A program made the position numbers and the translations under genes. The notes beneath the pieces were generated by a model. The model saw only the letters and a program-made list of their open reading frames with translations, was not told where the DNA came from and ran no database searches. From contig JAXMAA010000003.1 of NCBI GenBank assembly GCA_046350615.1, positions 9,695 through 73,694 on the forward strand: a DNA stretch of 64,000 nucleotides, written 5' to 3'. This DNA is from Candidatus Saccharimonadales bacterium. Lineage in GTDB: Bacteria; Patescibacteriota; Saccharimonadia; Saccharimonadales; UBA7683. Positions 1 through 64,000 of the stretch are shown in pieces. Positions within the stretch are counted from its first letter, which is position 1. Every line of letters begins with the position of its first letter.

Positions 1-2
1 GA

Positions 3-647
3 ACGAATGCACTCAGGCAAATGAGAGCCAAGGAGCGTCGAACGACCAGCTTTACCGGCCATTACATTGATGCTCTGCAAACCTTTGCTGAGCGCCTGGG
101 CTTCTGGCCTAAGCTGGTCTTTGACCGAGGCTTTGGCAATGAGTCATTGGTGACTCATTTGACAGCCGAAGGCTGCACGTTCTACATTCGCCTGAAAGGT
201 GGCCGGTTCGTACACCTGGACGGGCAACGGATTGCAACCAAAGCACTTGCCCAAACAGATGCTACCGCTGAGCTGTTTGGTCTGACCTTACGTATTGTCC
301 GCAGCCCCAAGAACAGACGAGCCAAAGAGCCATGGTATATTCTGACCAACGACCAAAACAGCAGCCGAGACAAGGTTGTTAGGATATACTACCACCGCTT
401 TGAGATTGAAGAGACATTCAGAGATATGAAGCATATCTGGGAGCTCAAACGTACTCGCCTCAACAAGCCCAATAGCCTGAAAGTAATTATGTGGCTCGTC
501 AGTATCGGTATTGGATTGCTGTATCTGGTGGCGAAGCCTACCAAGCATGTCGGGTGCTTCCACTCAAAGAAACAGATATCCTGGCTCCGCCAGGCCTACG
601 AACAACTGCAGCAAGCCACGAATCTACTGCTGTGGGGTCAGGGGTGA
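3..647 (+). CDS. IS4-family DDE transposase, C-terminal portion (frame open to left window edge)
   Basis: 208-aa ORF; same frame has no stop back to nt 3; YYHRFEIEETFRDMK fits the Y-x2-R-x3-E-x6-K signature of IS4-type DDE transposases; DRGF motif upstream. Confidence 0.7.
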   Translation, partial: TNALRQMRAKERRTTSFTGHYIDALQTFAERLGFWPKLVFDRGFGNESLVTHLTAEGCTFYIRLKGGRFVHLDGQRIATKALAQTDATAELFGLTLRIVRSPKNRRAKEPWYILTNDQNSSRDKVVRIYYHRFEIEETFRDMKHIWELKRTRLNKPNSLKVIMWLVSIGIGLLYLVAKPTKHVGCFHSKKQISWLRQAYEQLQQATNLLLWGQG

Positions 648-666
648 GGATGGAAGTGTGGGTGGT

Positions 667-1437
667 TCAGCTGTCGGGTCGCGCAAAGTACACAAACTCA
701 AAAATATCTAACTTTTCTTCTCCCTCTGCAAACTGCCGTGATTCAATACCATCTTTCGTGATGATTACTAGCTCACCGGGATTTATGGAGCGCTCGTGAG
801 CTGCTTCTACTACATCAAGCCCGTAGGTTTCAGAGGCGACAACATAGCCATCCGCAGTTCTCCCGAGCTCCAGGGGTCGTATCCCTTTCGGATCTCGAAA
901 CGCGACGATAGTGTTGTCGTGAAGGGCTACACTGGAATATGAACCCCGTAATAATGGCGCGGTGAGTTCTACAGCGTCTGCCAGATCATGATTACCTCTA
1001 ATGTGTTGTGCAACAGCAAGCGCTTGCATTTCAGAATCGTTTTGTTCGCGTATGCGCAGCCCGTTACGCTGTAAAAACGTTTGCAGCTTATCGGTAAGTG
1101 GTAGGTTGCCGTTTGTTGCTAAGGAAAATTCGATATCTGGCGCGACCACTGGCTGTAAATGCGCATACTTCGATCCGTTTGTCGAGTAACGGTTATGTCC
1201 AATCGCAAGATTACCAGTCAGCCTTTGTATTATCTCATCGTCGTAGACATCACGCACCATGCCCGGCTGTCTGTGCTCGTGCAGTTCACCATTATCGGAC
1301 ATCGTTGTTATGCCGCTAGCTTCGACTCCCCTGTGCTGGAGCGCAAACAATATGTGATAGAGCTGGCCTGCGGCGCAAACCTCGTCATTATTTGCTGCGA
1401 CCGCACCAACGGCGCATTTCTCTTTCAACTCTCCCAT
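667..1437 (-). pseudogene. purF: amidophosphoribosyltransferase (PurF) fragment: glutaminase domain only, PRTase domain missing
   Basis: Short propeptide plus Cys (MGELKEKC), AIGHNRYSTNG; ends ...FEFVYFARPDS* where the PRTase domain should begin; its stop lies about 20 nt from the transposase stop. Confidence 0.6.
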
Positions 1438-1480
1438 TTCATAGGCTAGTATAGCGTATTGTTTGTGTTATTTTGAGCGA

Positions 1481-1509
1481 TTGAAAATCTAACAGTAATC
1501 TAGTATGAT
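1481..1509 (+). promoter_or_regulatory. sigma70-like promoter for the tRNA-Thr/tRNA-Tyr unit
   Basis: TTGAAA (1481-1486), 17-nt spacer, TATGAT (1504-1509), about 24 nt upstream of tRNA-Thr. Confidence 0.45.
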
Positions 1510-1532
1510 GTAACAGTTCTCGAACAAGGTAT

Positions 1533-1609
1533 GCCACCTTAGCTCAGCTGGTTAGAGCAGCTGTTTTGTAAACAGCAGGTCGTCGGTTCGAATCCGACAG
1601 GTGGCTCCA
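1533..1609 (+). tRNA. tRNA-Thr (anticodon UGU), CCA encoded
   Basis: Cloverleaf by eye: acceptor GCCACCT/AGGTGGC, anticodon stem GCTGT/ACAGC with loop TTTGTAA, T-arm GTCGG-TTCGAAT-CCGAC. Confidence 0.9.
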
Positions 1610-1626
1610 AGCTTTGACGAGTCAAA

Positions 1627-1658
1627 GCAATTAACAAGTAGCAATTAACAAGTAGCAA
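1627..1658. repeat. 14-nt tandem repeat GCAATTAACAAGTA, 2 full copies plus partial third
   Basis: Identical units at 1627-1640 and 1641-1654, then GCAA; preceded by perfect hairpin GCTTTGAC-GA-GTCAAAGC (1611-1628). Confidence 0.85.
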
Positions 1659-1710
1659 CGCATAACTGTTTCGCAGAGAATTATTACAAAAGTCAAAGAC
1701 TTTTGGCAGA

Positions 1711-1744
1711 AATTGTAAATTGATAATTGTAAATTGATAATTGC
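1711..1744. repeat. 14-nt tandem repeat AATTGTAAATTGAT, 2 full copies plus partial third
   Basis: Identical units at 1711-1724 and 1725-1738, then AATTGC; preceded by hairpin CAAAAGTC-AAA-GACTTTTG (1687-1705). Confidence 0.85.
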
Positions 1745-1766
1745 TTTTAGCTTTAGCCAAAAGCCT

Positions 1767-1852
1767 GCTGGGATAGTGAAGCGGTCAAACACGGCAGACT
1801 GTAAATCTGCTGGCTTATGCCTTCGTAGGTTCGAATCCTACTCCCAGCACCA
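1767..1852 (+). tRNA. tRNA-Tyr (anticodon GUA), long variable arm, CCA encoded
   Basis: Acceptor GCTGGGA/TCCCAGC, anticodon stem GCAGA/TCTGC with loop CTGTAAA, T-arm GTAGG-TTCGAAT-CCTAC, class II variable arm. Confidence 0.9.
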
Positions 1853-2035
1853 CAGATTGGAGCATACAGGACGTTAGAACTTTTCTAGCGTCTATTTTTG
1901 CTCTTGTTAACGACCAGCTGCTTTATAATGATAGAAATGAGATCCGCAGAGTTTACCGAAGATTTTTTTGAAGAGTGCGCCGTGGTAGAAGTATTGGGAT
2001 CTCGCGTGGTCTTAGCTGTACTTCGTGGAGAAAAT

Positions 2036-3070
2036 ATGTCACTCAGCACTCAGGGCTCGAAAGCCCCAAATGTTTTACCGATTCCAGATGATGTAGTTGA
2101 ATGCAATGAGGAAATACTTACCACCCAGACATGGTTAGAGGATGGTGAGTTTCCAAGAAGATATGTCGATGCAGCCTCCTTTCCGGTCACATCAATACCT
2201 GATCTAGCTATAGGTCGGGTAGTGCACTACCATCAGGGTCGCTCAGAAGGTGATATGCGCAAGACGGCTTGGGTTTGCATTGGCCCAGATCAACTAGCAT
2301 TAGACGAAGTAAATGCTATAACTCAAGAACAACTACAAACACGTGAGGAGTTGCTAAGAAGGCGCGCAGCAGACTTAAGATCAGAGAGATATTATGCAAG
2401 AACCAGAATTGAGCGACTGGATCCTGGTCAGCCCTTTATGCTATTTGAAAATGCAGAAATAAGGCATCGTGAAAGTGGCAAACCTTTTATGTTTATTCCA
2501 GACCGTATATTCGTAAGTGAAAAGCGTGGTCCCCAGCGTCTCAGGGTTGCTGCCACAATTTTAACCCCAGATGACGATGAGTATTTCGGCTGGGAACGTA
2601 GGTATACTTCAAATGGTGCGGAGCTTCTTAAAGAACTGCACCGGCCTTTCGGAGATGAAGAGTTGGGTGTTCCAATGATTAAGGTTGATGTGTATACGTC
2701 TAGCCCACTCGGTGGCCACAAAAAGGCGCGCGAAGAACAGAAGCTTGAGCTCACTATAAACGGTGAAAGGTATTGGAGCGCAGTTGATCCAGAATATTCG
2801 CTGTTCGCAGATTTTGAGCCGGATCACGACCTTCTACACATGACAGATAAGGGTTTCGACGATTATATAGAGGTTGAGCGTCAAAGTGATGGTGATTTGT
2901 TATATTGTGACTTTCAAGTAGCTGGCAGGCCAAAGCCTAACGTTTTTTATAGGGCCCCAGGCTCCGAAGAATTGGTACGAACCGGTGCTGATTCTCCTGT
3001 AAGGGTACTTTTGCCGCTCGACCTTGTAGTACTAGGAGAAATAGAAGCAGAGTTCCCCGGGCTTTTCTAA
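2036..3070 (+). CDS. hypothetical protein (344 aa from the SD-supported ATG; ORF track starts at 1898)
   Basis: GGAG 5 nt upstream of ATG 2036; no motif recognised. Confidence 0.6.
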   Translation: MSLSTQGSKAPNVLPIPDDVVECNEEILTTQTWLEDGEFPRRYVDAASFPVTSIPDLAIGRVVHYHQGRSEGDMRKTAWVCIGPDQLALDEVNAITQEQLQTREELLRRRAADLRSERYYARTRIERLDPGQPFMLFENAEIRHRESGKPFMFIPDRIFVSEKRGPQRLRVAATILTPDDDEYFGWERRYTSNGAELLKELHRPFGDEELGVPMIKVDVYTSSPLGGHKKAREEQKLELTINGERYWSAVDPEYSLFADFEPDHDLLHMTDKGFDDYIEVERQSDGDLLYCDFQVAGRPKPNVFYRAPGSEELVRTGADSPVRVLLPLDLVVLGEIEAEFPGLF

Positions 3071-3240
3071 GAGGAGTTGCCACAGGGAATTGTTAAGGCA
3101 GTTAATGGATCGCATAGAAAGATCTTGGGAACTTCTTATGTTGATTGGTCTGATCCAGGATGGATTAGAGGTTTTTCGTAGTCGTTAGCTCATTGGTGGC
3201 AGTTGGCCTTGTTGTCTCTTGAGGTAAGTGTTGCGGGTGG

Positions 3241-3900
3241 TTACATCACCACTTTTCGTGGCTGTTTTATTTTTGGGGCTTTTTGAATTTTTACCTTAGC
3301 CTTCTTGACTGCAGACTCAATTTTTTTGGCGTCATCTTCTCGGCCAACTTTTCGGTAGGCGCCAGCAACAAGGGAGTATGTTTGCTGATTAGGTTGTAGC
3401 TTGGCGGCGTGTTCTAAGGCCTCTACCATTTTTTTGTCGTTCCCGAGTTTTTCCTGTACCTTTGCGTAGGCGATGTAACGCACAGGTATATCATCTTCTT
3501 CTTCCATGGCGGATTCAAGGGTGTGGGCGGCTTTTTGTAACTCACCGACTTCCATATAGACGAGACCGAGATTGTTGAGTGTTGAAGCGTTAGGCTCAAG
3601 ACTATGTGCTATCTCGAAGCATTCTATGGCATGCTCGAAGCTGCGCTGTTTGGCATAAAGAATACCAAGCCGGTTGTAAGCACCGGCGTTGCGCTCATCA
3701 AAGCGTAAAATGGTTAACAGCGCACGCTCGGCTCGTAGGAATTTGTTTTCCTTCAGTGATTGAAAGGCATCATCCCACAGGCGTTGTAACCGGTCTCCAA
3801 CACGTTTGGTGACAAGCTCTTCGGCCTGCTCCTCTGCGTTGGCAGTTGCATAAATTGTCCACGTGCCAATGGCGAGTACAGCTAATAATGCGTAAATCAT
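3241..3900 (-). CDS. membrane-anchored TPR-repeat protein
   Basis: N-terminal TM (IYALLAVLAIGTWTIY); repeated 34-aa TPR pattern (AGAYNRLGILYAKQRSFEHAIECFEIAHSLEPN, TLNNLGLVYMEVGELQKA). Confidence 0.75.
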   Translation of the reverse strand: MIYALLAVLAIGTWTIYATANAEEQAEELVTKRVGDRLQRLWDDAFQSLKENKFLRAERALLTILRFDERNAGAYNRLGILYAKQRSFEHAIECFEIAHSLEPNASTLNNLGLVYMEVGELQKAAHTLESAMEEEDDIPVRYIAYAKVQEKLGNDKKMVEALEHAAKLQPNQQTYSLVAGAYRKVGREDDAKKIESAVKKAKVKIQKAPKIKQPRKVVM

Positions 3901-3925
3901 TAGTGAGTATTATAGCATTCTTTTG

Positions 3926-4756
3926 TTAGAGGTTTTCAATCAGCTTTGTAAGTTGTATTTTTACACTCGCATTTCGCGCACTGATGTCTTTGGCTACTTC
4001 TTCAATCACTTCTGCTTGTTGCATGAGCTTTTTAAGGCGTGCAGCATTCGTTTTATTTGCTTGCACGAGACTATCTACAATGATAGCGAGCGTATCCAGA
4101 AGATCGATTGCCCAACTTCTTTCAAATTTCGCCATAATGCATGTGAGATGCCGTTGGTAGTTTGGGCCACTATAAAATTGTTTAGCTGTGTTGATTCTTG
4201 CAAGATGTGACTTTTGCAACTCAGAATTTTCTAATAAGCGAAATAGGCGGCCTGGCATCATATCGACGCTGCGCAAGAGCGATTGTATCTCATCAACTGG
4301 AATACTAGAACGTTCTTGCGCAGTGGCAACAATTTGATCTGTGGGTGGTGGGAGTACCTCAATATGCTGTGTGCGGGATTGAATGGTGGCAAGGAGCGAG
4401 TCGCGATGATTTGCTGTAAGGATGAAGTGAGTATGGGCTGGCGGTTCTTCAAGTAGTTTTAAAAATGCGTTTTGTGCCTCGTGGCTCATGGTCTGAGCAT
4501 TTTTAATAATAAGCGTGAGTGGCGACCCGCTCCGTGTGATCTGGTAGAGGTTTCGAACTTGCTCAATTGTAATTGACTGTGTGTCTGGCGCCGCTTCAAT
4601 AATGATTGGCTCACTTTCAAGGCTGGTAGCCAGCCACGTGGCAATAGTGGTTTTGCCTACACCATGTTTACCGCTTAGAATTAGGCCATGCGATGGATTG
4701 GATTGGTGGCGTTCTAGTGCGGCCAGAGTGCGGGAATGTATGATCGGCTGCTTCAT
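3926..4756 (-). CDS. holB: DNA polymerase III delta-prime subunit
   Basis: GLILSGKHGVGKTT Walker A-like motif, NAFLKLLEEPP, SRTQ sensor motif; typical length. Confidence 0.8.
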   Translation of the reverse strand: MKQPIIHSRTLAALERHQSNPSHGLILSGKHGVGKTTIATWLATSLESEPIIIEAAPDTQSITIEQVRNLYQITRSGSPLTLIIKNAQTMSHEAQNAFLKLLEEPPAHTHFILTANHRDSLLATIQSRTQHIEVLPPPTDQIVATAQERSSIPVDEIQSLLRSVDMMPGRLFRLLENSELQKSHLARINTAKQFYSGPNYQRHLTCIMAKFERSWAIDLLDTLAIIVDSLVQANKTNAARLKKLMQQAEVIEEVAKDISARNASVKIQLTKLIENL

Positions 4757-5730
4757 GTTTTGTGATACTCTGTAAATTCTGTGGGTGCCTTAGCATGCCA
4801 TGTTTTTCTGATACCACCGGGGAGTGTTAGTTCTAGTGAGGCTGCATGGAGCATTAGGCGCTGGGCGGTCTCACCATTATAGAATTCATCACCTACAATC
4901 GGGTGCTTAAGGTAAGCGAGATGTACGCGGAGCTGATGGGTGCGTCCGGTGTGGGGTTTGAGTTCTACCAAGGATGTAGTTTGTGGTTGGTGGTCGGTAG
5001 TTTGGAGGACTTTGAATTCGGTTTGGGCGGGTTTGCCGTTGACGCCAGCGCGGAAGGTGGCTGGTTTTTTGGGATTGCGCTCAATTGGTATATCTATCAA
5101 GCCTTCGTTTTCGGGAAGTTCTCCAGATACAACTGCAAGGTACGTCTTTTTTACATTTCTCTGAGCGAATTGTTTTTGCAGATGCTTTTGGGTAGCCGCA
5201 TTCTTAGCCACGATCATTAATCCGCTCGTTGCTCGATCGAGCCGATGCACAATACCTGCTCGATTAGAGCTCCAGAGATCGTCGATTCCGTCATCTCGAG
5301 TGTTAGTCGAAAGATCTGGTGTAGTTTGTATGCCTTCGGCATGACTCTTTTGACTGGATTCCGGATCAAGCCCGGAATGACGCTGAACGTGATTTTTTAG
5401 CCATGTAGCAACCGTGCCCTCCTTGTTAAAAGCACCTTTGGAGTGAGCTAACACACCAACCGGCTTGTTTATAACAACGACATTTTCATCCTCATAGATA
5501 ACTGGTAAATCGATACTATCTGGAGCAAGGTCAAGATCCGTAAAGTCAACCGATATTTGATCCCCAGTCTTTAAGATGTATTTTGATTTCGCCCTTTCTT
5601 GGTTTACTAAAACTTGCCCGCCACCAATCAACTTTTCAATGGCTGAACGTGAATAATCAGGGTAAAGCCGAGCAAGCGTCTTGTCAAGCCGCTCACCAAC
5701 CTCAAATTCCGTCAGAATCTCTTTACTCAC
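4753..5730 (-). CDS. rluD: RluA/RluD-family 23S rRNA pseudouridine synthase with N-terminal S4 domain (GTG start)
   Basis: Catalytic motif GIVHRLDRATSGLMIVAKN; S4-like N-terminus; about 40-aa low-complexity insert before the catalytic Asp. Confidence 0.8.
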   Translation of the reverse strand: MSKEILTEFEVGERLDKTLARLYPDYSRSAIEKLIGGGQVLVNQERAKSKYILKTGDQISVDFTDLDLAPDSIDLPVIYEDENVVVINKPVGVLAHSKGAFNKEGTVATWLKNHVQRHSGLDPESSQKSHAEGIQTTPDLSTNTRDDGIDDLWSSNRAGIVHRLDRATSGLMIVAKNAATQKHLQKQFAQRNVKKTYLAVVSGELPENEGLIDIPIERNPKKPATFRAGVNGKPAQTEFKVLQTTDHQPQTTSLVELKPHTGRTHQLRVHLAYLKHPIVGDEFYNGETAQRLMLHAASLELTLPGGIRKTWHAKAPTEFTEYHKT

Positions 5731-5843
5731 TGGTTTAATTGTACCCTACCCTTTGGTTGGAAAGATAATTCTGCTAATAAATTCGGCTACGCGTCTTAAG
5801 ATTTTGAAGCCAGATTCTTGGCTGATTGGCCGTTTTTCTCCAC

Positions 5844-6392
5844 TCATAGTGAACCACTTTCGGCGAACTGACTTGTTTTAAAGACAGTGTTGACATCATT
5901 TTGCTTGTTGGTGCAGAGATAGAAGTCGGTGAATTCCAGCTCTTTTATGCTCAAAACCTGGTCAATCACGGTTTCATGGTGAATATCGGGCAAAAACCAT
6001 ACAACTTTTATGTACCAAGTTGCAACGGTATACTTATCGCAACGCTTTTTTATAAATTTCACAAGCTCGTGAGTTTCTGAGAGCTCAAACTCAATTGCCA
6101 CATGTTCGGCTCCCGGTAGAGATTCCTCGTTCTTTACAAAAGCATTTTTAACATTGATCTTGAGGGGTAGAAATTTTCTCAAATCTTTCAGAAGTGTGAG
6201 CTGGTTGTTGAGGTCTTTGATGGTAGCATCTGGAATGAAAGTTAAGGTCAGATGACGAAAGATACTATATTGATCACCCTCTGGCTTTTGGCTGTAGTTC
6301 TTTTCAAGCTCATCAAAAAAGGCTTCCTGCTCTGTTGATAGCCGGCCGAAAATACCGAGTACCTTTATAGTATTGGAGGATAGTTCAAGCAT
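5844..6392 (-). CDS. hypothetical protein, weak 2H-phosphoesterase (LigT-like) resemblance
   Basis: 182 aa; one H-x-T-x motif (RHLTLTF) at the position expected for LigT; second motif not recognisable. Confidence 0.5.
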   Translation of the reverse strand: MLELSSNTIKVLGIFGRLSTEQEAFFDELEKNYSQKPEGDQYSIFRHLTLTFIPDATIKDLNNQLTLLKDLRKFLPLKINVKNAFVKNEESLPGAEHVAIEFELSETHELVKFIKKRCDKYTVATWYIKVVWFLPDIHHETVIDQVLSIKELEFTDFYLCTNKQNDVNTVFKTSQFAESGSL

Positions 6393-7448
6393 TTAACGCA
6401 GACCGATGGCCTTTTGAACTTTTAGGAGAGTAAGGTTGGCGACTTCGTTCATCTTGGCCTCCGAGGCTTCTAGTTTGGCTTGTAGGGCGTTTTGATCTAC
6501 GGTTGCTAGTTCTGCTTGGAATTTAGTTAAGAATGCCTCTACTGCCTCTGAGGTGGCTTTTTTCAGCTCGCCATACTGAGTTTGACCTCGATACATATCA
6601 ATGACCGCGTGGAGGTCTTTACCGCTGAGAAGCGCTAGAATTTGCAAGAGATTACTCACTCCCGGTTGGTTTTGGAGGTCGTAGTTAATTTCGCCTATGC
6701 TATCAGTAGTGGCACTCATGATTTTCTTAGCGGCAACAGCTAGTTCATCACCGAGAAAAATGATGCCTTTACCGCTTTCATCGGACTTACTCATCTTTTT
6801 GGTTGGATCTACGAGATCTTTTATCCTCAGACCCTGTTGATTTTCTGATTTGTCGGCTCCACCTTGGCCAAAAAATTCATGCTGCTCTTTGACGGTTTTC
6901 GGAAGAGTAAATAGCTCTTGATCAAATTTTGTATTGAGACGCTGCCCTAGATCACGTGTGATTTCAATATGCTGTGATTGATCATCACCTACGGGCACGA
7001 ATTCTGCGCCATAAAGAAGAATGTCACAGGCCATGAGTACCGGATAATCAAATAAACCAACAGTTACGCGGTCATTGCCAAGTTTAGCGGACTTGTCTTT
7101 AAACTGCGTCATACGTTCCATTTCGCCCATGCCGGTGAAATTATTGAGCAGAACTGTGAGTTCGCTGTGAGCTGGCACGTAACTTTGACGGTAAATGTGG
7201 ACATCGGGATTATCGAGCGGTAAGCCGGCAGCCACGAATAAATGCAAGTTGTGCATTATCTGCGCCTGAAGCTGGCTATGGTCGATTGGTGTGGTAAAAC
7301 TATGTAGATCTGGTACAAACAGGTTTACTTGATACTCACCCGCATGTTTCTTTGCCATATCAATCAGTGGCAACAAAGCTCCAAAGTAGTTGCCAATATG
7401 CAGATCGTTATTGGCCCGAAGGCCAGTTAAAATTACTGGTTTACTCAT
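6393..7448 (-). CDS. trpS: tryptophan--tRNA ligase
   Basis: Class I signatures: HIGH-type LHIGNYFG and KMSKS; TrpS-like length. Confidence 0.9.
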   Translation of the reverse strand: MSKPVILTGLRANNDLHIGNYFGALLPLIDMAKKHAGEYQVNLFVPDLHSFTTPIDHSQLQAQIMHNLHLFVAAGLPLDNPDVHIYRQSYVPAHSELTVLLNNFTGMGEMERMTQFKDKSAKLGNDRVTVGLFDYPVLMACDILLYGAEFVPVGDDQSQHIEITRDLGQRLNTKFDQELFTLPKTVKEQHEFFGQGGADKSENQQGLRIKDLVDPTKKMSKSDESGKGIIFLGDELAVAAKKIMSATTDSIGEINYDLQNQPGVSNLLQILALLSGKDLHAVIDMYRGQTQYGELKKATSEAVEAFLTKFQAELATVDQNALQAKLEASEAKMNEVANLTLLKVQKAIGLR

Positions 7449-8523
7449 TACTCTTCTCCATTGTAGCAGTCATTACGACGTATTCTTTCAATAATTGATA
7501 AAACTTCTCTATACTTTCGACAGATATCCATTCATTGTCACCATGAGCTCCTCCACCATCCGGCCTAAACATAATCACTGGTATATCGAGGGCTGCGAAG
7601 AAACGCGCGTCGGATGATCCAAAAGCTTTGGTACGTTCTACTGGTTTACCTATATGCTCTTCATAAAGTGTGACGAAGTTTTCTACGTGCTGGTTAGAAA
7701 GATCTAGCTGGTAATTGTCGCCTTCGACAAGTTTTAATATTTCACCGTTATATTTTTTCAACAAAATGTCTAGTTTGTACTTGATTTGCTCTAGGTCGGC
7801 TTTGTCTTTGTAGCGTATATCGAGCGTGGTGTCAGCATGTGCTGGGCCCTGATTTTCGGCACTTCCTGCGTTTAGAGTGGCTATAGTTACGGTTGAATTG
7901 TTAGTGTCGCTTGTATCGAAGATCTTCTCAACTTCAGAGAGGAAATGGATTAACTTTGCGCCAGCACCATCACCCTCCCACGGTCGTGAACCGTGGTGGC
8001 TCTTGCCATGTATACGTATCGTATGTGCGCTGATACCTTTTGCGGCTATACTCAATCCGCCAAAATTATTGCCCGCATCTGGCAGTATGCAGACGTCTGT
8101 AGTGTAACCCTGTTCCAAAAATGGCAATACTCCGTTAAAACCGCCAAGTTCTTCATCTCCGGAGAACATTAATCCGATGTCGTATTTTCTTAGGTTATCG
8201 CCAAGCTGCTCAATAAGCGTAAGGTATGCTGCTGCCGCAAATAACATATCGTATGCACCTCGGCCATAGTATCTTCCGCCCTCACTTCTAAAGGGCCGAT
8301 CTTCTGCTGGTACTACGTCTATGTGCGCTTGTAGTAACAGCTTGCAATGCCTACCTTTTGAGGTGCTGGCATAGAGACTATTGATTCCGTTTTTTTGCAG
8401 TAGTTTCGTCTGCATGCCGTGCAGTTCTAAGCAATTTTTGACATATTGCAAAAGTTGCAGAACATTTTCTTGATTCGAGCTCACAGGGTAAAAATTTACT
8501 AAATTCTTCAGATGTTGTTCCAT
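7441..8523 (-). CDS. M20-family metallopeptidase/deacylase (ArgE/DapE-like)
   Basis: AHIDVVPAE, GRGAYDM, DEELGG metal-binding blocks typical of M20 peptidases. Confidence 0.75.
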   Translation of the reverse strand: MEQHLKNLVNFYPVSSNQENVLQLLQYVKNCLELHGMQTKLLQKNGINSLYASTSKGRHCKLLLQAHIDVVPAEDRPFRSEGGRYYGRGAYDMLFAAAAYLTLIEQLGDNLRKYDIGLMFSGDEELGGFNGVLPFLEQGYTTDVCILPDAGNNFGGLSIAAKGISAHTIRIHGKSHHGSRPWEGDGAGAKLIHFLSEVEKIFDTSDTNNSTVTIATLNAGSAENQGPAHADTTLDIRYKDKADLEQIKYKLDILLKKYNGEILKLVEGDNYQLDLSNQHVENFVTLYEEHIGKPVERTKAFGSSDARFFAALDIPVIMFRPDGGGAHGDNEWISVESIEKFYQLLKEYVVMTATMEKSNE

Positions 8524-8527
8524 GCGT

Positions 8528-9595
8528 CTATTTTACCAGTACGGCCCCAGATATCGCATTAGAGGCTCCGTGAACGATGAGTTCTGGCCGAGCAACATAT
8601 GCACCGCCAATTGCGGTTGCACCTCTGACTGAAGTGCTACCACTGGCTTGCATAAGTACGAATATTCGGAGAATCGCATTATTCCTACCTTCAACATTAT
8701 CTATCTGTATCGGCGGCTCAAACGTTTGTACGAGTGCCCCGCTACCAAGTTCGTGGTACTTTCGTAGGTCTCGTATCAACCTCCCCGATTTAACCGTCCC
8801 GTGTTTACCAAATATTTTCACGTCTTCAGGCCTAAGGTAGACCGTAACCCCCATCGCCATTGAGCCGAGACGAGCTTTAACAACTTGAGATTCTAATTCA
8901 CCATCAGTTTGTAATAAATCGTCGATGCCTTCGGCTACTGAAACGATGCCGAGGCGCTCAAGGTACGATTTATTACCCTCAGTCACGAGGGGTGCTAAGC
9001 ATCTCTTTTGCAGAGTAAGGTATGGCTGGTGCGAATCCTGGTTACCAGGTATTGCCTTAATAATTACACCGCCACTCTCGCCTATGTCTGGAATGCGAAA
9101 GTCACCGGGTGTGTAGTGGTATCTGTCTCGCCCAACTACAATTTCATCATCGGTTCCATGTCTACGTGCCCCAGATATAATCACGTGCGGGACATCACCT
9201 GTGACTTGATCATAGTGGCTTAATACCCTTTCTTTTAAGCCTGAGCCAGTAGCTGCATGCATGAATCGATCAGTCACGCCGATCCCAGAAGGGCTATCTT
9301 CAAGTTCGTATGGTACGATGCGGTCGTCTACGATTGTGCAGTCAACGCGAACAACCAGGGAGTTTACACCATATGTGCGTTCGGCCAATGTTTGTTCTTT
9401 CAAGCCGTCTTGATCGCCATATGCGTCAACTGCAGCAAGCGCAAAGCTCTCTACTTCTTGTCTATGTTTATCTGTAAGCAGGACTGCATCTTCAGAAAAA
9501 GGTGTCTTGAGGCCACTGTATAGGTCAAGCATTGCCGTCTCTGCACCAAGCGCCACCTTGTTCGCACCCAGTTCTCCACTGCTAGTAACTTTCAT
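8528..9595 (-). CDS. hypothetical protein, possible ATP-grasp-type ligase fold
   Basis: Start moved to ATG 9595 (GGAGA 7 nt upstream); VRVDCTIVDDRIVPYELEDSPSG resembles an ATP-grasp Mg-binding strand; otherwise unrecognised. Confidence 0.55.
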   Translation of the reverse strand: MKVTSSGELGANKVALGAETAMLDLYSGLKTPFSEDAVLLTDKHRQEVESFALAAVDAYGDQDGLKEQTLAERTYGVNSLVVRVDCTIVDDRIVPYELEDSPSGIGVTDRFMHAATGSGLKERVLSHYDQVTGDVPHVIISGARRHGTDDEIVVGRDRYHYTPGDFRIPDIGESGGVIIKAIPGNQDSHQPYLTLQKRCLAPLVTEGNKSYLERLGIVSVAEGIDDLLQTDGELESQVVKARLGSMAMGVTVYLRPEDVKIFGKHGTVKSGRLIRDLRKYHELGSGALVQTFEPPIQIDNVEGRNNAILRIFVLMQASGSTSVRGATAIGGAYVARPELIVHGASNAISGAVLVK

Positions 9596-9913
9596 GTATA
9601 TTCTCCATTTAGATATTAAAAAATCGCCTGTTGTGGCGATCTTTTCGATATCTTTGATGTATGTAAGATTATGCAAACACACGGAACAAACCGCCACGGG
9701 AAGTGTCGGTAAACCAATAAGTACTTGTGTGCATGATCTGCTTCATAATGTTTGGTAGAGTATATATTATTGCACCTTACTTTGTCGAGGGTGATACTCT
9801 ATCTTATCATAATAACATATAAATAACATATTTGTCAAGTCTTATTCGTACGGTGTTGTATTGGTGAGGTGCTTAGTCACAAGGTTGCCCCTGCAGGCAT
9901 ACGGTTTTTTGTG

Positions 9914-9942
9914 TTGAAGATGGGTTATAAAATGCTTATACT
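9914..9942 (+). promoter_or_regulatory. sigma70-like promoter for the 9974 gene
   Basis: TTGAAG (9914-9919), 17-nt spacer, TATACT (9937-9942); GGGAG SD 5 nt before the ATG. Confidence 0.45.
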
Positions 9943-9973
9943 AAGCACATATTCATAAAATAATGGGAGTTTC

Positions 9974-10492
9974 ATGATGCGACAGTTAAAAGATGACATG
10001 AGTGGGTTTGGCGGTCTGGAAATCGTTCTTGTGCTGATAACCGTAGGGCTTGTTGGGTTCATTGGGTGGTATGCATATAGTCATCGTTCTGAGGAAGGTA
10101 CATCAGTAGAGCAGAAAACTGCTCAGACACCATTGCCACACGATAGTAGTGCTGACGTATCGGCGTTTGTTAACAAGTTCTACAAGCAGTACTATCAGGT
10201 ATCATCTTCAGTAGATACTCCCCTTGATACTACACAATTAAAAGCTTTAGTAGCGGCAAGTGGCACACAGAAGCTCGTTGAGGCATATGCAGACGCAGTT
10301 GGGAAAGATCCTGTTTTGTGTGCGCAGAATATGCCGACTAAGGCCCCTCAGGTTATTAGTAGTGAGGTGCAGGGCGCTACTACACTGTCGGTAGTGCGAA
10401 CAACCTGGGAGCGTGGCCCAGATCAAACCATAAAGGTCACTACTCTTGGCCGTGGCGACCTTAAGATTGATTCCATAACTTGTGGTGAGTAG
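9974..10492 (+). CDS. membrane-anchored protein with type IV pilin-like N-terminus
   Basis: MMRQLKDDMSG|FGGLEIVLVLITVGLVGFIGWYAY: short charged leader ending in Gly, Glu at +5, about 20 hydrophobic residues. Confidence 0.6.
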   Translation: MMRQLKDDMSGFGGLEIVLVLITVGLVGFIGWYAYSHRSEEGTSVEQKTAQTPLPHDSSADVSAFVNKFYKQYYQVSSSVDTPLDTTQLKALVAASGTQKLVEAYADAVGKDPVLCAQNMPTKAPQVISSEVQGATTLSVVRTTWERGPDQTIKVTTLGRGDLKIDSITCGE

Positions 10493-10574
10493 TTTGGCTG
10501 TTCGATCTGGTGGTGAGGCTTCGGTCAGTGGATTGAAGTTATTTTATGCATTAACACTACTATATCATGCCATA

Positions 10575-10602
10575 AAAAGAGCCGCATGGGGCGACTCTTT
10601 TT
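10575..10602. terminator. bidirectional intrinsic terminator between convergent genes
   Basis: AAAAGAG-C-CGC [ATGGG] GCG-A-CTCTTTT: stem with one mismatch, A-tract on one side and T-tract on the other. Confidence 0.45.
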
Positions 10603-10614
10603 GTCTTAGACGTA

Positions 10615-11013
10615 CTAACGCTTTGAGAACTGCTCGCGGCGTCGGGCACCTTTGAGACCAGGTTTTTTACGCTCTTTTTCTCGAGGGTCACGTTTTAGGA
10701 GACCATCTTTTTTAAGTGTTGAGCGAAGATCGTCGTTCATAGCACTGAGTGCTTTCGAAATCGCGAGCTTGCTGGCACCAACCTGTGAATGATGGCCACC
10801 ACCGTCAACCTTTAGGCTGATATCAAAGCTCTCTGTCTTTTGTAGCAAGCGGAGAGGCTCTGTTAGCTCGTAGACAAACGATTCGTTACCGTTAAAGTAT
10901 TCACTTGCAGGCTGTTCGTTTACAATTACTACGCCTTTACCACCTACGAGACGAGCACGGGCGGTGGCACTTTTACGTCGGCCGAGGCCGTAGAAATAAT
11001 CATTTTTAGCCAC
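10615..11013 (-). CDS. rpsI: 30S ribosomal protein S9
   Basis: GLGRRKSATARARL N-terminus, C-terminal ...RRREQFSKR. Confidence 0.95.
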   Translation of the reverse strand: MAKNDYFYGLGRRKSATARARLVGGKGVVIVNEQPASEYFNGNESFVYELTEPLRLLQKTESFDISLKVDGGGHHSQVGASKLAISKALSAMNDDLRSTLKKDGLLKRDPREKERKKPGLKGARRREQFSKR

Positions 11014-11446
11014 GTTTTACCTCAACTTTCTTAGGTTGTTGTGCTGCGTGGGTGTGGTTTTCATCAACAAATACACGGAGACGCGCTAGGCGCTCGGCTG
11101 CGAGTTTATTTTTTGGAACCATACCTTTTACTGCTGTTTTTATAACTGCGGTTGGATCTTTCACCATCTGCTCTTTCAATGTCGCTTCCTTCAGTCCACC
11201 AGGAAAACCACTGTAGCTATAGTATTTTTTTGCCTCAAGTTTATTTCCGGTAACCTGCAGGTTCTGCGCATTGATAACAACAACAAAGTCGCCGCAATCA
11301 ATGTGAGGCGTGTACATTGGCTTATTTTTACCAGTTAAATGACCGGCAATAACGGTTGCAATGCGGCCAAGTGGTGCTTCTGAAGCGTCGATGAGCAGCC
11401 AGTTACGAGTAACCTCGGTTGGTTTTGCAGAATAAGTTTTACTCAT
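11006..11446 (-). CDS. rplM: 50S ribosomal protein L13
   Basis: RNWLLIDASEAPLGRIAT..., YYSYSGFPGG; upstream of rpsI as usual. Confidence 0.95.
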   Translation of the reverse strand: MSKTYSAKPTEVTRNWLLIDASEAPLGRIATVIAGHLTGKNKPMYTPHIDCGDFVVVINAQNLQVTGNKLEAKKYYSYSGFPGGLKEATLKEQMVKDPTAVIKTAVKGMVPKNKLAAERLARLRVFVDENHTHAAQQPKKVEVKRG

Positions 11447-11907
11447 TATTTCTCTCCCTTTGCTTCAGCTCTTGCTGCTGGCTTCTTGGCTGGAGTAGCT
11501 TTTTTAGTTTCCACTGCCACAGTAGGTTTCTTCACTTCTGGCTTGGCGTTGATATCATCAACAAAGCTGATGCGTGCCATTTGAGTGTTGTCACCGCGGC
11601 GAAGGCTGGTGCGTTCGATTCGTAGATATCCACTGGTGCGCTGCACTGCTGGAGCAATTTGATCGACCAACTTATGTGCGGCTGGAACACTGCCGAGCAC
11701 GCTCACAATAAGACGGCGATTATGAAGATCGCCTTTTTTTGCTTTACTTACTAACTTTTCAAAATTCGGTCGAAGTTCTTTGGCTTTTGGAAGCGTGGTT
11801 TCAATGCTGCCATGTTCAACCAGTGCGATTGAAAGGCTGCGCATGAGTGCTCGGCGTTGATCACGCTCTCTGCCAAATTTACGACCAACATATCCGTGAC
11901 GATGCAT
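11446..11907 (-). CDS. rplQ: 50S ribosomal protein L17 with Lys/Ala-rich C-terminal tail
   Basis: GRKFGRERDQRRALMRSL, TTLPKAKELRP; follows rpoA. Confidence 0.95.
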   Translation of the reverse strand: MHRHGYVGRKFGRERDQRRALMRSLSIALVEHGSIETTLPKAKELRPNFEKLVSKAKKGDLHNRRLIVSVLGSVPAAHKLVDQIAPAVQRTSGYLRIERTSLRRGDNTQMARISFVDDINAKPEVKKPTVAVETKKATPAKKPAARAEAKGEK

Positions 11908-12831
11908 TTAGAACTCCAATTCAGCCATTTTATCTTTAACTTCGTCCAATGCTTTGCTGCCAAAGCCTTTTAGTTCGCGTAGCTCAACTTCGCCAAGCGT
12001 CACGAGATCACCGATGGTCTTGATGCCATTATTGAGCAGTGCGTTTGCGGTACGGGCAGTGAGGTTGAGATCTTCAATTGGTGTCATAAGCTCTGTGGCT
12101 TCATCATCAGCACCAGATTGCGTGAGTGGCTGTGCGGCTGCTACGGTCGTAGTACCAGCGAGTGCGGTGTATTGGTTGACCAAAATTGCAGCTGCTTCCT
12201 CAAACGCTTCTCGTGGTGTCAGCGAGCCGTCGGTATCAACGGTTAGGAGGAGTTTATCGAGATCAGTCATTTGACCAACACGAGTACTCTCGACTTTATA
12301 GCGAACACGTACAACTGGGCTGAAGATTGCATCAACAGCAATCATGTCACTTGGGCGGCTTTCTGCTGGTGTTGCCTCGATAGTTCTATAGCCACGACCA
12401 GACTCTACCAGGATATCCATAACAAATGGCTTGGCGCTGTCGAGCGTTGCAATCAGTTGATCTTGGTTGATGACTTCAACTTGATCTGTAGTTTTAATAT
12501 CTGCTGCGGTAATTGCGCCTTTTGTCTTCTTTTCAATACGCACCGTTTGAGGTTCGTCGCTATGTACCTTAAAGCGCACTTGCTTAAGGTTGAGCATGAT
12601 GTCTACGACATCTTCCTTTACACCTTCGACGGTTGTAAATTCGTGCGTGATACCTTCAATTTTGAATGCAACTACGGCCGCACCTTCAATTGAAGAAAGT
12701 AGTACGCGACGAAGACTGTTGCCGAGAGTCATACCATAACCGGTATGTAGTGGTTCAATAACGAAGGTTGCGCTTGTTGCTGAGTGGTCATCAACTGACG
12801 CTAGTGATGGGTTGTGAATCATTTTTGACAT
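11908..12831 (-). CDS. rpoA: DNA-directed RNA polymerase subunit alpha
   Basis: GNSLRRVLLSSIEGAAV N-terminal domain; C-terminal HhH (ARTANALLNNGIKTIGDL). Confidence 0.95.
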   Translation of the reverse strand: MSKMIHNPSLASVDDHSATSATFVIEPLHTGYGMTLGNSLRRVLLSSIEGAAVVAFKIEGITHEFTTVEGVKEDVVDIMLNLKQVRFKVHSDEPQTVRIEKKTKGAITAADIKTTDQVEVINQDQLIATLDSAKPFVMDILVESGRGYRTIEATPAESRPSDMIAVDAIFSPVVRVRYKVESTRVGQMTDLDKLLLTVDTDGSLTPREAFEEAAAILVNQYTALAGTTTVAAAQPLTQSGADDEATELMTPIEDLNLTARTANALLNNGIKTIGDLVTLGEVELRELKGFGSKALDEVKDKMAELEF

Positions 12832-12859
12832 ATCTTTTCTCCTATAGAATTATCATGCC

Positions 12860-13477
12860 TTAGCGTGAGTAGTACTCAACGATCAGTTGCTCATTAATAT
12901 CAACTTCTGCTTCTTCACGAGTGGGTAGACCCGTAATTTGCACAGATTTCTTCTTTACGTCGCTTTTAAGCCAACTAAGACTTGGTTGGTTGGCTGCTGC
13001 TGCAATATCGGCCAGTTGTTTAAAGTATTCGTTGGTTGCACTTTTGGTTCTGACGGTAATTTCGTCACCTTCACTCAACCGAATAGAGGGAATATCAACT
13101 CGACGTCCATTGAGCATAAAATGGCCATGACCAACAAGTTGGCGCGCGGCTCTTCTTGAGGTTGCAAAACCAGCTCGGTAAATTGCGTTATCTAATCTTC
13201 TTTCAAGAAACTGTAGCAAAATTTGGCCAGATTGACCTGTCGAGCGGTTGGCCTCCTTCATCAGGTTGCTAAACTGCTTTTCTAGCAAGCCATACAGGCG
13301 GCGCACCTTCTGCTTTTCGCGAAGTTGCAGGGCATAGCCACTTGGCTTTTGCTGGCGGCCACCACCGTGCTCGCCGGGGATATTAGTACGCTTAACCATG
13401 ATTTTGTGTGCTTTTGGATGAAGCGCATAACCTTCTCGGCGACTCTGCTTAACAATTGGAGATCTATCTCGTGCCAT
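12860..13477 (-). CDS. rpsD: 30S ribosomal protein S4
   Basis: LREKQKVRRLYG, S4 domain RLDNAIYRAGFATSRRAARQLVGHGH. Confidence 0.95.
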   Translation of the reverse strand: MARDRSPIVKQSRREGYALHPKAHKIMVKRTNIPGEHGGGRQQKPSGYALQLREKQKVRRLYGLLEKQFSNLMKEANRSTGQSGQILLQFLERRLDNAIYRAGFATSRRAARQLVGHGHFMLNGRRVDIPSIRLSEGDEITVRTKSATNEYFKQLADIAAAANQPSLSWLKSDVKKKSVQITGLPTREEAEVDINEQLIVEYYSR

Positions 13478-13869
13478 TATGGGTGCCTCACTTTCTTTGG
13501 TCGAACACCGCCATGCGGTACGCCGGTCTTGTCTGTAATGCTCTCAACCTCAATGCCAATAGTTGCTGCTGCACGAACTGCTGCATCTCGGCCTTGGCCA
13601 ATACCACTGATAAATACCGCTACTGTACTAAGGCCATTGTTCTGCTTTGCGGCCGTTAGGGCCTTTTCACCAGCAACTTGAGCTGCATATGCGGTACCTT
13701 TTTTACTCCCTCTAAAACCACAGGCTCCAGCACTTGCAGTTGCAATCACCTCGCCTTTTTTGTCAGTAATACTGATAATAGTATTGTTAAACGTTGCCTT
13801 AATGTGTAATTGTCCTGCTGGTACAATTCTCTTTGATTTCTTGCGTTTTGCTGTAGTTGTTTCTGCCAT
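13477..13869 (-). CDS. rpsK: 30S ribosomal protein S11
   Basis: HIKATFNNTIISITD, GFRGSKKGTAYAAQ, PHGGVRPKK. Confidence 0.95.
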   Translation of the reverse strand: MAETTTAKRKKSKRIVPAGQLHIKATFNNTIISITDKKGEVIATASAGACGFRGSKKGTAYAAQVAGEKALTAAKQNNGLSTVAVFISGIGQGRDAAVRAAATIGIEVESITDKTGVPHGGVRPKKVRHP

Positions 13870-13884
13870 GATATAATCCTAATC

Positions 13885-14271
13885 TTACGTCTTAGACGCA
13901 GCCTTCTTCTGTGTGCCGCCCACTGCAACACGCTTACCGCGCTTCGTTCGACCATTGGTACGAGTGCGTTGGCCCCTTACAGGGAGACCGTTTTTGTGGC
14001 GAATACCACGGTATGTCTGAATATCTTTCAAACGCTTGATATTGCCAGTTACAATACGCTGTAAGTCGCCTTCAACCGTAAAGTTTTTGTCGATCTCACC
14101 GCGAATTGCATCAAGTTCAGCCTCGGTAAGATCTTTTACGCGTGTGGTTGGATCTACTTTGGTTGCCTCAAGGATTTGTTTTGCATGTGCAGGACCAATG
14201 CCATACACATAAGTAAGGCTGATCTGCACTTGCTTTTCGGTTGGAATTGTTACGCCTGATATTCGAGCCAT
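13885..14271 (-). CDS. rpsM: 30S ribosomal protein S13
   Basis: [39 protein letters not shown]. Confidence 0.95.
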
Positions 14272-14273
14272 AA

Positions 14274-14390
14274 CTAACCTTGCCTCTGCTTGTGCTTAGG
14301 TTTCTTCTTGTTGATGACGTATAGTCTGCCTTTTCGGCGCACTAGTTGGTCATCCGGACTAATCTTTTTGACGCTTGCACGTACTTTCAC
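14274..14390 (-). CDS. rpmJ: 50S ribosomal protein L36, Cys-less (C-minus) form, GTG start; absent from ORF track
   Basis: Hand translation: [38 protein letters not shown]; canonical position between infA and rpsM. Confidence 0.85.
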
Positions 14391-14422
14391 GTAATCTCCT
14401 CACGTATAGATTAATTGGATTG

Positions 14423-14644
14423 TTATGATTTGCGATAGGTGATTCTGCCCTTTGTAAGATCGTAAGGGGTTAACTCAACCGTAACGCTATCGCCAGCAAC
14501 GAGTTTGATATAGTGCTTGCGCATTTTACCAGCCACGTGGGCGATGATCTGATGACCGTTTTCAAGTTCAACCCGAAATTGAGCGGATGGAAGAGCTTCC
14601 ACCACTTTCCCTTCAAGTTGTATTACTTCCTTGTTAACAGCCAT
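14423..14644 (-). CDS. infA: translation initiation factor IF-1
   Basis: [40 protein letters not shown]1-like fold, 73 aa. Confidence 0.95.
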
Positions 14645-14706
14645 AAGTTACAAGACTCCATTATACAGATGTGCAACGGATATGTAAAGAGTGGTCTCAA
14701 TAGTGG

Positions 14707-14961
14707 CTATATATGGATAGCGCTCAGATCTACTTTGGCATTCTTAGCCAGTACCTCAATGTATTTCTCCAAACGATCAATTTTATGCTGCATTGCTGCC
14801 ATCTCCACAGCATATGTGTCGATTTTAGCAGCGTAACCATCGATTACGCTTACTAGTCTTTCAATATCTTTTTTATCAGCCTTTTCGTCAAGTTTCTGTT
14901 CGATGATATCAAAGCGATCTTCTATATAGCTGAACAATTTTGTAAACTGATCGTCATCCAT
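14707..14961 (-). CDS. small coiled-coil protein, family member A
   Basis: 84 aa; MDDDQFTKLFSYIED... and KIDRLEKYIEVL; paralog of 45403-45645; TGaTATAAT 7 nt upstream of ATG. Confidence 0.7.
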   Translation of the reverse strand: MDDDQFTKLFSYIEDRFDIIEQKLDEKADKKDIERLVSVIDGYAAKIDTYAVEMAAMQHKIDRLEKYIEVLAKNAKVDLSAIHI

Positions 14962-15014
14962 GCGTTTGATTATATCATTAGACTTTAGTCTCTGCGACTC
15001 TTACATTACAAAAT

Positions 15015-15455
15015 TTAAGATTGTCCGAAAAGCTCGACAACCATTACCGAAATTATATAAAACATACTGGTTGCCAATATAAAGAGCGGTAATATGAAAG
15101 CTGTCCAATTCAGGATCGCCGCTATTCTGTTGCTTGAGATCACAATTGTACTATGATCACCGCATAACCTAGCTGGGGCTTTCGTGTCGAGTGACATATC
15201 GACGGATCTTTCATACCGAAATGGAAAGCCTGGCTCAATAATGTACCTCGCTTTGCCAATGGACATTTTTTCTAACTTCTCACATTGATCAGGGTAGATC
15301 GGAGGTGTCCATCCTATCGGGATTTTGATTGAAAGTTTAGTGAAGCCTACGGTTGAGAATATAGATATTGGTATACTCAGAAAAAGCCAACCGAATGAGA
15401 TTATAAATAGAACAGATGCTTTGCTTTGATTGTCAAGTTTGCGGAAAGGTAGCAT
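15015..15455 (-). CDS. hypothetical membrane protein (2 predicted TM helices)
   Basis: Hydrophobic stretches SVLFIISFGWLFLSIPISIF and AFILPLFILATSMFYIISVMVV. Confidence 0.55.
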   Translation of the reverse strand: MLPFRKLDNQSKASVLFIISFGWLFLSIPISIFSTVGFTKLSIKIPIGWTPPIYPDQCEKLEKMSIGKARYIIEPGFPFRYERSVDMSLDTKAPARLCGDHSTIVISSNRIAAILNWTAFILPLFILATSMFYIISVMVVELFGQS

Positions 15456-15464
15456 GTCTATTGA

Positions 15465-16862
15465 TTAGTAATCTTGGTCGTAGGTGACCATGAGGGCGCG
15501 AGATTCTAGCTGGCGGAGGGTTTCTAGGGCTACGGAGACGACGATGAGGAGTCCGGTGCCGCCAATTGTGAGTTGTGTTGTTCCAAGAATGCGTTCAACA
15601 AATAATGGGAGCAATGCTAGTAAGCCAAGGCTAAGTGCGCCGAATAAATTGAGGCGGCTGACGATCTTTTTTAAATATGTTTCAGTTTGTTCGCCAGGGC
15701 GAATCTTATCTATAAAACCGCCTTGCTTCTGGAGGTTTTCGGCAATTTCTTTTGCATTAAATACCACACTTGTATAGAAGTAAGTGAAAGCAAATATAAG
15801 CAGAAAATAAATAGCTGGATACGCATAAGTATTGATCGGATTATTGCTTAACTGCTGTTGTTGGCCCGGTTGCGCAAACCACACAGTAAGATTGGTTCCA
15901 AGTTCGGCTACCCACGGTTTACTGTTGCTCTTAATTAACTCTCCTACAAATTGAGGCACACTTAAAAAGGCAACTGCAAAGATAATGGGGATGACACCTG
16001 CGGTAATGAGCTTTACGGGTAAGATCGTCCCCACCCCTCCATAGGCTCTGTTGCCTTGCACCCTCTTGGCATAACTCACTTTTATAACTCGCTGAGCCTC
16101 ATTAAGCTTCACTACAAGATATGTAACGATTGCTGTTGCCACAAGAATGGCGGTGGTTATGGCCAAGCCTTTACCACTAATTGGCAACGTAAACCAATTG
16201 AAGACGTTCAGTTTCTGCTGTTCTCCAGTGACGGTTTGCACCAAGGTTGCACCGGTTTTAGGCAATCTTGAAACAATTCCCGCAAAAATAAGCAGGCTAA
16301 TACCATTGCCTATTCCTTGCTCAGTTATAAGCTCTCCGACCCACATAAGGAGCATTGAGCCACCTGTGAGTGTGGCAACCATGAGCACCCACTGGAATAG
16401 TGAGGTATTGCCCGTAATATCAATTCCAAGCGTACCTGCAGCCTGCTGACGAATTAAAAGTATGAGGCCAAAAGATTGCACAATGGCCAACGGTAACGTG
16501 ATAATACGAGTCCATTGGTTGATCTTACGTCTACCAACTTCGCCATCTTGTTGCAACTCCTCAAGCTTTGGGAACGCCTTGGTGAGCAGCTGCATAATGA
16601 TCGAGGCATTAATGTATGGGCCCAAACCCATGAGCATAATTGAGAGGCTTGAAAGGGCGCCACCTGAGAGGAGATCGAAAAATCCAAGTAATTGTTGTGA
16701 GCTAAACAGGTTGTTAATAAGCTGGCGTAACTGAGTTGGTTCTGCAAGCGGAATTGGAATATGTGAAAGCATGCGGTAGGCTACTATTAACAGCACAACT
16801 ATGAGGAGTCGTTTTTGCATATCTCTGCTTTTCAGCGATTGTCGGATTGTCTTCCAGCTCAC
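15465..16862 (-). CDS. secY: preprotein translocase subunit SecY
   Basis: 465 aa, about 10 TM; GLGPYINASIIMQLL and GGTGLLIVVSVALET motifs; follows rplO. Confidence 0.95.
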   Translation of the reverse strand: MSWKTIRQSLKSRDMQKRLLIVVLLIVAYRMLSHIPIPLAEPTQLRQLINNLFSSQQLLGFFDLLSGGALSSLSIMLMGLGPYINASIIMQLLTKAFPKLEELQQDGEVGRRKINQWTRIITLPLAIVQSFGLILLIRQQAAGTLGIDITGNTSLFQWVLMVATLTGGSMLLMWVGELITEQGIGNGISLLIFAGIVSRLPKTGATLVQTVTGEQQKLNVFNWFTLPISGKGLAITTAILVATAIVTYLVVKLNEAQRVIKVSYAKRVQGNRAYGGVGTILPVKLITAGVIPIIFAVAFLSVPQFVGELIKSNSKPWVAELGTNLTVWFAQPGQQQQLSNNPINTYAYPAIYFLLIFAFTYFYTSVVFNAKEIAENLQKQGGFIDKIRPGEQTETYLKKIVSRLNLFGALSLGLLALLPLFVERILGTTQLTIGGTGLLIVVSVALETLRQLESRALMVTYDQDY

Positions 16863-16985
16863 GTTTGTTTCCTTCTCTTGTAATCGTATTACAGTATAAC
16901 AGTAACGATGCTAATCGTCATTACCACTGGCTTGTCGAAAGATCTAATACTGTGATGCTTCGACTGCACGCAGGGCGACGGTTGA

Positions 16986-17453
16986 CTAGGCTTCAGCCTT
17001 AGCTTTCTCGCGCTTTGGTACCTCAGTAACCTCAAAGCTGCCACCACCTTTTTCAATCAGTTCAATTGCAGATTTACTGGCGTTTTGTACACTTACTTTT
17101 AAAGCGCCTTTGACTTCGCCGCGAGTAATAATCTTCACAGCATGGTACGGATTTGCAATTAAACCAGACTCAGCCAGAGTAAAATTATCGATGGTTTTGC
17201 CAGATACAAATTGCAGGTTTTCTGTGTATACAATCTGTGCCTTGGCTCTCGGACTTTTAAAGCCCTTGAGTTTCGGGATACGCATCATCAGTGGATTTTG
17301 ACCACCTTCAAAACCTGGGCGTAGTTTTTTACCAGTTCGCGCTTTTTGACCTTTCGTGCCACGGCCAGCAGTTTTACCTTGACCAGCGCTAATACCGCGG
17401 CCAACACGAGTTTTATTCTGCTTCTTTTGCATATCAAGTTCATGAAACTTCAT
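16986..17453 (-). CDS. rplO: 50S ribosomal protein L15
   Basis: RVGRGISAGQGKTAGRGTKGQKAR glycine-rich N-terminus. Confidence 0.95.
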   Translation of the reverse strand: MKFHELDMQKKQNKTRVGRGISAGQGKTAGRGTKGQKARTGKKLRPGFEGGQNPLMMRIPKLKGFKSPRAKAQIVYTENLQFVSGKTIDNFTLAESGLIANPYHAVKIITRGEVKGALKVSVQNASKSAIELIEKGGGSFEVTEVPKREKAKAEA

Positions 17454-17998
17454 TATTTAGTCTCCTTTGCGACTTTCGTAGCAGCTTTTTTGGTAGGAGC
17501 CTTGGTTTCGGTAGTGGTTGTCCATTCACTCTTCGGTTTTAATTGACCGAGCGCACGTAGGGTTGCGTAGGCAGCATTTACCTTGTTAGAACTCCCGAGT
17601 GACTTCGAGAGTACGTTGTGCACACCAGTGACGTTTAAGATTGCTCGCACAGTACCGCCTGCGATGATACCCGTACCGGGGGCAGCAGGTTTCAGAAGCA
17701 CCTTTGCACCGCCAACTTTTGCATATACGTCATGTGGAATGGTTGTGTTAAAGATTGAGATTTCAATGAGGTTCTTTTTGGCAACTGCAGTTGCTTTAGT
17801 CACCGCAGCTTGCACATCTGCACCCTTACTTACGCCAACACCAACACGCTTTTTGCCATCCCCAACAACTACCAGCGCTTTAAAGCGGAAGCGACGGCCA
17901 CCTTTTACCACACGAGCAACACGGTCGATGTTGATGACTACCTCTTCAAATTCTTTTACCTCTTCAACCTGAGGCTGACGGGAACGATTCTCTGCCAT
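17453..17998 (-). CDS. rpsE: 30S ribosomal protein S5 with Lys/Thr/Ala-rich tail (start at internal ATG 17998)
   Basis: VINIDRVARVVKGGRRFRFKALVVVGDG; ATG 17998 lies just after the rplR stop; ORF-track extension overlaps rplR. Confidence 0.93.
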   Translation of the reverse strand: MAENRSRQPQVEEVKEFEEVVINIDRVARVVKGGRRFRFKALVVVGDGKKRVGVGVSKGADVQAAVTKATAVAKKNLIEISIFNTTIPHDVYAKVGGAKVLLKPAAPGTGIIAGGTVRAILNVTGVHNVLSKSLGSSNKVNAAYATLRALGQLKPKSEWTTTTETKAPTKKAATKVAKETK

Positions 17999-17999
17999 A

Positions 18000-18356
18000 T
18001 TAGAACTCCAATCCATTCTCTCTTGCAGCTGTGGCAAGTGCATTAAGGCGTGCTTGGTACGCACGACCATTTCTATCCATCACAACTTTTGTAATTTTGG
18101 CTTTCACTGCTTTTTTTGCGATCTCGGTACCTACAAAAGTGCATTGCTCAGTTAAAGAATTTTCAGCTGCTTTACTCTGTACGGTTGTCGCCGATACTAA
18201 AGTGTTGCCAGTTGAGTCATCTATAATTTGAGCGCTCACATGGCGATTGCTGATATGCACGCTGAGTCTCGGTCGTTCAGTAGTTCCGCTCACCACGCTT
18301 CGTACGCGATTTTTGCGGATAACTTTGTTTGCTCGTTTATGATCAAGACGGTTCAT
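18000..18356 (-). CDS. rplR: 50S ribosomal protein L18
   Basis: RPRLSVHISNRHVSAQIIDD, DRNGRAYQARLNALATAARENGLEF. Confidence 0.95.
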   Translation of the reverse strand: MNRLDHKRANKVIRKNRVRSVVSGTTERPRLSVHISNRHVSAQIIDDSTGNTLVSATTVQSKAAENSLTEQCTFVGTEIAKKAVKAKITKVVMDRNGRAYQARLNALATAARENGLEF

Positions 18357-18892
18357 TATTTTGCTCCTGTCTTTCCGGCCTTGCGGATAATGTATTCACC
18401 TTCGTACTTAATCCCCTTGCCCTTGTAGGGCTCTGGTTTTTTAAGTTTGCGAATGTCTGCAGCAACTTGGCCAACTTGCTGCTTATTGATACCACTTACC
18501 GAGATATTCATTTTATCAACGGCTAGAGTGATGCCTTCTGGCGCAATAAAATCAATTGGGTGTGAAAAACCGAGGTTCAGCACTAGTTTATTGCCCTGCA
18601 GTGCTACTTTAAAACCAACACCGTTAACCTCAAGCTTCTTCTCAAAGCCTTTTGTAACACCCTCAACCATGTTGTTGATAAGAGCGCGCATTAAGCCGTG
18701 TTGAGCTTTGGCAGGTTTGTCATCACTTTTTCTGGTGACAGTTAATACGTTTTCACTAATTGCAACTTCTACGTGCGGTAGCTGGGTAGTCTCAAGGTTA
18801 CCTTTGGGACCGGTAACTTTGATTACGCCGCCATCGACCGTGATTGTCACGCCAGCAGGAATTTCTACTGGTAGTTTTCCGATTCGACTCAT
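18356..18892 (-). CDS. rplF: 50S ribosomal protein L6
   Basis: MSRIGKLPVEIPAGV, PEPYKGKGIKYEGE. Confidence 0.95.
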   Translation of the reverse strand: MSRIGKLPVEIPAGVTITVDGGVIKVTGPKGNLETTQLPHVEVAISENVLTVTRKSDDKPAKAQHGLMRALINNMVEGVTKGFEKKLEVNGVGFKVALQGNKLVLNLGFSHPIDFIAPEGITLAVDKMNISVSGINKQQVGQVAADIRKLKKPEPYKGKGIKYEGEYIIRKAGKTGAK

Positions 18893-18915
18893 AGTTTTAT
18901 ACCTTATTACTTTCT

Positions 18916-19329
18916 TTAATATACTTTACAAATTACTTCACCACCAAGGCGTTGTTTGCTGGCCTCAAAGCCGTTCATAACACCTTTACTGGTAGAGATT
19001 AGAACTAAACCACGACCACTTTTAACTCGAGGGATGTCTTTTACACTCGTATAGAATCTTCGACCTGGCGTGCTTACGCGTACGATTTCGGTAAAGCGCG
19101 GGTTCTGACCCTCTTCGTTAATCGCGATTACAATTTCACTCCGAGGAGTGCCTGCTTCAACGGTTACGTTTTTCAAGAAGCCGTTTTTAGCAAGTTCTTT
19201 TGCGATAGTTTCTTTAATTTTTGAATGCGGTACACGTACCTCGTGCTTGTTGACGCTAGCGGCGTTACGAATACGAGTGAGCATATCTGCAATTGGGTCT
19301 GTTGATACCATACTCATACTCCTTACCAA
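18916..19329 (-). CDS. rpsH: 30S ribosomal protein S8 (true start may be an internal Met at 19317 or 19311)
   Basis: [22 protein letters not shown]. Confidence 0.93.
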
Positions 19330-19592
19330 CTTGCCTTTGTTACGCCAGGGATCTCACCCTTGCTGGCATGATTTCTAAATGCAACACGGCTCAAGCCAAA
19401 CGTGCGCATAAAGCCACGTGGTCGGCCGGTTTCACCACAACGGTTTTTAAGCCTTGTTGGCGAGGAATTGCGCGGAAGTTTGGCTAATCCTTCAAGATCA
19501 CCGATCTTTTTGAGCTCGGCTCGCTTTGCAGCAAATTTTTCGTTCATCTTGTGACGCTTTAAGTCGCGTGCGATAGCAGATTTCTTAGCCAT
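19323..19592 (-). CDS. rpsN: 30S ribosomal protein S14, long form without CxxC zinc motif
   Basis: 89 aa; [23 protein letters not shown]...GVTKASW. Confidence 0.93.
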
Positions 19593-20182
19593 TACTTGCT
19601 CTCCTTTTGGGTTGTCTTTTCAAACGGTAGGCCGAAACCTTCTAGCAAAGCGCGGGAATTTTCAGGATTGCTACCACTAACTACAAAGTTAATCTGCAGA
19701 CCATGGAGCTGTGAGATGTCCTCAAACGTAAGCTCTGGAAAAACTGACTGCTCGGTGAGGCCAAGGCTGTAGTTACCTTTAGGGTCAAAGGCTTTAGCAC
19801 TGATACCATGAAAATCGCGTACACGAGGGAGAACGATATTAGTAAGTCGGTCGAGGAATTCGTACATCTTATCACCGCGAAGCGTTACCTTCATGCCGAT
19901 GGTATTCATGCCAGCGCGAATTTTAAAGCTCGCGATAGATTTTTTAGCAATTACCTCAACTGGCTGCTGACCAGTAATTTTACGTAGCGTGCCGCGAACA
20001 ATTTCGAACATGTGTTTGTCATCTTTACTGCGGCCGAGACCAACATTAATCACAATTTTCTCTAAGCTGGGAACTTCGTGAATGTTGTTTAGACCCAAGC
20101 TTTCCTTCAACTCGGCTGCAAGGCTCTGCTGAAACTGTAGCTTCAGACGTGGTGTGGTTACCACACTCGTATCTTTGCTCAT
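19592..20182 (-). CDS. rplE: 50S ribosomal protein L5
   Basis: [28 protein letters not shown]. Confidence 0.95.
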
Positions 20183-20496
20183 ACATCAATCTCCTTATTG
20201 GTCTTTTTGAATATGCGAACTTTGCTACCATCCTTCTTTGTTGTGTAGCCAACTCGGCTGGTGGCATTTTTTTTACCAGTTTGCAGCAGCGCTACCTTGC
20301 TGGCATCAATTGCAATGTGCTTATCAACAATACCGCCTTGGGGTTGTAGCATATTTGGCTTTACATGTCGTTTTACGACGTTGAGACCTTCAATTTTAAC
20401 GCCATTTGTTCGAGGAGAAACGGCAACAACTTTACCCGATTGGCCTTTTAGGCTGCCAGCAATAACTTTAACCTGGTCACCTTTTTTCAGTTTCAT
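20179..20496 (-). CDS. rplX: 50S ribosomal protein L24
   Basis: [26 protein letters not shown] motif. Confidence 0.95.
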   Translation of the reverse strand: MKLKKGDQVKVIAGSLKGQSGKVVAVSPRTNGVKIEGLNVVKRHVKPNMLQPQGGIVDKHIAIDASKVALLQTGKKNATSRVGYTTKKDGSKVRIFKKTNKEIDV

Positions 20497-20864
20497 TATA
20501 GAACCTCCGGTGCCAAGCTAATGATTTTTGTATATCCCATATCGCGAAGCTCGCGTGGAACTGGACCGAAAATGCGGGTTGCTTTGGGCAACTTTTCATC
20601 GCCTAGAATAACTGCTGCATTTTCATCAAACTTGATGGTGGAGCCATCTTTACGACGGATGGTATTAGTAGTACGTACTACAACGGCCTTCACAACCGAT
20701 TTCTTCTTAACATTACCGGTTGGGTTAGCCTCTTTTACAGTGGCCACGATAACATCGCCAACGCCCGCATAGCGTTTACGGCTACCGCCAAGTACGCGAA
20801 TACAAAGAATCTCCTTTGCACCACTGTTATCTGCTACCTTTAATCGAGATTCTTGCTGGATCAT
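20496..20864 (-). CDS. rplN: 50S ribosomal protein L14
   Basis: [27 protein letters not shown]. Confidence 0.97.
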
Positions 20865-21127
20865 GCAACCACCTCTTCAGCAGCACCTTCTTTTCGTTCA
20901 ATGACTGCCTCAAGTTTGAATGTCTTGTTTTTGCTTACCGGGCGAGTTTCAACGATTGAAACTTTATCACCAAGCTGCGCCTCGTTCTTTTCATCGTGAG
21001 CTTGGTACTTTTTGCTCACCGTATACTGTTTGCGGTAAATAGGGTGCGTAACACGTCGTTCAGTTTTGACGACGATAGTTTTGTCTTGCACGTCTGATAC
21101 CACTATACCAATTAACTTTCTCGACAT
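20861..21127 (-). CDS. rpsQ: 30S ribosomal protein S17
   Basis: [27 protein letters not shown]. Confidence 0.95.
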
Positions 21128-21128
21128 A

Positions 21129-21341
21129 TTACTTTTCCTCTCCGCTCAGTGCCGTTCGAATGGTTTTAGCACGAGCAATACTCTTCTTGATTGCACCTAA
21201 TTGGTGAGTCTTGGTTTCTTTGTTGGTGTTGAGGGCATGCGTAAGCTCTTGGTAGGATGTTTGGAGCTCAGCTATATAAGCACTAATTTCCGCATCTTTT
21301 TTGGTGCGCAGGTCTTTAACACTCAGGAGCTTAATTTTCAT
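21129..21341 (-). CDS. rpmC: 50S ribosomal protein L29
   Basis: 70 aa helical protein, KKSIARAKTI; between rplP and rpsQ. Confidence 0.9.
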   Translation of the reverse strand: MKIKLLSVKDLRTKKDAEISAYIAELQTSYQELTHALNTNKETKTHQLGAIKKSIARAKTIRTALSGEEK

Positions 21342-21757
21342 TATGCTTGCTCCTTTACAACAAACTTGGTTTTTACTGGTAGCTTGTGCGCCGCTAAACG
21401 CATAGCTTCACGAGCTTGCTCTTCAGTAACGCCACGGCCCATCTCAAACAAAACAGTGCCTGGCTTTACTTTAGCTACAAAGAACTCCGGATTACCTTTG
21501 CCGCTACCCATCTTTACATCTTGTGGCTTACGGGTTACTGGTGTGTGTGGGAAAATTCGGATCCATACCTTACCGCCACGTTTGATGTAGCGAGTCATTG
21601 CCTGACGTGCAGACTCGATCTGGCGGGAGGTGATGCGTCCGGCATCTTGACTTACTAGACCGTAATCACCAAAAGCAACATAGTGGCCGCTGGTAGCAAC
21701 ACCGTTGATTTTGCCTTTACGAACTTTTCTAAATTTAGTCTTCTTTGGTAACAGCAT
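21341..21757 (-). CDS. rplP: 50S ribosomal protein L16 (start at ATG 21757, TAATG overlap with rpsC stop)
   Basis: [15 protein letters not shown]..., [10 protein letters not shown]-type block ([12 protein letters not shown]). Confidence 0.95.
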
Positions 21758-22389
21758 TATTGTACCTCGCCTTTGTAGATCCACACCTTCACACCAATGA
21801 TACCAGCGCCTGGATACTTGGCACGTGCTGCATGATAATCAATATCTGCTCGAAGTGTGTGAAGCGGTACACTGCCTTCAATATGCTTTTCTCGGCGGCT
21901 CATTTCGGCACCTTGCAATCGTCCGGCAACTTCAATGCGAATACCTTTTGCTCCGGCTCGCATTGTTGCGGCAGCGGTAGATTTAACAGCTCGGCGGAAT
22001 GCAATACGGCGCTCTAATTGACGGGCAATATTTTCAGCCACCAGTTTAGCAGCTAGCTCTGGTCGTTTAACTTCCTCAATATTGACTCGCACTGTGGTTT
22101 GTAAGATTTTCTCACATAATGCTTTGATTTCTTGTGCGCCAACACCGCCGCGACCAATGACTACACCGGCTTTGCTGGTGTGAATGGTAACAGTTACGAG
22201 GTTTGGCGAACGTTCGATATCAATTCGGTCAATTACTGCTCGGGTTTCAAACTTCTTTTCGATCTCTCTTCGTACTTGGATGTCTTGACTTAGGAAACTT
22301 GCGTATTCCTTCTTGCCAGCAAACCATTTACTGCGCCACTGCTTATTAACCTGAAGGCGCATGCTAATAGGATTAACTTTCTGACCCAT
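21757..22389 (-). CDS. rpsC: 30S ribosomal protein S3
   Basis: [14 protein letters not shown] domain, [12 protein letters not shown]. Confidence 0.95.
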
Positions 22390-22790
22390 TACTTGCTCTC
22401 CTTCTTAGTTGTTTTAGTAGTGGACTTGGTTGTGGTTGGCTTTTTAGCCTTTTCAGCGCCGGAAACAATAACAGTAACGTGCGTAGTTCGTTTTTGATAC
22501 GGGTGAGCCGAACCACGAGCCACTGGGCGAAAACGCTTCATACGAGGTCCTGGACTAACATTAAGCGTATCAATAACGAGGTCATCACCTTTGGCATTGT
22601 GATTGTGTGTAGCATTTGCCTGAGCGCTTTTGATCACCTTGATAATAGGTAATGCGGCACGGCGTGGTGTGTGTTCTAAGATAACCAAAGCGTCGGTAAC
22701 ACTACGGCCGCGAACAAGGTTGGCTACTTCACCAACTTTGCGTGGTGTCATAGCAAGGCCTTTAGCTTGTGCTTTTACGTATACAGCCAT
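22389..22790 (-). CDS. rplV: 50S ribosomal protein L22 with Lys/Thr-rich tail
   Basis: PRKVGEVANLVRGRSVTDAL, RFRPVARGSAHPYQKRTTH. Confidence 0.95.
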   Translation of the reverse strand: MAVYVKAQAKGLAMTPRKVGEVANLVRGRSVTDALVILEHTPRRAALPIIKVIKSAQANATHNHNAKGDDLVIDTLNVSPGPRMKRFRPVARGSAHPYQKRTTHVTVIVSGAEKAKKPTTTKSTTKTTKKESK

Positions 22791-22792
22791 GA

Positions 22793-23056
22793 TTACTTAT
22801 CCTTACCACCGTGTTTACGGAACTTGCGGGTTGGACTAAATTCACCAAGTTTATGACCAACCATGTTTTCGCTTACAAATACTGGCACGTGGACCTTGCC
22901 GTTATGTACTGCAATTGTGCGACCAACAAATTCTGGGGCAATCGTGCTGGCACGTGCCCATGTTTTAATAACGGTGCGATCATCTTGACCAAGAGCTGCT
23001 ATTTTTTTAGCGAGCTTCGGGTCTACAAATGGTCCTTTTTTAAGTGATCTAGACAT
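22793..23056 (-). CDS. rpsS: 30S ribosomal protein S19 (start at ATG 23056)
   Basis: [12 protein letters not shown]...; GGGGAGAGG SD directly upstream; ORF-track N-terminal extension rejected. Confidence 0.95.
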
Positions 23057-23384
23057 CCTCTCCCCTTCTATTTGTAAGTTCTGAAATAATTTGTGTATCG
23101 CGAGCATCGTTGAAAAGAGCGTTCAGTATGTCATATTCTTCTTGCCCATGTAAATCGGAACCCGTAGTTAAATCAAAGTCTCTCGATAATTGTCTTCGAT
23201 AACCCATTAGACCTATGCGCTCTAAATCAGTAAGCTCTGGATCTAAAACCGTTAAATCTCCTGATAGTCGTCCTAACGAACGTGCTGTTCTGTGATTAAG
23301 CTGTGCGTTTGTAGCAAACTTAGCTTTTTGGAATTCAGCATCATGCGCTTCTTTGAATGTGGGTATGCGTAAATCAACAGCCAT
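23049..23384 (-). CDS. hypothetical 111-aa protein inserted between rplB and rpsS
   Basis: ATG 1 nt after rplB stop with GAGGAAATAAT SD; its last codons (RRGEDV*) contain the rpsS SD and start; no recognisable motif. Confidence 0.65.
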
Positions 23385-23385
23385 A

Positions 23386-24222
23386 TTATTTCCTCTTAGC
23401 CTGATGACGGCTTCTTACGATAAATGTAGTTGAACGTTTGTTGCGACGTGTTTTGTAACCAAGAGCAGGTTTGCCCCAAGGAGTTTTTGGCGCACGGCCA
23501 ACACCATGAGAACCACCATCACCACCACCGTGTGGGTGATCTGCTGCATTCATAACGAGACCACGAACTTGCGGGCGGCGTCCAAGATGGCGTTTACGTC
23601 CAGCAGAGCCGATCTTAACGTTCTGGTGCTGTTCGTTTCCAACTGCACCAATGGTTGCCATGCTGTTGATGTTAATGCGGCGAATTTCACCACTCGGGAG
23701 CTTGACCTGAGCGTATTCACCCTCTTTGGCAGTCAACTGAGCTTTTGCACCAGCCGAGCGTACCATTTGAGCGCCACGACCAGGCTGGATTTCGATACCA
23801 TGAATGAAACTACCTACTGGAATCGCCTGTAACGGTAGGCGGTTGCCATCTTCAATAGGAGCTTTTTCGCCAACAACTATAGTTTGACCAACCTTCATGC
23901 GACCAGTAGCGATAATATAATGGTACTTCTGGTTCTCATCTTTAATACGTGCGATATTTGCACTACGGTTCGGATCGTATTCGATCGCCTCAATTTCAGC
24001 CTTACCGAAATCTAGTTGCTTAAAGTTAACAAGTCGGTAGAACTGCTTTGCGCCACCGCCACGGTGGCGAACAGTAATAACACCCCTGTTGTTGCGTCCA
24101 CTCGAGCGCTTTTTTGCTACAAGCAGCGACTTCAAAGGCTTTTTGGTTGTGATCTTATCAAAATCTTGCGAGCTCATGCCACGGCGAGAAGGAGTTGTTG
24201 GTTTGTACTGAGTGACAGCCAT
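23386..24222 (-). CDS. rplB: 50S ribosomal protein L2
   Basis: GRNNRGVITVRHRGGG, MNAADHPHGGG. Confidence 0.97.
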   Translation of the reverse strand: MAVTQYKPTTPSRRGMSSQDFDKITTKKPLKSLLVAKKRSSGRNNRGVITVRHRGGGAKQFYRLVNFKQLDFGKAEIEAIEYDPNRSANIARIKDENQKYHYIIATGRMKVGQTIVVGEKAPIEDGNRLPLQAIPVGSFIHGIEIQPGRGAQMVRSAGAKAQLTAKEGEYAQVKLPSGEIRRININSMATIGAVGNEQHQNVKIGSAGRKRHLGRRPQVRGLVMNAADHPHGGGDGGSHGVGRAPKTPWGKPALGYKTRRNKRSTTFIVRSRHQAKRK

Positions 24223-24530
24223 TATTTCTTCTCCTCTTCTTCAAAGATCTTGATGCTATAGCCATCTTTCAGCTTTACGTAAGCCTTTTTGAATGTGCTA
24301 CGCTCACCAACGATCGGGCGAGCACGACGATTACCAAGGCGAACTGATCGAGCTTTCTTACCGTTTTGCACAATAACGTTCACCTCTTCAACAGTTACGT
24401 TGAACTGTGTTTGAACAGCATCTTTGATCTGCACCTTATTAGCACTAGTTGGCACTACAAACACGTATGTTTGCTTGAGTAAGCTCTGTTGATAAGCTTT
24501 TTCGCTCATGCGTGGTTTCAGATTAAGCAT
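24222..24530 (-). CDS. rplW: 50S ribosomal protein L23
   Basis: YVFVVPTSANKVQIKDAV; between rplD and rplB. Confidence 0.92.
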   Translation of the reverse strand: MLNLKPRMSEKAYQQSLLKQTYVFVVPTSANKVQIKDAVQTQFNVTVEEVNVIVQNGKKARSVRLGNRRARPIVGERSTFKKAYVKLKDGYSIKIFEEEEKK

Positions 24531-25182
24531 TTACTGCCTCCTTTTTGGCTGCAGGCGCTTTAGCCGGTAATGAAAGCCATTCTTTAATGAGCTCAACCGA
24601 CTTTTTGTTCAAAACAATATGGTCAGCGTTAAGAATATCGTAAACATTCAAGTAAGTGGCTTGCACTGCTTTTACGTTTGCAACATTACGAGTAGCGCGG
24701 TCCACAAGCTCGTCTTTGACATCGACTACAAGTAATACACGGCGCTCTAGCTTGTTTTTTGTGAGGAATTCTACGGTGTTTTTGACTTTGCCATCCGTCG
24801 CTTTAAATTCAGCAATGGTGATCTTCTTAGAAGTGTTAGCAAGTGAAAGTGCCTGGCGTAGTGCCTGACGTTTTTGTGCGGTTGAAAGACTTTTGGTGTA
24901 GTTTTCTGTGCCTGTAGGGCCGAAAACTATACCACCACCACGCCAAATTGGGTTACGTGATGAACCAACACGAGCACGTCCAGTGCCTTTTTGGCGCCAT
25001 GGCTTTTTACCACCACCACGTACAAGTCCGCGAGTTTTAACTTGCGCAAGGTTCGAACGACCATTTGCAAGGTAAGCCTCGTACGCTCTTTTAACAAGAT
25101 CGTGATTTGCTACCTCAACCGCAAATACCTCTTTTGGTAGCGTTACGGTTGTTGGCTTCGCTGCTGTTTTAACATCTGCCAT
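24523..25182 (-). CDS. rplD: 50S ribosomal protein L4
   Basis: [29 protein letters not shown]. Confidence 0.95.
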
Positions 25183-25183
25183 A

Positions 25184-25801
25184 TTACGCTCCTACCACCG
25201 TTATGAGGCTCTTTTTTGGGCCAGGGATAGCGCCTTTAAAGCCTATAAGATTATTTTCGAGGTCAATATAGGCAACCTTTAGACCAGAAACAGTCACCTG
25301 TTCGGCGCCCATTTGGCCAGCCATTCGCTTGCCCTTAAAGACTTTTTGCGGATACATAGATCCGATTGAACCAGGCCGACGAACCATTCCGTTACCACCG
25401 TGTGTGCTAGCGCTGGTCGCGAAGTTATTACGCTTTACGTTGCCCGCAAAACCCTTACCTTTGCTGGTGCCAGTTACTTTGACTTTGTCGCCGACTTCGA
25501 AGATTGAAACATCAAAAGAGGAGCCTAGTTTTTGCTCCTCTGAGATTGCCTCAACACGAAATTCTTTAATGATGCGTGGCATGAGATCTTTGCTTGCCTT
25601 CGCTGCATGGCCCTTTACAGACTTGCTCACGTTCTTACCGCCACCGAGTGAAAGCTGAATAGATGTATAGCCATCAGTTTCATCGGTTTTAATTTGGGTA
25701 ATAACGCAAGGACCAGCCTGTACGAGAGTTACAGGAATTAAAACACCATCCTCTTGGAGGATCTGGGTCATACCAATTTTTGTACCCAATAATGCTTTCA
25801 T
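25184..25801 (-). CDS. rplC: 50S ribosomal protein L3
   Basis: LLGTKIGMTQI, TSKGKGFAGNVKR, FKGKRMAGQMG. Confidence 0.95.
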   Translation of the reverse strand: MKALLGTKIGMTQILQEDGVLIPVTLVQAGPCVITQIKTDETDGYTSIQLSLGGGKNVSKSVKGHAAKASKDLMPRIIKEFRVEAISEEQKLGSSFDVSIFEVGDKVKVTGTSKGKGFAGNVKRNNFATSASTHGGNGMVRRPGSIGSMYPQKVFKGKRMAGQMGAEQVTVSGLKVAYIDLENNLIGFKGAIPGPKKSLITVVGA

Positions 25802-25927
25802 GTTGTCCCTTATTTACCATCAGAGCAAACAAAAATCTTGGACTGCTTCTGGTATCTGGTGATTTTTTCAAACCTCAGACCTGGAAACATGCCAAGTGCT
25901 TGATAAATGGCGTAAAATTACCATCAC

Positions 25928-25957
25928 AGCATATCAGATTACACTCAGTAGTGTCAA
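25928..25957 (-). promoter_or_regulatory. candidate promoter driving rplC and downstream genes
   Basis: Minus-strand TTGACA (25952-25957), 18-nt spacer, TATGCT (25928-25933), about 125 nt upstream of rplC ATG. Confidence 0.4.
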
Positions 25958-25972
25958 GTGTTTCTACTAAAA

Positions 25973-26269
25973 CTACCCACCAGCATTGTATGTTGTTTCG
26001 CCATCTCGTGCAGGCCTAAACCTTGCACCACTCGTAGGCACTAGAAATTCGCCGTCTCCTATCGCTTCGTCTCGCGCAATTCTAACATGTTCACGAGTGA
26101 ATGTACCATCGGGCTGAACAGCCATTACGCCATCTGTGATCTCGGTTCCTTTCCAGGGATGGCCTTCATCAGTTGCGCAAAACTCAGCCAAGGCCGCACG
26201 TGCAGCGGGCATGGCACGATGGAAATTATTCCGCATTTTTGATATTCTTTCATGATTTGTCGTGTTCAT
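25973..26269 (-). CDS. hypothetical protein (98 aa from internal ATG; ORF track 118 aa)
   Basis: Longest ORF start would overlap the IS hairpin at 26317-26337; start uncertain; no motif recognised. Confidence 0.45.
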   Translation of the reverse strand: MNTTNHERISKMRNNFHRAMPAARAALAEFCATDEGHPWKGTEITDGVMAVQPDGTFTREHVRIARDEAIGDGEFLVPTSGARFRPARDGETTYNAGG

Positions 26270-26316
26270 AGCTCTATACAATGTAACCGATGTACTCAAA
26301 CGGCGCAAATAAACTT

Positions 26317-26872
26317 CCCACGACCTCACGGTCGGGGTATTGGCTCCTTCAAACTAACCGAAGGTTAGTTTGCCCACTATCCTGTTTGCCTTGGTTTTCT
26401 ATGTAGCTTCGTATAGTGCTTTCGTTTATGCCAACTGTGCTAACAAAGTAGCCTTCCGACCAAATACTGTCTGTGCCCCAGTAGATCTTTTTTAGAAATG
26501 GTAGCTCGGCCTTCATGCCTCTTGCAGTGTTTGCCTTAATTATACCCACCACCTTACCTACGGACCACGTTGGTGGAATGGAAACGAGCATGTGTATGTG
26601 GTCTTTGTCGGTATTGGCAGTTTTGAAGATGACTTCAGGGTAGTGGTCCTGGATTTCTTTGATACGAGATGTAATGAAGGCCTTAACGCCTTCGTTGATG
26701 ATACTGCGTCGGTATTTGGTCGGAAACACTATATGGTAGTCACAGAGGAATACACAGTGGGATTTATGACGATAGAGCGTTGGCATTACCTACTCATGAT
26801 AGTCGGTGCAGGCCGAAAGCGGCAAACAAGCTAGTGGGTTAGGGCATACTGCCCACGACCTTACGGTCGGGG
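26317..26872 (-). mobile_element. IS200/IS605-family element (tnpA only), bounded approximately by two subterminal hairpins
   Basis: CCCACGACC-TCAC-GGTCGGGG (26317-26337) and CCCACGACC-TTAC-GGTCGGGG (26852-26872), same orientation, each followed by GTAYTG, flanking tnpA. Confidence 0.7.
26349..26786 (-). CDS. tnpA: IS200/IS605-family Y1 (HUH) transposase TnpA
   Basis: 145 aa; YHIVFPTKYRR, HIHMLVSIPP (HUH), SEGYFVSTVG (catalytic Tyr region). Confidence 0.85.
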   Translation of the reverse strand: MPTLYRHKSHCVFLCDYHIVFPTKYRRSIINEGVKAFITSRIKEIQDHYPEVIFKTANTDKDHIHMLVSIPPTWSVGKVVGIIKANTARGMKAELPFLKKIYWGTDSIWSEGYFVSTVGINESTIRSYIENQGKQDSGQTNLRLV

Positions 26873-26915
26873 TACTGTGCGCCTGGAATAGAAGACGACA
26901 CACCACGAGCCTGTA

Positions 26916-27200
26916 TTAGACGATAATACCGACTGGGAGATAGAAACTGATGATGGTTGCTACTAAGAGGACTGCTAATTCGATTTTTTTATCAGTTTGA
27001 AAATGCTCATGTGATGCGAACACAAGGCCCAATACCAGTCCCAGGGGCAGACTGAGATGTTCGAACGGGCCAATGTTCACATTCAAAAGCCTGACCCAAA
27101 AGGTGCCAAATATAAAGAATAGGACAAGTTTCAACAAGTATGTGGTGTCAGTCTCGGTATTTTTACGAGCTTTTTTGCTCTTCACTTTTTGTTTTGCCAT
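26916..27200 (-). CDS. small hypothetical membrane protein (basic N-terminus, 3 hydrophobic segments)
   Basis: 94 aa; AAGG SD 6 nt upstream. Confidence 0.5.
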   Translation of the reverse strand: MAKQKVKSKKARKNTETDTTYLLKLVLFFIFGTFWVRLLNVNIGPFEHLSLPLGLVLGLVFASHEHFQTDKKIELAVLLVATIISFYLPVGIIV

Positions 27201-27275
27201 ATCTAACCTTCATTAAAGCATAAACAAAATCAAATAGAAAGCCCGTACTCTGCTGCGGGTCCGTCCTCCAGCAAA

Positions 27276-27533
27276 TTATTTTTTGCCGGTGGCGAGGTTT
27301 TTTACGAAGAGCAATATGAGTGCGCCAGCGACAGCCACAAAGAAGCTGCGGAGGTTGAAGCCGGTAACGCCGACACCATTCAAGAGAAAGCCCGAAATCC
27401 AGCCACCGATAGCCGCGCCGATGATGCCCACGATGATGTTGCCAATCGCTCCTTGCTCTTTGTTATTTCCTGCAATCAGAGATGCAAGCCAGCCTGCGAT
27501 TGCTCCAAAGATTATCCACGATAGTATACCCAC
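27276..27533 (-). CDS. GlsB/YeaQ/YmgE-family (transglycosylase-associated) small membrane protein, GTG start
   Basis: GILSWIIFGAIAGWLA...GNIIVGIIGAAIGGWI glycine-zipper pattern; strong AAGGAGG SD. Confidence 0.75.
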   Translation of the reverse strand: MGILSWIIFGAIAGWLASLIAGNNKEQGAIGNIIVGIIGAAIGGWISGFLLNGVGVTGFNLRSFFVAVAGALILLFVKNLATGKK

Positions 27534-27590
27534 CTGATCCTCCTTATGATTACTTTTCTATTATATCAGCTCGTGTCAACGGGTATGTTT

Positions 27591-27620
27591 TAAAATGAAA
27601 GACCCACTTTCAGGTGGGTC
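27591..27620 (-). terminator. intrinsic terminator 25 nt downstream of rpsJ
   Basis: Minus-strand GACCCAC-CTGAAA-GTGGGTC followed by TTTCATTTTA. Confidence 0.6.
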
Positions 27621-27644
27621 AGTCTAAGCTCTGAGAACTAAGAT

Positions 27645-27968
27645 CTAGTTCATACGAATTTCGGCGTCGCAACCAGCTGGCAGGCTGAGGTTCATCAGGC
27701 TGTCGATAGTTTTTGGAGTTGGCTCTAAAATATCAATCAAGCGCTTGTGAACACGCATTTCAAACTGTTCCATACCTTTTTTGTACACGTGCGGGCTTTT
27801 TACTACTGTAAATTTGCTCTTACGAGTTGGCAAAGGAATTGGCCCGTTGACAGTAGCACCAGTTCTCAGTGCGGTATCAATAATCTGCTTCGCAGATTGG
27901 TCGATAATTTTATGGTCGTATGCCTTTAGGCGAATACGAATTTTTTGCTTTGGTGTAGCGTCAGCCAT
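27645..27968 (-). CDS. rpsJ: 30S ribosomal protein S10 (start at ATG 27968)
   Basis: [21 protein letters not shown]..., [20 protein letters not shown]. Confidence 0.95.
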
Positions 27969-28110
27969 TATGACTTCCCTTCTTGTGCTGTGATGTAACA
28001 TCTTTACAGGTCTATTGAGAGTACCCATAACGACTTTTCGTCACCACGTTTATATTGTGTGAGTAACTATACTGTACTTTGCTTCAAAAGGAAAGCATTA
28101 GCAGCATCTT

Positions 28111-28626
28111 CTATAGTCGACTTGCTTCAATAAATAATTCTATATCTCTTGGAGCTGGAAGTCCGATAACCAAACTTCCCAGTTTCTGCGCGTAATCTTG
28201 CGCCCAACTGAGCGCCCTATCGGATCCAAGCGTTTCCGGCGCATTAACTGTTGTAGCGAAGTTTCGACTGGAGTCGCAGAATTTAATAACATGCCCGAGC
28301 GGATGCGACCTTGCTTTGTCGACCTTATTGAGCGTATCAATACCATTTTGCCAAGTAACTGCCTCGACACCATCCGCAACAATAGGTGGAATTCCTAGTC
28401 TTGAAAGATCCTCGCGCCTTAGTACTGTGTCTTCTAGTACATCATGGAGTAAGCACCCTGCCACTACCTCGGGTGCATATCCGAGTAATTGAGCTAGCGA
28501 AGCCACTTCAATAGGATGTTCAATATATGGCAGGTCTCCATACTTTGCTCCGGTTGCCTCATGTGCTTCAAAGGCAATGTCGTAGGCAAGTTTGATCAAA
28601 GGGGTGTCTACATTAAGATTTCTCAT
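28111..28626 (-). CDS. HD-domain protein resembling the SpoT/RelA-type (p)ppGpp hydrolase domain
   Basis: AHEATGAKYGDLPYIEHPIEVA...LLHDVLEDT...VEAVTW follows the H..HD..ED pattern of the HD_4-type hydrolase domain; 171 aa, no synthetase domain. Confidence 0.6.
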   Translation of the reverse strand: MRNLNVDTPLIKLAYDIAFEAHEATGAKYGDLPYIEHPIEVASLAQLLGYAPEVVAGCLLHDVLEDTVLRREDLSRLGIPPIVADGVEAVTWQNGIDTLNKVDKARSHPLGHVIKFCDSSRNFATTVNAPETLGSDRALSWAQDYAQKLGSLVIGLPAPRDIELFIEASRL

Positions 28627-28668
28627 AAGTATATATTCGCATAATTATCCATCGTTAGCAAATGATTA

Positions 28669-28701
28669 CAAATAGAGCTGCTTTTATTGCAGCTCTATTT
28701 G
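28669..28701 (-). terminator. 13-bp perfect stem-loop downstream of tuf (possible terminator, weak U-tract)
   Basis: CAAATAGAGCTGC-TTTTATT-GCAGCTCTATTTG. Confidence 0.35.
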
Positions 28702-28742
28702 CTTACCAGATCCTTCGGCTGTGCTCAGGATGACAGGGTAAG

Positions 28743-29924
28743 TTATTTGGTGATGTTTGTTACAACACCTGCGCCAACTGTTCGGCCACCTTCACGGATT
28801 GCAAAAGTAAGACCTTGATCCATGGCAATTGGGGCGAGCAGTTTCACTTTGAAAGTGATTGTGTCACCTGGCATAACCATTTCTTTGTCGGCTGGAAGTT
28901 CAACCTCACCGGTTACATCAGTTGTACGGAAGTAGAACTGTGGCTTGTAACCTTTGAAGAATGGCGTGTGACGGCCACCCTCTTCTTTGGTAAGGATGTA
29001 CACTTCGGCATCAAATTCAGTGTGAGGTGTAATCGTACCAGGCTTTGCAATAACTTGGCCGCGTTCAATGTCATCGCGCTCAATACCACGAAGCAAGATA
29101 CCAGCGTTATCACCAGCTTGGCCCTGATCAAGAGATTTTTTGAAGGCCTCAATACCAGTTACAACAGACTTCTGGCTGTCTTTCACGCCAACGATTTCAA
29201 CTTCGTCGTTTACTTTTACGATACCAGTCTCAATACGACCAGTAGCAACGGTGCCACGACCTTTAATTGAGAACACATCCTCGATAGGCATCAAGAATGG
29301 CTTATCAAGATCACGAGTTGGTTCTGGTACGTAGTCGTCAAGAGCCTTAACGAGTTCCATAACAGCATCTTCGCTTGCTGGATCACCCTCAAGTGCTTTG
29401 GTGGCAGAGCCCTTGATGATAGGACAGTCACGGTCAAAGCCATTCTTTGCAAGCAGATCACGGATATCTTCTTCAACAAGTTCTACGAGCTCGGCATCAG
29501 CCAAGTCCATCTTGTTCATGAAGACAACAATTTTAGGTACACCAACTTGTTTTGCAAGCAGAACGTGTTCGCGGGTTTGTGGAAGTGGGCCATCATTAGC
29601 ACCAACCACCAAGATAGCGCCGTCGATCTGAGCAGCACCAGTAATCATATTCTTGACGTAGTCGGCGTGACCAGGCATATCAACGTGAGCGTAGTGGCGC
29701 TTTTCGCTTTCATACTCTTGGTGAGAAGTAGCGATGGTGATACCACGTTGCTTTTCTTCTGGTGCGTTGTCGATTTCGTCGTAGTTCTTTGGCTTGTTCA
29801 CATCGCTCGGAAGCTTCTTTGCCAATACGTGCGTAATCGCAGCGGTTAGTGTCGTTTTACCGTGGTCAACGTGGCCCATAGTACCAACGTTCACATGCGG
29901 TTTTGTTCGGTCAAAATCTGCCAT
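28743..29924 (-). CDS. tuf: elongation factor Tu
   Basis: [22 protein letters not shown]; 393 aa. Confidence 0.98.
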
Positions 29925-30103
29925 CGAGATTTCTCCTTTTACCCTGAGCTTGTCTAAGGGTTAACCCTAAAGCTCAATTAATAATATTCATTTTGTCACG
30001 CGGTCCTTATTGCGAGTTTCCACTCCAGCAAAACCCTCACGCGAGATACTGTAGTAGTATAAAGCATTTCGTATCTGGTAGCAAGCAATCTCGGGCGAAT
30101 TCG

Positions 30104-30775
30104 CTACCTTATGGCACTATCTATAAATGCGCCTGCTAGTTCTCGAACATCATTCTCGACGCCTGAAAGCCCATTGTATATCTCATTTACTCCAATAGCG
30201 ATAGATGCTACCGAAAACTCTCCTTTGGGTTGCCTGATTAGCTCATCATACCCGAAACGCGTGCTGTTTGGCCCGATCAGGGGAACCACGAGCTCACGGC
30301 CTTCAAGAGTGACTGGGGCGGCCTTTCTCGGCGAGATTTTATGTGGCTTCCATCCATGAACTAAGCGAAAGGAGGCACCTAAATGATGGCCTAAAGGGTT
30401 GCTTTTTTCGTCACCAAAGAGGGTTGCGCTAAATGATACGAATGGATCGTCACCAACAATTCCCATGCACTGCAGTTTCGTTTCGGCCGGCAGACTAAAG
30501 TAAGGATTAGTGCCTAAGGTTCTATCGACAAAAACAGCAACCAGAGAGCCTGGCTTTATTTGTGCCAGCCTCCCTAGCCGTTCTGTTGTCTCTGGGTAAA
30601 CTGCAGCAAATTGGCCATTAGTTGCGAGAAATATGAAATCTTTGAGTTCGCACGTGTCACCAGCCGCAAGCCGAGCTGCTGCCGCAGATATCGCCTCTCT
30701 TCGCTCAGTCTCTGCTTTAACCGTAGTCTCTTTGCTTGCTGCTAAAATTTCAGCGATACTTTGAGCTTGTGTCAT
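30104..30775 (-). CDS. hypothetical 223-aa protein inserted between fusA and tuf
   Basis: GGAGA SD 4 nt upstream; TATACT box about 25 nt upstream; no motif recognised. Confidence 0.6.
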   Translation of the reverse strand: MTQAQSIAEILAASKETTVKAETERREAISAAAARLAAGDTCELKDFIFLATNGQFAAVYPETTERLGRLAQIKPGSLVAVFVDRTLGTNPYFSLPAETKLQCMGIVGDDPFVSFSATLFGDEKSNPLGHHLGASFRLVHGWKPHKISPRKAAPVTLEGRELVVPLIGPNSTRFGYDELIRQPKGEFSVASIAIGVNEIYNGLSGVENDVRELAGAFIDSAIR

Positions 30776-31016
30776 GTGTTCTCCGATAAATTTTAGCTAG
30801 TATAGCTTACCGAAAACAATATCTGCAACCATAAGAACTAGAATATATCTGGTGTAGGTAAGCTAGATATGGCTGACAGATGTATGTGATACTGTCTAGA
30901 CTGGACCGATCTTTCGACCTTACCCAAGATAGCACCATTTCGCTGACACTAAACACTTATTTAGCAGCGCTTGGTTGTGTAGGTGCTTTGCATTAGGAAG
31001 ATCTTAGATCTGTAGC

Positions 31017-33104
31017 CTACTTTGAGCGGTTAGCAATGACGGCTTCGGCTACGTTCGGTGGAACTTCGGCATAGTGGTCGAGCTCCATAGTCGAGCTGGC
31101 GCGGCCTTGGGTCATTGAACGGATGTCGGTAGTATAGCCGAACATCTCGGCTAGTGGTACGAAGGCTAGGATAACTTTAGCTTGTGAGCGGTCTTCCATG
31201 CTCTCAACACGGCCGCGGCGAGAGTTTAGGTCGCCAATAACATCACCCATGAATTCTTCAGGCGTAACAACCTCTACCTTCATGACTGGCTCCAACAGTA
31301 CTGGAGCGCCTTGTTTTACACCACTTTGTAGTGCCATTGAACCGGCGATTTTAAAGGCCATTTCGTTGGAGTCAACATCGTGGTAGCTACCGTCGTAAAG
31401 TTCGGCAGTAAGATCTACTACCGGATATCCGGCAATAACACCATTGCCCATCGCCTCTTTAATACCGGCCTCAACAGGTTTAACGTATTCCTGCGGAACC
31501 ACACCACCCTTAATAGAGTTAATAAACTCAAATCCCTTGCCAGGCTCTTGTGGGGCAAGGCGGAGCCAAACATCACCGTATTGACCACGACCACCCGATT
31601 GCTTGATAAATTTACCCTGAACTTCAATAGTCTTTTTGATAGTTTCGCGGTAAGCAACCTGTGGCTGGCCAATGTTAGCCTCTACGCTAAACTCACGCTT
31701 CATACGGTCTACCAGGATCTCAAGGTGAAGCTCACCCATACCAGAAATAATAGTTTGACCGGTTTCTTCATCGGAGTGTACGCGGAATGTTGGATCTTCT
31801 TCAGCAAGACGTTGCAGAGCTAGAGCCATTTTTTCTTGGTCGGCCTTAGTTTTTGGCTCAATTGCGATTGAAACCGGCGGCTCTGGGAACTCAATACTCT
31901 CTAGAATGATCGGATTGTTAATGTCGCACAATGTGTTACCGGTGGTAACCTTTTTGAGTCCTACGATCGCGGCAATATCACCTGCTTCTACAAAATCAAC
32001 ATCTTCTCGCTTATCAGCGTGCATACGAACTACGCGGCCAACACGTTCTTTCTCACCAGTCGTGCTGTTGTAGATGTATGAACCCGCTTCAATCTTACCG
32101 GAATAAACGCGGAAGAAGCAGAGCTTACCCATGAATGGATCGGTTGCAATTTTAAAGGCCAGGCCGGCAAATGGCTGTTCGTTAGCAGGCTTGCGTTCGA
32201 TTTCATCACCACTCTTAGGGTGCGTACCCCAAACCGAGCCACGATCGATTGGGCTTGGCAAGAACTCGGTCATGAGATCAAGAACTTTTTCTACAATCAC
32301 ACCACGACCGTCTCCACCAGTTACTAAGAATAGTTCGCCGGAAAGCACGCCTTTACGGAGCGCTGCTCGGAACTCTTCGTTAGAGATGGCTTCTTCACCT
32401 TCCTCAAGGAACTTCATCATGAGGTCGTCATCGTGTTCAACGGCTGCTTCAAGGAGCAGTGAGCGAGCATGCTTGGCTTTTTCTTGTAGGTCTTCAGGGA
32501 TTTCACCTTCAACTAAGGCTTTGTCGTGATACTCGGTATAGGTATAAGCCTTCATATCGAGCAAATCAACAACGCCATTGATGCTTTGCTCAAAACCGAT
32601 TGGAATGTGAACAGCAAAAGCTTTTTTAGTTAGTCGAGCGTGAATAGTCTCCAGAGATTTCCAGAAGTCACCACCGGTTTGGTTGATTTTATTGATAAAG
32701 CAAACGCGCGGAACACCGTACTTATCAGCCTGACGCCATACAGTTTCAGACTGTGATTCCACACCCATTTTACCGTCAAAGACGGTTACTGCGCCGTCAA
32801 GCACACGAAGTGATCGTTCTACCTCAACGGTAAAGTCGATGTGGCCTGGGGTGTCGATAATATTGATTTGGTGGTCTTTCCAGAAACAGGTTACGGCAGC
32901 AGAGGTAATGGTAATACCTCGCTCTTTCTCCTGCTCCATCCAGTCGGTGGTAGCGCCATCGCCTTCACCGCGTACCACACCAATTTTGTGGTTAATACCT
33001 GTTCGATACAAAATACCTTCAGTTGTGGTAGTTTTACCGGCATCAATATGCGCGATAATACCCACATTCCTAAGTTTTGCTAAATCTAATTTCTTCGTCG
33101 CCAT
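31017..33104 (-). CDS. fusA: elongation factor G
   Basis: [25 protein letters not shown]; 695 aa. Confidence 0.98.
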
Positions 33105-33115
33105 AGCTCTCCCTC

Positions 33116-33475
33116 TTAATTATCAAATGGTGATCTTACTTCTTGTATATTAGTTCCACCTTTTAAAATGCCATTAACTGCTAAATCTGCTGAAAGCTCA
33201 GAGAGTAGGTCGCTATTTGGACATATCCCATCTACCATTCCACCACAGGCTGCCCGTATGCAAACCCTAGATGGTACACGCCTAGCTCTTAAGGATAAAC
33301 GAGTACTTCTGTCGTGGTCCTCCGCTGAAGTTATATGAACTGGCACTCCAGCGTAACGAGTATCTATTCTATAAGTAAGCTCACCTGCCTCGCTCGCGAA
33401 GAGGTCGTTAGTGACTACTGGTGCGAACGCACAATCTGGAGAGCAGCCGAGAGAGATTTCAACGCTTGCCGCCAT
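33116..33475 (-). CDS. hypothetical 120-aa Cys-containing protein inserted between rpsG and fusA
   Basis: ATG 33475 follows the rpsG stop after 1 nt (TAAgATG), AAGG SD inside rpsG; ends 11 nt before fusA; 5 Cys; ORF-track start overlaps rpsG by 98 nt. Confidence 0.55.
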
Positions 33476-33476
33476 C

Positions 33477-33956
33477 TTAGAACCTTGCGAAGTGGGCAAA
33501 GGCGCGGTTTGCTTCGGCCATCTTGTGAGTGTCTTCACGCTTTTTAACGGCTGCACCGGCTTGGTTGTGGGCATCTACAATCTCGTTGGCCATTCGCTGC
33601 CAGTATGGCATGCCTTTGCGCGCGCGAGCAGCGGCCACAAACCACATTAAACCAAGGTGGATTTTGCGGTGGCCCTCAACAGGAAACGGTACTTGGTAGT
33701 TTGCACCACCGACACGGCGAGATTTAACTTCTACACCTGGGAAAACGTTCGCAAGTGCTTGTTCGAGTACCTCAATTGGATCCTCAACTTTAACTTTTTT
33801 AGCGGCTTCTTCCATAGCTTTATAGATAGCAGCTTCAGCTGAAGCCTTTTTACCATCTACCATGCTCCGGTTGATTAAGCGCTGTACCAGAACTGAGTTG
33901 TACTTGCGGTCTGGTTGAATATTTCGAATCAGTGATTTGGTCTTTTTGCGCGGCAT
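33477..33956 (-). CDS. rpsG: 30S ribosomal protein S7
   Basis: SRRVGGANYQVPFPV, KREDTHKMAEANRAFAHF. Confidence 0.97.
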   Translation of the reverse strand: MPRKKTKSLIRNIQPDRKYNSVLVQRLINRSMVDGKKASAEAAIYKAMEEAAKKVKVEDPIEVLEQALANVFPGVEVKSRRVGGANYQVPFPVEGHRKIHLGLMWFVAAARARKGMPYWQRMANEIVDAHNQAGAAVKKREDTHKMAEANRAFAHFARF

Positions 33957-34369
33957 TATTTACCTGCTTTCTTGGCACCGTACTTAGAACGGCTCTGTTT
34001 TCTATCGGCAACACCTTGTAAATCAAGGTTACCGCGGACAATGTGGTAGCGAACGCCTGGAAGATCTGGCACGCGTCCACCGCGAACAAGCACTACGGCG
34101 TGTTCCTGGAGGTTGTGGCCTTCACCACCAATGTATGCCCATACTTCATGACCGTTTGAAAGTCTTACACGAGCAACCTTACGGAGCGCTGAGTTAGGTT
34201 TGCGCGGGGTTTTAGTGGTTACTTTAATACAGACACCGCGTTTGAACGGGGCAGGCTTTTCGTAACTCTTTACCTTGAGAGTGTTATTCACCTTGCGTAG
34301 TGCAGCGGTTTTCACCTTGTTGCCGCTACTACTGCGAGGTTTTCGCACGAGTTGGTTGATTGTTGGCAT
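33956..34369 (-). CDS. rpsL: 30S ribosomal protein S12
   Basis: [41 protein letters not shown]. Confidence 0.98.
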
Positions 34370-34556
34370 GTATAAAAATTCTCCGGAATTTTTATAGTGA
34401 TGAGTGCGAAGTGTTTAGTGATTAGTACTCAGCACTTCCTAATAACTTTCACTTTTTACTGACCACATTGTTAATATATGAAACTCTTTAGTTAGATTGT
34501 AACAGTTTTGGGGCTGGAAGGCAACCTCTATCTCACCTAACCTCTAGGCCCGTCTC

Positions 34557-34584
34557 TGTCATTCCCGCGAAGGCGGGAATGACA
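34557..34584. other. perfect 12-bp stem-loop 10 nt downstream of rpoC
   Basis: TGTCATTCCCGC-GAAG-GCGGGAATGACA; no adjacent U-tract. Confidence 0.5.
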
Positions 34585-34594
34585 ACGTGAATGT

Positions 34595-37500
34595 TTACAG
34601 CGAGGCTTCGTCGTTTTGGACTACACCGGTTCCAACTGGAATCTTGCGGCCGATGATGACGTTTTCCTTCAAACCGTAGAGTCGGTCTACGCGGCCACTG
34701 GTTGCGGCGTTGATAAGCACGCGGGTAGTATCTTGGAATGATGCGGCCGAGAGGAAGCTATCGCTCCATGTTGAAACTTTAGCAATACCCAGAAGTAATT
34801 GACTAAACTCGGCAGGCTCTTTACCTTCGGCAACAAGCTTAGCGTTTTCTTCAATAACAGCTGCTTTGCTGACAATATCACCGGTAACAAAGAGTGTATC
34901 GCCGCTATCTTCAATCTGAACACGACTAAACATTTGACGAACGATGATCTCAAGATGCTGATCGGCAAGATCTACACCTTGCTGCGCAAACATTCCCAGA
35001 ATCTCGTTAATAATGTAACGCTGCGTTTCTTCAACACCACGAAGCCGCATTAGATCATGCAAGTTCAGCGAACCATTTGTGAGGCGATCGCCAGCCTTAA
35101 CAGTGTCGCCATCTTGAACGGTAACAACTTTGGTAGCGGGCACCTCATACTTCACCGGCGCAGTGTGATGCGCGGTTAAGATTGCGCTGGTTTTGGTGAA
35201 TTCCACGGTGGCTGCAAATGGAGCAACTAGTGGTCGATCACCGTCCTTATCAGAGGCAATAACATCACCAGCTAGAATCTCGGTTCCGCTCTTAATTTGT
35301 GGCTTACGCTTTTCAAGTGGCAGTTCTTCAACCTTGGCGTCTGTTGGACTAACTTGCACTACGTAGTGATTGCCATCTTCCCAGACGTTTACTGTGCCAT
35401 CGAGCTCGCTTAGGAACGCCTGAGAACGAGGTACACGAGCTTCAAGAAGCTCCTCAACACGCGGCAAACCCTGGGTCACATCCTCGGAGAGGGCGGCACC
35501 AGCGGTGTGCTTAGTGCGCATAGTGAGTTGGGTTCCTGGCTCACCAACAGATTGAGCGGCAATAACGCCAACCGGCTGGAATGGCTTTACCACCTCGCCA
35601 GTTGCCATATCTATACCGTAACTCTTCGGACTGATGCCACGAAGATTGGCGGCCGATAGCACGCTTCTGATACGAACCTCATTTAGATCACTTGTATCTA
35701 TCTGTGTAGCAACCTCTTCAGTAATGAGCTCGTTCGCTGCAACAACTAGCTTGCTAGCAATAGTTACATCTTCAGCAGCAAAACGGCCGCTTAAGCGAAC
35801 ACCAAAGTTCATACCAAGGCTTTCAGTTTCTGCTCGGTTCATCACCAAGCCTTTGTCTTCCCCATCTTCTGAAACAGTAAAGACATCCTGTGCAACATCT
35901 ACCATACGACGAGTTAAGTAACCTGAATCGGCGGTACGCAGTGCAGTGTCGATCAAACCTTTGCGAGAACCACGTGTATCCACAAAGTATTCAATTGGGG
36001 TAAGGCCTTTTTTGTAGTTATTTCTAATTGGAAGCTCAACTTCGCGACCAACCGCATCCACAACAAGTCCCTTCATGCCGGACACCTGTTTGATCTGAGA
36101 TGTTGAACCTCGAGCACCAGAGATCATTGCAATGCTAATGCCCGTATCAACCTCATTATATGCATCAACCAGTTTAGCCTGCGCTTTTTCATCAACCTCA
36201 CGCCAGTTATTCACGGTGAGACGATATCGTTCTTCTTCAGTAATCAAGCCTTGCTCGTACTGATCAGAGATAGCCGAAGCCTTTTCTTCACCAGCACCAA
36301 TGAGTTCGTCAAGACCATCAAGATCGATATAGTCATCCATACCGGTTGAAATACCTGCAAACGTTGCGTAACTAAAGCCAAGGCGTTTTAGCTCATCGGC
36401 AATTTGTGCGGTCGTATCTGCACCGTACTGCGCAAACACACGGCCCATAACACTAACTAGCTTCTTCTTGCTCATAGCTTCGTTCTGGAATGTAAAATCT
36501 TCAGGGAAGATTGCGTTAAACAGTAGGCGGCCAACTGTTGTTTCAACAGTTTGGCCACGGAAGCTCGTTCGCACACGACTTTGCAATTTCAGCTTACCTG
36601 ATTCAAGTGCCATGATTGCTTCGTCTATATTAGCCATAGGTGTAACTGCGTCAGTTGTAACCTCAGGCTTCTCGTACGTTAGGTAATAGCAACCAAGTAC
36701 AATATCTTGTTCGATGTGCAAAATTGGAGAACCATCAGCAGGTTTAAGCAGGTTTTTGCTTGCTTGCATAAGCTCTTGGGCCTCTTTTTGAGCAACACTT
36801 GAAAGCGGTAAGTGCACAGCCATTTGATCACCATCAAAGTCGGCATTGAAACCCTTACAAACAAGTGGGTGTAGTTGAATTGCCTTGCCTTCAATCAATT
36901 TTGGTTTGAAAGAAAGGATTGAAAGACGATGTAACGTTGGCGCACGGTTGAGAAGTACGTATTTACCTTGAATAACGTCGTCAAGTGCATCCCAAATAAC
37001 ACTCTCATTGGCTTCAATCAAACGAGTCGCGCTCTTAATATTATGGGCGTATTCGCGCTCCATAAGCCAACCAATCACAAATGGTTTGAAGAGTTCCAGC
37101 GCCATAAGCTTTGGAAGCCCACATTCATCAATTTTCAGTTCTGGGCCAGCAACAATGACGCTACGACCAGAATAGTCCACACGCTTACCGAGTAGGTTCT
37201 GACGGAATCGGCCCTGCTTACCTTTCAGCTGATCGCTCAAAGACTTCAGGCGTCGGCGACCACCAGTTGCGCTTACTGCACGACCAGAGCGAGCCGCTGA
37301 GTTATCAATGAGTGCATCTACCGCCTCTTGCAGCATTCGTTGTTCGTTTCGGCGAATAACCTCTGGAGCGTTCAAGTCCATTAGCTTCTTTAGGCGATTA
37401 TTACGGTTAATAACGCGACGATACAAATCGTTCATGTCACTTGTCGCGAAACGACCACCTGTTAGTTGCACCATTGGACGAAGATCGGGAGGAATAACCG

Positions 37501-38395
37501 GCAAGATACTGACGCACATGCTGCCCGGGTCAACTCCGGCGCTTTGCATGCCTTCAAGCATCTTAAGTCGCTTCATAAGCTTCTTTTTGCGCTGACCCTT
37601 CGCTCCTTCAACTTCCTCACCAAGTTCGGCAATTAATGCGTCGAGCTTAATTTCATCAAGCAATTTCTGTAGTGCCATACCTCCCATACCAACCTCAGCA
37701 ATATCTTGATACTCATCAGGCATTGCCCGATAGTCAGTTTCAGAGATAAGACCGGCCTTAGAAAGAGAATCGAGCTGCTGTTTTTTAGTGAGATATTGGC
37801 TTGTAACTTCATCTATTTCTTTGCTCTGAGCCTCCGCAAGTGCCTTAATATCGGCGCCTTCAACTTCTGCCTCTTTTTCCATACGTGCTTTGATTGCAAC
37901 TTTGGCTGCCTCAAGCTCAGCCTCGGCATCTGCCAAAAGCTGTTCTTTTTTAGTTTCATCAACCGAGATAATCACATAGGAAGCAAAGTACACAATTCGT
38001 TCAAGGTTCTTAACCGTAATGTTAAGCAACAGGCCAATTGGGCTCGGCGTGCCACGTAGAAACCAGATATGAGCAACTGGCGCTGCCAAGCTAATGTGCC
38101 CCATGCGTTCTCGGCGAACAATTGATTTAGTAACGAGCTCTCCATTTTTATCAACAGCAGCCTCGCGCGAGCGAACCCCTTTGTATTTTGCATCGTGTGG
38201 ATTGATATCTTTAACTGGGCCAAAAATGCGTTCACAGAATAGACCATCACGCTCAGGTTTTTGAGTACGATAGTTGATGGTTTCTGGTTTTGTGACTTCG
38301 CCGTAACTCCAGTCGAGAACATCACTTGGGCTCGCAACAACAAGTCGCACTGCGTCGAAATCAGTTATTGTGGTAGTGAATAAACCTGGTCTCAT
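34595..38395 (-). CDS. rpoC: DNA-directed RNA polymerase subunit beta-prime
   Basis: 1266 aa; [12 protein letters not shown] catalytic motif. Confidence 0.98.
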
Positions 38396-38396
38396 A

Positions 38397-41300
38397 CTAC
38401 GCCTCCTCTTCTACCTCGGGCGTTGCCGCGAGATCATCATCTTGGTTATCGTCGGTTGTAAGCGGGTCGTCTGTGGCTACATCGGAGGTGCCAGTGTCAT
38501 CAAGTACTTCGAATTCACTTGCCACCATTTCTTCAGTCACGTCCATTGGTGTCATCTGTTCAGCGGTTACTTCCGGAAGATTCTTGGCCTCTTCCGCCAC
38601 TGTTGCCTCAAGTACCGCCTCGGCATCAACTTCCGTACCATTCTCGTTGATCAGGTCAACTCGCAAGCTTAGGCCCTGAAGCTCTTTTACAAGCACGTTG
38701 AAGCTCTCTGGAATCTTTGGCCCAACAATTGGCTCCTGCTTAATGATGCTCTCGTAGGCCTTAGAACGACCGTACACATCATCAGACTTAAGTGTTAGCA
38801 TCTCTTGTAGCGTATTGGCAGCGCCATATGCTTCGAGTGCCCAAACTTCCATCTCTCCAAAGCGTTGACCACCGTTTTGTGCCTTACCACCAAGTGGCTG
38901 TTGAGTGACCATAGTGTATGGGCCAATACTTCGTGCGTGAATTTTATCTGCAACCATGTGGTGCAGCTTAATAATGTGCATCACGCCAACTGAAACACGT
39001 TCTTTAAAGTACTCACCGGTACGGCCGTCAATAAGCTCCTGCTTGCCATCTTCAGGTAAGCCAGCTTTTTTAAGCTCAGCTTTAATTGCCTCAACGGGCA
39101 CACCGTTAAAGGCAGGGGTTGCAACCTTATAGCCAAGTGCTCTTGCCGCCATGCCAAGGTGGGTCTCGAATAATTGTCCGATGTTCATACGTGATGGCAC
39201 ACCAAGCGGATTCAAAACAATGTCAACCGGAGTCCCATCTTCCATAAACGGCATGTCTTCTTCAGGCATGATCCGTGCAATAACACCCTTGTTACCATGA
39301 CGTCCTGCTAATTTATCGCCGACTGCGATTTTACGCATTTGTGCAACAAAAACCTGTACTTGCATTAACACGCCAGCCTTCAAATCGTGGCCATTGGCAC
39401 GACTGAATATTTTTACGCCAACCACTTTACCGTGCTTGCCGTTGCTCATTCGCTGCGAAGTGTCTCTCACGTCTTTCGCTTTTTCACCAAAGATTGCACG
39501 GAGTAGGCGTTCCTCACTAGAAAGCTCTTGTTCACCTTTTGGTGTAATTTTACCCACTAATATGTCACCTGCTTTCACTTCGGCGCCTATGCGCACAATA
39601 CCGTTTTCATCAAGATGACGAAGACTTTCTTCCGACACATTTGGAATATCTCGCGTGACAATTTCAGGGCCAAGCTTAGTTTCACGCACCTCAACCATGT
39701 AATCTGTGATGTGCACAGAGGTGAGCTCATCATCTTCAACAAGTCGGCGCGAAATGACAATCGAGTCTTCAAAGTTGTAGCCATTCCATGGCATAAATGC
39801 AACCACAAGGTCTTTTCCGAGAGCCAGCTCGCCGTCTTCCACACTCATACCTTCAATAAGTACGTCACCGGCTTTAACGGCATCGCCAGTGCTCACAACA
39901 ACCTTTTGGTTCATGCTTGAACCTTCATTGGTGCGAACGAAGTGCTGTGGACGGTAGGTTTTAGAAGTTTTTTCGTACTTCACAACAACCTCATTACCGT
40001 CAGCTTTTGTTACCGTACCAGCACCTTCGGCGTAGATAACCTGGCCGCTGTTTGCGGCAACTACTACTTCCATACCGGTACCTACTACTGGAGCTTTCGT
40101 TTTGATCAGCGGCACGGCCTGCTTTTGCTGGTTTGATGCAATTAAGGCACGTCCCACGGCGTCTTTCTCCGCAAATGGAATAAGCGAGGCGGTTGAACCC
40201 AAAATTTGATTACGGGCGGCATCCATGTGAGTTACTAGTTCGGCATCAACTTCCTCAGGCTGAAGTTTCACACGAGCCGAAACACGTTCATCTTCGAATG
40301 AGCCATCACTCTTCAGTTCCAAACCAGCCGAAGCGATTACAGCTCGCTTTTCTTCATCAGAATCAAGATACACGACCTCTTTTGTCACCTTACTATTTTT
40401 CACTACGCGGTAAGGCGTTTCAATAAAGCCATATTCATTTACACGTGCGTGTGATCCGAGATTAAGCACTAAACCAATATTGGCACCTTCAGGCGTTTCT
40501 ACCGTACAAAGACGACCGTAGTGAGTTGCGTGTGCGTCACGAACCTCAAAGCCAGCACGCTCTCGCGAAAGACCGCCAGGGCCCATTGAGCTCAGGCGAC
40601 GTTTGTGTGCAAGTTCAGAAAGCGGGTTTGTTTGATCCATAAACTGTGAAAGCTGTGATGAAGCAAAGAATTCACGAACCGCTGCCACAATAGGTCGAGC
40701 GTTAATAAGCTGTGCTGGAGTAACTGTTTCAATTTCAGACATACTCATGCGATCTTTAGCGTTGCGCTCCATTCGTAGCAAGCCAATGCGGAACTGTCGC
40801 TGTACGAGCTCGCCTACCAACTTCACTCGGCGATTTGCAAGGCTATCAATGTCATCTGGTGCTTCCTGCGTGTTATTCAAACGAATGATTTCTTTTACAA
40901 TTGCAACAAGATCATCAAGGCGCATAACCCGATTCTCAGCCGTATTTGCAACATCAATATCAAGTCGTTTGTTCATTTTATAGCGACCAACTCGTGAAAG
41001 ATCAAAGCGCTTGAAGTTAAAGAAGACGTTTTCAATCAAGCTACGTGCGTTATCAACTGTTGCCAGATCTCCAGGACGAATACGGCGATACACTTCAATC
41101 AGCGCATCGCTTCCACCCTTGCTTGGATCTTTCGCAATAGTTGCATCGAGATAGTTTATTTCACCGGTATCAACATCTTTAAACAAGTCTTTGAGTTGTG
41201 CATTCTGCGAGTAACCAAGTGCTCGAAGCAGTGTCGTTACGGTAAGCTTGCGGCGACGGTCGATTTTTACATAAATTGCACCATTTGCAGCAGTTTCAAA

Positions 41301-41828
41301 TTCAAGCCAGGCACCGCGACCCGGAATTAACTTAGCACCATAGAGGTTGCGACCACCATTTTGTTCGGCAGTAAAGAAGATACCAGGGCTGCGAATTAAC
41401 TGACTGACAACCACACGTTCAGCGCCATTGATCACAAAAGTACCTCGCGATGTCATCCATGGGTAGTCACCAAGATAGATCTCTTGCTCTTTTACTTCAC
41501 CGGTAACTTTATTGGTCAATTCCAGATTTGCATACAATGGAGCCTCGAAGCTTACATTATTCTCGCGCGCTTCAAGCTCATCCATTTTTGGATCACCAAA
41601 GTGATACTCCTTAAATCTCAACTCAATCTTGGTACCCGTGTAGTCCTCAATTGGGTTAATTTCTGCAAAAATCTCTCCTAGTGCCTCTTGCACAAACGTT
41701 TGAAAAGACTTGGTCTGGTGCTCAATCAAATTTGGGATAGAGAGCGCATCGTCTGATTTTGTAAAATACACTCGCTTGTTCGTTGCTGCTTTGTCAGTTT
41801 TGGTTTTGCTTGTTTGCGTGGTCGCCAT
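38397..41828 (-). CDS. rpoB: DNA-directed RNA polymerase subunit beta, acidic C-terminal tail
   Basis: 1143 aa; GRHGNKGV, GGQRFGEMEVWALEAYGA; AAGGAG SD. Confidence 0.98.
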   Translation of the reverse strand: MATTQTSKTKTDKAATNKRVYFTKSDDALSIPNLIEHQTKSFQTFVQEALGEIFAEINPIEDYTGTKIELRFKEYHFGDPKMDELEARENNVSFEAPLYANLELTNKVTGEVKEQEIYLGDYPWMTSRGTFVINGAERVVVSQLIRSPGIFFTAEQNGGRNLYGAKLIPGRGAWLEFETAANGAIYVKIDRRRKLTVTTLLRALGYSQNAQLKDLFKDVDTGEINYLDATIAKDPSKGGSDALIEVYRRIRPGDLATVDNARSLIENVFFNFKRFDLSRVGRYKMNKRLDIDVANTAENRVMRLDDLVAIVKEIIRLNNTQEAPDDIDSLANRRVKLVGELVQRQFRIGLLRMERNAKDRMSMSEIETVTPAQLINARPIVAAVREFFASSQLSQFMDQTNPLSELAHKRRLSSMGPGGLSRERAGFEVRDAHATHYGRLCTVETPEGANIGLVLNLGSHARVNEYGFIETPYRVVKNSKVTKEVVYLDSDEEKRAVIASAGLELKSDGSFEDERVSARVKLQPEEVDAELVTHMDAARNQILGSTASLIPFAEKDAVGRALIASNQQKQAVPLIKTKAPVVGTGMEVVVAANSGQVIYAEGAGTVTKADGNEVVVKYEKTSKTYRPQHFVRTNEGSSMNQKVVVSTGDAVKAGDVLIEGMSVEDGELALGKDLVVAFMPWNGYNFEDSIVISRRLVEDDELTSVHITDYMVEVRETKLGPEIVTRDIPNVSEESLRHLDENGIVRIGAEVKAGDILVGKITPKGEQELSSEERLLRAIFGEKAKDVRDTSQRMSNGKHGKVVGVKIFSRANGHDLKAGVLMQVQVFVAQMRKIAVGDKLAGRHGNKGVIARIMPEEDMPFMEDGTPVDIVLNPLGVPSRMNIGQLFETHLGMAARALGYKVATPAFNGVPVEAIKAELKKAGLPEDGKQELIDGRTGEYFKERVSVGVMHIIKLHHMVADKIHARSIGPYTMVTQQPLGGKAQNGGQRFGEMEVWALEAYGAANTLQEMLTLKSDDVYGRSKAYESIIKQEPIVGPKIPESFNVLVKELQGLSLRVDLINENGTEVDAEAVLEATVAEEAKNLPEVTAEQMTPMDVTEEMVASEFEVLDDTGTSDVATDDPLTTDDNQDDDLAATPEVEEEA

Positions 41829-42127
41829 AAACAGCCTGCTCCTTGTTTAACCAACACAACTGATTTTCATAATACTCAAATGCCACTCTGGCAACTCCAG
41901 AGCGCTAAACCCTACACGTTAATTTGTTTGCGTGAGTGTGAGTATAATCAAAACGTAAATGCGCCGTTTCTTGTTTGATTAGATTTAGTGATCTTTAAAG
42001 AAGTCACCCTAAGCCGGTTCCAATCTAAAGAATAGATTGATGATTTACTACCGTGCACCAACAGTAAATCAAGGGCTTTACTACCTCTATGGGTACCATT
42101 CTGACCGAGTCAAAACAAAATGTCAAG

Positions 42128-42778
42128 CTACATCGGGTGAACTTCAACAGGATAATGCAGCTCCGCGTAGCACCCTGCCGTCTGCGCAACATCACCTGCT
42201 TGTGCCACATACAGCTGCCGCTTAGCCGAAACACCATCACCAACCTCGTACATTTCAGGTGTTCCCACGGCGCTCATCCCAATATGTGCCAGCCAGTGTA
42301 CAGAAGGTGCATTATCTGGCCGTGCCACGGTCCAGAGTGTACGATTCGGGTTAACCAATTGATCAAATTCAGAACTAATGCGTGTAGCAACGCCCTGATT
42401 ACGATGGTCAGAACCGAGCCACACCGCAAAGTTAACACCATCATGAGTCTCAGGCACATCATACATCCCACCAGGCACTAAAGTCAGCATGCCAATAGGT
42501 TGCGATAGAGAACAAGGGACACCTACATATGTAGAACCCTTTACTACAACACGAGCAATCGGCCGGATAGCCCGCATCCTACGGGCAACCGACAACAAAC
42601 TTTGATTGTATCTGTCGACCACATACGGAAAGTCACCACCTATGCTCGCGGCGTTTTCCCTCACCAATGCTCTCACGCCCCTAGCGTGTTGCACTCCCGG
42701 TACAACTAAGTCCACGAAATCAGTTTGATCAACTTCCTCTGTTCTTTCATCCACAAATTCACGTAACGTTATCGCCAT
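42128..42778 (-). CDS. hypothetical protein, possible GNAT-type acetyltransferase
   Basis: VWLGSDHRNQGVATRISSEF resembles GNAT motif A (R/Q-x-x-G-x-G/A); weak call. Confidence 0.45.
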   Translation of the reverse strand: MAITLREFVDERTEEVDQTDFVDLVVPGVQHARGVRALVRENAASIGGDFPYVVDRYNQSLLSVARRMRAIRPIARVVVKGSTYVGVPCSLSQPIGMLTLVPGGMYDVPETHDGVNFAVWLGSDHRNQGVATRISSEFDQLVNPNRTLWTVARPDNAPSVHWLAHIGMSAVGTPEMYEVGDGVSAKRQLYVAQAGDVAQTAGCYAELHYPVEVHPM

Positions 42779-42784
42779 ATTCGC

Positions 42785-43369
42785 CTACTTTGCCGGTTTA
42801 GATACAATCGTATCTACCAGTCCATACTGTACCGCTTCATCGGCAGTAATCCAGAAATCCCGTTCCATATCTTCGTGAATCTTCTTTACTGTTTGTCCAG
42901 TGTTCTTGGCCATAATCTCTTCCAGCAAACGCTTTACTCGAAGTGATTCACGCAGATCGATTTCTTGATCGGTCACTTTACCTCTCGTGCCACTAGAAGG
43001 CTGATGTATCATGACTGTGGCATTAGGAAGCAAAAAGCGTTTACCTTTGGCGCCAGAACTGAGTAAAAATGCAGCCGCCGAGGCTTGTACGCCAATACCA
43101 AACGTTTGCACATCGTTACCAATAAATTGCATGGTGTCATATATCGCAAGAGCATCATACACACTGCCACCTGGGCTGTTAATATAGAGGTAGATGTCTT
43201 TTTTCGGATCTTCACTCTGTAAAAAAAGTAGTTGCGCCACAATCAAGCCAGCCGTGTGTTCATTAACTTCATCGTGAAGAAAGATAATACGCTCACGCAA
43301 CAGTCGGCTATAGATGTCAAAAGCGCGTTCTCCTTGACCTGATGGTTCGATAACAGTAGGAACTAACAT
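42785..43369 (-). CDS. clpP: ATP-dependent Clp protease proteolytic subunit (start at ATG 43369)
   Basis: [35 protein letters not shown] (Ser), MIHQP (His). Confidence 0.95.
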
Positions 43370-43386
43370 AATTCCATTATAGCAAT

Positions 43387-43413
43387 TTAGCACTCAAAAC
43401 ACAAGAGTGCTAA
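43387..43413. promoter_or_regulatory. CIRCE inverted repeat (HrcA operator), perfect consensus, 18 nt upstream of clpP
   Basis: TTAGCACTC-AAAACACAA-GAGTGCTAA equals TTAGCACTC-N9-GAGTGCTAA. Confidence 0.8.
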
Positions 43414-43454
43414 ACACTATTGCTTAAACTTGACTGATGTGATATAATAAAAGT

Positions 43455-43850
43455 ATGGATACATCGCAGGCCGTGAAGCGTAAGGTGGTTGAGCTGACTT
43501 TTTCGCGTGATTTTGAAGCCTTGCTATTAGGGCATCCCACTCCTCATACCTCGTTGACACACGATCTTGAGCTGGCAATTGAGCGTGGTCTGCAACGGTT
43601 GATTGAGCTTGAAGATGTGCGAGAGTTGCAGCATCAGAGTCTCATCACCCATTTAGTGGCGCAGACGAATCTGTATCAAGCAATGGAAAGTGAGTATTTT
43701 GACCACTGGAAGATCGCAGTCTCAGAAGACTTGCTTGATGAAGTTGATTTGCTACTTTTAAGTCACGGCAAGGATCTCGTTAAACTCGGTTTATTTGCCG
43801 AAACGACTGCTGCTACATTACTCATGTTGGCCGTTGCAGGATTGCGATAA
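43455..43850 (+). CDS. hypothetical 131-aa protein
   Basis: TTGCTT-17-TGaTATAAT promoter ending 6 nt before the ATG; no motif recognised. Confidence 0.55.
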   Translation: MDTSQAVKRKVVELTFSRDFEALLLGHPTPHTSLTHDLELAIERGLQRLIELEDVRELQHQSLITHLVAQTNLYQAMESEYFDHWKIAVSEDLLDEVDLLLLSHGKDLVKLGLFAETTAATLLMLAVAGLR

Positions 43851-44066
43851 GCCGCGATCACGACGAATAATCGGCCACAACTTTGTCGTAAGTGCTGTTA
43901 ATGTAAATCCACCAGAAAGAGCATTTCTGCCAAGATTTGAGATAGTAGTATCAAATTGCACCATAACAGCGCAACCCAGTTCTGTCGCTGCATTGCAGAC
44001 TCTCTGATTCTTTGTCAGGCCTAAGAGATCCGTAGCACCTTCTCGAAGCATCTCTCGCAGTGCCAT
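43818..44066 (-). CDS. possible small protein (82 aa) downstream of tig
   Basis: Starts 4 nt after the tig stop; many G-initial codons in my hand translation; overlaps the 3' end of the convergent 43455 gene by 33 nt. Confidence 0.35.
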   Translation of the reverse strand: MALREMLREGATDLLGLTKNQRVCNAATELGCAVMVQFDTTISNLGRNALSGGFTLTALTTKLWPIIRRDRGLSQSCNGQHE

Positions 44067-44072
44067 GCAACC

Positions 44073-45359
44073 CTACTTTGAGCTGACAGCCAGCAAATAA
44101 AGTCGATCAACAGTCTTTTCAGTAAGTAGTCTTGAGGCAACCTCACGACGCATATCTGGTGTATCAAATTGTGCGGCAGATTGCTGGTATTGCTGTTTAT
44201 AAAGCTCAATCCTCTGAGCAAGTTCGGCATCATCCACCGAAAGGTTCTCCTTTTCAGCCACTTCAGCCAGGACCATACCAACCGAAACTCGGCGCTCGGC
44301 CTGTTCCTTCAGCTCTTTCGCCTTCCATTCGGCCTCGTCTTTAAAACCGGCTTGCTTGATATATTCTTGCTTCGTAATTCCACGATATACAAGATTTTGA
44401 TTAAAATCATGCTCTAGCATCGCAACCTGATCGTTCACCAGTATCTCGGGAAGTGGAAACTTTGATTTCTTAACCAATTCTTTAACAATCTCATCCTTAA
44501 TTTTGTTGATCGCCTCAGACTCCTTCTGTTCGAGTAGCTGCGCCTTTACATCGCTCTTCAGATCCGCCAATGTCTTGAACGGACCAACACTTGCCGCAAA
44601 CGCGTCATCAATTTTTGGTAATTCAGAAACTTGCACATTCTTAACTGTCACCGAAAAAACAATGTCGGTGCCGGCTAGATTCTTAGCATGATAATCTTTA
44701 GGAAATACTAACTTCAGCTCCTTTTTATCATCCTTTTTTACGCCAACCAACCCTTCTTCAAAACCAGGAATAAAGCTTTTGCTCCCAAGGCTTAGTCGAT
44801 AGTCTACTCCGCTTGCCCCAGCAACCTTTGCGCCACTTTCATTGGTACCTTCAAAATCTATAACAACATCATCGCCGTTCTTCGCCGGCTTATCACTATC
44901 CTTCTTTGAAGCACTTCGGCTCGCTAGATTTTGCAGCACTTCATCGATATCTTTTGCCGTGACGGTCGATTTTGGAGCAGTTTTTTTAATCTTCTTGTAA
45001 TCGCCCAGCTTTACAGCTGGCATAACTTCTACCTCAGCAGTAAACTCAAGCTCTGTGTATGGCACAAATTTGCCGATCTCAATCTCAGGTAGATTTAAGG
45101 TTCGCAGCTTTTGTTCATCAAGTGCATTACCGTAGAAATCGTTGATTGCGTGATTAATAACACTCGCTTGCAGTTGATTTTGATCAAGCTGTTTTTCAAC
45201 AACGCTCAGCGGCGCCTTGCCTTGACGGAAACCCGCAACCTTCATTTTTTTTGCCTGCACCTGAAGCTCATGCTGTTTGGCATGTGTCAGCTCCTCAAGG
45301 CCCAGGATGATAGTTAGTTTTACTTTTGTCTCTGAAATGTCTTTACGTGATACTTGCAT
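44073..45359 (-). CDS. tig: trigger factor
   Basis: 428 aa; FRQGKAPLSVVEK ribosome-binding motif (GFRxGxxP type); central FKBP-like segment. Confidence 0.9.
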   Translation of the reverse strand: MQVSRKDISETKVKLTIILGLEELTHAKQHELQVQAKKMKVAGFRQGKAPLSVVEKQLDQNQLQASVINHAINDFYGNALDEQKLRTLNLPEIEIGKFVPYTELEFTAEVEVMPAVKLGDYKKIKKTAPKSTVTAKDIDEVLQNLASRSASKKDSDKPAKNGDDVVIDFEGTNESGAKVAGASGVDYRLSLGSKSFIPGFEEGLVGVKKDDKKELKLVFPKDYHAKNLAGTDIVFSVTVKNVQVSELPKIDDAFAASVGPFKTLADLKSDVKAQLLEQKESEAINKIKDEIVKELVKKSKFPLPEILVNDQVAMLEHDFNQNLVYRGITKQEYIKQAGFKDEAEWKAKELKEQAERRVSVGMVLAEVAEKENLSVDDAELAQRIELYKQQYQQSAAQFDTPDMRREVASRLLTEKTVDRLYLLAVSSK

Positions 45360-45402
45360 AAGATGCCATTATGCCATAACAGATTACAAATTACCACTCC
45401 TG

Positions 45403-45645
45403 CTAGAGATTCTCTAAAGGGATGCCGGTTTTTTCTGAAACCTTACGTGCCCAGGCGAGCAGTTTCTCAAATTGACTGTCGCGCGCCAACATCTCTGTCT
45501 CGTGATCATCAAGTCTCTTTGCAAACTTATCAAGAGTATTGGTTAGACGATCTATCTTTGCATCAAAATCGTCCATTCGCTGATTCACTTCAGAACGAAA
45601 TTCCTCAATATACGCAAATAGTTTCGTGAATTGCTCGTCATTCAT
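45403..45645 (-). CDS. small coiled-coil protein, family member B
   Basis: 80 aa; MNDEQFTKLFAYIEE..., KIDRL; colinear with member A; TGtTACAAT 6 nt upstream of ATG. Confidence 0.7.
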   Translation of the reverse strand: MNDEQFTKLFAYIEEFRSEVNQRMDDFDAKIDRLTNTLDKFAKRLDDHETEMLARDSQFEKLLAWARKVSEKTGIPLENL

Positions 45646-45649
45646 GGTC

Positions 45650-46942
45650 TTATTGTAACATCTTCACAATCTCATCAGTGTCCAACACGTCCTCTTTTTG
45701 GGTTTCGACATTCCGTAGGATGTACTTTTTGTTTTGGAGTTCGTCCTCACCAATAAACAGCAAGTATGATACGCCGAGTTTGAGAGCGGCTTTTATTTGC
45801 TTATCGGGTTTTCTGTCTGTGAGATCAACTGCCACGTTCACGCCGTTTTCTCGAAGTTCTCGCACGACCGCTTGGGCCTCCTTTAGCACATCGCCTATGG
45901 TCACTACATATAGCTGCGTGGAAGATTGTAGTTTTGGCAGTAGATTATGACTTTCTAAAAAGTTCTCAATAGGCGCATCACCCATGCCAAAGCCCACAGT
46001 AGCAATTGGCTCCACACCAAATGCCCCGACCAAGCCATCGTAACGACCGCCACCAAACATCGAACGGTTGTTTTCAGGGTCAAGATCTACCACCTCAAAT
46101 ACAATATCAGTGTAATAATCGAAACCGCGCATTAAGGTAATGTCGAAAGTAACTGAGGTAATTTGATGCTCAGCCATGAGTGTGAACAATAATTGAACCT
46201 CCTTCACGGCATTTGTCTCACGTACGCTCTCTGGTAAATCTGCCAAAGTTTTAGCTTTAATTAACGTATACAGCCGCTGTAAGCCCACCTCTGCCTGATC
46301 TGGTTTAAATATGGCGCGTGCCTTTTCAACAAAAGCATCAGCTGGCATCTTGTCTTTTCTATCAAAGAGCTGTACCATCTGCTTGGCCTGCGTGGCGTCA
46401 AGCTCTAGGTACTGGTTCATAATCAGATTAATAAGCTTGCGGCTATTGATTTTAATCTGATACATCGTTTCGTCAGCACCAAATTCCTTCATAATAGCGT
46501 CAACTACCGAGATAATCTCCAAATCTGCGTCAATTGTTGCCACGCCGAACAGATCAACATTCAACTGCCAGAATTGTCTGTTACGCCCCCTCTGCGGGCG
46601 TTCGTAGCGCCAGCAATCAGGAATAGAAAACCACCTAAGCGGATAGGCCAGTTCTTGCCGCCGAGCTGCCACCATTCGCGAGACACTCGGCGTCATCTCT
46701 GGTCGCATCACTACCGTTCGACCGCCGCGGTCAGTAAAGCTATAGGTCTGTTCATTCACAATTTCATCACTGGTTTTGCTGGTGTAGAGCTCAATCGGCT
46801 CCAAAACCGGCGCAGTGTACTCTTCGTAGCCGTATCGCTGGCAGACCCGCCGCCAGACATTAAAAATGTATTCCTGCAAGCGTTTATCCTCAGGATAAAA
46901 ATCCCGCGCCCCTTTGTAACTTTGTGTACTTAATTTTGCCAT
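45650..46942 (-). CDS. hisS: histidine--tRNA ligase (start at ATG 46942)
   Basis: KGARDFYPED, RYERPQRGRNRQFWQ (motif 2), GGGRYDGL (motif 3). Confidence 0.93.
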   Translation of the reverse strand: MAKLSTQSYKGARDFYPEDKRLQEYIFNVWRRVCQRYGYEEYTAPVLEPIELYTSKTSDEIVNEQTYSFTDRGGRTVVMRPEMTPSVSRMVAARRQELAYPLRWFSIPDCWRYERPQRGRNRQFWQLNVDLFGVATIDADLEIISVVDAIMKEFGADETMYQIKINSRKLINLIMNQYLELDATQAKQMVQLFDRKDKMPADAFVEKARAIFKPDQAEVGLQRLYTLIKAKTLADLPESVRETNAVKEVQLLFTLMAEHQITSVTFDITLMRGFDYYTDIVFEVVDLDPENNRSMFGGGRYDGLVGAFGVEPIATVGFGMGDAPIENFLESHNLLPKLQSSTQLYVVTIGDVLKEAQAVVRELRENGVNVAVDLTDRKPDKQIKAALKLGVSYLLFIGEDELQNKKYILRNVETQKEDVLDTDEIVKMLQ

Positions 46943-46953
46943 ATTAATCTCCA

Positions 46954-47667
46954 TTATACATTTATTTTATTAAGTAAGCCCCCGTAGTTGTAGGGCGTAA
47001 ACCCGTCACCGATGAAGATCGGATACGCAGGCGACGCTACCCCCATAGCGCTGGCAAGTTCTTTGCTGAGTGCTTGAAATGCCCTAAGCTCTTGCTTATC
47101 AAGCTGCAACCGTCTCTTATCTTCAATTGTCATCCTGTATACAAAACGAAATTTTTGAATGTTCGCTTTAGTATCGAAACCATCCACTCGAGATAACATA
47201 ACAATACGTTCGTACCACAGCCGGTCATCATTCAGGGCACTCCCCAGGCTCACTTCAATCGAAAGACAGTTCTTTGCAGCCTTGTTGATACAATCGTAGT
47301 CTGCAACAATAACCTTATCTAAGCCAAGCAACCATGCGACATCTGTTAATGTGTCATTGGCGGCCTCTCCAATAAAGCCACAGTCGTTATCTGGGCAGTA
47401 AGTGTTGTGAAAGTCCAGCACAACATCGTAGTCAGTAGTTTTCTTTAGTATTTCCGCGGCTCGCCGTGCTTCATAGTCAACTGCTTTCGGGTTTCCCGGA
47501 AATGAACGGTTCAGGTCTTGGTCTGTGAAGCGACAGCTGGCCGCAATAGCCCGTTTGTTCGCGAGTAGTGTATCAACTTGACTGATGGGGTTCTTTTGAA
47601 ACAGTTTAACCACCTCCAGCCCTAGCCTCTCATTACCGTGCATCCCACCGATTACTAAAATTTTCAT
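46954..47667 (-). CDS. succinylglutamate desuccinylase/aspartoacylase (AstE/AspA) family zinc hydrolase
   Basis: GGMHGNERLG, DLNRSFPG, VLDFHNT. Confidence 0.65.
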   Translation of the reverse strand: MKILVIGGMHGNERLGLEVVKLFQKNPISQVDTLLANKRAIAASCRFTDQDLNRSFPGNPKAVDYEARRAAEILKKTTDYDVVLDFHNTYCPDNDCGFIGEAANDTLTDVAWLLGLDKVIVADYDCINKAAKNCLSIEVSLGSALNDDRLWYERIVMLSRVDGFDTKANIQKFRFVYRMTIEDKRRLQLDKQELRAFQALSKELASAMGVASPAYPIFIGDGFTPYNYGGLLNKINV

Positions 47668-48326
47668 ATTACCTCCGCCAGATTACTAATTACGACAAAG
47701 TCTCGTCTGTCAGGTACGTCTACACTACGCTCTAAAATCACCGCATTGTCTGCAAAATCTCGTGTTGCTACAGTGGTCATTCGAGGCTCTATAGTTCTAT
47801 AAGCAACCGTTGAGCACTCCAGTATGGAAGCAAGACCCATAACAAGTTCTCCGAAGTTTCTTAAATTGCCACTGGGTCTTAGCCGTCTATTGGCAAATAC
47901 CTCATCGAGCCACATAATCGGCTCTGCGCCAAGTCGACCCGCCATCCAGTCGCTCATTTCTGGCACATCAGTGTACTTTTCAGCGGCTACACGCAGTGGC
48001 GAAGCCTTCCACGCTACTGCCGCCATCGCTAAACCCAACTCATTTCTTTCAACATACCATGCAGTTTTTCGTAACGCACCAAGCGCATCAAAACGCTGCG
48101 TCAACTCATCAACTTCGTACGCAGGTTGCATAGGGCACAGTCCGCATGTATCGCATTGTGCACCTACCGCAAGCGAAGACAGCCCACCAATACACCTCAT
48201 TTGCTTATCAACACACTTACTTACCTCATTCCACGGGGGTCCTTCGAATGCGACCTGATACGCTGGTACTATTTCACTATAAAGAGAGCGTATCTCCTCG
48301 GGTGTATAAAAAGTTCTCTTACTCAT
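47664..48326 (-). CDS. hypothetical 220-aa protein with Cys cluster (start at SD-supported ATG 48326)
   Basis: GGAGA SD; C-x2-C-x2-C (QCDTCGLCP) plus two upstream Cys; 4-nt overlap with the AstE-like gene. Confidence 0.6.
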   Translation of the reverse strand: MSKRTFYTPEEIRSLYSEIVPAYQVAFEGPPWNEVSKCVDKQMRCIGGLSSLAVGAQCDTCGLCPMQPAYEVDELTQRFDALGALRKTAWYVERNELGLAMAAVAWKASPLRVAAEKYTDVPEMSDWMAGRLGAEPIMWLDEVFANRRLRPSGNLRNFGELVMGLASILECSTVAYRTIEPRMTTVATRDFADNAVILERSVDVPDRRDFVVISNLAEVI

Positions 48327-48531
48327 ATTATTTTCTCCAAAATTACAACTTAATAGACAAAACGCCCCGTTGGCCGGAGCGTTTGTTGTACAAATTTGAA
48401 GTATGAAAAAACTATCCGACCAAGCGAGGCTGGGTATGTGCATGGCTGGCGTTAGCCAGAGGGTTAAAACTGGTATTTAGATTTGATTTACTCATCTATC
48501 ATTTCATTATAGCATATAATAATACAACTTG

Positions 48532-48777
48532 TCAAGCAGCTTGTGTTTCTGGGTGTTGAGTGCGTATTCCATGGTCGGCAACTTTGTTCACTGTAGCGTC
48601 AAGTTTATTTTCAATACGCACACTCGACACCTTAAGTTCGCTGAAATCACTTTTAATTTCTTGGATTTCTGGCGAGAGTGCGTTAAGAATTTTTTGCATG
48701 AATCCTTCCATCGCAGCATTCATGCGCTGCTCTAATTCTTGTAGATCTTGTTTTGTTGTCCCTTGAGTATTATTCAT
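48532..48777 (-). CDS. small coiled-coil protein, family member C (divergent)
   Basis: 81 aa, heptad-rich; TGaTAAACT 6 nt upstream of ATG. Confidence 0.55.
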   Translation of the reverse strand: MNNTQGTTKQDLQELEQRMNAAMEGFMQKILNALSPEIQEIKSDFSELKVSSVRIENKLDATVNKVADHGIRTQHPETQAA

Positions 48778-48815
48778 ACGCTTAGTTTATCACTTATTTT
48801 TGTTATACTAGAAGC

Positions 48816-49103
48816 ATGTTGAACCAAGATGATCTGAAAAACTTAACCGGTTGGCTCCAAGCAATTTTTAAAGAAGTGCAAGAATCTAAAGGCATTTCAA
48901 ACGAACTGCGCGATAAACTCAATATGCTTCCGGAAATCCGTGATTTTGTTTCACGAGAGCGTGGCGGCAATAGCGAGATTGATCGACGAATTGAAGACAC
49001 CAAAAACCACCTTGAAGGCAAAATCGATCGGCTTGAACAGCAAATCCACGACCTCCGCAATATCTTAAACGATATCAAAAACAAAGTTGACCGCTTGAAT
49101 TAG
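48816..49103 (+). CDS. small coiled-coil protein, family member D
   Basis: 95 aa; EGKIDRLEQQIHDL matches the KIDRL block of members A and B; TGtTATACT 6 nt upstream of ATG. Confidence 0.6.
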   Translation: MLNQDDLKNLTGWLQAIFKEVQESKGISNELRDKLNMLPEIRDFVSRERGGNSEIDRRIEDTKNHLEGKIDRLEQQIHDLRNILNDIKNKVDRLN

Positions 49104-49801
49104 GCAGCAAGCAGCTCTGTAACGGCATCTGGGTCGCCGTGCCGCTCCATGTACTCACGTACATTATCAAACTGTGTTTGACTTAAAGCACTGTTAGCGC
49201 GAAGTATTCTAACTGTGGTTGCTAGCCCAAGAGCTGGCGTAACATCCAACCTTGCGGCTTCTTGTAATTCTGCTCGACCGCCTTCTTGCCGGTCAAGAAC
49301 CACGTAGTAATCAGCCACCACCAGACCATTACAGCCGAGTGCACCCATAGTTTCAACCTTTGTGGCACCATCTGTAATCACATCATCAAAAGCTGCTATG
49401 CGATCACCCTCTCGGTATTTTCCGAGAATTGGCGATTTATTTCCTGTCACTTTGGACAAGTTTACCCTCGGCTGCAACAAACTCATTCCAGCCGTATCTG
49501 CAATACTCGCTGCGTAAGACGTCATTGCCTCGGGACTTCCGACAAAATGTTCGTAATGGTCGGCAAGATCATAGACATCTGCGGCGCCTGTTCTATGCAA
49601 TGCTAACGCCACCATTGCCTCAGCCACCAATTCTCTTGTATCTGGACATGAAAGGCCCTGTCGAATATCGAAGTAGTGGGGTGATTTTCTGCCGCTCTTC
49701 AAAGTAATAAATTCATCAGGATTTTCTTTTATGCCGAACAATCCTTCTTCATAAAGATGCATTGCCAGCCGCTCCTGCTCCGCCCCTGGTAGTAGTGCCA
49801 T
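49100..49801 (-). CDS. pyrE: orotate phosphoribosyltransferase-like PRTase
   Basis: FITLKSGRKSPHYFD, PRPP loop RIAAFDDVITDGATK. Confidence 0.65.
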   Translation of the reverse strand: MALLPGAEQERLAMHLYEEGLFGIKENPDEFITLKSGRKSPHYFDIRQGLSCPDTRELVAEAMVALALHRTGAADVYDLADHYEHFVGSPEAMTSYAASIADTAGMSLLQPRVNLSKVTGNKSPILGKYREGDRIAAFDDVITDGATKVETMGALGCNGLVVADYYVVLDRQEGGRAELQEAARLDVTPALGLATTVRILRANSALSQTQFDNVREYMERHGDPDAVTELLAA

Positions 49802-50044
49802 GGGTTATCCTCTCTATTTATACAGTTATGTCTGCACCAGTGCCGCTAGGGAACAGCTGCCTCAAGTTCTGCGACTAATGCTTCATAAGCCTGTGCCGAA
49901 TCTTCTGCTTGAGTGATATGACGGCCTTACTTACGCCCACCATTAGTGATGTCGTTTTGATTATATATGAATTCAGAGCTTTGGCAAATCAAGAAGACTG
50001 CCTTACAGCAATCTTTGGTACCCCGTAGTCGACGCACTTCGAAC

Positions 50045-51136
50045 CTACAGCGTTGGTAAAACCGAACCGGAAGGGAGGAATGACTTCAGCATTTCATTGT
50101 AATCATCAACACTTTGATTGAACGAAGCTCGGTCACGCTCATATTCTTCAATATCACGATTGTATATCTCTCCGTTTTTATTCAGCGCATCTACATTTTG
50201 ATTGTATCGCCGTATGTCACCATAATAAATATTACTTGGCAGATAGCCTTCAATTTTATCTATATACTCAGCTTTAAAATTATCTAGGTTGTTTAACTTT
50301 GTAACTAATTCAGCTCGTTTCAACTCAATCGAACTTGCCTTCTCTTTTATCTTTGCGTCAAATAAATTTTTTGCAAGATAAGGATTATTCCTATTAGAAA
50401 AATATTCTGAATAATAATCATTCATGGTTTGGCTCGAGTGATAACTTGGTACAGCGGAGAAGAACGAGTGGAGCTCATTTTTTCTGAGCTCTGGGTCGGC
50501 AGGGTATTTTTCTATTATTTCTTTGATTGTGGTTATCGAAGGTTCCTGAGTCTTATTCAACACCGCTTCGATTTCCACTAACAAGCCTTGCGCAGGAGGG
50601 TCGTCAGCATAAATTTTGTGCATTAGCTCATGCGCCGCTGCCCAGCCTTCTATGCTATCGAGCTCAGCATATTTCGCATCTAAAATGTATATTTTGTCTA
50701 AGCCAGTTACGTAGCACCCATATTCAATGGTATTTGGGGTATCATTCGGACATACTTCATTAAGACCATCTGCCGTCACCAGCTCTGGTTTTGCGCTGTA
50801 AAATTCGACCTTGCCTTTATAGCTAAAGCCTGCACGATTTGCTAAATCGCTTATTGCGCTATCTCCAAGGTATTCACCAGAGACAAAGGTTATTGCGTTA
50901 CTTATTGGATTCGCCAGAAACAGGAGTACTAATGCAATTATTGGTATACCAATTGGTGCAACTTTCTTAAACTTTTTAGACTTATGATTGCTCTTCCTGC
51001 CAACCTGTTTCAAATTTGTTTCGACTTTGTTCTGCTGAACAGTAACAACTGGGCTCAAAGATTTACCGCAACTATGACAGTATTTACCATTTACACGCGC
51101 CTTCTCACCGCAATGTCTACAGTATTTAGCAACCAC
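50045..51136 (-). CDS. zinc-ribbon / TM / HExxH putative metalloprotease with coiled-coil C-terminus
   Basis: N-terminal CRHC...CHSC; TM VAPIGIPIIALVLLFLA; AAHELMHKIY (HExxH). Confidence 0.6.
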   Translation of the reverse strand: MVAKYCRHCGEKARVNGKYCHSCGKSLSPVVTVQQNKVETNLKQVGRKSNHKSKKFKKVAPIGIPIIALVLLFLANPISNAITFVSGEYLGDSAISDLANRAGFSYKGKVEFYSAKPELVTADGLNEVCPNDTPNTIEYGCYVTGLDKIYILDAKYAELDSIEGWAAAHELMHKIYADDPPAQGLLVEIEAVLNKTQEPSITTIKEIIEKYPADPELRKNELHSFFSAVPSYHSSQTMNDYYSEYFSNRNNPYLAKNLFDAKIKEKASSIELKRAELVTKLNNLDNFKAEYIDKIEGYLPSNIYYGDIRRYNQNVDALNKNGEIYNRDIEEYERDRASFNQSVDDYNEMLKSFLPSGSVLPTL

Positions 51137-51139
51137 GCA

Positions 51140-51718
51140 TCACTTCCTTGCCACGTTTGGAACTACGCCATATTTGTTTTTCGATGGCTCACTTCGAAGC
51201 AAAAAGAAAATTAACAATATAAGGACTCCGAGGTAAGGTATGAAGCCCAGTAATACGTACCAGGCCGAGTAGCCTGAGTCATGCAATCTCCTAGTCATCA
51301 ATGCCAGTGTCGGAAGAGCTACACCAATACAAAAGATGATTAATAAGAGGCTACCGAAACCTGCAAATATTTCGTATTGCTGCAAAGAGTAACTACTTGC
51401 AGAATACATAGATGCAAGGACAATAAAATATAAACCAAAAACCGCACAAACAATTATCTGGAATAATATAAAAAACCAGAACTCCGACCTTGAAGATCTC
51501 GTTTGAAAATTCACATAATTACGGAAGCCAAGCACTACTGATTTGTTTAATCCAACAACTTTTTGAGCTCCATTTGCTGAATAATGTTCGGCATCTTTTT
51601 GTATTTGACTTTCGCTTTGATGATCGTTGTGAGAATGATTTAAGCTGTTGCCACATTCAGGGCAATATGAGTCTGTCGGTAGCACAGCGTGACCACATTC
51701 GTTACAAAATTTTGCCAT
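51140..51718 (-). CDS. zinc-ribbon plus DUF805-like membrane protein
   Basis: N-terminal CNEC...CPEC; RSSRSEFWFFILF...RRLHDSGYSAWYVLL pattern of the DUF805/YhaH family. Confidence 0.65.
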   Translation of the reverse strand: MAKFCNECGHAVLPTDSYCPECGNSLNHSHNDHQSESQIQKDAEHYSANGAQKVVGLNKSVVLGFRNYVNFQTRSSRSEFWFFILFQIIVCAVFGLYFIVLASMYSASSYSLQQYEIFAGFGSLLLIIFCIGVALPTLALMTRRLHDSGYSAWYVLLGFIPYLGVLILLIFFLLRSEPSKNKYGVVPNVARK

Positions 51719-51771
51719 AAGCTGAGTATACTATAATTAAAAATACTTCGTGGTTGCAAGGTGCTCATGCT

Positions 51772-51856
51772 TGGTACCGCGGAGAGGACTTGAACCTCCA
51801 CGCCTTGCGGCACTAGCTCCTAAGGCTAGCGTGTCTACCAATTCCACCACCGCGGC
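51772..51856 (-). tRNA. tRNA-Leu (anticodon UAG), long variable arm, CCA encoded
   Basis: Reverse complement: acceptor GCCGCGG/CCGCGGT, anticodon stem-loop GCTAGCCTTAGGAGCTAG, T-arm GGAGG-TTCAAGT-CCTCT. Confidence 0.88.
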
Positions 51857-51911
51857 ACATTATATATTGATTGTTAAGTTATATTTCTGCACCTCTACTT
51901 ACAGTACGCTG

Positions 51912-51958
51912 GCGTGTCTACGATTATTTACGTTTCACGCAGCCACCACCGCGGCACA
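51912..51958 (-). other. degenerate duplicate of the tRNA-Leu 5' part
   Basis: 16-nt exact repeat CCACCACCGCGGCACA (51844-51859 and 51943-51958) plus GCGTGTCTAC repeated; no T-arm. Confidence 0.6.
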
Positions 51959-52032
51959 AATGATGTTGGAACGGTTCTATTGTACGACAGATCAGTAATT
52001 TATTCTACAAAAAAGTAGGCACCAAGCGGCGC

Positions 52033-52560
52033 CTACTGTAAATGGTAGTAAGCAAGTGCAGCATCGCCATAATTTCGATTGTCCACCACAACAACTCCAT
52101 TGGACGAAGGCACGTCTTCTCTACCTGGGTACGATAATACCATAAGCCCGTTCGGGTTTAAATGCTGTTTTAGTGCAAAAACTGTGGATAACTGAAGATC
52201 ATTATAGGGTGGATCGCACAAAATGATATCAAATTTTTTATCCACATTCTGTTTACTCCAAGCTTTGCACCCCGCTTTGACAACGTCAATGTTGGTGATC
52301 CGCAGCTTCTCAACGTTAGCCTTTGCAGTCTGATAAGCTTCTGGATCTCGATCTGTAGCCAAAGCATAGGCCGCACATCTACTAACCGCCTCTATTGCCA
52401 AGGCTCCACTGCCAGCAAATGCATCCCACACCTTTTTCCCAGTTAAATCGCCGAGAGTATTAAACAGAGCCGAGCGTGGTCGTTCGCCCATAGGATGAGT
52501 CGTGTAACCACGTGGCGTTTTTATAATCCTACTGCCATGTGTGCCGCCAATAATACGCAT
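52033..52560 (-). CDS. rsmD: 16S rRNA (guanine966-N2)-methyltransferase
   Basis: DAFAGSGALAIEAVSR SAM motif and DPPY; 175 aa. Confidence 0.85.
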   Translation of the reverse strand: MRIIGGTHGSRIIKTPRGYTTHPMGERPRSALFNTLGDLTGKKVWDAFAGSGALAIEAVSRCAAYALATDRDPEAYQTAKANVEKLRITNIDVVKAGCKAWSKQNVDKKFDIILCDPPYNDLQLSTVFALKQHLNPNGLMVLSYPGREDVPSSNGVVVVDNRNYGDAALAYYHLQ

Positions 52561-53363
52561 CAGGCTTCGGCCTCATCGAGCGCGAGTATCCATGCTGCGG
52601 CAATGGTGCGTACAATGCGCGGCGCAAGCTCAGTACGTATCTGCCTGGCAAGTTTCACGCTCCAGCCGCGCCCAAGAAAGCGTTCGTACATATTGAGCTC
52701 GTAAATTTCCAGTGCTTGCTCTCGTATGTAGCCCTCAAAACCGATGTTGCGGATATGCCTGATGTCGGCGTCGGTAAGGTAGTACTTTTTAAACTTCATA
52801 GGGCGAACGGTGGAAGAAACGCCCCATTCAAAATATGCATGACTGATAATTAGACCCTTCGCGCCCCACAGCTTCCAGTTTTTGCTAAGAGTCTGGCGTT
52901 TTGTGTCGCCTTTAATCATTACTTTGTGCTTAAAGCTGGTTCGGGTTTCAATCCCTTCGCCGCGCAGTTCTATCAGCTTTTTCTCGTATGGATAATGATG
53001 CGCGGGAGTAAGGCCGTCAACAACTGCATGTGCCAGCCACGCGGCCTCAAAGGCTGCCTTCTCTTCGTCGTTACCTTTTAGGGCTGCCTTAAGGCTCGCT
53101 AAGTGATTGTTAATAATATCAAGTAATCGTGTATCGTCTGGGTCGGTGGGATCCCAGTAATGCCACGGCTCATCAACAGCCGGACTTTTGCGTTTAATGC
53201 CGTCCGGCCCGTTATTGCCCTCAAAGTGTAGGATGAGCTTTGAAGACGGAAACCTCGCATCTGGTCGCGATACCTGAACAAACTTTCGTGCGACACGATC
53301 AAACTTTTGATGTGCACCAATTAAGTTTCCGGATTTATTGTGTAACGTCGTTCCTGAGTACAT
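52560..53363 (-). CDS. hypothetical protein, weak zinc-dependent phospholipase C / S1-P1 nuclease-like His pattern
   Basis: WLAHAVVDGLTPAHH; weak call. Confidence 0.5.
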   Translation of the reverse strand: MYSGTTLHNKSGNLIGAHQKFDRVARKFVQVSRPDARFPSSKLILHFEGNNGPDGIKRKSPAVDEPWHYWDPTDPDDTRLLDIINNHLASLKAALKGNDEEKAAFEAAWLAHAVVDGLTPAHHYPYEKKLIELRGEGIETRTSFKHKVMIKGDTKRQTLSKNWKLWGAKGLIISHAYFEWGVSSTVRPMKFKKYYLTDADIRHIRNIGFEGYIREQALEIYELNMYERFLGRGWSVKLARQIRTELAPRIVRTIAAAWILALDEAEA

Positions 53364-53380
53364 GGTGTTTTGATCCTAGT

Positions 53381-53848
53381 CTAACGCTCAGCCAAATCTT
53401 CATTTGTAAAGTACTGTACGCCTAGTTCTAATCGTTTACCGGATTTTAACGCTATAACATAGTTTGCCACGCAGCCAAAAAGAGGGCTTGGCAGATTGTC
53501 GAGATCGTACCACCCCCATGAAGTCAACTTATCTGGCTCCATAACCACCGGTTCGCCATCTACATATTCGGCCACCATGCCTACATCGAGATAGTGCTTA
53601 GGCATATAACGTGTTAGGTTTGTTATGCACAAAAGCCCCAGATCCTTCACTCTTAAGTCTGGCCCGGCCTCTTCTTTTAATTCTCGTAAGATACTTGATT
53701 CAAGAGATTCGCCATGTTCAAAATGTCCACCTGGACCGCCAAACTCTCCAGCACCATGCGATCCTTTACGCTGGCCAAGTAATATAGTATTGCCTCTTTG
53801 TACAATAAGACCTATGCCAATTTTTGGTATTTGCTCTACCATAGACAT
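53381..53848 (-). CDS. NUDIX hydrolase
   Basis: Nudix box GGPGGHFEHGESLESSILRELKEEAG. Confidence 0.85.
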   Translation of the reverse strand: MSMVEQIPKIGIGLIVQRGNTILLGQRKGSHGAGEFGGPGGHFEHGESLESSILRELKEEAGPDLRVKDLGLLCITNLTRYMPKHYLDVGMVAEYVDGEPVVMEPDKLTSWGWYDLDNLPSPLFGCVANYVIALKSGKRLELGVQYFTNEDLAER

Positions 53849-53884
53849 AGCATACCATCTTTAGGAGCTGCCAGGATAGGCTAG

Positions 53885-55912
53885 TCAGTTAAGATAGGTT
53901 AAGCTGAGAGATTTTTGCACTCTTGCGCGGAGCTCGGGATAATGCTCGATCTGCTCTTTTTTGATGAAGGTTTCGGCAGCACTTTTTGCTTGTTTAATTA
54001 AACTCAGGTCGGTGATGTTGGCGATTTTAAGGTCTAGCGCACCGTGCTGCTTGCTGCCATAAATTGCGCCGGGACCGCGAAGCTCCAGATCCATTTCTGC
54101 CAGCTTGAAGCCGTCATTTGTCTGTTCCATCGCCCGAAGACGTTTTGAGGGTTTCTGGCTCGTGCTCGGAATAAGGTAGCAGTAACCCTGATGTTCGCCA
54201 CGACCCACTCGGCCCCTCAGTTGGTGCAGCTGAGCCAGGCCAAACTGATCTGCTCCTTCAATCAGCATGACCGCAGCATTCGGGATATCTATGCCAACCT
54301 CAATAACGGTTGTGCTCACTAGAATATCCAGTTCCCCCTGAGCAAACGCTTGCATCACTTGTGCCTTTTCTTCATCCTTCATCTTGCCGTGAAGCGTAGC
54401 TATTCTCCGATGCTTAAACACACCCGTCTTCAATCGTTTTACTTCCTCGTTCACACTTTTAGCCTCAGAGTTTTCAGAATCGTCAATCAACGGACAAACC
54501 ACAAATACCTGGCGACCGGCTTTAATTTCATCATCGATAATTTGGTAGAGTTGCGGCCGCGAATTGGGCGGCCAAAGGTGAGTTTCAATCGGCAAGCGGT
54601 TTTTCGGCTTGGCTCCGATAATTGAAATATCAAGCTCACCGTACACTGTTAATGCTAGTGAACGCGGAATTGGCGTGGCTGTCATGCTCAGAATATGCGG
54701 AATCTTTTCGCCTTTATCCACCAGTTTTTGCCGCTGTTTAACGCCAAACCGATGCTGTTCGTCAACAATAATAAAACCGAGGCGCTTAAATTGAACCGAC
54801 TCTTGAAGCAAGGCGTGTGTACCAACAATAATATCAATTTCGCCACCCGCCAGCTGCTGCTTTAAGACAGTTTTTTGCTTGCCCTTCACGGCTGAGGTAA
54901 GAAGCGCGATGTTGATGCTGAGCGGTTCCAGCAAATCTGCGAGTGTTGCCGCATGTTGCCGAGCTAGCAGCTCAGTTGGAGCCATAAAGGCACTTTGAAT
55001 ACCTTGACGAGCCGCCATAAAAGCCGCCATCGCCGCTACAACCGTTTTACCAGCTCCGACGTCGCCCTCAAGGAGCCTGTTCATAGGAGTTTCTTTGTCG
55101 ATATCCTGCAAGATCTCCCAGGCGGCCTTCTTTTGCTGGGCAGTTAACTCAAACGGCAACGCTCCGATGTATTTTTTGGCAAAGGTTTGATCAAACTCGA
55201 TCTGCAAAGCAATTTCGGCCTCTACCTGCTTTTTATTGAGCTGTCCCGCCAGCACATACGCAAAAACCTCTTCAAAGCCAATTCGATCTTTCGCCTCGGC
55301 TAGTTTTGTTTGGTTCTCTGGCCAGTGCAGCTGATACGCTGCCTCTGCGTAGCTCATGAAGTCACGCTGCTTCACCAACCATTCTGGCAATGTTTCTGGA
55401 AGCTCTTGAAACATACTTGTAACTTCAGTGAGCGCTCTTCTGATTTCCCGAGAATCCAGGCCTTTTGTTTGCGGATAGATCGGCACAATTCGCGCTGTGT
55501 TAGCAGTAAACTCCTTGGCTTCCTCAACTGATGGATTTTGCAGTACATAGCGATTGAAGCTGAAATCGTAGAGGCCTGAGAAATAGTACTCGTGATGGGG
55601 CTTAAAATACTTCTCTCGATAAGGCTGGTTAAACCAAACCACTCTTATGGCCGAGCTTGTATCACGAATGACCGCTTCCGTAATATGCATACCACGGCGC
55701 ACGCGCTTTGTTTTGATTGATTCAATGCTCGCCTTTACGGTTACTGCACCAGGCTGAATGTCGGCAATCGGCAAAACCTCGGAGTAGTCGTCGTAACGGC
55801 GCGGCCAAAAGGTAAGCAAGTCAGAAATCGTCTCAATACCAAGCTTCAACAGCTTTTTAGCAGTTTCCGGCCCCACCCCTTTAATTTTTTGTACTGAGGA
55901 CTGTAAATTCAT
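53885..55912 (-). CDS. recG: ATP-dependent DNA helicase RecG (start probably ATG 55912)
   Basis: LPFELTAQQ, GDVGAGKT, DEQHRFG, wedge domain N-terminus. Confidence 0.92.
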   Translation of the reverse strand: MNLQSSVQKIKGVGPETAKKLLKLGIETISDLLTFWPRRYDDYSEVLPIADIQPGAVTVKASIESIKTKRVRRGMHITEAVIRDTSSAIRVVWFNQPYREKYFKPHHEYYFSGLYDFSFNRYVLQNPSVEEAKEFTANTARIVPIYPQTKGLDSREIRRALTEVTSMFQELPETLPEWLVKQRDFMSYAEAAYQLHWPENQTKLAEAKDRIGFEEVFAYVLAGQLNKKQVEAEIALQIEFDQTFAKKYIGALPFELTAQQKKAAWEILQDIDKETPMNRLLEGDVGAGKTVVAAMAAFMAARQGIQSAFMAPTELLARQHAATLADLLEPLSINIALLTSAVKGKQKTVLKQQLAGGEIDIIVGTHALLQESVQFKRLGFIIVDEQHRFGVKQRQKLVDKGEKIPHILSMTATPIPRSLALTVYGELDISIIGAKPKNRLPIETHLWPPNSRPQLYQIIDDEIKAGRQVFVVCPLIDDSENSEAKSVNEEVKRLKTGVFKHRRIATLHGKMKDEEKAQVMQAFAQGELDILVSTTVIEVGIDIPNAAVMLIEGADQFGLAQLHQLRGRVGRGEHQGYCYLIPSTSQKPSKRLRAMEQTNDGFKLAEMDLELRGPGAIYGSKQHGALDLKIANITDLSLIKQAKSAAETFIKKEQIEHYPELRARVQKSLSLTYLN

Positions 55913-55932
55913 CACCAACAGATTATAGATCA

Positions 55933-55961
55933 TTGACATTTATAATAATCTGTGCTATAAT
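55933..55961 (+). promoter_or_regulatory. consensus sigma70 promoter with extended -10
   Basis: TTGACA (55933-55938), 17-nt spacer, TGcTATAAT (55953-55961). Confidence 0.65.
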
Positions 55962-56025
55962 GAAGATAGTAGTTCAACTCATGAGCTGCAAGGGGTGAAG
56001 AACCCCGTATACCTTTGGAGCATGC

Positions 56026-56331
56026 ATGGGCATCTTCGATGCATTCAAGCGTGGTGCCCAGCAGGGCTACGAGAGTGGTAGGCGCATCCAGCCTCGTGTA
56101 ACCATGAACTGGGATGCGATCACCAAAACTGTGGCAGAACTGTGGTGTACCGAACGGTTCTCGTACATAGTTGTTCGTTCTTCGAGCACAGGTGTGGAAT
56201 ATGGCCGGCTCGAGGAAGCAAGGGATCGTAGCGTGGGCGTGTCTGGCGCCTACTACTACATCGTTCAGTGCAAACCAGGAGCTGAATCTCTCGCAGAGCC
56301 GGTAGCAGAGCAGATCCATTCCATGCTGTGA
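56026..56331 (+). CDS. hypothetical 101-aa protein
   Basis: GGAG 5 nt upstream; many G-initial codons in this frame; the overlapping 176-aa minus ORF looks like a shadow. Confidence 0.55.
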   Translation: MGIFDAFKRGAQQGYESGRRIQPRVTMNWDAITKTVAELWCTERFSYIVVRSSSTGVEYGRLEEARDRSVGVSGAYYYIVQCKPGAESLAEPVAEQIHSML

Positions 56332-56432
56332 AAATAACGCACTACCAGAGGTTTCTGAGATCCATAGTTGGATACGCTGGGAAGGCCCCAGCCGAGAAGC
56401 GTTGATACTACCAATCCGCTCTTTCAGAAAAA

Positions 56433-56464
56433 GACCCCGAGCAATCGGGGTCGTTTTCATTTTT
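56433..56464. terminator. bidirectional intrinsic terminator
   Basis: GACCCCGA-GCAA-TCGGGGTC flanked by AAAAA upstream and GTTTTCATTTTT downstream; serves the MFS gene (minus) and possibly the 101-aa gene (plus). Confidence 0.7.
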
Positions 56465-58037
56465 AACCGTGAACCACTTCGTCAAGAGATTCTTCTGACT
56501 TATTTGGAAGCCAGATGAAAGCGACCAGTGAAGAGATGGCGATAATAATGGCACCGACAACCAAAGCCCGTCTGAAACCGCTGATCCAAGCCTCTTTTGC
56601 AACACTTAATACCGAAACACGGATAGGCTCTGGCAACATTTCGCTTATCTTTAACGCCCCGGCAAGCGAGCTGGCAGCGATCTCCTTTGCCTGATCGGGC
56701 AAGTTTGCAATTGCTGGCGCAATCTTACTCCCGTACTGCGAGGCTAGTAAGCTACCGAGAACCGCAACTCCAAGACTACCGCCAAGTTCACGCGTTGTGT
56801 CGTTCATAGCTGAGCCCATTCCAGCTCTTGCGCGCGGTACGGCAGACATCATAAGGTCAGTAGTTGGTGACATAGCTGTGGCCATGCCAAGTGCAGCAAT
56901 ACACATAGATGTCACCAGTACAATGTAATTTGGCGAGACACCCATAGTTGCAAGCATGGCCACGCCGACAGACATAATGAGCATTCCTGAGCCAACCACC
57001 ACCTTTTTCCCAAATCGTTCGACAAGCCGTGGTGAAAGTATTGAACCTACAACCATCACCAATGACATGGGCAACATCTTAACCGCTGAGTCGAGCGGCT
57101 GATAACCCCATACAAGCTGCATGAGCTGGCTCATATTGAAGAACATTCCCATCAAGGCAAAGAACACCAGTGAAAGCACCAACGAACTTACCCCAAAAGC
57201 AGCGATTTTGAAAAGCCGAACATCAAGCATTGGGTGCTTAGCCCGCAGCTCCCACCACACAAAGAGTGCCATTATAATAAACCCAAGACCAAACACACCT
57301 AGCGTTTCGGCACCGAGCCAGCCGTGATTTGGAGCCTCAATAATAGCGTAAACAATGCTCGTCAGACCAAATACAGAAAGAATGGACCCAAAAATGTCAA
57401 ACTTTGTTTGACCAGGATCTGATGAGCGAGGCACCAAGAGCGCCCCTGAAACAAGGGCGACGAGAATTAAAGGAATATTAATCAAGAACGCACCATGCCA
57501 TGATCCGTGTTCTAGAATAAAGCCTGTCAAGAGTGGCCCAAACGCCATACCAGCACCACTGATACCGGCCCAAAGAGAAATCGCTCGAGCTCTTTCTTCA
57601 TTCGGGAACACGTTGGTCAAGATTGAAAGTGTCGCCGGCATAATCATAGCTCCGGCGAGGCCCATTAAAGCCCTGGCTGCAATTAGCTGATTGGCAGTAT
57701 CAACACCAAAGGCCGCATATGCCGAAGCTGCTCCAAAAAGCACCAGACCGGTTTGCAAAATACCCTTTCGGCCAAATCTATCCCCGACTGATCCTGCCAA
57801 AAAGAGGAAGCCTGCGAAAACTAAAGAGTAGGAATCAACAAGCCACTGCAGCTGCGTATTGGTGGCGGCCAAATCTTCGCTCAGCCTTGGTAATGCAACA
57901 TTAAGCGTTGTATTACCCACCATAACAATCAGCAGCGACAGGCAGAGCACCCCAAGTATATGCCAACGTCTTTGGTATACTTTTTCGGATTCATGAATCC
58001 GACGTTTAGGCAGTATTTTTTTAATCTTTTCTCTCAT
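56463..58037 (-). CDS. MFS transporter, DHA2 (EmrB/QacA-like, about 14 TM) drug:H+ antiporter
   Basis: 524 aa; GSVGDRFGRK motif A-like loop; overlaps the marR stop. Confidence 0.85.
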   Translation of the reverse strand: MREKIKKILPKRRIHESEKVYQRRWHILGVLCLSLLIVMVGNTTLNVALPRLSEDLAATNTQLQWLVDSYSLVFAGFLFLAGSVGDRFGRKGILQTGLVLFGAASAYAAFGVDTANQLIAARALMGLAGAMIMPATLSILTNVFPNEERARAISLWAGISGAGMAFGPLLTGFILEHGSWHGAFLINIPLILVALVSGALLVPRSSDPGQTKFDIFGSILSVFGLTSIVYAIIEAPNHGWLGAETLGVFGLGFIIMALFVWWELRAKHPMLDVRLFKIAAFGVSSLVLSLVFFALMGMFFNMSQLMQLVWGYQPLDSAVKMLPMSLVMVVGSILSPRLVERFGKKVVVGSGMLIMSVGVAMLATMGVSPNYIVLVTSMCIAALGMATAMSPTTDLMMSAVPRARAGMGSAMNDTTRELGGSLGVAVLGSLLASQYGSKIAPAIANLPDQAKEIAASSLAGALKISEMLPEPIRVSVLSVAKEAWISGFRRALVVGAIIIAISSLVAFIWLPNKSEESLDEVVHG

Positions 58038-58473
58038 TTCTTCCTCCTTGTTCTTGAATTGATTGACTTAATTTTTTGAGCAGACTTGCTAGCGTTTCAA
58101 GCTCCGAATCGCTCAGAGGCGCAAGTATCTGGTTCAGCTTAGTAAGTTTTGCTCTTTTTAATTCCTTTAATGCGGCTTCGCCTTTTTGCGAAAGCTTTAA
58201 TTTTGTAACACGACGATCCCTCTGATCAACCAGCCGCTCAATGTAGCTCGACTGCACTAATGCATCCGCAAGCTGTGTCGCAGCACTTGGTGTCACGCCA
58301 AGAAATCCAGCCAGTTCACTCACAGTAACCTCGTTATTGTGAAAAACACAAAATAGCGCCTCGCCCTGTGCGTGCGGCAGCTTTAATACAGCGTTGTGCT
58401 CACCCCTCACCAAGCCCTTACGAAAGTTGATAAAGCTAAAGACTATCTCATTGATGTTTTCTTCACGTGTCAT
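58021..58473 (-). CDS. MarR-family transcriptional regulator
   Basis: 150 aa winged-helix: VSELAGFLGVTPSAATQLADALVQSSYIERLVDQRDRR. Confidence 0.85.
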   Translation of the reverse strand: MTREENINEIVFSFINFRKGLVRGEHNAVLKLPHAQGEALFCVFHNNEVTVSELAGFLGVTPSAATQLADALVQSSYIERLVDQRDRRVTKLKLSQKGEAALKELKRAKLTKLNQILAPLSDSELETLASLLKKLSQSIQEQGGRNERKD

Positions 58474-58496
58474 AGATTGCCTTAGAATCTTATTAT

Positions 58497-58509
58497 TTTA
58501 GAATCTAAA
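58497..58509. promoter_or_regulatory. candidate MarR operator palindrome
   Basis: TTTAGA-A-TCTAAA perfect palindrome; TTAGAATCT also at 58482-58490; lies in the marR/PCD divergent region. Confidence 0.4.
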
Positions 58510-58563
58510 GAATATTACGCTTGAAAAAACTTGTTGTCAACATGTTTTGTTATACTCTTTATT

Positions 58564-58863
58564 ATGAGGACACCAAAAGGATGGAGCGAAAAAGATGGGG
58601 CGTTAATTTTTGCAGTAAAATGCAAGGATTTTACTCATGCACTCGCATTATTAAACTCAGTTGGTGATATTGCTGAACAGCTGAAGCACCACCCGGATCT
58701 TGGTATTCGAAACTACAATGAAGTTTTTGTCACGACCAAAACTCATGAAACCAACTCAATAACCAGCAAAGATTACGAACTCGCAAACAGAGTTAACAAC
58801 CTGCTTGACTATCATGAAAACAAGAAGAATACTGAAAAGTACGATACCGATTTGAGTGACTAG
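58564..58863 (+). CDS. pterin-4-alpha-carbinolamine dehydratase (PCD/DCoH) family (start at ATG 58564)
   Basis: DFTHALALLNSVGDIAEQLKHHPDLGIRNYNEVFVTTKTHE. Confidence 0.7.
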   Translation: MRTPKGWSEKDGALIFAVKCKDFTHALALLNSVGDIAEQLKHHPDLGIRNYNEVFVTTKTHETNSITSKDYELANRVNNLLDYHENKKNTEKYDTDLSD

Positions 58864-60173
58864 CGTCTGTAGCCTTGTTTATCCAGATCACGTTCGGGAC
58901 GGGTGAGATACTCGAGCACGTTATCTTGCACGTTACCATTATGAACAATCTTTCTTGCACCAAGTGCGCGAGCAATAAACTTTGTTTTATTGAATACCTC
59001 GCGCCAACCGACTGTTCTAGCACCTGCTCTAAATCCTTTTTCAGCTCGAAACACATACACTGCATTCCCGCTCACCGGGTTCTCCGCAACTACATGCTCA
59101 ATAACACCGTGATCTGTATCTTCGGGTAAAATAGCTGCTACATAATCGTGTTCGCCGGAGGTGTCAAGATCAGCGACAGCCAAGTATGCTCTTTGTGGAT
59201 CCCATTGTAGCGCTATTGAAGCGAGCCACTTCAATCTTCCAAGATCAATAAAGCGTCTATCACCATCTTCTGAACCGTAGCTTCCATCTGAGATCTTCTC
59301 CAGGACCTCTGGAGGTAGAATTTCCCACTCGGTCTCCACGACAGGCAAGCTACTGCTATCGGTATTCTGTTTGCGCTGTTGTTCAAACAAAAGAAGGTTG
59401 CCGATTTCCTCATGGAACTGAGTGGAGCTGAATTCACCTGAAAGAATGTAGTCTCTAAGGTCCAGGGCAGCATTAGATACGCCAGTCAATATCCGGCCTT
59501 CGCGAAGAACTTCATTTCCAGGCATAGCCATCATTTTGTCGAATCTTTCATCGAGATTTTCTGAACTCTGTGCTGCGAGTGCATCATATGCCTCGTGCAG
59601 TAACCGCACTTCTCGTCTTCTGCCCAGCTGCACGAAGTAACTAAGATCACTTATCGCCGTCCGAAATACAATGTCTTCATCGGTTTCATTCTTATGCTTT
59701 TTCGGTACTTGTCCGTCTGCCCAGTGCCCTGGCTTTGCGACGCCGGCTATAAACGCAGCGTTGCAAACAGCCCGAAGTTTATCGACTGGATCATTGCTTT
59801 TTATCAGTTCTCTCCGACCATACTTAAGTGCCGTGTAACTAATATCAACAGTTTCTACTTCAGGACGCTTCACACCGTTTTTATCAAATATTTGCTCACC
59901 CCACTTAGATAGCCCCGCATTGTTCGCCACTTTTTGCCGAATAAGCTGCGCAAATTCGGCTCGATCCACGATACTCGCGTTCCACAAGCTAGGCATCACT
60001 TCGCCCTCACTATAAATGGGCATATTCAAGCAACCTACCTGCATCAAATCAAGCAACGCCGATGGTGGCACATCTGGCTCAAGTTCTCGCTCATCATTTG
60101 TAAGTTCAAGAATAAGCTGGTCTAAGCCAGTGGCAAAACTTTGCAACAGCTCGTCGCGAGTAGATATTTCCAT
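58860..60173 (-). CDS. hypothetical 437-aa protein
   Basis: Long intact ORF; TATAAT 7 nt upstream of ATG; no motif recognised. Confidence 0.6.
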   Translation of the reverse strand: MEISTRDELLQSFATGLDQLILELTNDERELEPDVPPSALLDLMQVGCLNMPIYSEGEVMPSLWNASIVDRAEFAQLIRQKVANNAGLSKWGEQIFDKNGVKRPEVETVDISYTALKYGRRELIKSNDPVDKLRAVCNAAFIAGVAKPGHWADGQVPKKHKNETDEDIVFRTAISDLSYFVQLGRRREVRLLHEAYDALAAQSSENLDERFDKMMAMPGNEVLREGRILTGVSNAALDLRDYILSGEFSSTQFHEEIGNLLLFEQQRKQNTDSSSLPVVETEWEILPPEVLEKISDGSYGSEDGDRRFIDLGRLKWLASIALQWDPQRAYLAVADLDTSGEHDYVAAILPEDTDHGVIEHVVAENPVSGNAVYVFRAEKGFRAGARTVGWREVFNKTKFIARALGARKIVHNGNVQDNVLEYLTRPERDLDKQGYRR

Positions 60174-60243
60174 ATTAATTATTATACATCAATATAATCA
60201 CTTAGTCAAGCAGGGTCATCCGAATCTAAGTGCCTCGGATCTG

Positions 60244-61458
60244 TCACTCCCTCGTTAGAATGAAGGTATTTTTGCCTTTTTTGAGTAAGCTTGCTTGGGT
60301 GATTTCTTGGTCTTCGGTAATTTTTTCACCATTAACCGAGACTGCACCTCCTTGAATAAAGCGCCGGGCTTCACCATTACTTATGGCTGCGCCGGTTGCA
60401 ACGAGCGCTTCCATCACCGAACTCTTCTTGGTAACTGGTATCTCTTTTGCGAGTTCTTCAAGGTCGGCACCTGAAAGATCACTGAAACTTGCGGTTCCAA
60501 AAAGTACGTCTGAAACTTTTCTGACGCTCTGAGCCGATCCTTCGCCGTGCACTAATTTGGTTACCTCATACGCTAAGTACTTCTGCGCAGCTCTTCCGGC
60601 TTTGTTGGCCTCAAACTCTTCCGTCAAAGCGTCGAATTCATCAGGTTGAATAAGCGTGTAGATTTTAAGGTAGTCGCCCACTCCTTCGTCATCAACATTC
60701 AACCAGAACTGATAGAACTTGTACGGGCTTGTCTTATTTGGGTCAAGCCATACCGCACCATCTTCAGATTTACCGAACTTCACGCCAGTCGCCTTATTAA
60801 TAACAAGCGGCGTTGACCACACATGCGCTTCTGCACTTTCAACTTTTCGTATTAACTCAACACCGGCGAGACTATTTCCCCATTGATCGGCTCCACATAG
60901 CTGCAAGGTAATGCCAGATTCTCGATACAAGTGCAGAAAATCATAGCCTTGAATAAGTGCATAGCTGAACTCTGCGTAGCTAATGCCAGCACCACCTTCA
61001 CCAATGCGGTTTTTTACAAACTCCCTATCAAGCAGTTGCGTCATAGAGAAGTGTTTGCCGTAATTCCTCAAGAAATCGACAAATTGAATATCCTTAAACC
61101 AGTCATGATTATTGACAATAGTAAATGGCTGACCTGCAAATACCGTTTTATATTGTGCGGATATCCCGGCTACATTTTGAGCAACTAACTCAAGCTCTTT
61201 GAGATCGCGCTCTTGTTTTTTGCCATCAGGATCACCAATTAATCCTGTTGCGCCGCCTATAAGTAGTGTCGCCTTATGTCCGTGATTAATAAAATGGCGC
61301 ACCATCATAGCGGCGGCCAGGTTGCCAACAGTCATACTGTCGGCACTTGGATCCACGCCAAAGTAAAAACTGATTGGAGTTCTGTCAAGCACTGTTACAT
61401 CTTTAAAGGTTGTTTGATTTACAAATCCGCGCCAGGTAAGTTCTTCTGAGAGTGTCAT
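60244..61458 (-). CDS. tyrS: tyrosine--tRNA ligase (start at ATG 61458)
   Basis: GFDPSADSMTVGNL-type N-terminus, KFGKSE (KMSKS variant), C-terminal S4 domain; GAGGAAATT SD. Confidence 0.92.
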   Translation of the reverse strand: MTLSEELTWRGFVNQTTFKDVTVLDRTPISFYFGVDPSADSMTVGNLAAAMMVRHFINHGHKATLLIGGATGLIGDPDGKKQERDLKELELVAQNVAGISAQYKTVFAGQPFTIVNNHDWFKDIQFVDFLRNYGKHFSMTQLLDREFVKNRIGEGGAGISYAEFSYALIQGYDFLHLYRESGITLQLCGADQWGNSLAGVELIRKVESAEAHVWSTPLVINKATGVKFGKSEDGAVWLDPNKTSPYKFYQFWLNVDDEGVGDYLKIYTLIQPDEFDALTEEFEANKAGRAAQKYLAYEVTKLVHGEGSAQSVRKVSDVLFGTASFSDLSGADLEELAKEIPVTKKSSVMEALVATGAAISNGEARRFIQGGAVSVNGEKITEDQEITQASLLKKGKNTFILTRE

Positions 61459-61637
61459 AATTTCCTCTATACATTTAGGTGGTTTAATGATTCTAAAGTT
61501 TAAAAAATTGTGCCCTACAGGGCATATGTTGGATAGCAATAGTTTCTGAGCTGTTTCATCAAAGTCTAGTATACCATCTGTATTTCACTCGCTAAAGTGC
61601 TATACTTTATACCATAAGCATGAGGTACAATTAAGGT

Positions 61638-64000
61638 ATGAAGAAAAACGACAAGAAAGCCGCAGCTGGCTCGATCCGTAAACCATCACACCGAAAGGGT
61701 GCGCACTCGGTCTATAGTAATCTCGCTACGAAAAAACGTGTAAAAGCTGATGCTAAATCACGTAAGAAGGCAGAATTCTTAGCCACCCTACCCAAATCCC
61801 GATTAAAGCGTGCTACCTACCGGTTACATCCAAAACGATTCTTTAAGTACTGGTTCTCTAAGCAGGGTGCAATTATGGCACTGAAGCTGACTGGCCTTGG
61901 GTTGGCCGCAGGGATTATCTTAATCTTAGCTGTCTTTGCTATCTTCCGGAAAGATCTTGCCATTGGTCCGGATGAACTTACTAAGCGTGTCCAGAGTCGC
62001 ACCACCAAATTTTATGATCGTACAGGTCAGGTATTGCTGTATGAGCTCTACAAGGATCAGCAACTCACTTTTGTGAAACCCGATCAGATTAATAACAACA
62101 TGAAGTGGGCCACAGTGGCGATTGAAGATAAGGACTTTTACAAGCACGGCGGTTTTGATATTCGCGGCATTATCCGTTCTGTATGGGTAAATGTAAGTGG
62201 CACCGGAAGGCAGGGCGCTTCTACTATTACACAACAGCTTGCTCGTAACGTTATTCTGGAAGATAACACCCGCTCCGGACTGGCTGGTTATACACGAAAA
62301 TTGAAAGAAATCATTCTTTCGATCGAGCTTGAGCGCACCTATTCAAAAGATGAGATCCTCAATTTCTATCTAAACTCAATCGGCTATGGTGGTACCGCAT
62401 ACGGCGTTGAATCTGCTGCGCAACGCTACTTTGGTACATCGGCAAAAAACCTCAGTATTGAGCAAGCAGCATACATTGCAGCAATACCACAATATCCGAG
62501 CTTATACGATAGAAACAGCCCAAATTTTGATCCTGAAGCCACACTGGCACGACAGCGTACCGTAATTGATTACATGCGCGATCAAGGATACATAAAAAGT
62601 GATCAAGCAAAGGCAGCAAAACAAACAGATATTCTGGCGAGTATTAAGCCACTCTCAAGCGAGCCAACTGCAAAAATAGCGCCTCACTTTATTGATGAGC
62701 TCGTTAAGCAACTCGAAGGAAAGTATGGTGCCGATAATGTGCGAAAAGGTGGTTGGCGCGTTACCACCACACTTGATTGGGATATGCAGCAAATCGCCGA
62801 ACAATCAGTTGCCAATAATATGAATGCCGTTGAAAGACAACATGGTGATAATGCTGCGCTCGTGGCAGTAGATGTGCCTACCAACCAAGTTCTTACATTA
62901 GTTGGTAGTCGTGATTACAAGTACCCGGGTTTTGGCTCATATAACGCTGCAACAGCAAACCTTCAGCCAGGTTCAAGCCTTAAGCCTATTGTTTATAGCA
63001 AGCTCTTTGAAGGCAATCAATATGGGCCGGGCAGTACGCTGGCAGACGATAAGAAGTGTTGGGGGGGCTGGTGTCCTAATAACTTTGATAAAGGTTTTCG
63101 TGGCAGTATATCTATCCGTCAGGCGTTGGCTGAATCAAGAAATATTCCTGCCATTAAGGCCGCAGAAGCCTCCGGTATGGCATCGGTAGTCGATCTTGCT
63201 AAAAACATGGGCGAAACTGACATCGGCTGCGGAGAGAGCTGTGATTCGCTTGGCCTTGCAATTGGTAGTGGTACCGTGCGTCTTGACGAACACACTGCTG
63301 CCTATGCAACGCTCGCACGCGGTGGCGTCTCGAAGCCAGAAACGTACGTTCTGAAGATTGAGAAATCGAATGGAGAGATTGTGCAAGAATGGAAAGACAC
63401 ACCCGGCACGAAAACTATGGGTGAAAAAGGTGAAGAAATTTCATACCTTGTAAGCGACATCCTAGCAGACGACAAAGCCCGCCGAGTGACCTTTGGTAAT
63501 CCTGTCGGTTTTAATCCAAAAGGTGTGAAAGCTGCCGTTAAAACAGGCACTACCGATAATTCTAAAGATGGCTGGATGATGGGTTACTCGCCCAAGCTAG
63601 CTGTTGGTATTTGGGTTGGTCGCTCAGATGGAACGGTTATGAATAGCACCACTCACCTTCAGACAGGGCCGATGTTTGGTGATTTTATGGCACGTGCACA
63701 TGCCGAGGTCATGACCAAACCACAATATGGGTATAAGGCTAACGAGTGGTTCACAAAGCCAGCTGGGATTCAGACTCTAAAAGTTTCCGGTCGCTCAGAC
63801 ATATTCCAATCATGGTATAAGAAACCCCGCGAAACCAATAAAGACTTTGTCATGGATAAGGTCTCACGCAAACTCGCAACCGATTGTACTCCTCCGGCAG
63901 CACGAGAGACTATTCAGGTGATGGCTTCTGTTGATCCTGTTACTAACCAAGAAACCACCGGTACTCCGCCAGAAGGCTGGGACATTAAGAATAGCGATGA
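61638..64000 (+). CDS. class A penicillin-binding protein (GT51 transglycosylase + transpeptidase), 3' end beyond window
   Basis: Not in ORF track (no stop in window). Hand translation: EDKDFYKHGG, GASTITQQL, then SSLK (SxxK), SRN (SxN), KTGT. Confidence 0.88.
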   Translation, partial: MKKNDKKAAAGSIRKPSHRKGAHSVYSNLATKKRVKADAKSRKKAEFLATLPKSRLKRATYRLHPKRFFKYWFSKQGAIMALKLTGLGLAAGIILILAVFAIFRKDLAIGPDELTKRVQSRTTKFYDRTGQVLLYELYKDQQLTFVKPDQINNNMKWATVAIEDKDFYKHGGFDIRGIIRSVWVNVSGTGRQGASTITQQLARNVILEDNTRSGLAGYTRKLKEIILSIELERTYSKDEILNFYLNSIGYGGTAYGVESAAQRYFGTSAKNLSIEQAAYIAAIPQYPSLYDRNSPNFDPEATLARQRTVIDYMRDQGYIKSDQAKAAKQTDILASIKPLSSEPTAKIAPHFIDELVKQLEGKYGADNVRKGGWRVTTTLDWDMQQIAEQSVANNMNAVERQHGDNAALVAVDVPTNQVLTLVGSRDYKYPGFGSYNAATANLQPGSSLKPIVYSKLFEGNQYGPGSTLADDKKCWGGWCPNNFDKGFRGSISIRQALAESRNIPAIKAAEASGMASVVDLAKNMGETDIGCGESCDSLGLAIGSGTVRLDEHTAAYATLARGGVSKPETYVLKIEKSNGEIVQEWKDTPGTKTMGEKGEEISYLVSDILADDKARRVTFGNPVGFNPKGVKAAVKTGTTDNSKDGWMMGYSPKLAVGIWVGRSDGTVMNSTTHLQTGPMFGDFMARAHAEVMTKPQYGYKANEWFTKPAGIQTLKVSGRSDIFQSWYKKPRETNKDFVMDKVSRKLATDCTPPAARETIQVMASVDPVTNQETTGTPPEGWDIKNSD

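Follow-up and report, generated by a model that had tools for sequence, protein, structure and literature searches.

A predicted HrcA operator enclosing the -35 element of the clpP promoter in Candidatus Saccharimonadales

Control of proteases by the repressor HrcA is already known from Mollicutes and from one streptococcus. In Bacillus, clpP is under CtsR. In Streptococcus salivarius, clpP is reportedly under dual regulation by CtsR and HrcA, as Chastanet and Msadek are said to have described in 2003. To our knowledge, Mollicutes such as Mycoplasma pneumoniae have no ClpP. Saccharibacteria (TM7) live as episymbionts, are ultrasmall and for the most part uncultured, and have reduced genomes; gene regulation in these and other bacteria of the Candidate Phyla Radiation (CPR) is, as far as we know, little described; no literature linking HrcA with Saccharibacteria or Patescibacteria was found. 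In M. pneumoniae, HrcA controls DnaK, DnaJ, ClpB, GroEL/ES, Lon, PepA, and Pip; between the genes tig and lon there is a CIRCE (PMC7737663). Chlamydia trachomatis has no classical heat-shock sigma factor, its HrcA-CIRCE system lies within or near promoters, and further predicted HrcA targets, in addition to dnaK and groE, have been put forward (PMC8762339).

The DNA analysed here is one stretch of 64 kb, referred to as the window, from a Candidatus Saccharimonadales MAG (CPR). It carries rpoB, rpoC, tig, hisS, other housekeeping genes, and a ribosomal-protein cluster (judged by eye). The arrangement of TATAAT, 6 nt, and ATG was found at many gene starts in the window. The clpP coding sequence is located at 42785..43369 on the minus strand and encodes 194 aa plus a stop codon (Pfam CLP_protease, E = 1.2e-75). 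Its ATG is at 43369-43367. The protein is 100% identical to an NCBI-annotated MAG protein (P0001; ClpP, Candidatus Saccharimonadales bacterium), and its closest matches are from Candidatus Saccharimonadales and Saccharibacteria MAGs. A GTG at 43393, which would open an ORF of 202 aa, was considered as an alternative start and rejected, because it falls within the CIRCE element described below and because the homologs begin with ML(V/I)PT. The upstream neighbour of clpP is tig, coding for trigger factor (44073..45359, minus strand; Pfam Trigger_N, FKBP_C, and Trigger_C), and the gene order hisS-tig-clpP-rpoB-rpoC is kept in related contigs. A divergent gene of 131 aa without Pfam match, ORF131, is located at 43455..43850 on the plus strand, outside the regulated unit. 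The sequence at 43387-43413 is very probably a functional HrcA operator on a sigma-70-type clpP promoter, as predicted from the sequence of this locus and of its relatives.

The window was searched for the CIRCE consensus TTAGCACTC-N9-GAGTGCTAA, a 9-bp inverted repeat, with up to 3 mismatches allowed. The sole match was at 43387-43413, which reads TTAGCACTC-AAAACACAA-GAGTGCTAA and agrees with the consensus at 18/18 specified positions. None of 100 dinucleotide-preserving shuffles of the window gave any match at the same threshold. The left arm, as seen on the clpP (minus) strand, is at 43413-43405, the spacer at 43404-43396, and the right arm at 43395-43387. The inverted repeat reaches 10 bp per arm, and the DNA hairpin has a predicted energy of -8.7 kcal/mol (z = -6.5). 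An Rfam scan of the window returned three tRNAs and nothing else, with no family matching the CIRCE palindrome. The element is positioned where a bound repressor could block transcription of a stress gene, the promoter itself being a prediction.

In the orientation of clpP, the sequence runs TTAGCACTC TTGTGT ttt GAGTGCTAA at TGc TATAAT ggaatt ATG. The -35-like hexamer TTGTGT (43399..43404, minus strand) lies within the CIRCE spacer, and an extended -10, TGcTATAAT (43376..43384, minus strand, with TATAAT at 43381-43376), follows 17 nt past the -35. The predicted operator is thereby wrapped around the -35, with its right arm between TTGTGT and the extended -10, which follows the arm after 5 nt. 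The complete geometry is TTGTGT-17-TGcTATAAT-6-ATG. If 43369 is taken as +1, TATAAT is at -12 to -7, TTGTGT at -35 to -30, and CIRCE at -44 to -18. Transcription is predicted to start at the A of the ATG (43369) and to give a leaderless clpP mRNA, because the -10 ends 6 nt ahead of the ATG. This start is deduced from a geometry which is exact in the window and recurs in relatives and at other gene starts of the window. A simple promoter consensus scan of 42700-44100 did not call the clpP promoter, because TTGTGT matches TTGACA at 3/6 positions only; the promoter was assigned on account of the extended -10 and the conservation in relatives, where the -35 is stronger than in the window. A perfect CIRCE at 43387-43413 overlapping the clpP promoter had been claimed in the first-pass annotation, and both parts of this claim were borne out: the element matches at 18/18 positions, is unique in the window, and is absent from all 100 shuffles, while the -35 is in the spacer in the window and in every relative, with the -10 shifting along. 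Its distance of 18 nt to the clpP ATG is right if counted to the A, but 17 nt (43370-43386) lie between.

Loci with clpP were gathered by ClpP protein homology alone, from five CPR genomes of a species-representative collection and from contigs with 82-92% identical ClpP. As only the protein was used for gathering, the sample is blind to the CIRCE motif. The matches listed in the species-representative scan with ClpP were mostly Proteobacteria; six CPR loci were usable, and the other 74 were taken as the negative control. A CIRCE with 0-3 mismatches was identified directly upstream of clpP in 13/13 Saccharibacteria loci (ClpP identity 70-100%), which correspond to about 10 distinct upstream sequences. 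The complete genome CP064993.1 likewise has a CIRCE on clpP. Two remoter CPR clpP loci, with 69% and 58% ClpP identity, have no CIRCE upstream. Among the matches listed, a CIRCE within 400 nt upstream of clpP, with up to 4 mismatches allowed, was seen at 0/74 non-CPR loci. In a CIRCE-anchored alignment, the information content per position is 1.78 and 1.74 bits in the two arms, compared with 0.42 in the 5' flank, 0.52 in the spacer, and 0.51 in the 3' flank; the conserved letters are exactly those of the CIRCE consensus, and the spacer is variable. Judged from these alignments, the clpP CIRCE bears the footprint of a protein-binding site which is under selection and specific to the Saccharibacteria lineage.

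The -35 hexamers of the relatives, TTGACA, TTGACT, or TTGCCA, all lie in the CIRCE spacer. With the -35 at spacer offset 1, 2, or 5, the -10 is found 5-6, 6, or 8-9 nt past the right arm, respectively, and the spacing between -35 and -10 stays at 16-18 nt across all relatives. At offset 5, the hexamer overlaps the right arm by one base. The joint shift of -35 and -10 is the strongest argument for the two hexamers being the clpP promoter. Most relatives have 6-10 nt between the end of the -10 and the clpP ATG, and no Shine-Dalgarno sequence. A leader with a Shine-Dalgarno sequence was identified in a few relatives (L082, L189, L198, L108, L184, and L192). That of L082 is about 60 nt long and lies 3' of its CIRCE.

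Such leaders bear on another arrangement, similar to that of B. subtilis, in which the HrcA operator is inside a transcribed leader, the promoter actually used lies upstream of 43413, and CIRCE works as a roadblock and/or an mRNA hairpin and not by occlusion of the -35. This is the classical arrangement in Bacillus, and a weak GGA 4-6 nt ahead of the clpP ATG in the window would fit it, as would L082 with its leader and Shine-Dalgarno sequence past the CIRCE. It is nevertheless unlikely at this locus: upstream of the CIRCE, the promoter scan called no site on the minus strand, and the pair of -35 and -10 is kept around the element in all relatives, 16-18 nt apart and shifting coherently. Also in L082, the -35 and -10 still flank the right arm. 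Moreover, TATAAT-6 nt-ATG is common at gene starts in the window.

The element could also act mainly or additionally on the divergent ORF131, and an effect on the promoter of this gene, which starts at 43455, had been suggested before. A promoter of ORF131 is predicted from sequence at 43420..43448 on the plus strand, with TTGCTT (43420-43425), 17 nt, TGaTATAAT (43440-43448), 6 nt, and ATG at 43455. Relative to this promoter, CIRCE covers -68 to -42; its end at -42 is near enough to disturb upstream polymerase contacts, and the -35 of ORF131 starts 7 nt beyond CIRCE. L215 and L213 have homologs of ORF131 in this divergent position (68% and 47% identity, respectively), and these retain their own TATAAT-6 nt-ATG promoter, but CIRCE is separated from their ATG by 50 nt in L215 and by more than 120 nt in L213, while its distance from clpP is constant. 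ORF131 is absent from most of the CIRCE-bearing relatives. The suggestion was not borne out, as CIRCE tracks clpP and not ORF131 in L215 and L213, and a role of the element in the regulation of ORF131 is very improbable. That the palindrome is not an HrcA site at all, and represents a chance inverted repeat, a hairpin terminator of a neighbour, or the target of another protein, is the least probable of the explanations considered, as the possible 10-bp hairpin and a 64-kb window in which HrcA was not found stand against a chance expectation of about zero (0/100 shuffles), a palindrome with neither a T-run nor a called terminator (none in 42700-44100; the hairpin is followed by AATTGCTATAAT) nor an Rfam match, conserved letters identical to the CIRCE consensus around a varying spacer, and a lineage HrcA which has a conserved DNA-binding domain and the same motif on its own gene.

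No hrcA, groES, or dnaK was identified in the 64-kb window, and no single contig among those examined carries both hrcA and clpP. ClpP MFO0971539.1 and HrcA MGH7158002.1, the latter from a similarly labelled MAG, belong to different assemblies. A short HrcA of 232-245 aa is widespread in Saccharimonadales, and the complete genome CP025011.1 also encodes HrcA. The HrcA of L155 is 234 aa long and matches Pfam HrcA and HrcA_DNA-bdg, both above cut-offs. It has more than 120 relatives at cluster level with 84-100% identity, several of them named Candidatus Saccharimonadales, and a second clade, 66% identical, is labelled at NCBI as Candidatus Saccharibacteria or Patescibacteria group. Given this distribution and a perfectly conserved site, we infer that hrcA is present also in the genome from which the window comes.

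The N-terminus of the short HrcA aligns to residues 16-99 of Thermotoga maritima HrcA 1STZ (E = 2e-17; 1e-22 with a profile). The lineage proteins fall short of characterised HrcAs by about 100 aa (1STZ has 338 aa), and the Pfam HrcA domain was matched in the C-terminal half only, at profile positions from about 80/107 to 215. They are members of the HrcA family according to their winged helix and HrcA C-terminal domain, minus roughly 100 residues of the usual architecture. An AlphaFold model of the short HrcA has a mean pLDDT of 53 and is confident for the N-terminal winged helix only. Because the protein is about 100 aa shorter and its C-terminal part is modelled without confidence, it may be regulated differently from the B. 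subtilis model.

The same module was identified ahead of other proteostasis genes. In named genomes, a CIRCE whose spacer contains a -35-like hexamer lies ahead of hrcA-grpE (CP025011.1, GCA_035479655.1, GCA_964634155.1, and GCA_002404195.1); this hexamer contains TTGAC in most of them and TTGCA in GCA_002404195.1. Two CIRCEs are present at dnaK of the named genomes, the first enclosing the -35 and the second just past the -10, and ftsH, which adjoins hrcA there, has no CIRCE. Several contigs have a separate CIRCE promoter for each of hrcA, dnaK, and dnaJ, with the ATG mostly 6-8 nt past the -10. In total, a CIRCE with a built-in -35 was found on CPR/Saccharibacteria contigs ahead of hrcA-grpE, dnaK, dnaJ, groES-EL, a clpC-like gene, clpB, hsp20, and clpP. 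The occurrence on canonical targets holds for the lineage only, with hrcA-grpE and dnaK in named genomes and dnaJ, groES-EL, hsp20, and the clpC-like gene on CPR contigs. One of the clpC-like genes is on contig L130, which is syntenic with the end of the window in TyrRS (59% identity) and PBP1A; ORFs of this contig are 53-63% identical to named Saccharibacteria loci.

A metagenome scan was run with the pattern TTAGCACTC-TTGAC-N4-GAGTGCYAR and gave at least 121 sites on at least 120 contigs. Downstream genes were assigned by blastx to probes, most of which were Pfam-checked; the GroES, GroEL, GrpE, and DnaJ probes were used without a Pfam scan. Among the matches listed, hrcA was downstream of 36 sites, dnaK of 26, clpP and a clpC-like gene of 10 each, groES/EL of 5, a gene for a Zn-ribbon protein of 5 (high-GC contigs), hsp20 of 4, and clpB and dnaJ of 2 each; at 11 sites the gene had no assignment, and 10 sites were too near a contig end. 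These counts are not natural frequencies, because the pattern demanded TTGAC and near-perfect arms and the counts are those of the matches listed. A CIRCE with TTGAC in the spacer was also observed outside CPR, at a Thermoleophilia locus and on high-GC contigs, and the design with CIRCE around the -35 is for this reason not unique to CPR. By its predicted sites, the CIRCE-promoter module serves classical HrcA targets as well as Clp genes.

A CtsR box, defined as the direct heptad repeat RGTCADNNANRGTCADN with up to 1 mismatch, was not found near clpP. The window contains two matches to it, at 29422 and 60204, which is at chance level (2.2 expected). HrcA appears to be the only recognisable input on clpP in the sequence, and a second input is apparently absent. 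The idea of a consolidated regulon, put forward in the first-pass annotation, fits the lineage, as the same module is present on chaperone and Clp genes and no CtsR box is present near clpP. Taken together, the predicted sites suggest that the protease and the chaperones of Saccharibacteria share one stress switch.

The proposed mechanism is as follows. With the -35 in the 9-nt spacer of the operator, most of the stretch between -35 and -10 is taken up by the promoter-proximal arm, and the extended -10 comes next; an HrcA dimer bound to CIRCE would keep RNA polymerase off the -35 region and repress clpP by occlusion. When unfolded proteins build up, the activity of HrcA would be lost. In the B. 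subtilis model, HrcA depends on GroEL/ES for its activity and loses it when GroEL/ES is titrated away. On derepression, clpP would be transcribed together with hrcA-grpE, dnaK, dnaJ, groES-EL, the clpC-like ATPase, and hsp20. For clpP, we infer HrcA binding, the transcription start, stress induction, and dependence on GroEL from the arrangement of the locus. As a tentative extension, somewhat less likely than not, the whole proteostasis network in Saccharibacteria, and probably more widely in CPR, might be under the control of one master regulator, the truncated HrcA of about 235 aa. This network would comprise the DnaK system, GroES/EL, the small HSP, the ClpB and ClpC-like unfoldases, and ClpP, and one cassette (a CIRCE with -35 in the spacer, a -10 5-9 nt past the arm, and a leaderless start) would replace the schemes with several regulators (sigma-32, CtsR, ClgR, and HspR) of other bacteria.

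The clpP CIRCE and its relatives outline a concrete regulon with one repressor and one operator type in chaperone and Clp protease promoters. Such a regulon can be of use in CPR genome annotation, in calling promoters and start codons as well as in predicting stress regulons, and in reading the transcriptomes of cultivable TM7 strains. The promoter geometry suggests that Saccharibacteria may commonly use leaderless mRNAs, on which no literature was found for this group. The interest of the locus is modest; it is an entry to stress regulation and promoter structure in Saccharibacteria and holds no surprise for the HrcA field.

Compared with the classical HrcA/CIRCE system of Bacillus, the operator consensus TTAGCACTC-N9-GAGTGCTAA is identical and the N-terminal winged-helix domain of the repressor is homologous. 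Also alike, as predicted from the CIRCE sites, are the autoregulation of hrcA and the targets dnaK and groES in the Saccharibacteria lineage. The two systems differ in that the target here is clpP, which is under CtsR in Bacillus, and in that the operator here encloses the -35, whereas in Bacillus it is downstream of the promoter, in the leader. The mRNA here is predicted to be leaderless and would have no CIRCE hairpin in the transcript, and the lineage HrcA is about 100 aa shorter. Chlamydia trachomatis is similar in its reliance on HrcA-CIRCE and in having extra predicted targets, but these use the relaxed motif TAGCA-N15-TGCTAA, whereas the sites here are near-perfect and conserved in the lineage.

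Mycoplasma pneumoniae also has a small genome, and its tig-CIRCE-lon parallels tig-CIRCE-clpP here, but the protease is Lon instead of ClpP and the phylum is another one. In S. salivarius, the reported CIRCE-type HrcA operator on the clpP promoter is an experimental precedent; HrcA is said to act there with CtsR, whereas no CtsR box is present here, and the lineage (CPR here) and the promoter architecture are different as well. Given the precedents of Mycoplasma lon and S. salivarius clpP, CIRCE control of a protease gene is less unusual than the earlier reading of this DNA implied. CtsR is the usual regulator of clpP in Firmicutes. The locus represents a known kind of regulation, HrcA/CIRCE, at a new target, and the understanding of HrcA/CIRCE itself is unchanged. 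Particular to this case are the CPR lineage, the lack of an evident second input, the combination of a CIRCE around the -35 with leaderless starts, and the short HrcA.

The gene divergent from clpP, a 131-aa ORF (ORF131; window positions 43455-43850, plus strand), was assigned to no family in the Pfam search. The two closest relatives, L215 (2584-2913, minus strand) and L213 (2497-2817, minus strand), carry homologs at the equivalent position, with 68% and 47% identity, respectively, over about 110 aa. In the window and in both relatives, the ORF131 copy is preceded by a predicted promoter arranged as TATAAT, 6 nt and ATG. ORF131 looks like a genuine gene restricted to this lineage. An 82-aa ORF was also called at 43818-44066 on the minus strand, antisense to ORF131 and overlapping its 3' end.

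Between clpP and rpoB there is a 216-aa ORF (42128-42778, minus strand), for which Pfam gave only a sub-threshold match to GNAT acetyltransferases. A weak homolog at the equivalent place was detected only in L215. Three other relatives (L216-L218) have an ORF between clpP and rpoB that is similar in size, and no gene was called there in the more distant relatives. As the ORF begins only 6 nt past the clpP stop codon, the two genes are probably co-transcribed, in which case the 216-aa ORF would come under CIRCE control too.

At many gene starts throughout the window, a -10-like hexamer ends 6-10 nt ahead of the ATG and no Shine-Dalgarno sequence is obvious; examples are the starts at 3900, 43369, 45359, 51718, and 60173 on the minus strand, and at 1937, 43455, and 61638 on the plus strand. 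Counted across the window for ORFs of at least 90 aa, 23 pairings of the ATG with a -10-like hexamer fell at offsets 6-10, versus about two per offset elsewhere. This clustering, together with the lack of an obvious Shine-Dalgarno sequence, suggests that leaderless mRNAs are common in this Saccharimonadales genome; a literature search turned up no paper on leaderless mRNAs in Saccharibacteria. At the window start, a 208-aa ORF (21-647, plus strand) looks, by eye, like the C-terminal region of a transposase of the DDE type (IS4/IS701-like).

On Saccharibacteria-like contigs, dnaK has a pair of CIRCEs spaced about 46 nt apart: the first encloses the -35, and the second directly follows the -10. 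Such pairs are located at 14967 and 15015 on L209, 12511 and 12558 on L212, and 17607 and 17653 on L227, as well as on many of the metagenome contigs L089-L208. The doubling of the operator, around the -35 and after the -10, suggests that dnaK would be repressed more tightly than clpP or hrcA. In one clade (L219 and L225), hrcA itself bears such a CIRCE pair.

The HrcA of Saccharimonadales is 232-245 aa long (e.g., L155 2380-3081, L209-L212 10001-10705, and the database relatives P0121-P0361), versus 338 aa in the Thermotoga maritima structure 1STZ. It retains the winged-helix domain plus the second, C-terminal half of the HrcA domain as defined by Pfam, and about 100 residues are absent relative to 1STZ. 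The absent stretch may correspond to the inserted dimerising domain; an AlphaFold model of the short protein was of low confidence.

In another phylum, represented by metagenome contigs of high G+C content (0.62-0.69; L093, L096, L107, L132, and L164 among the matches listed), the gene of a small protein of the Zn_ribbon_8 family (FmdB-like; Pfam E = 2e-12) lies downstream of a CIRCE whose spacer contains TTGAC. This gene is not known as an HrcA target. A Thermoleophilia MAG (L074, 17308-17334) also has a CIRCE-like site that contains a -35, TTGGCACTC-GTTGACTGT-GAGTGCCAA, away from clpP in an actinobacterial locus retrieved for its clpP. The design with the operator placed around the -35 is therefore not limited to CPR.
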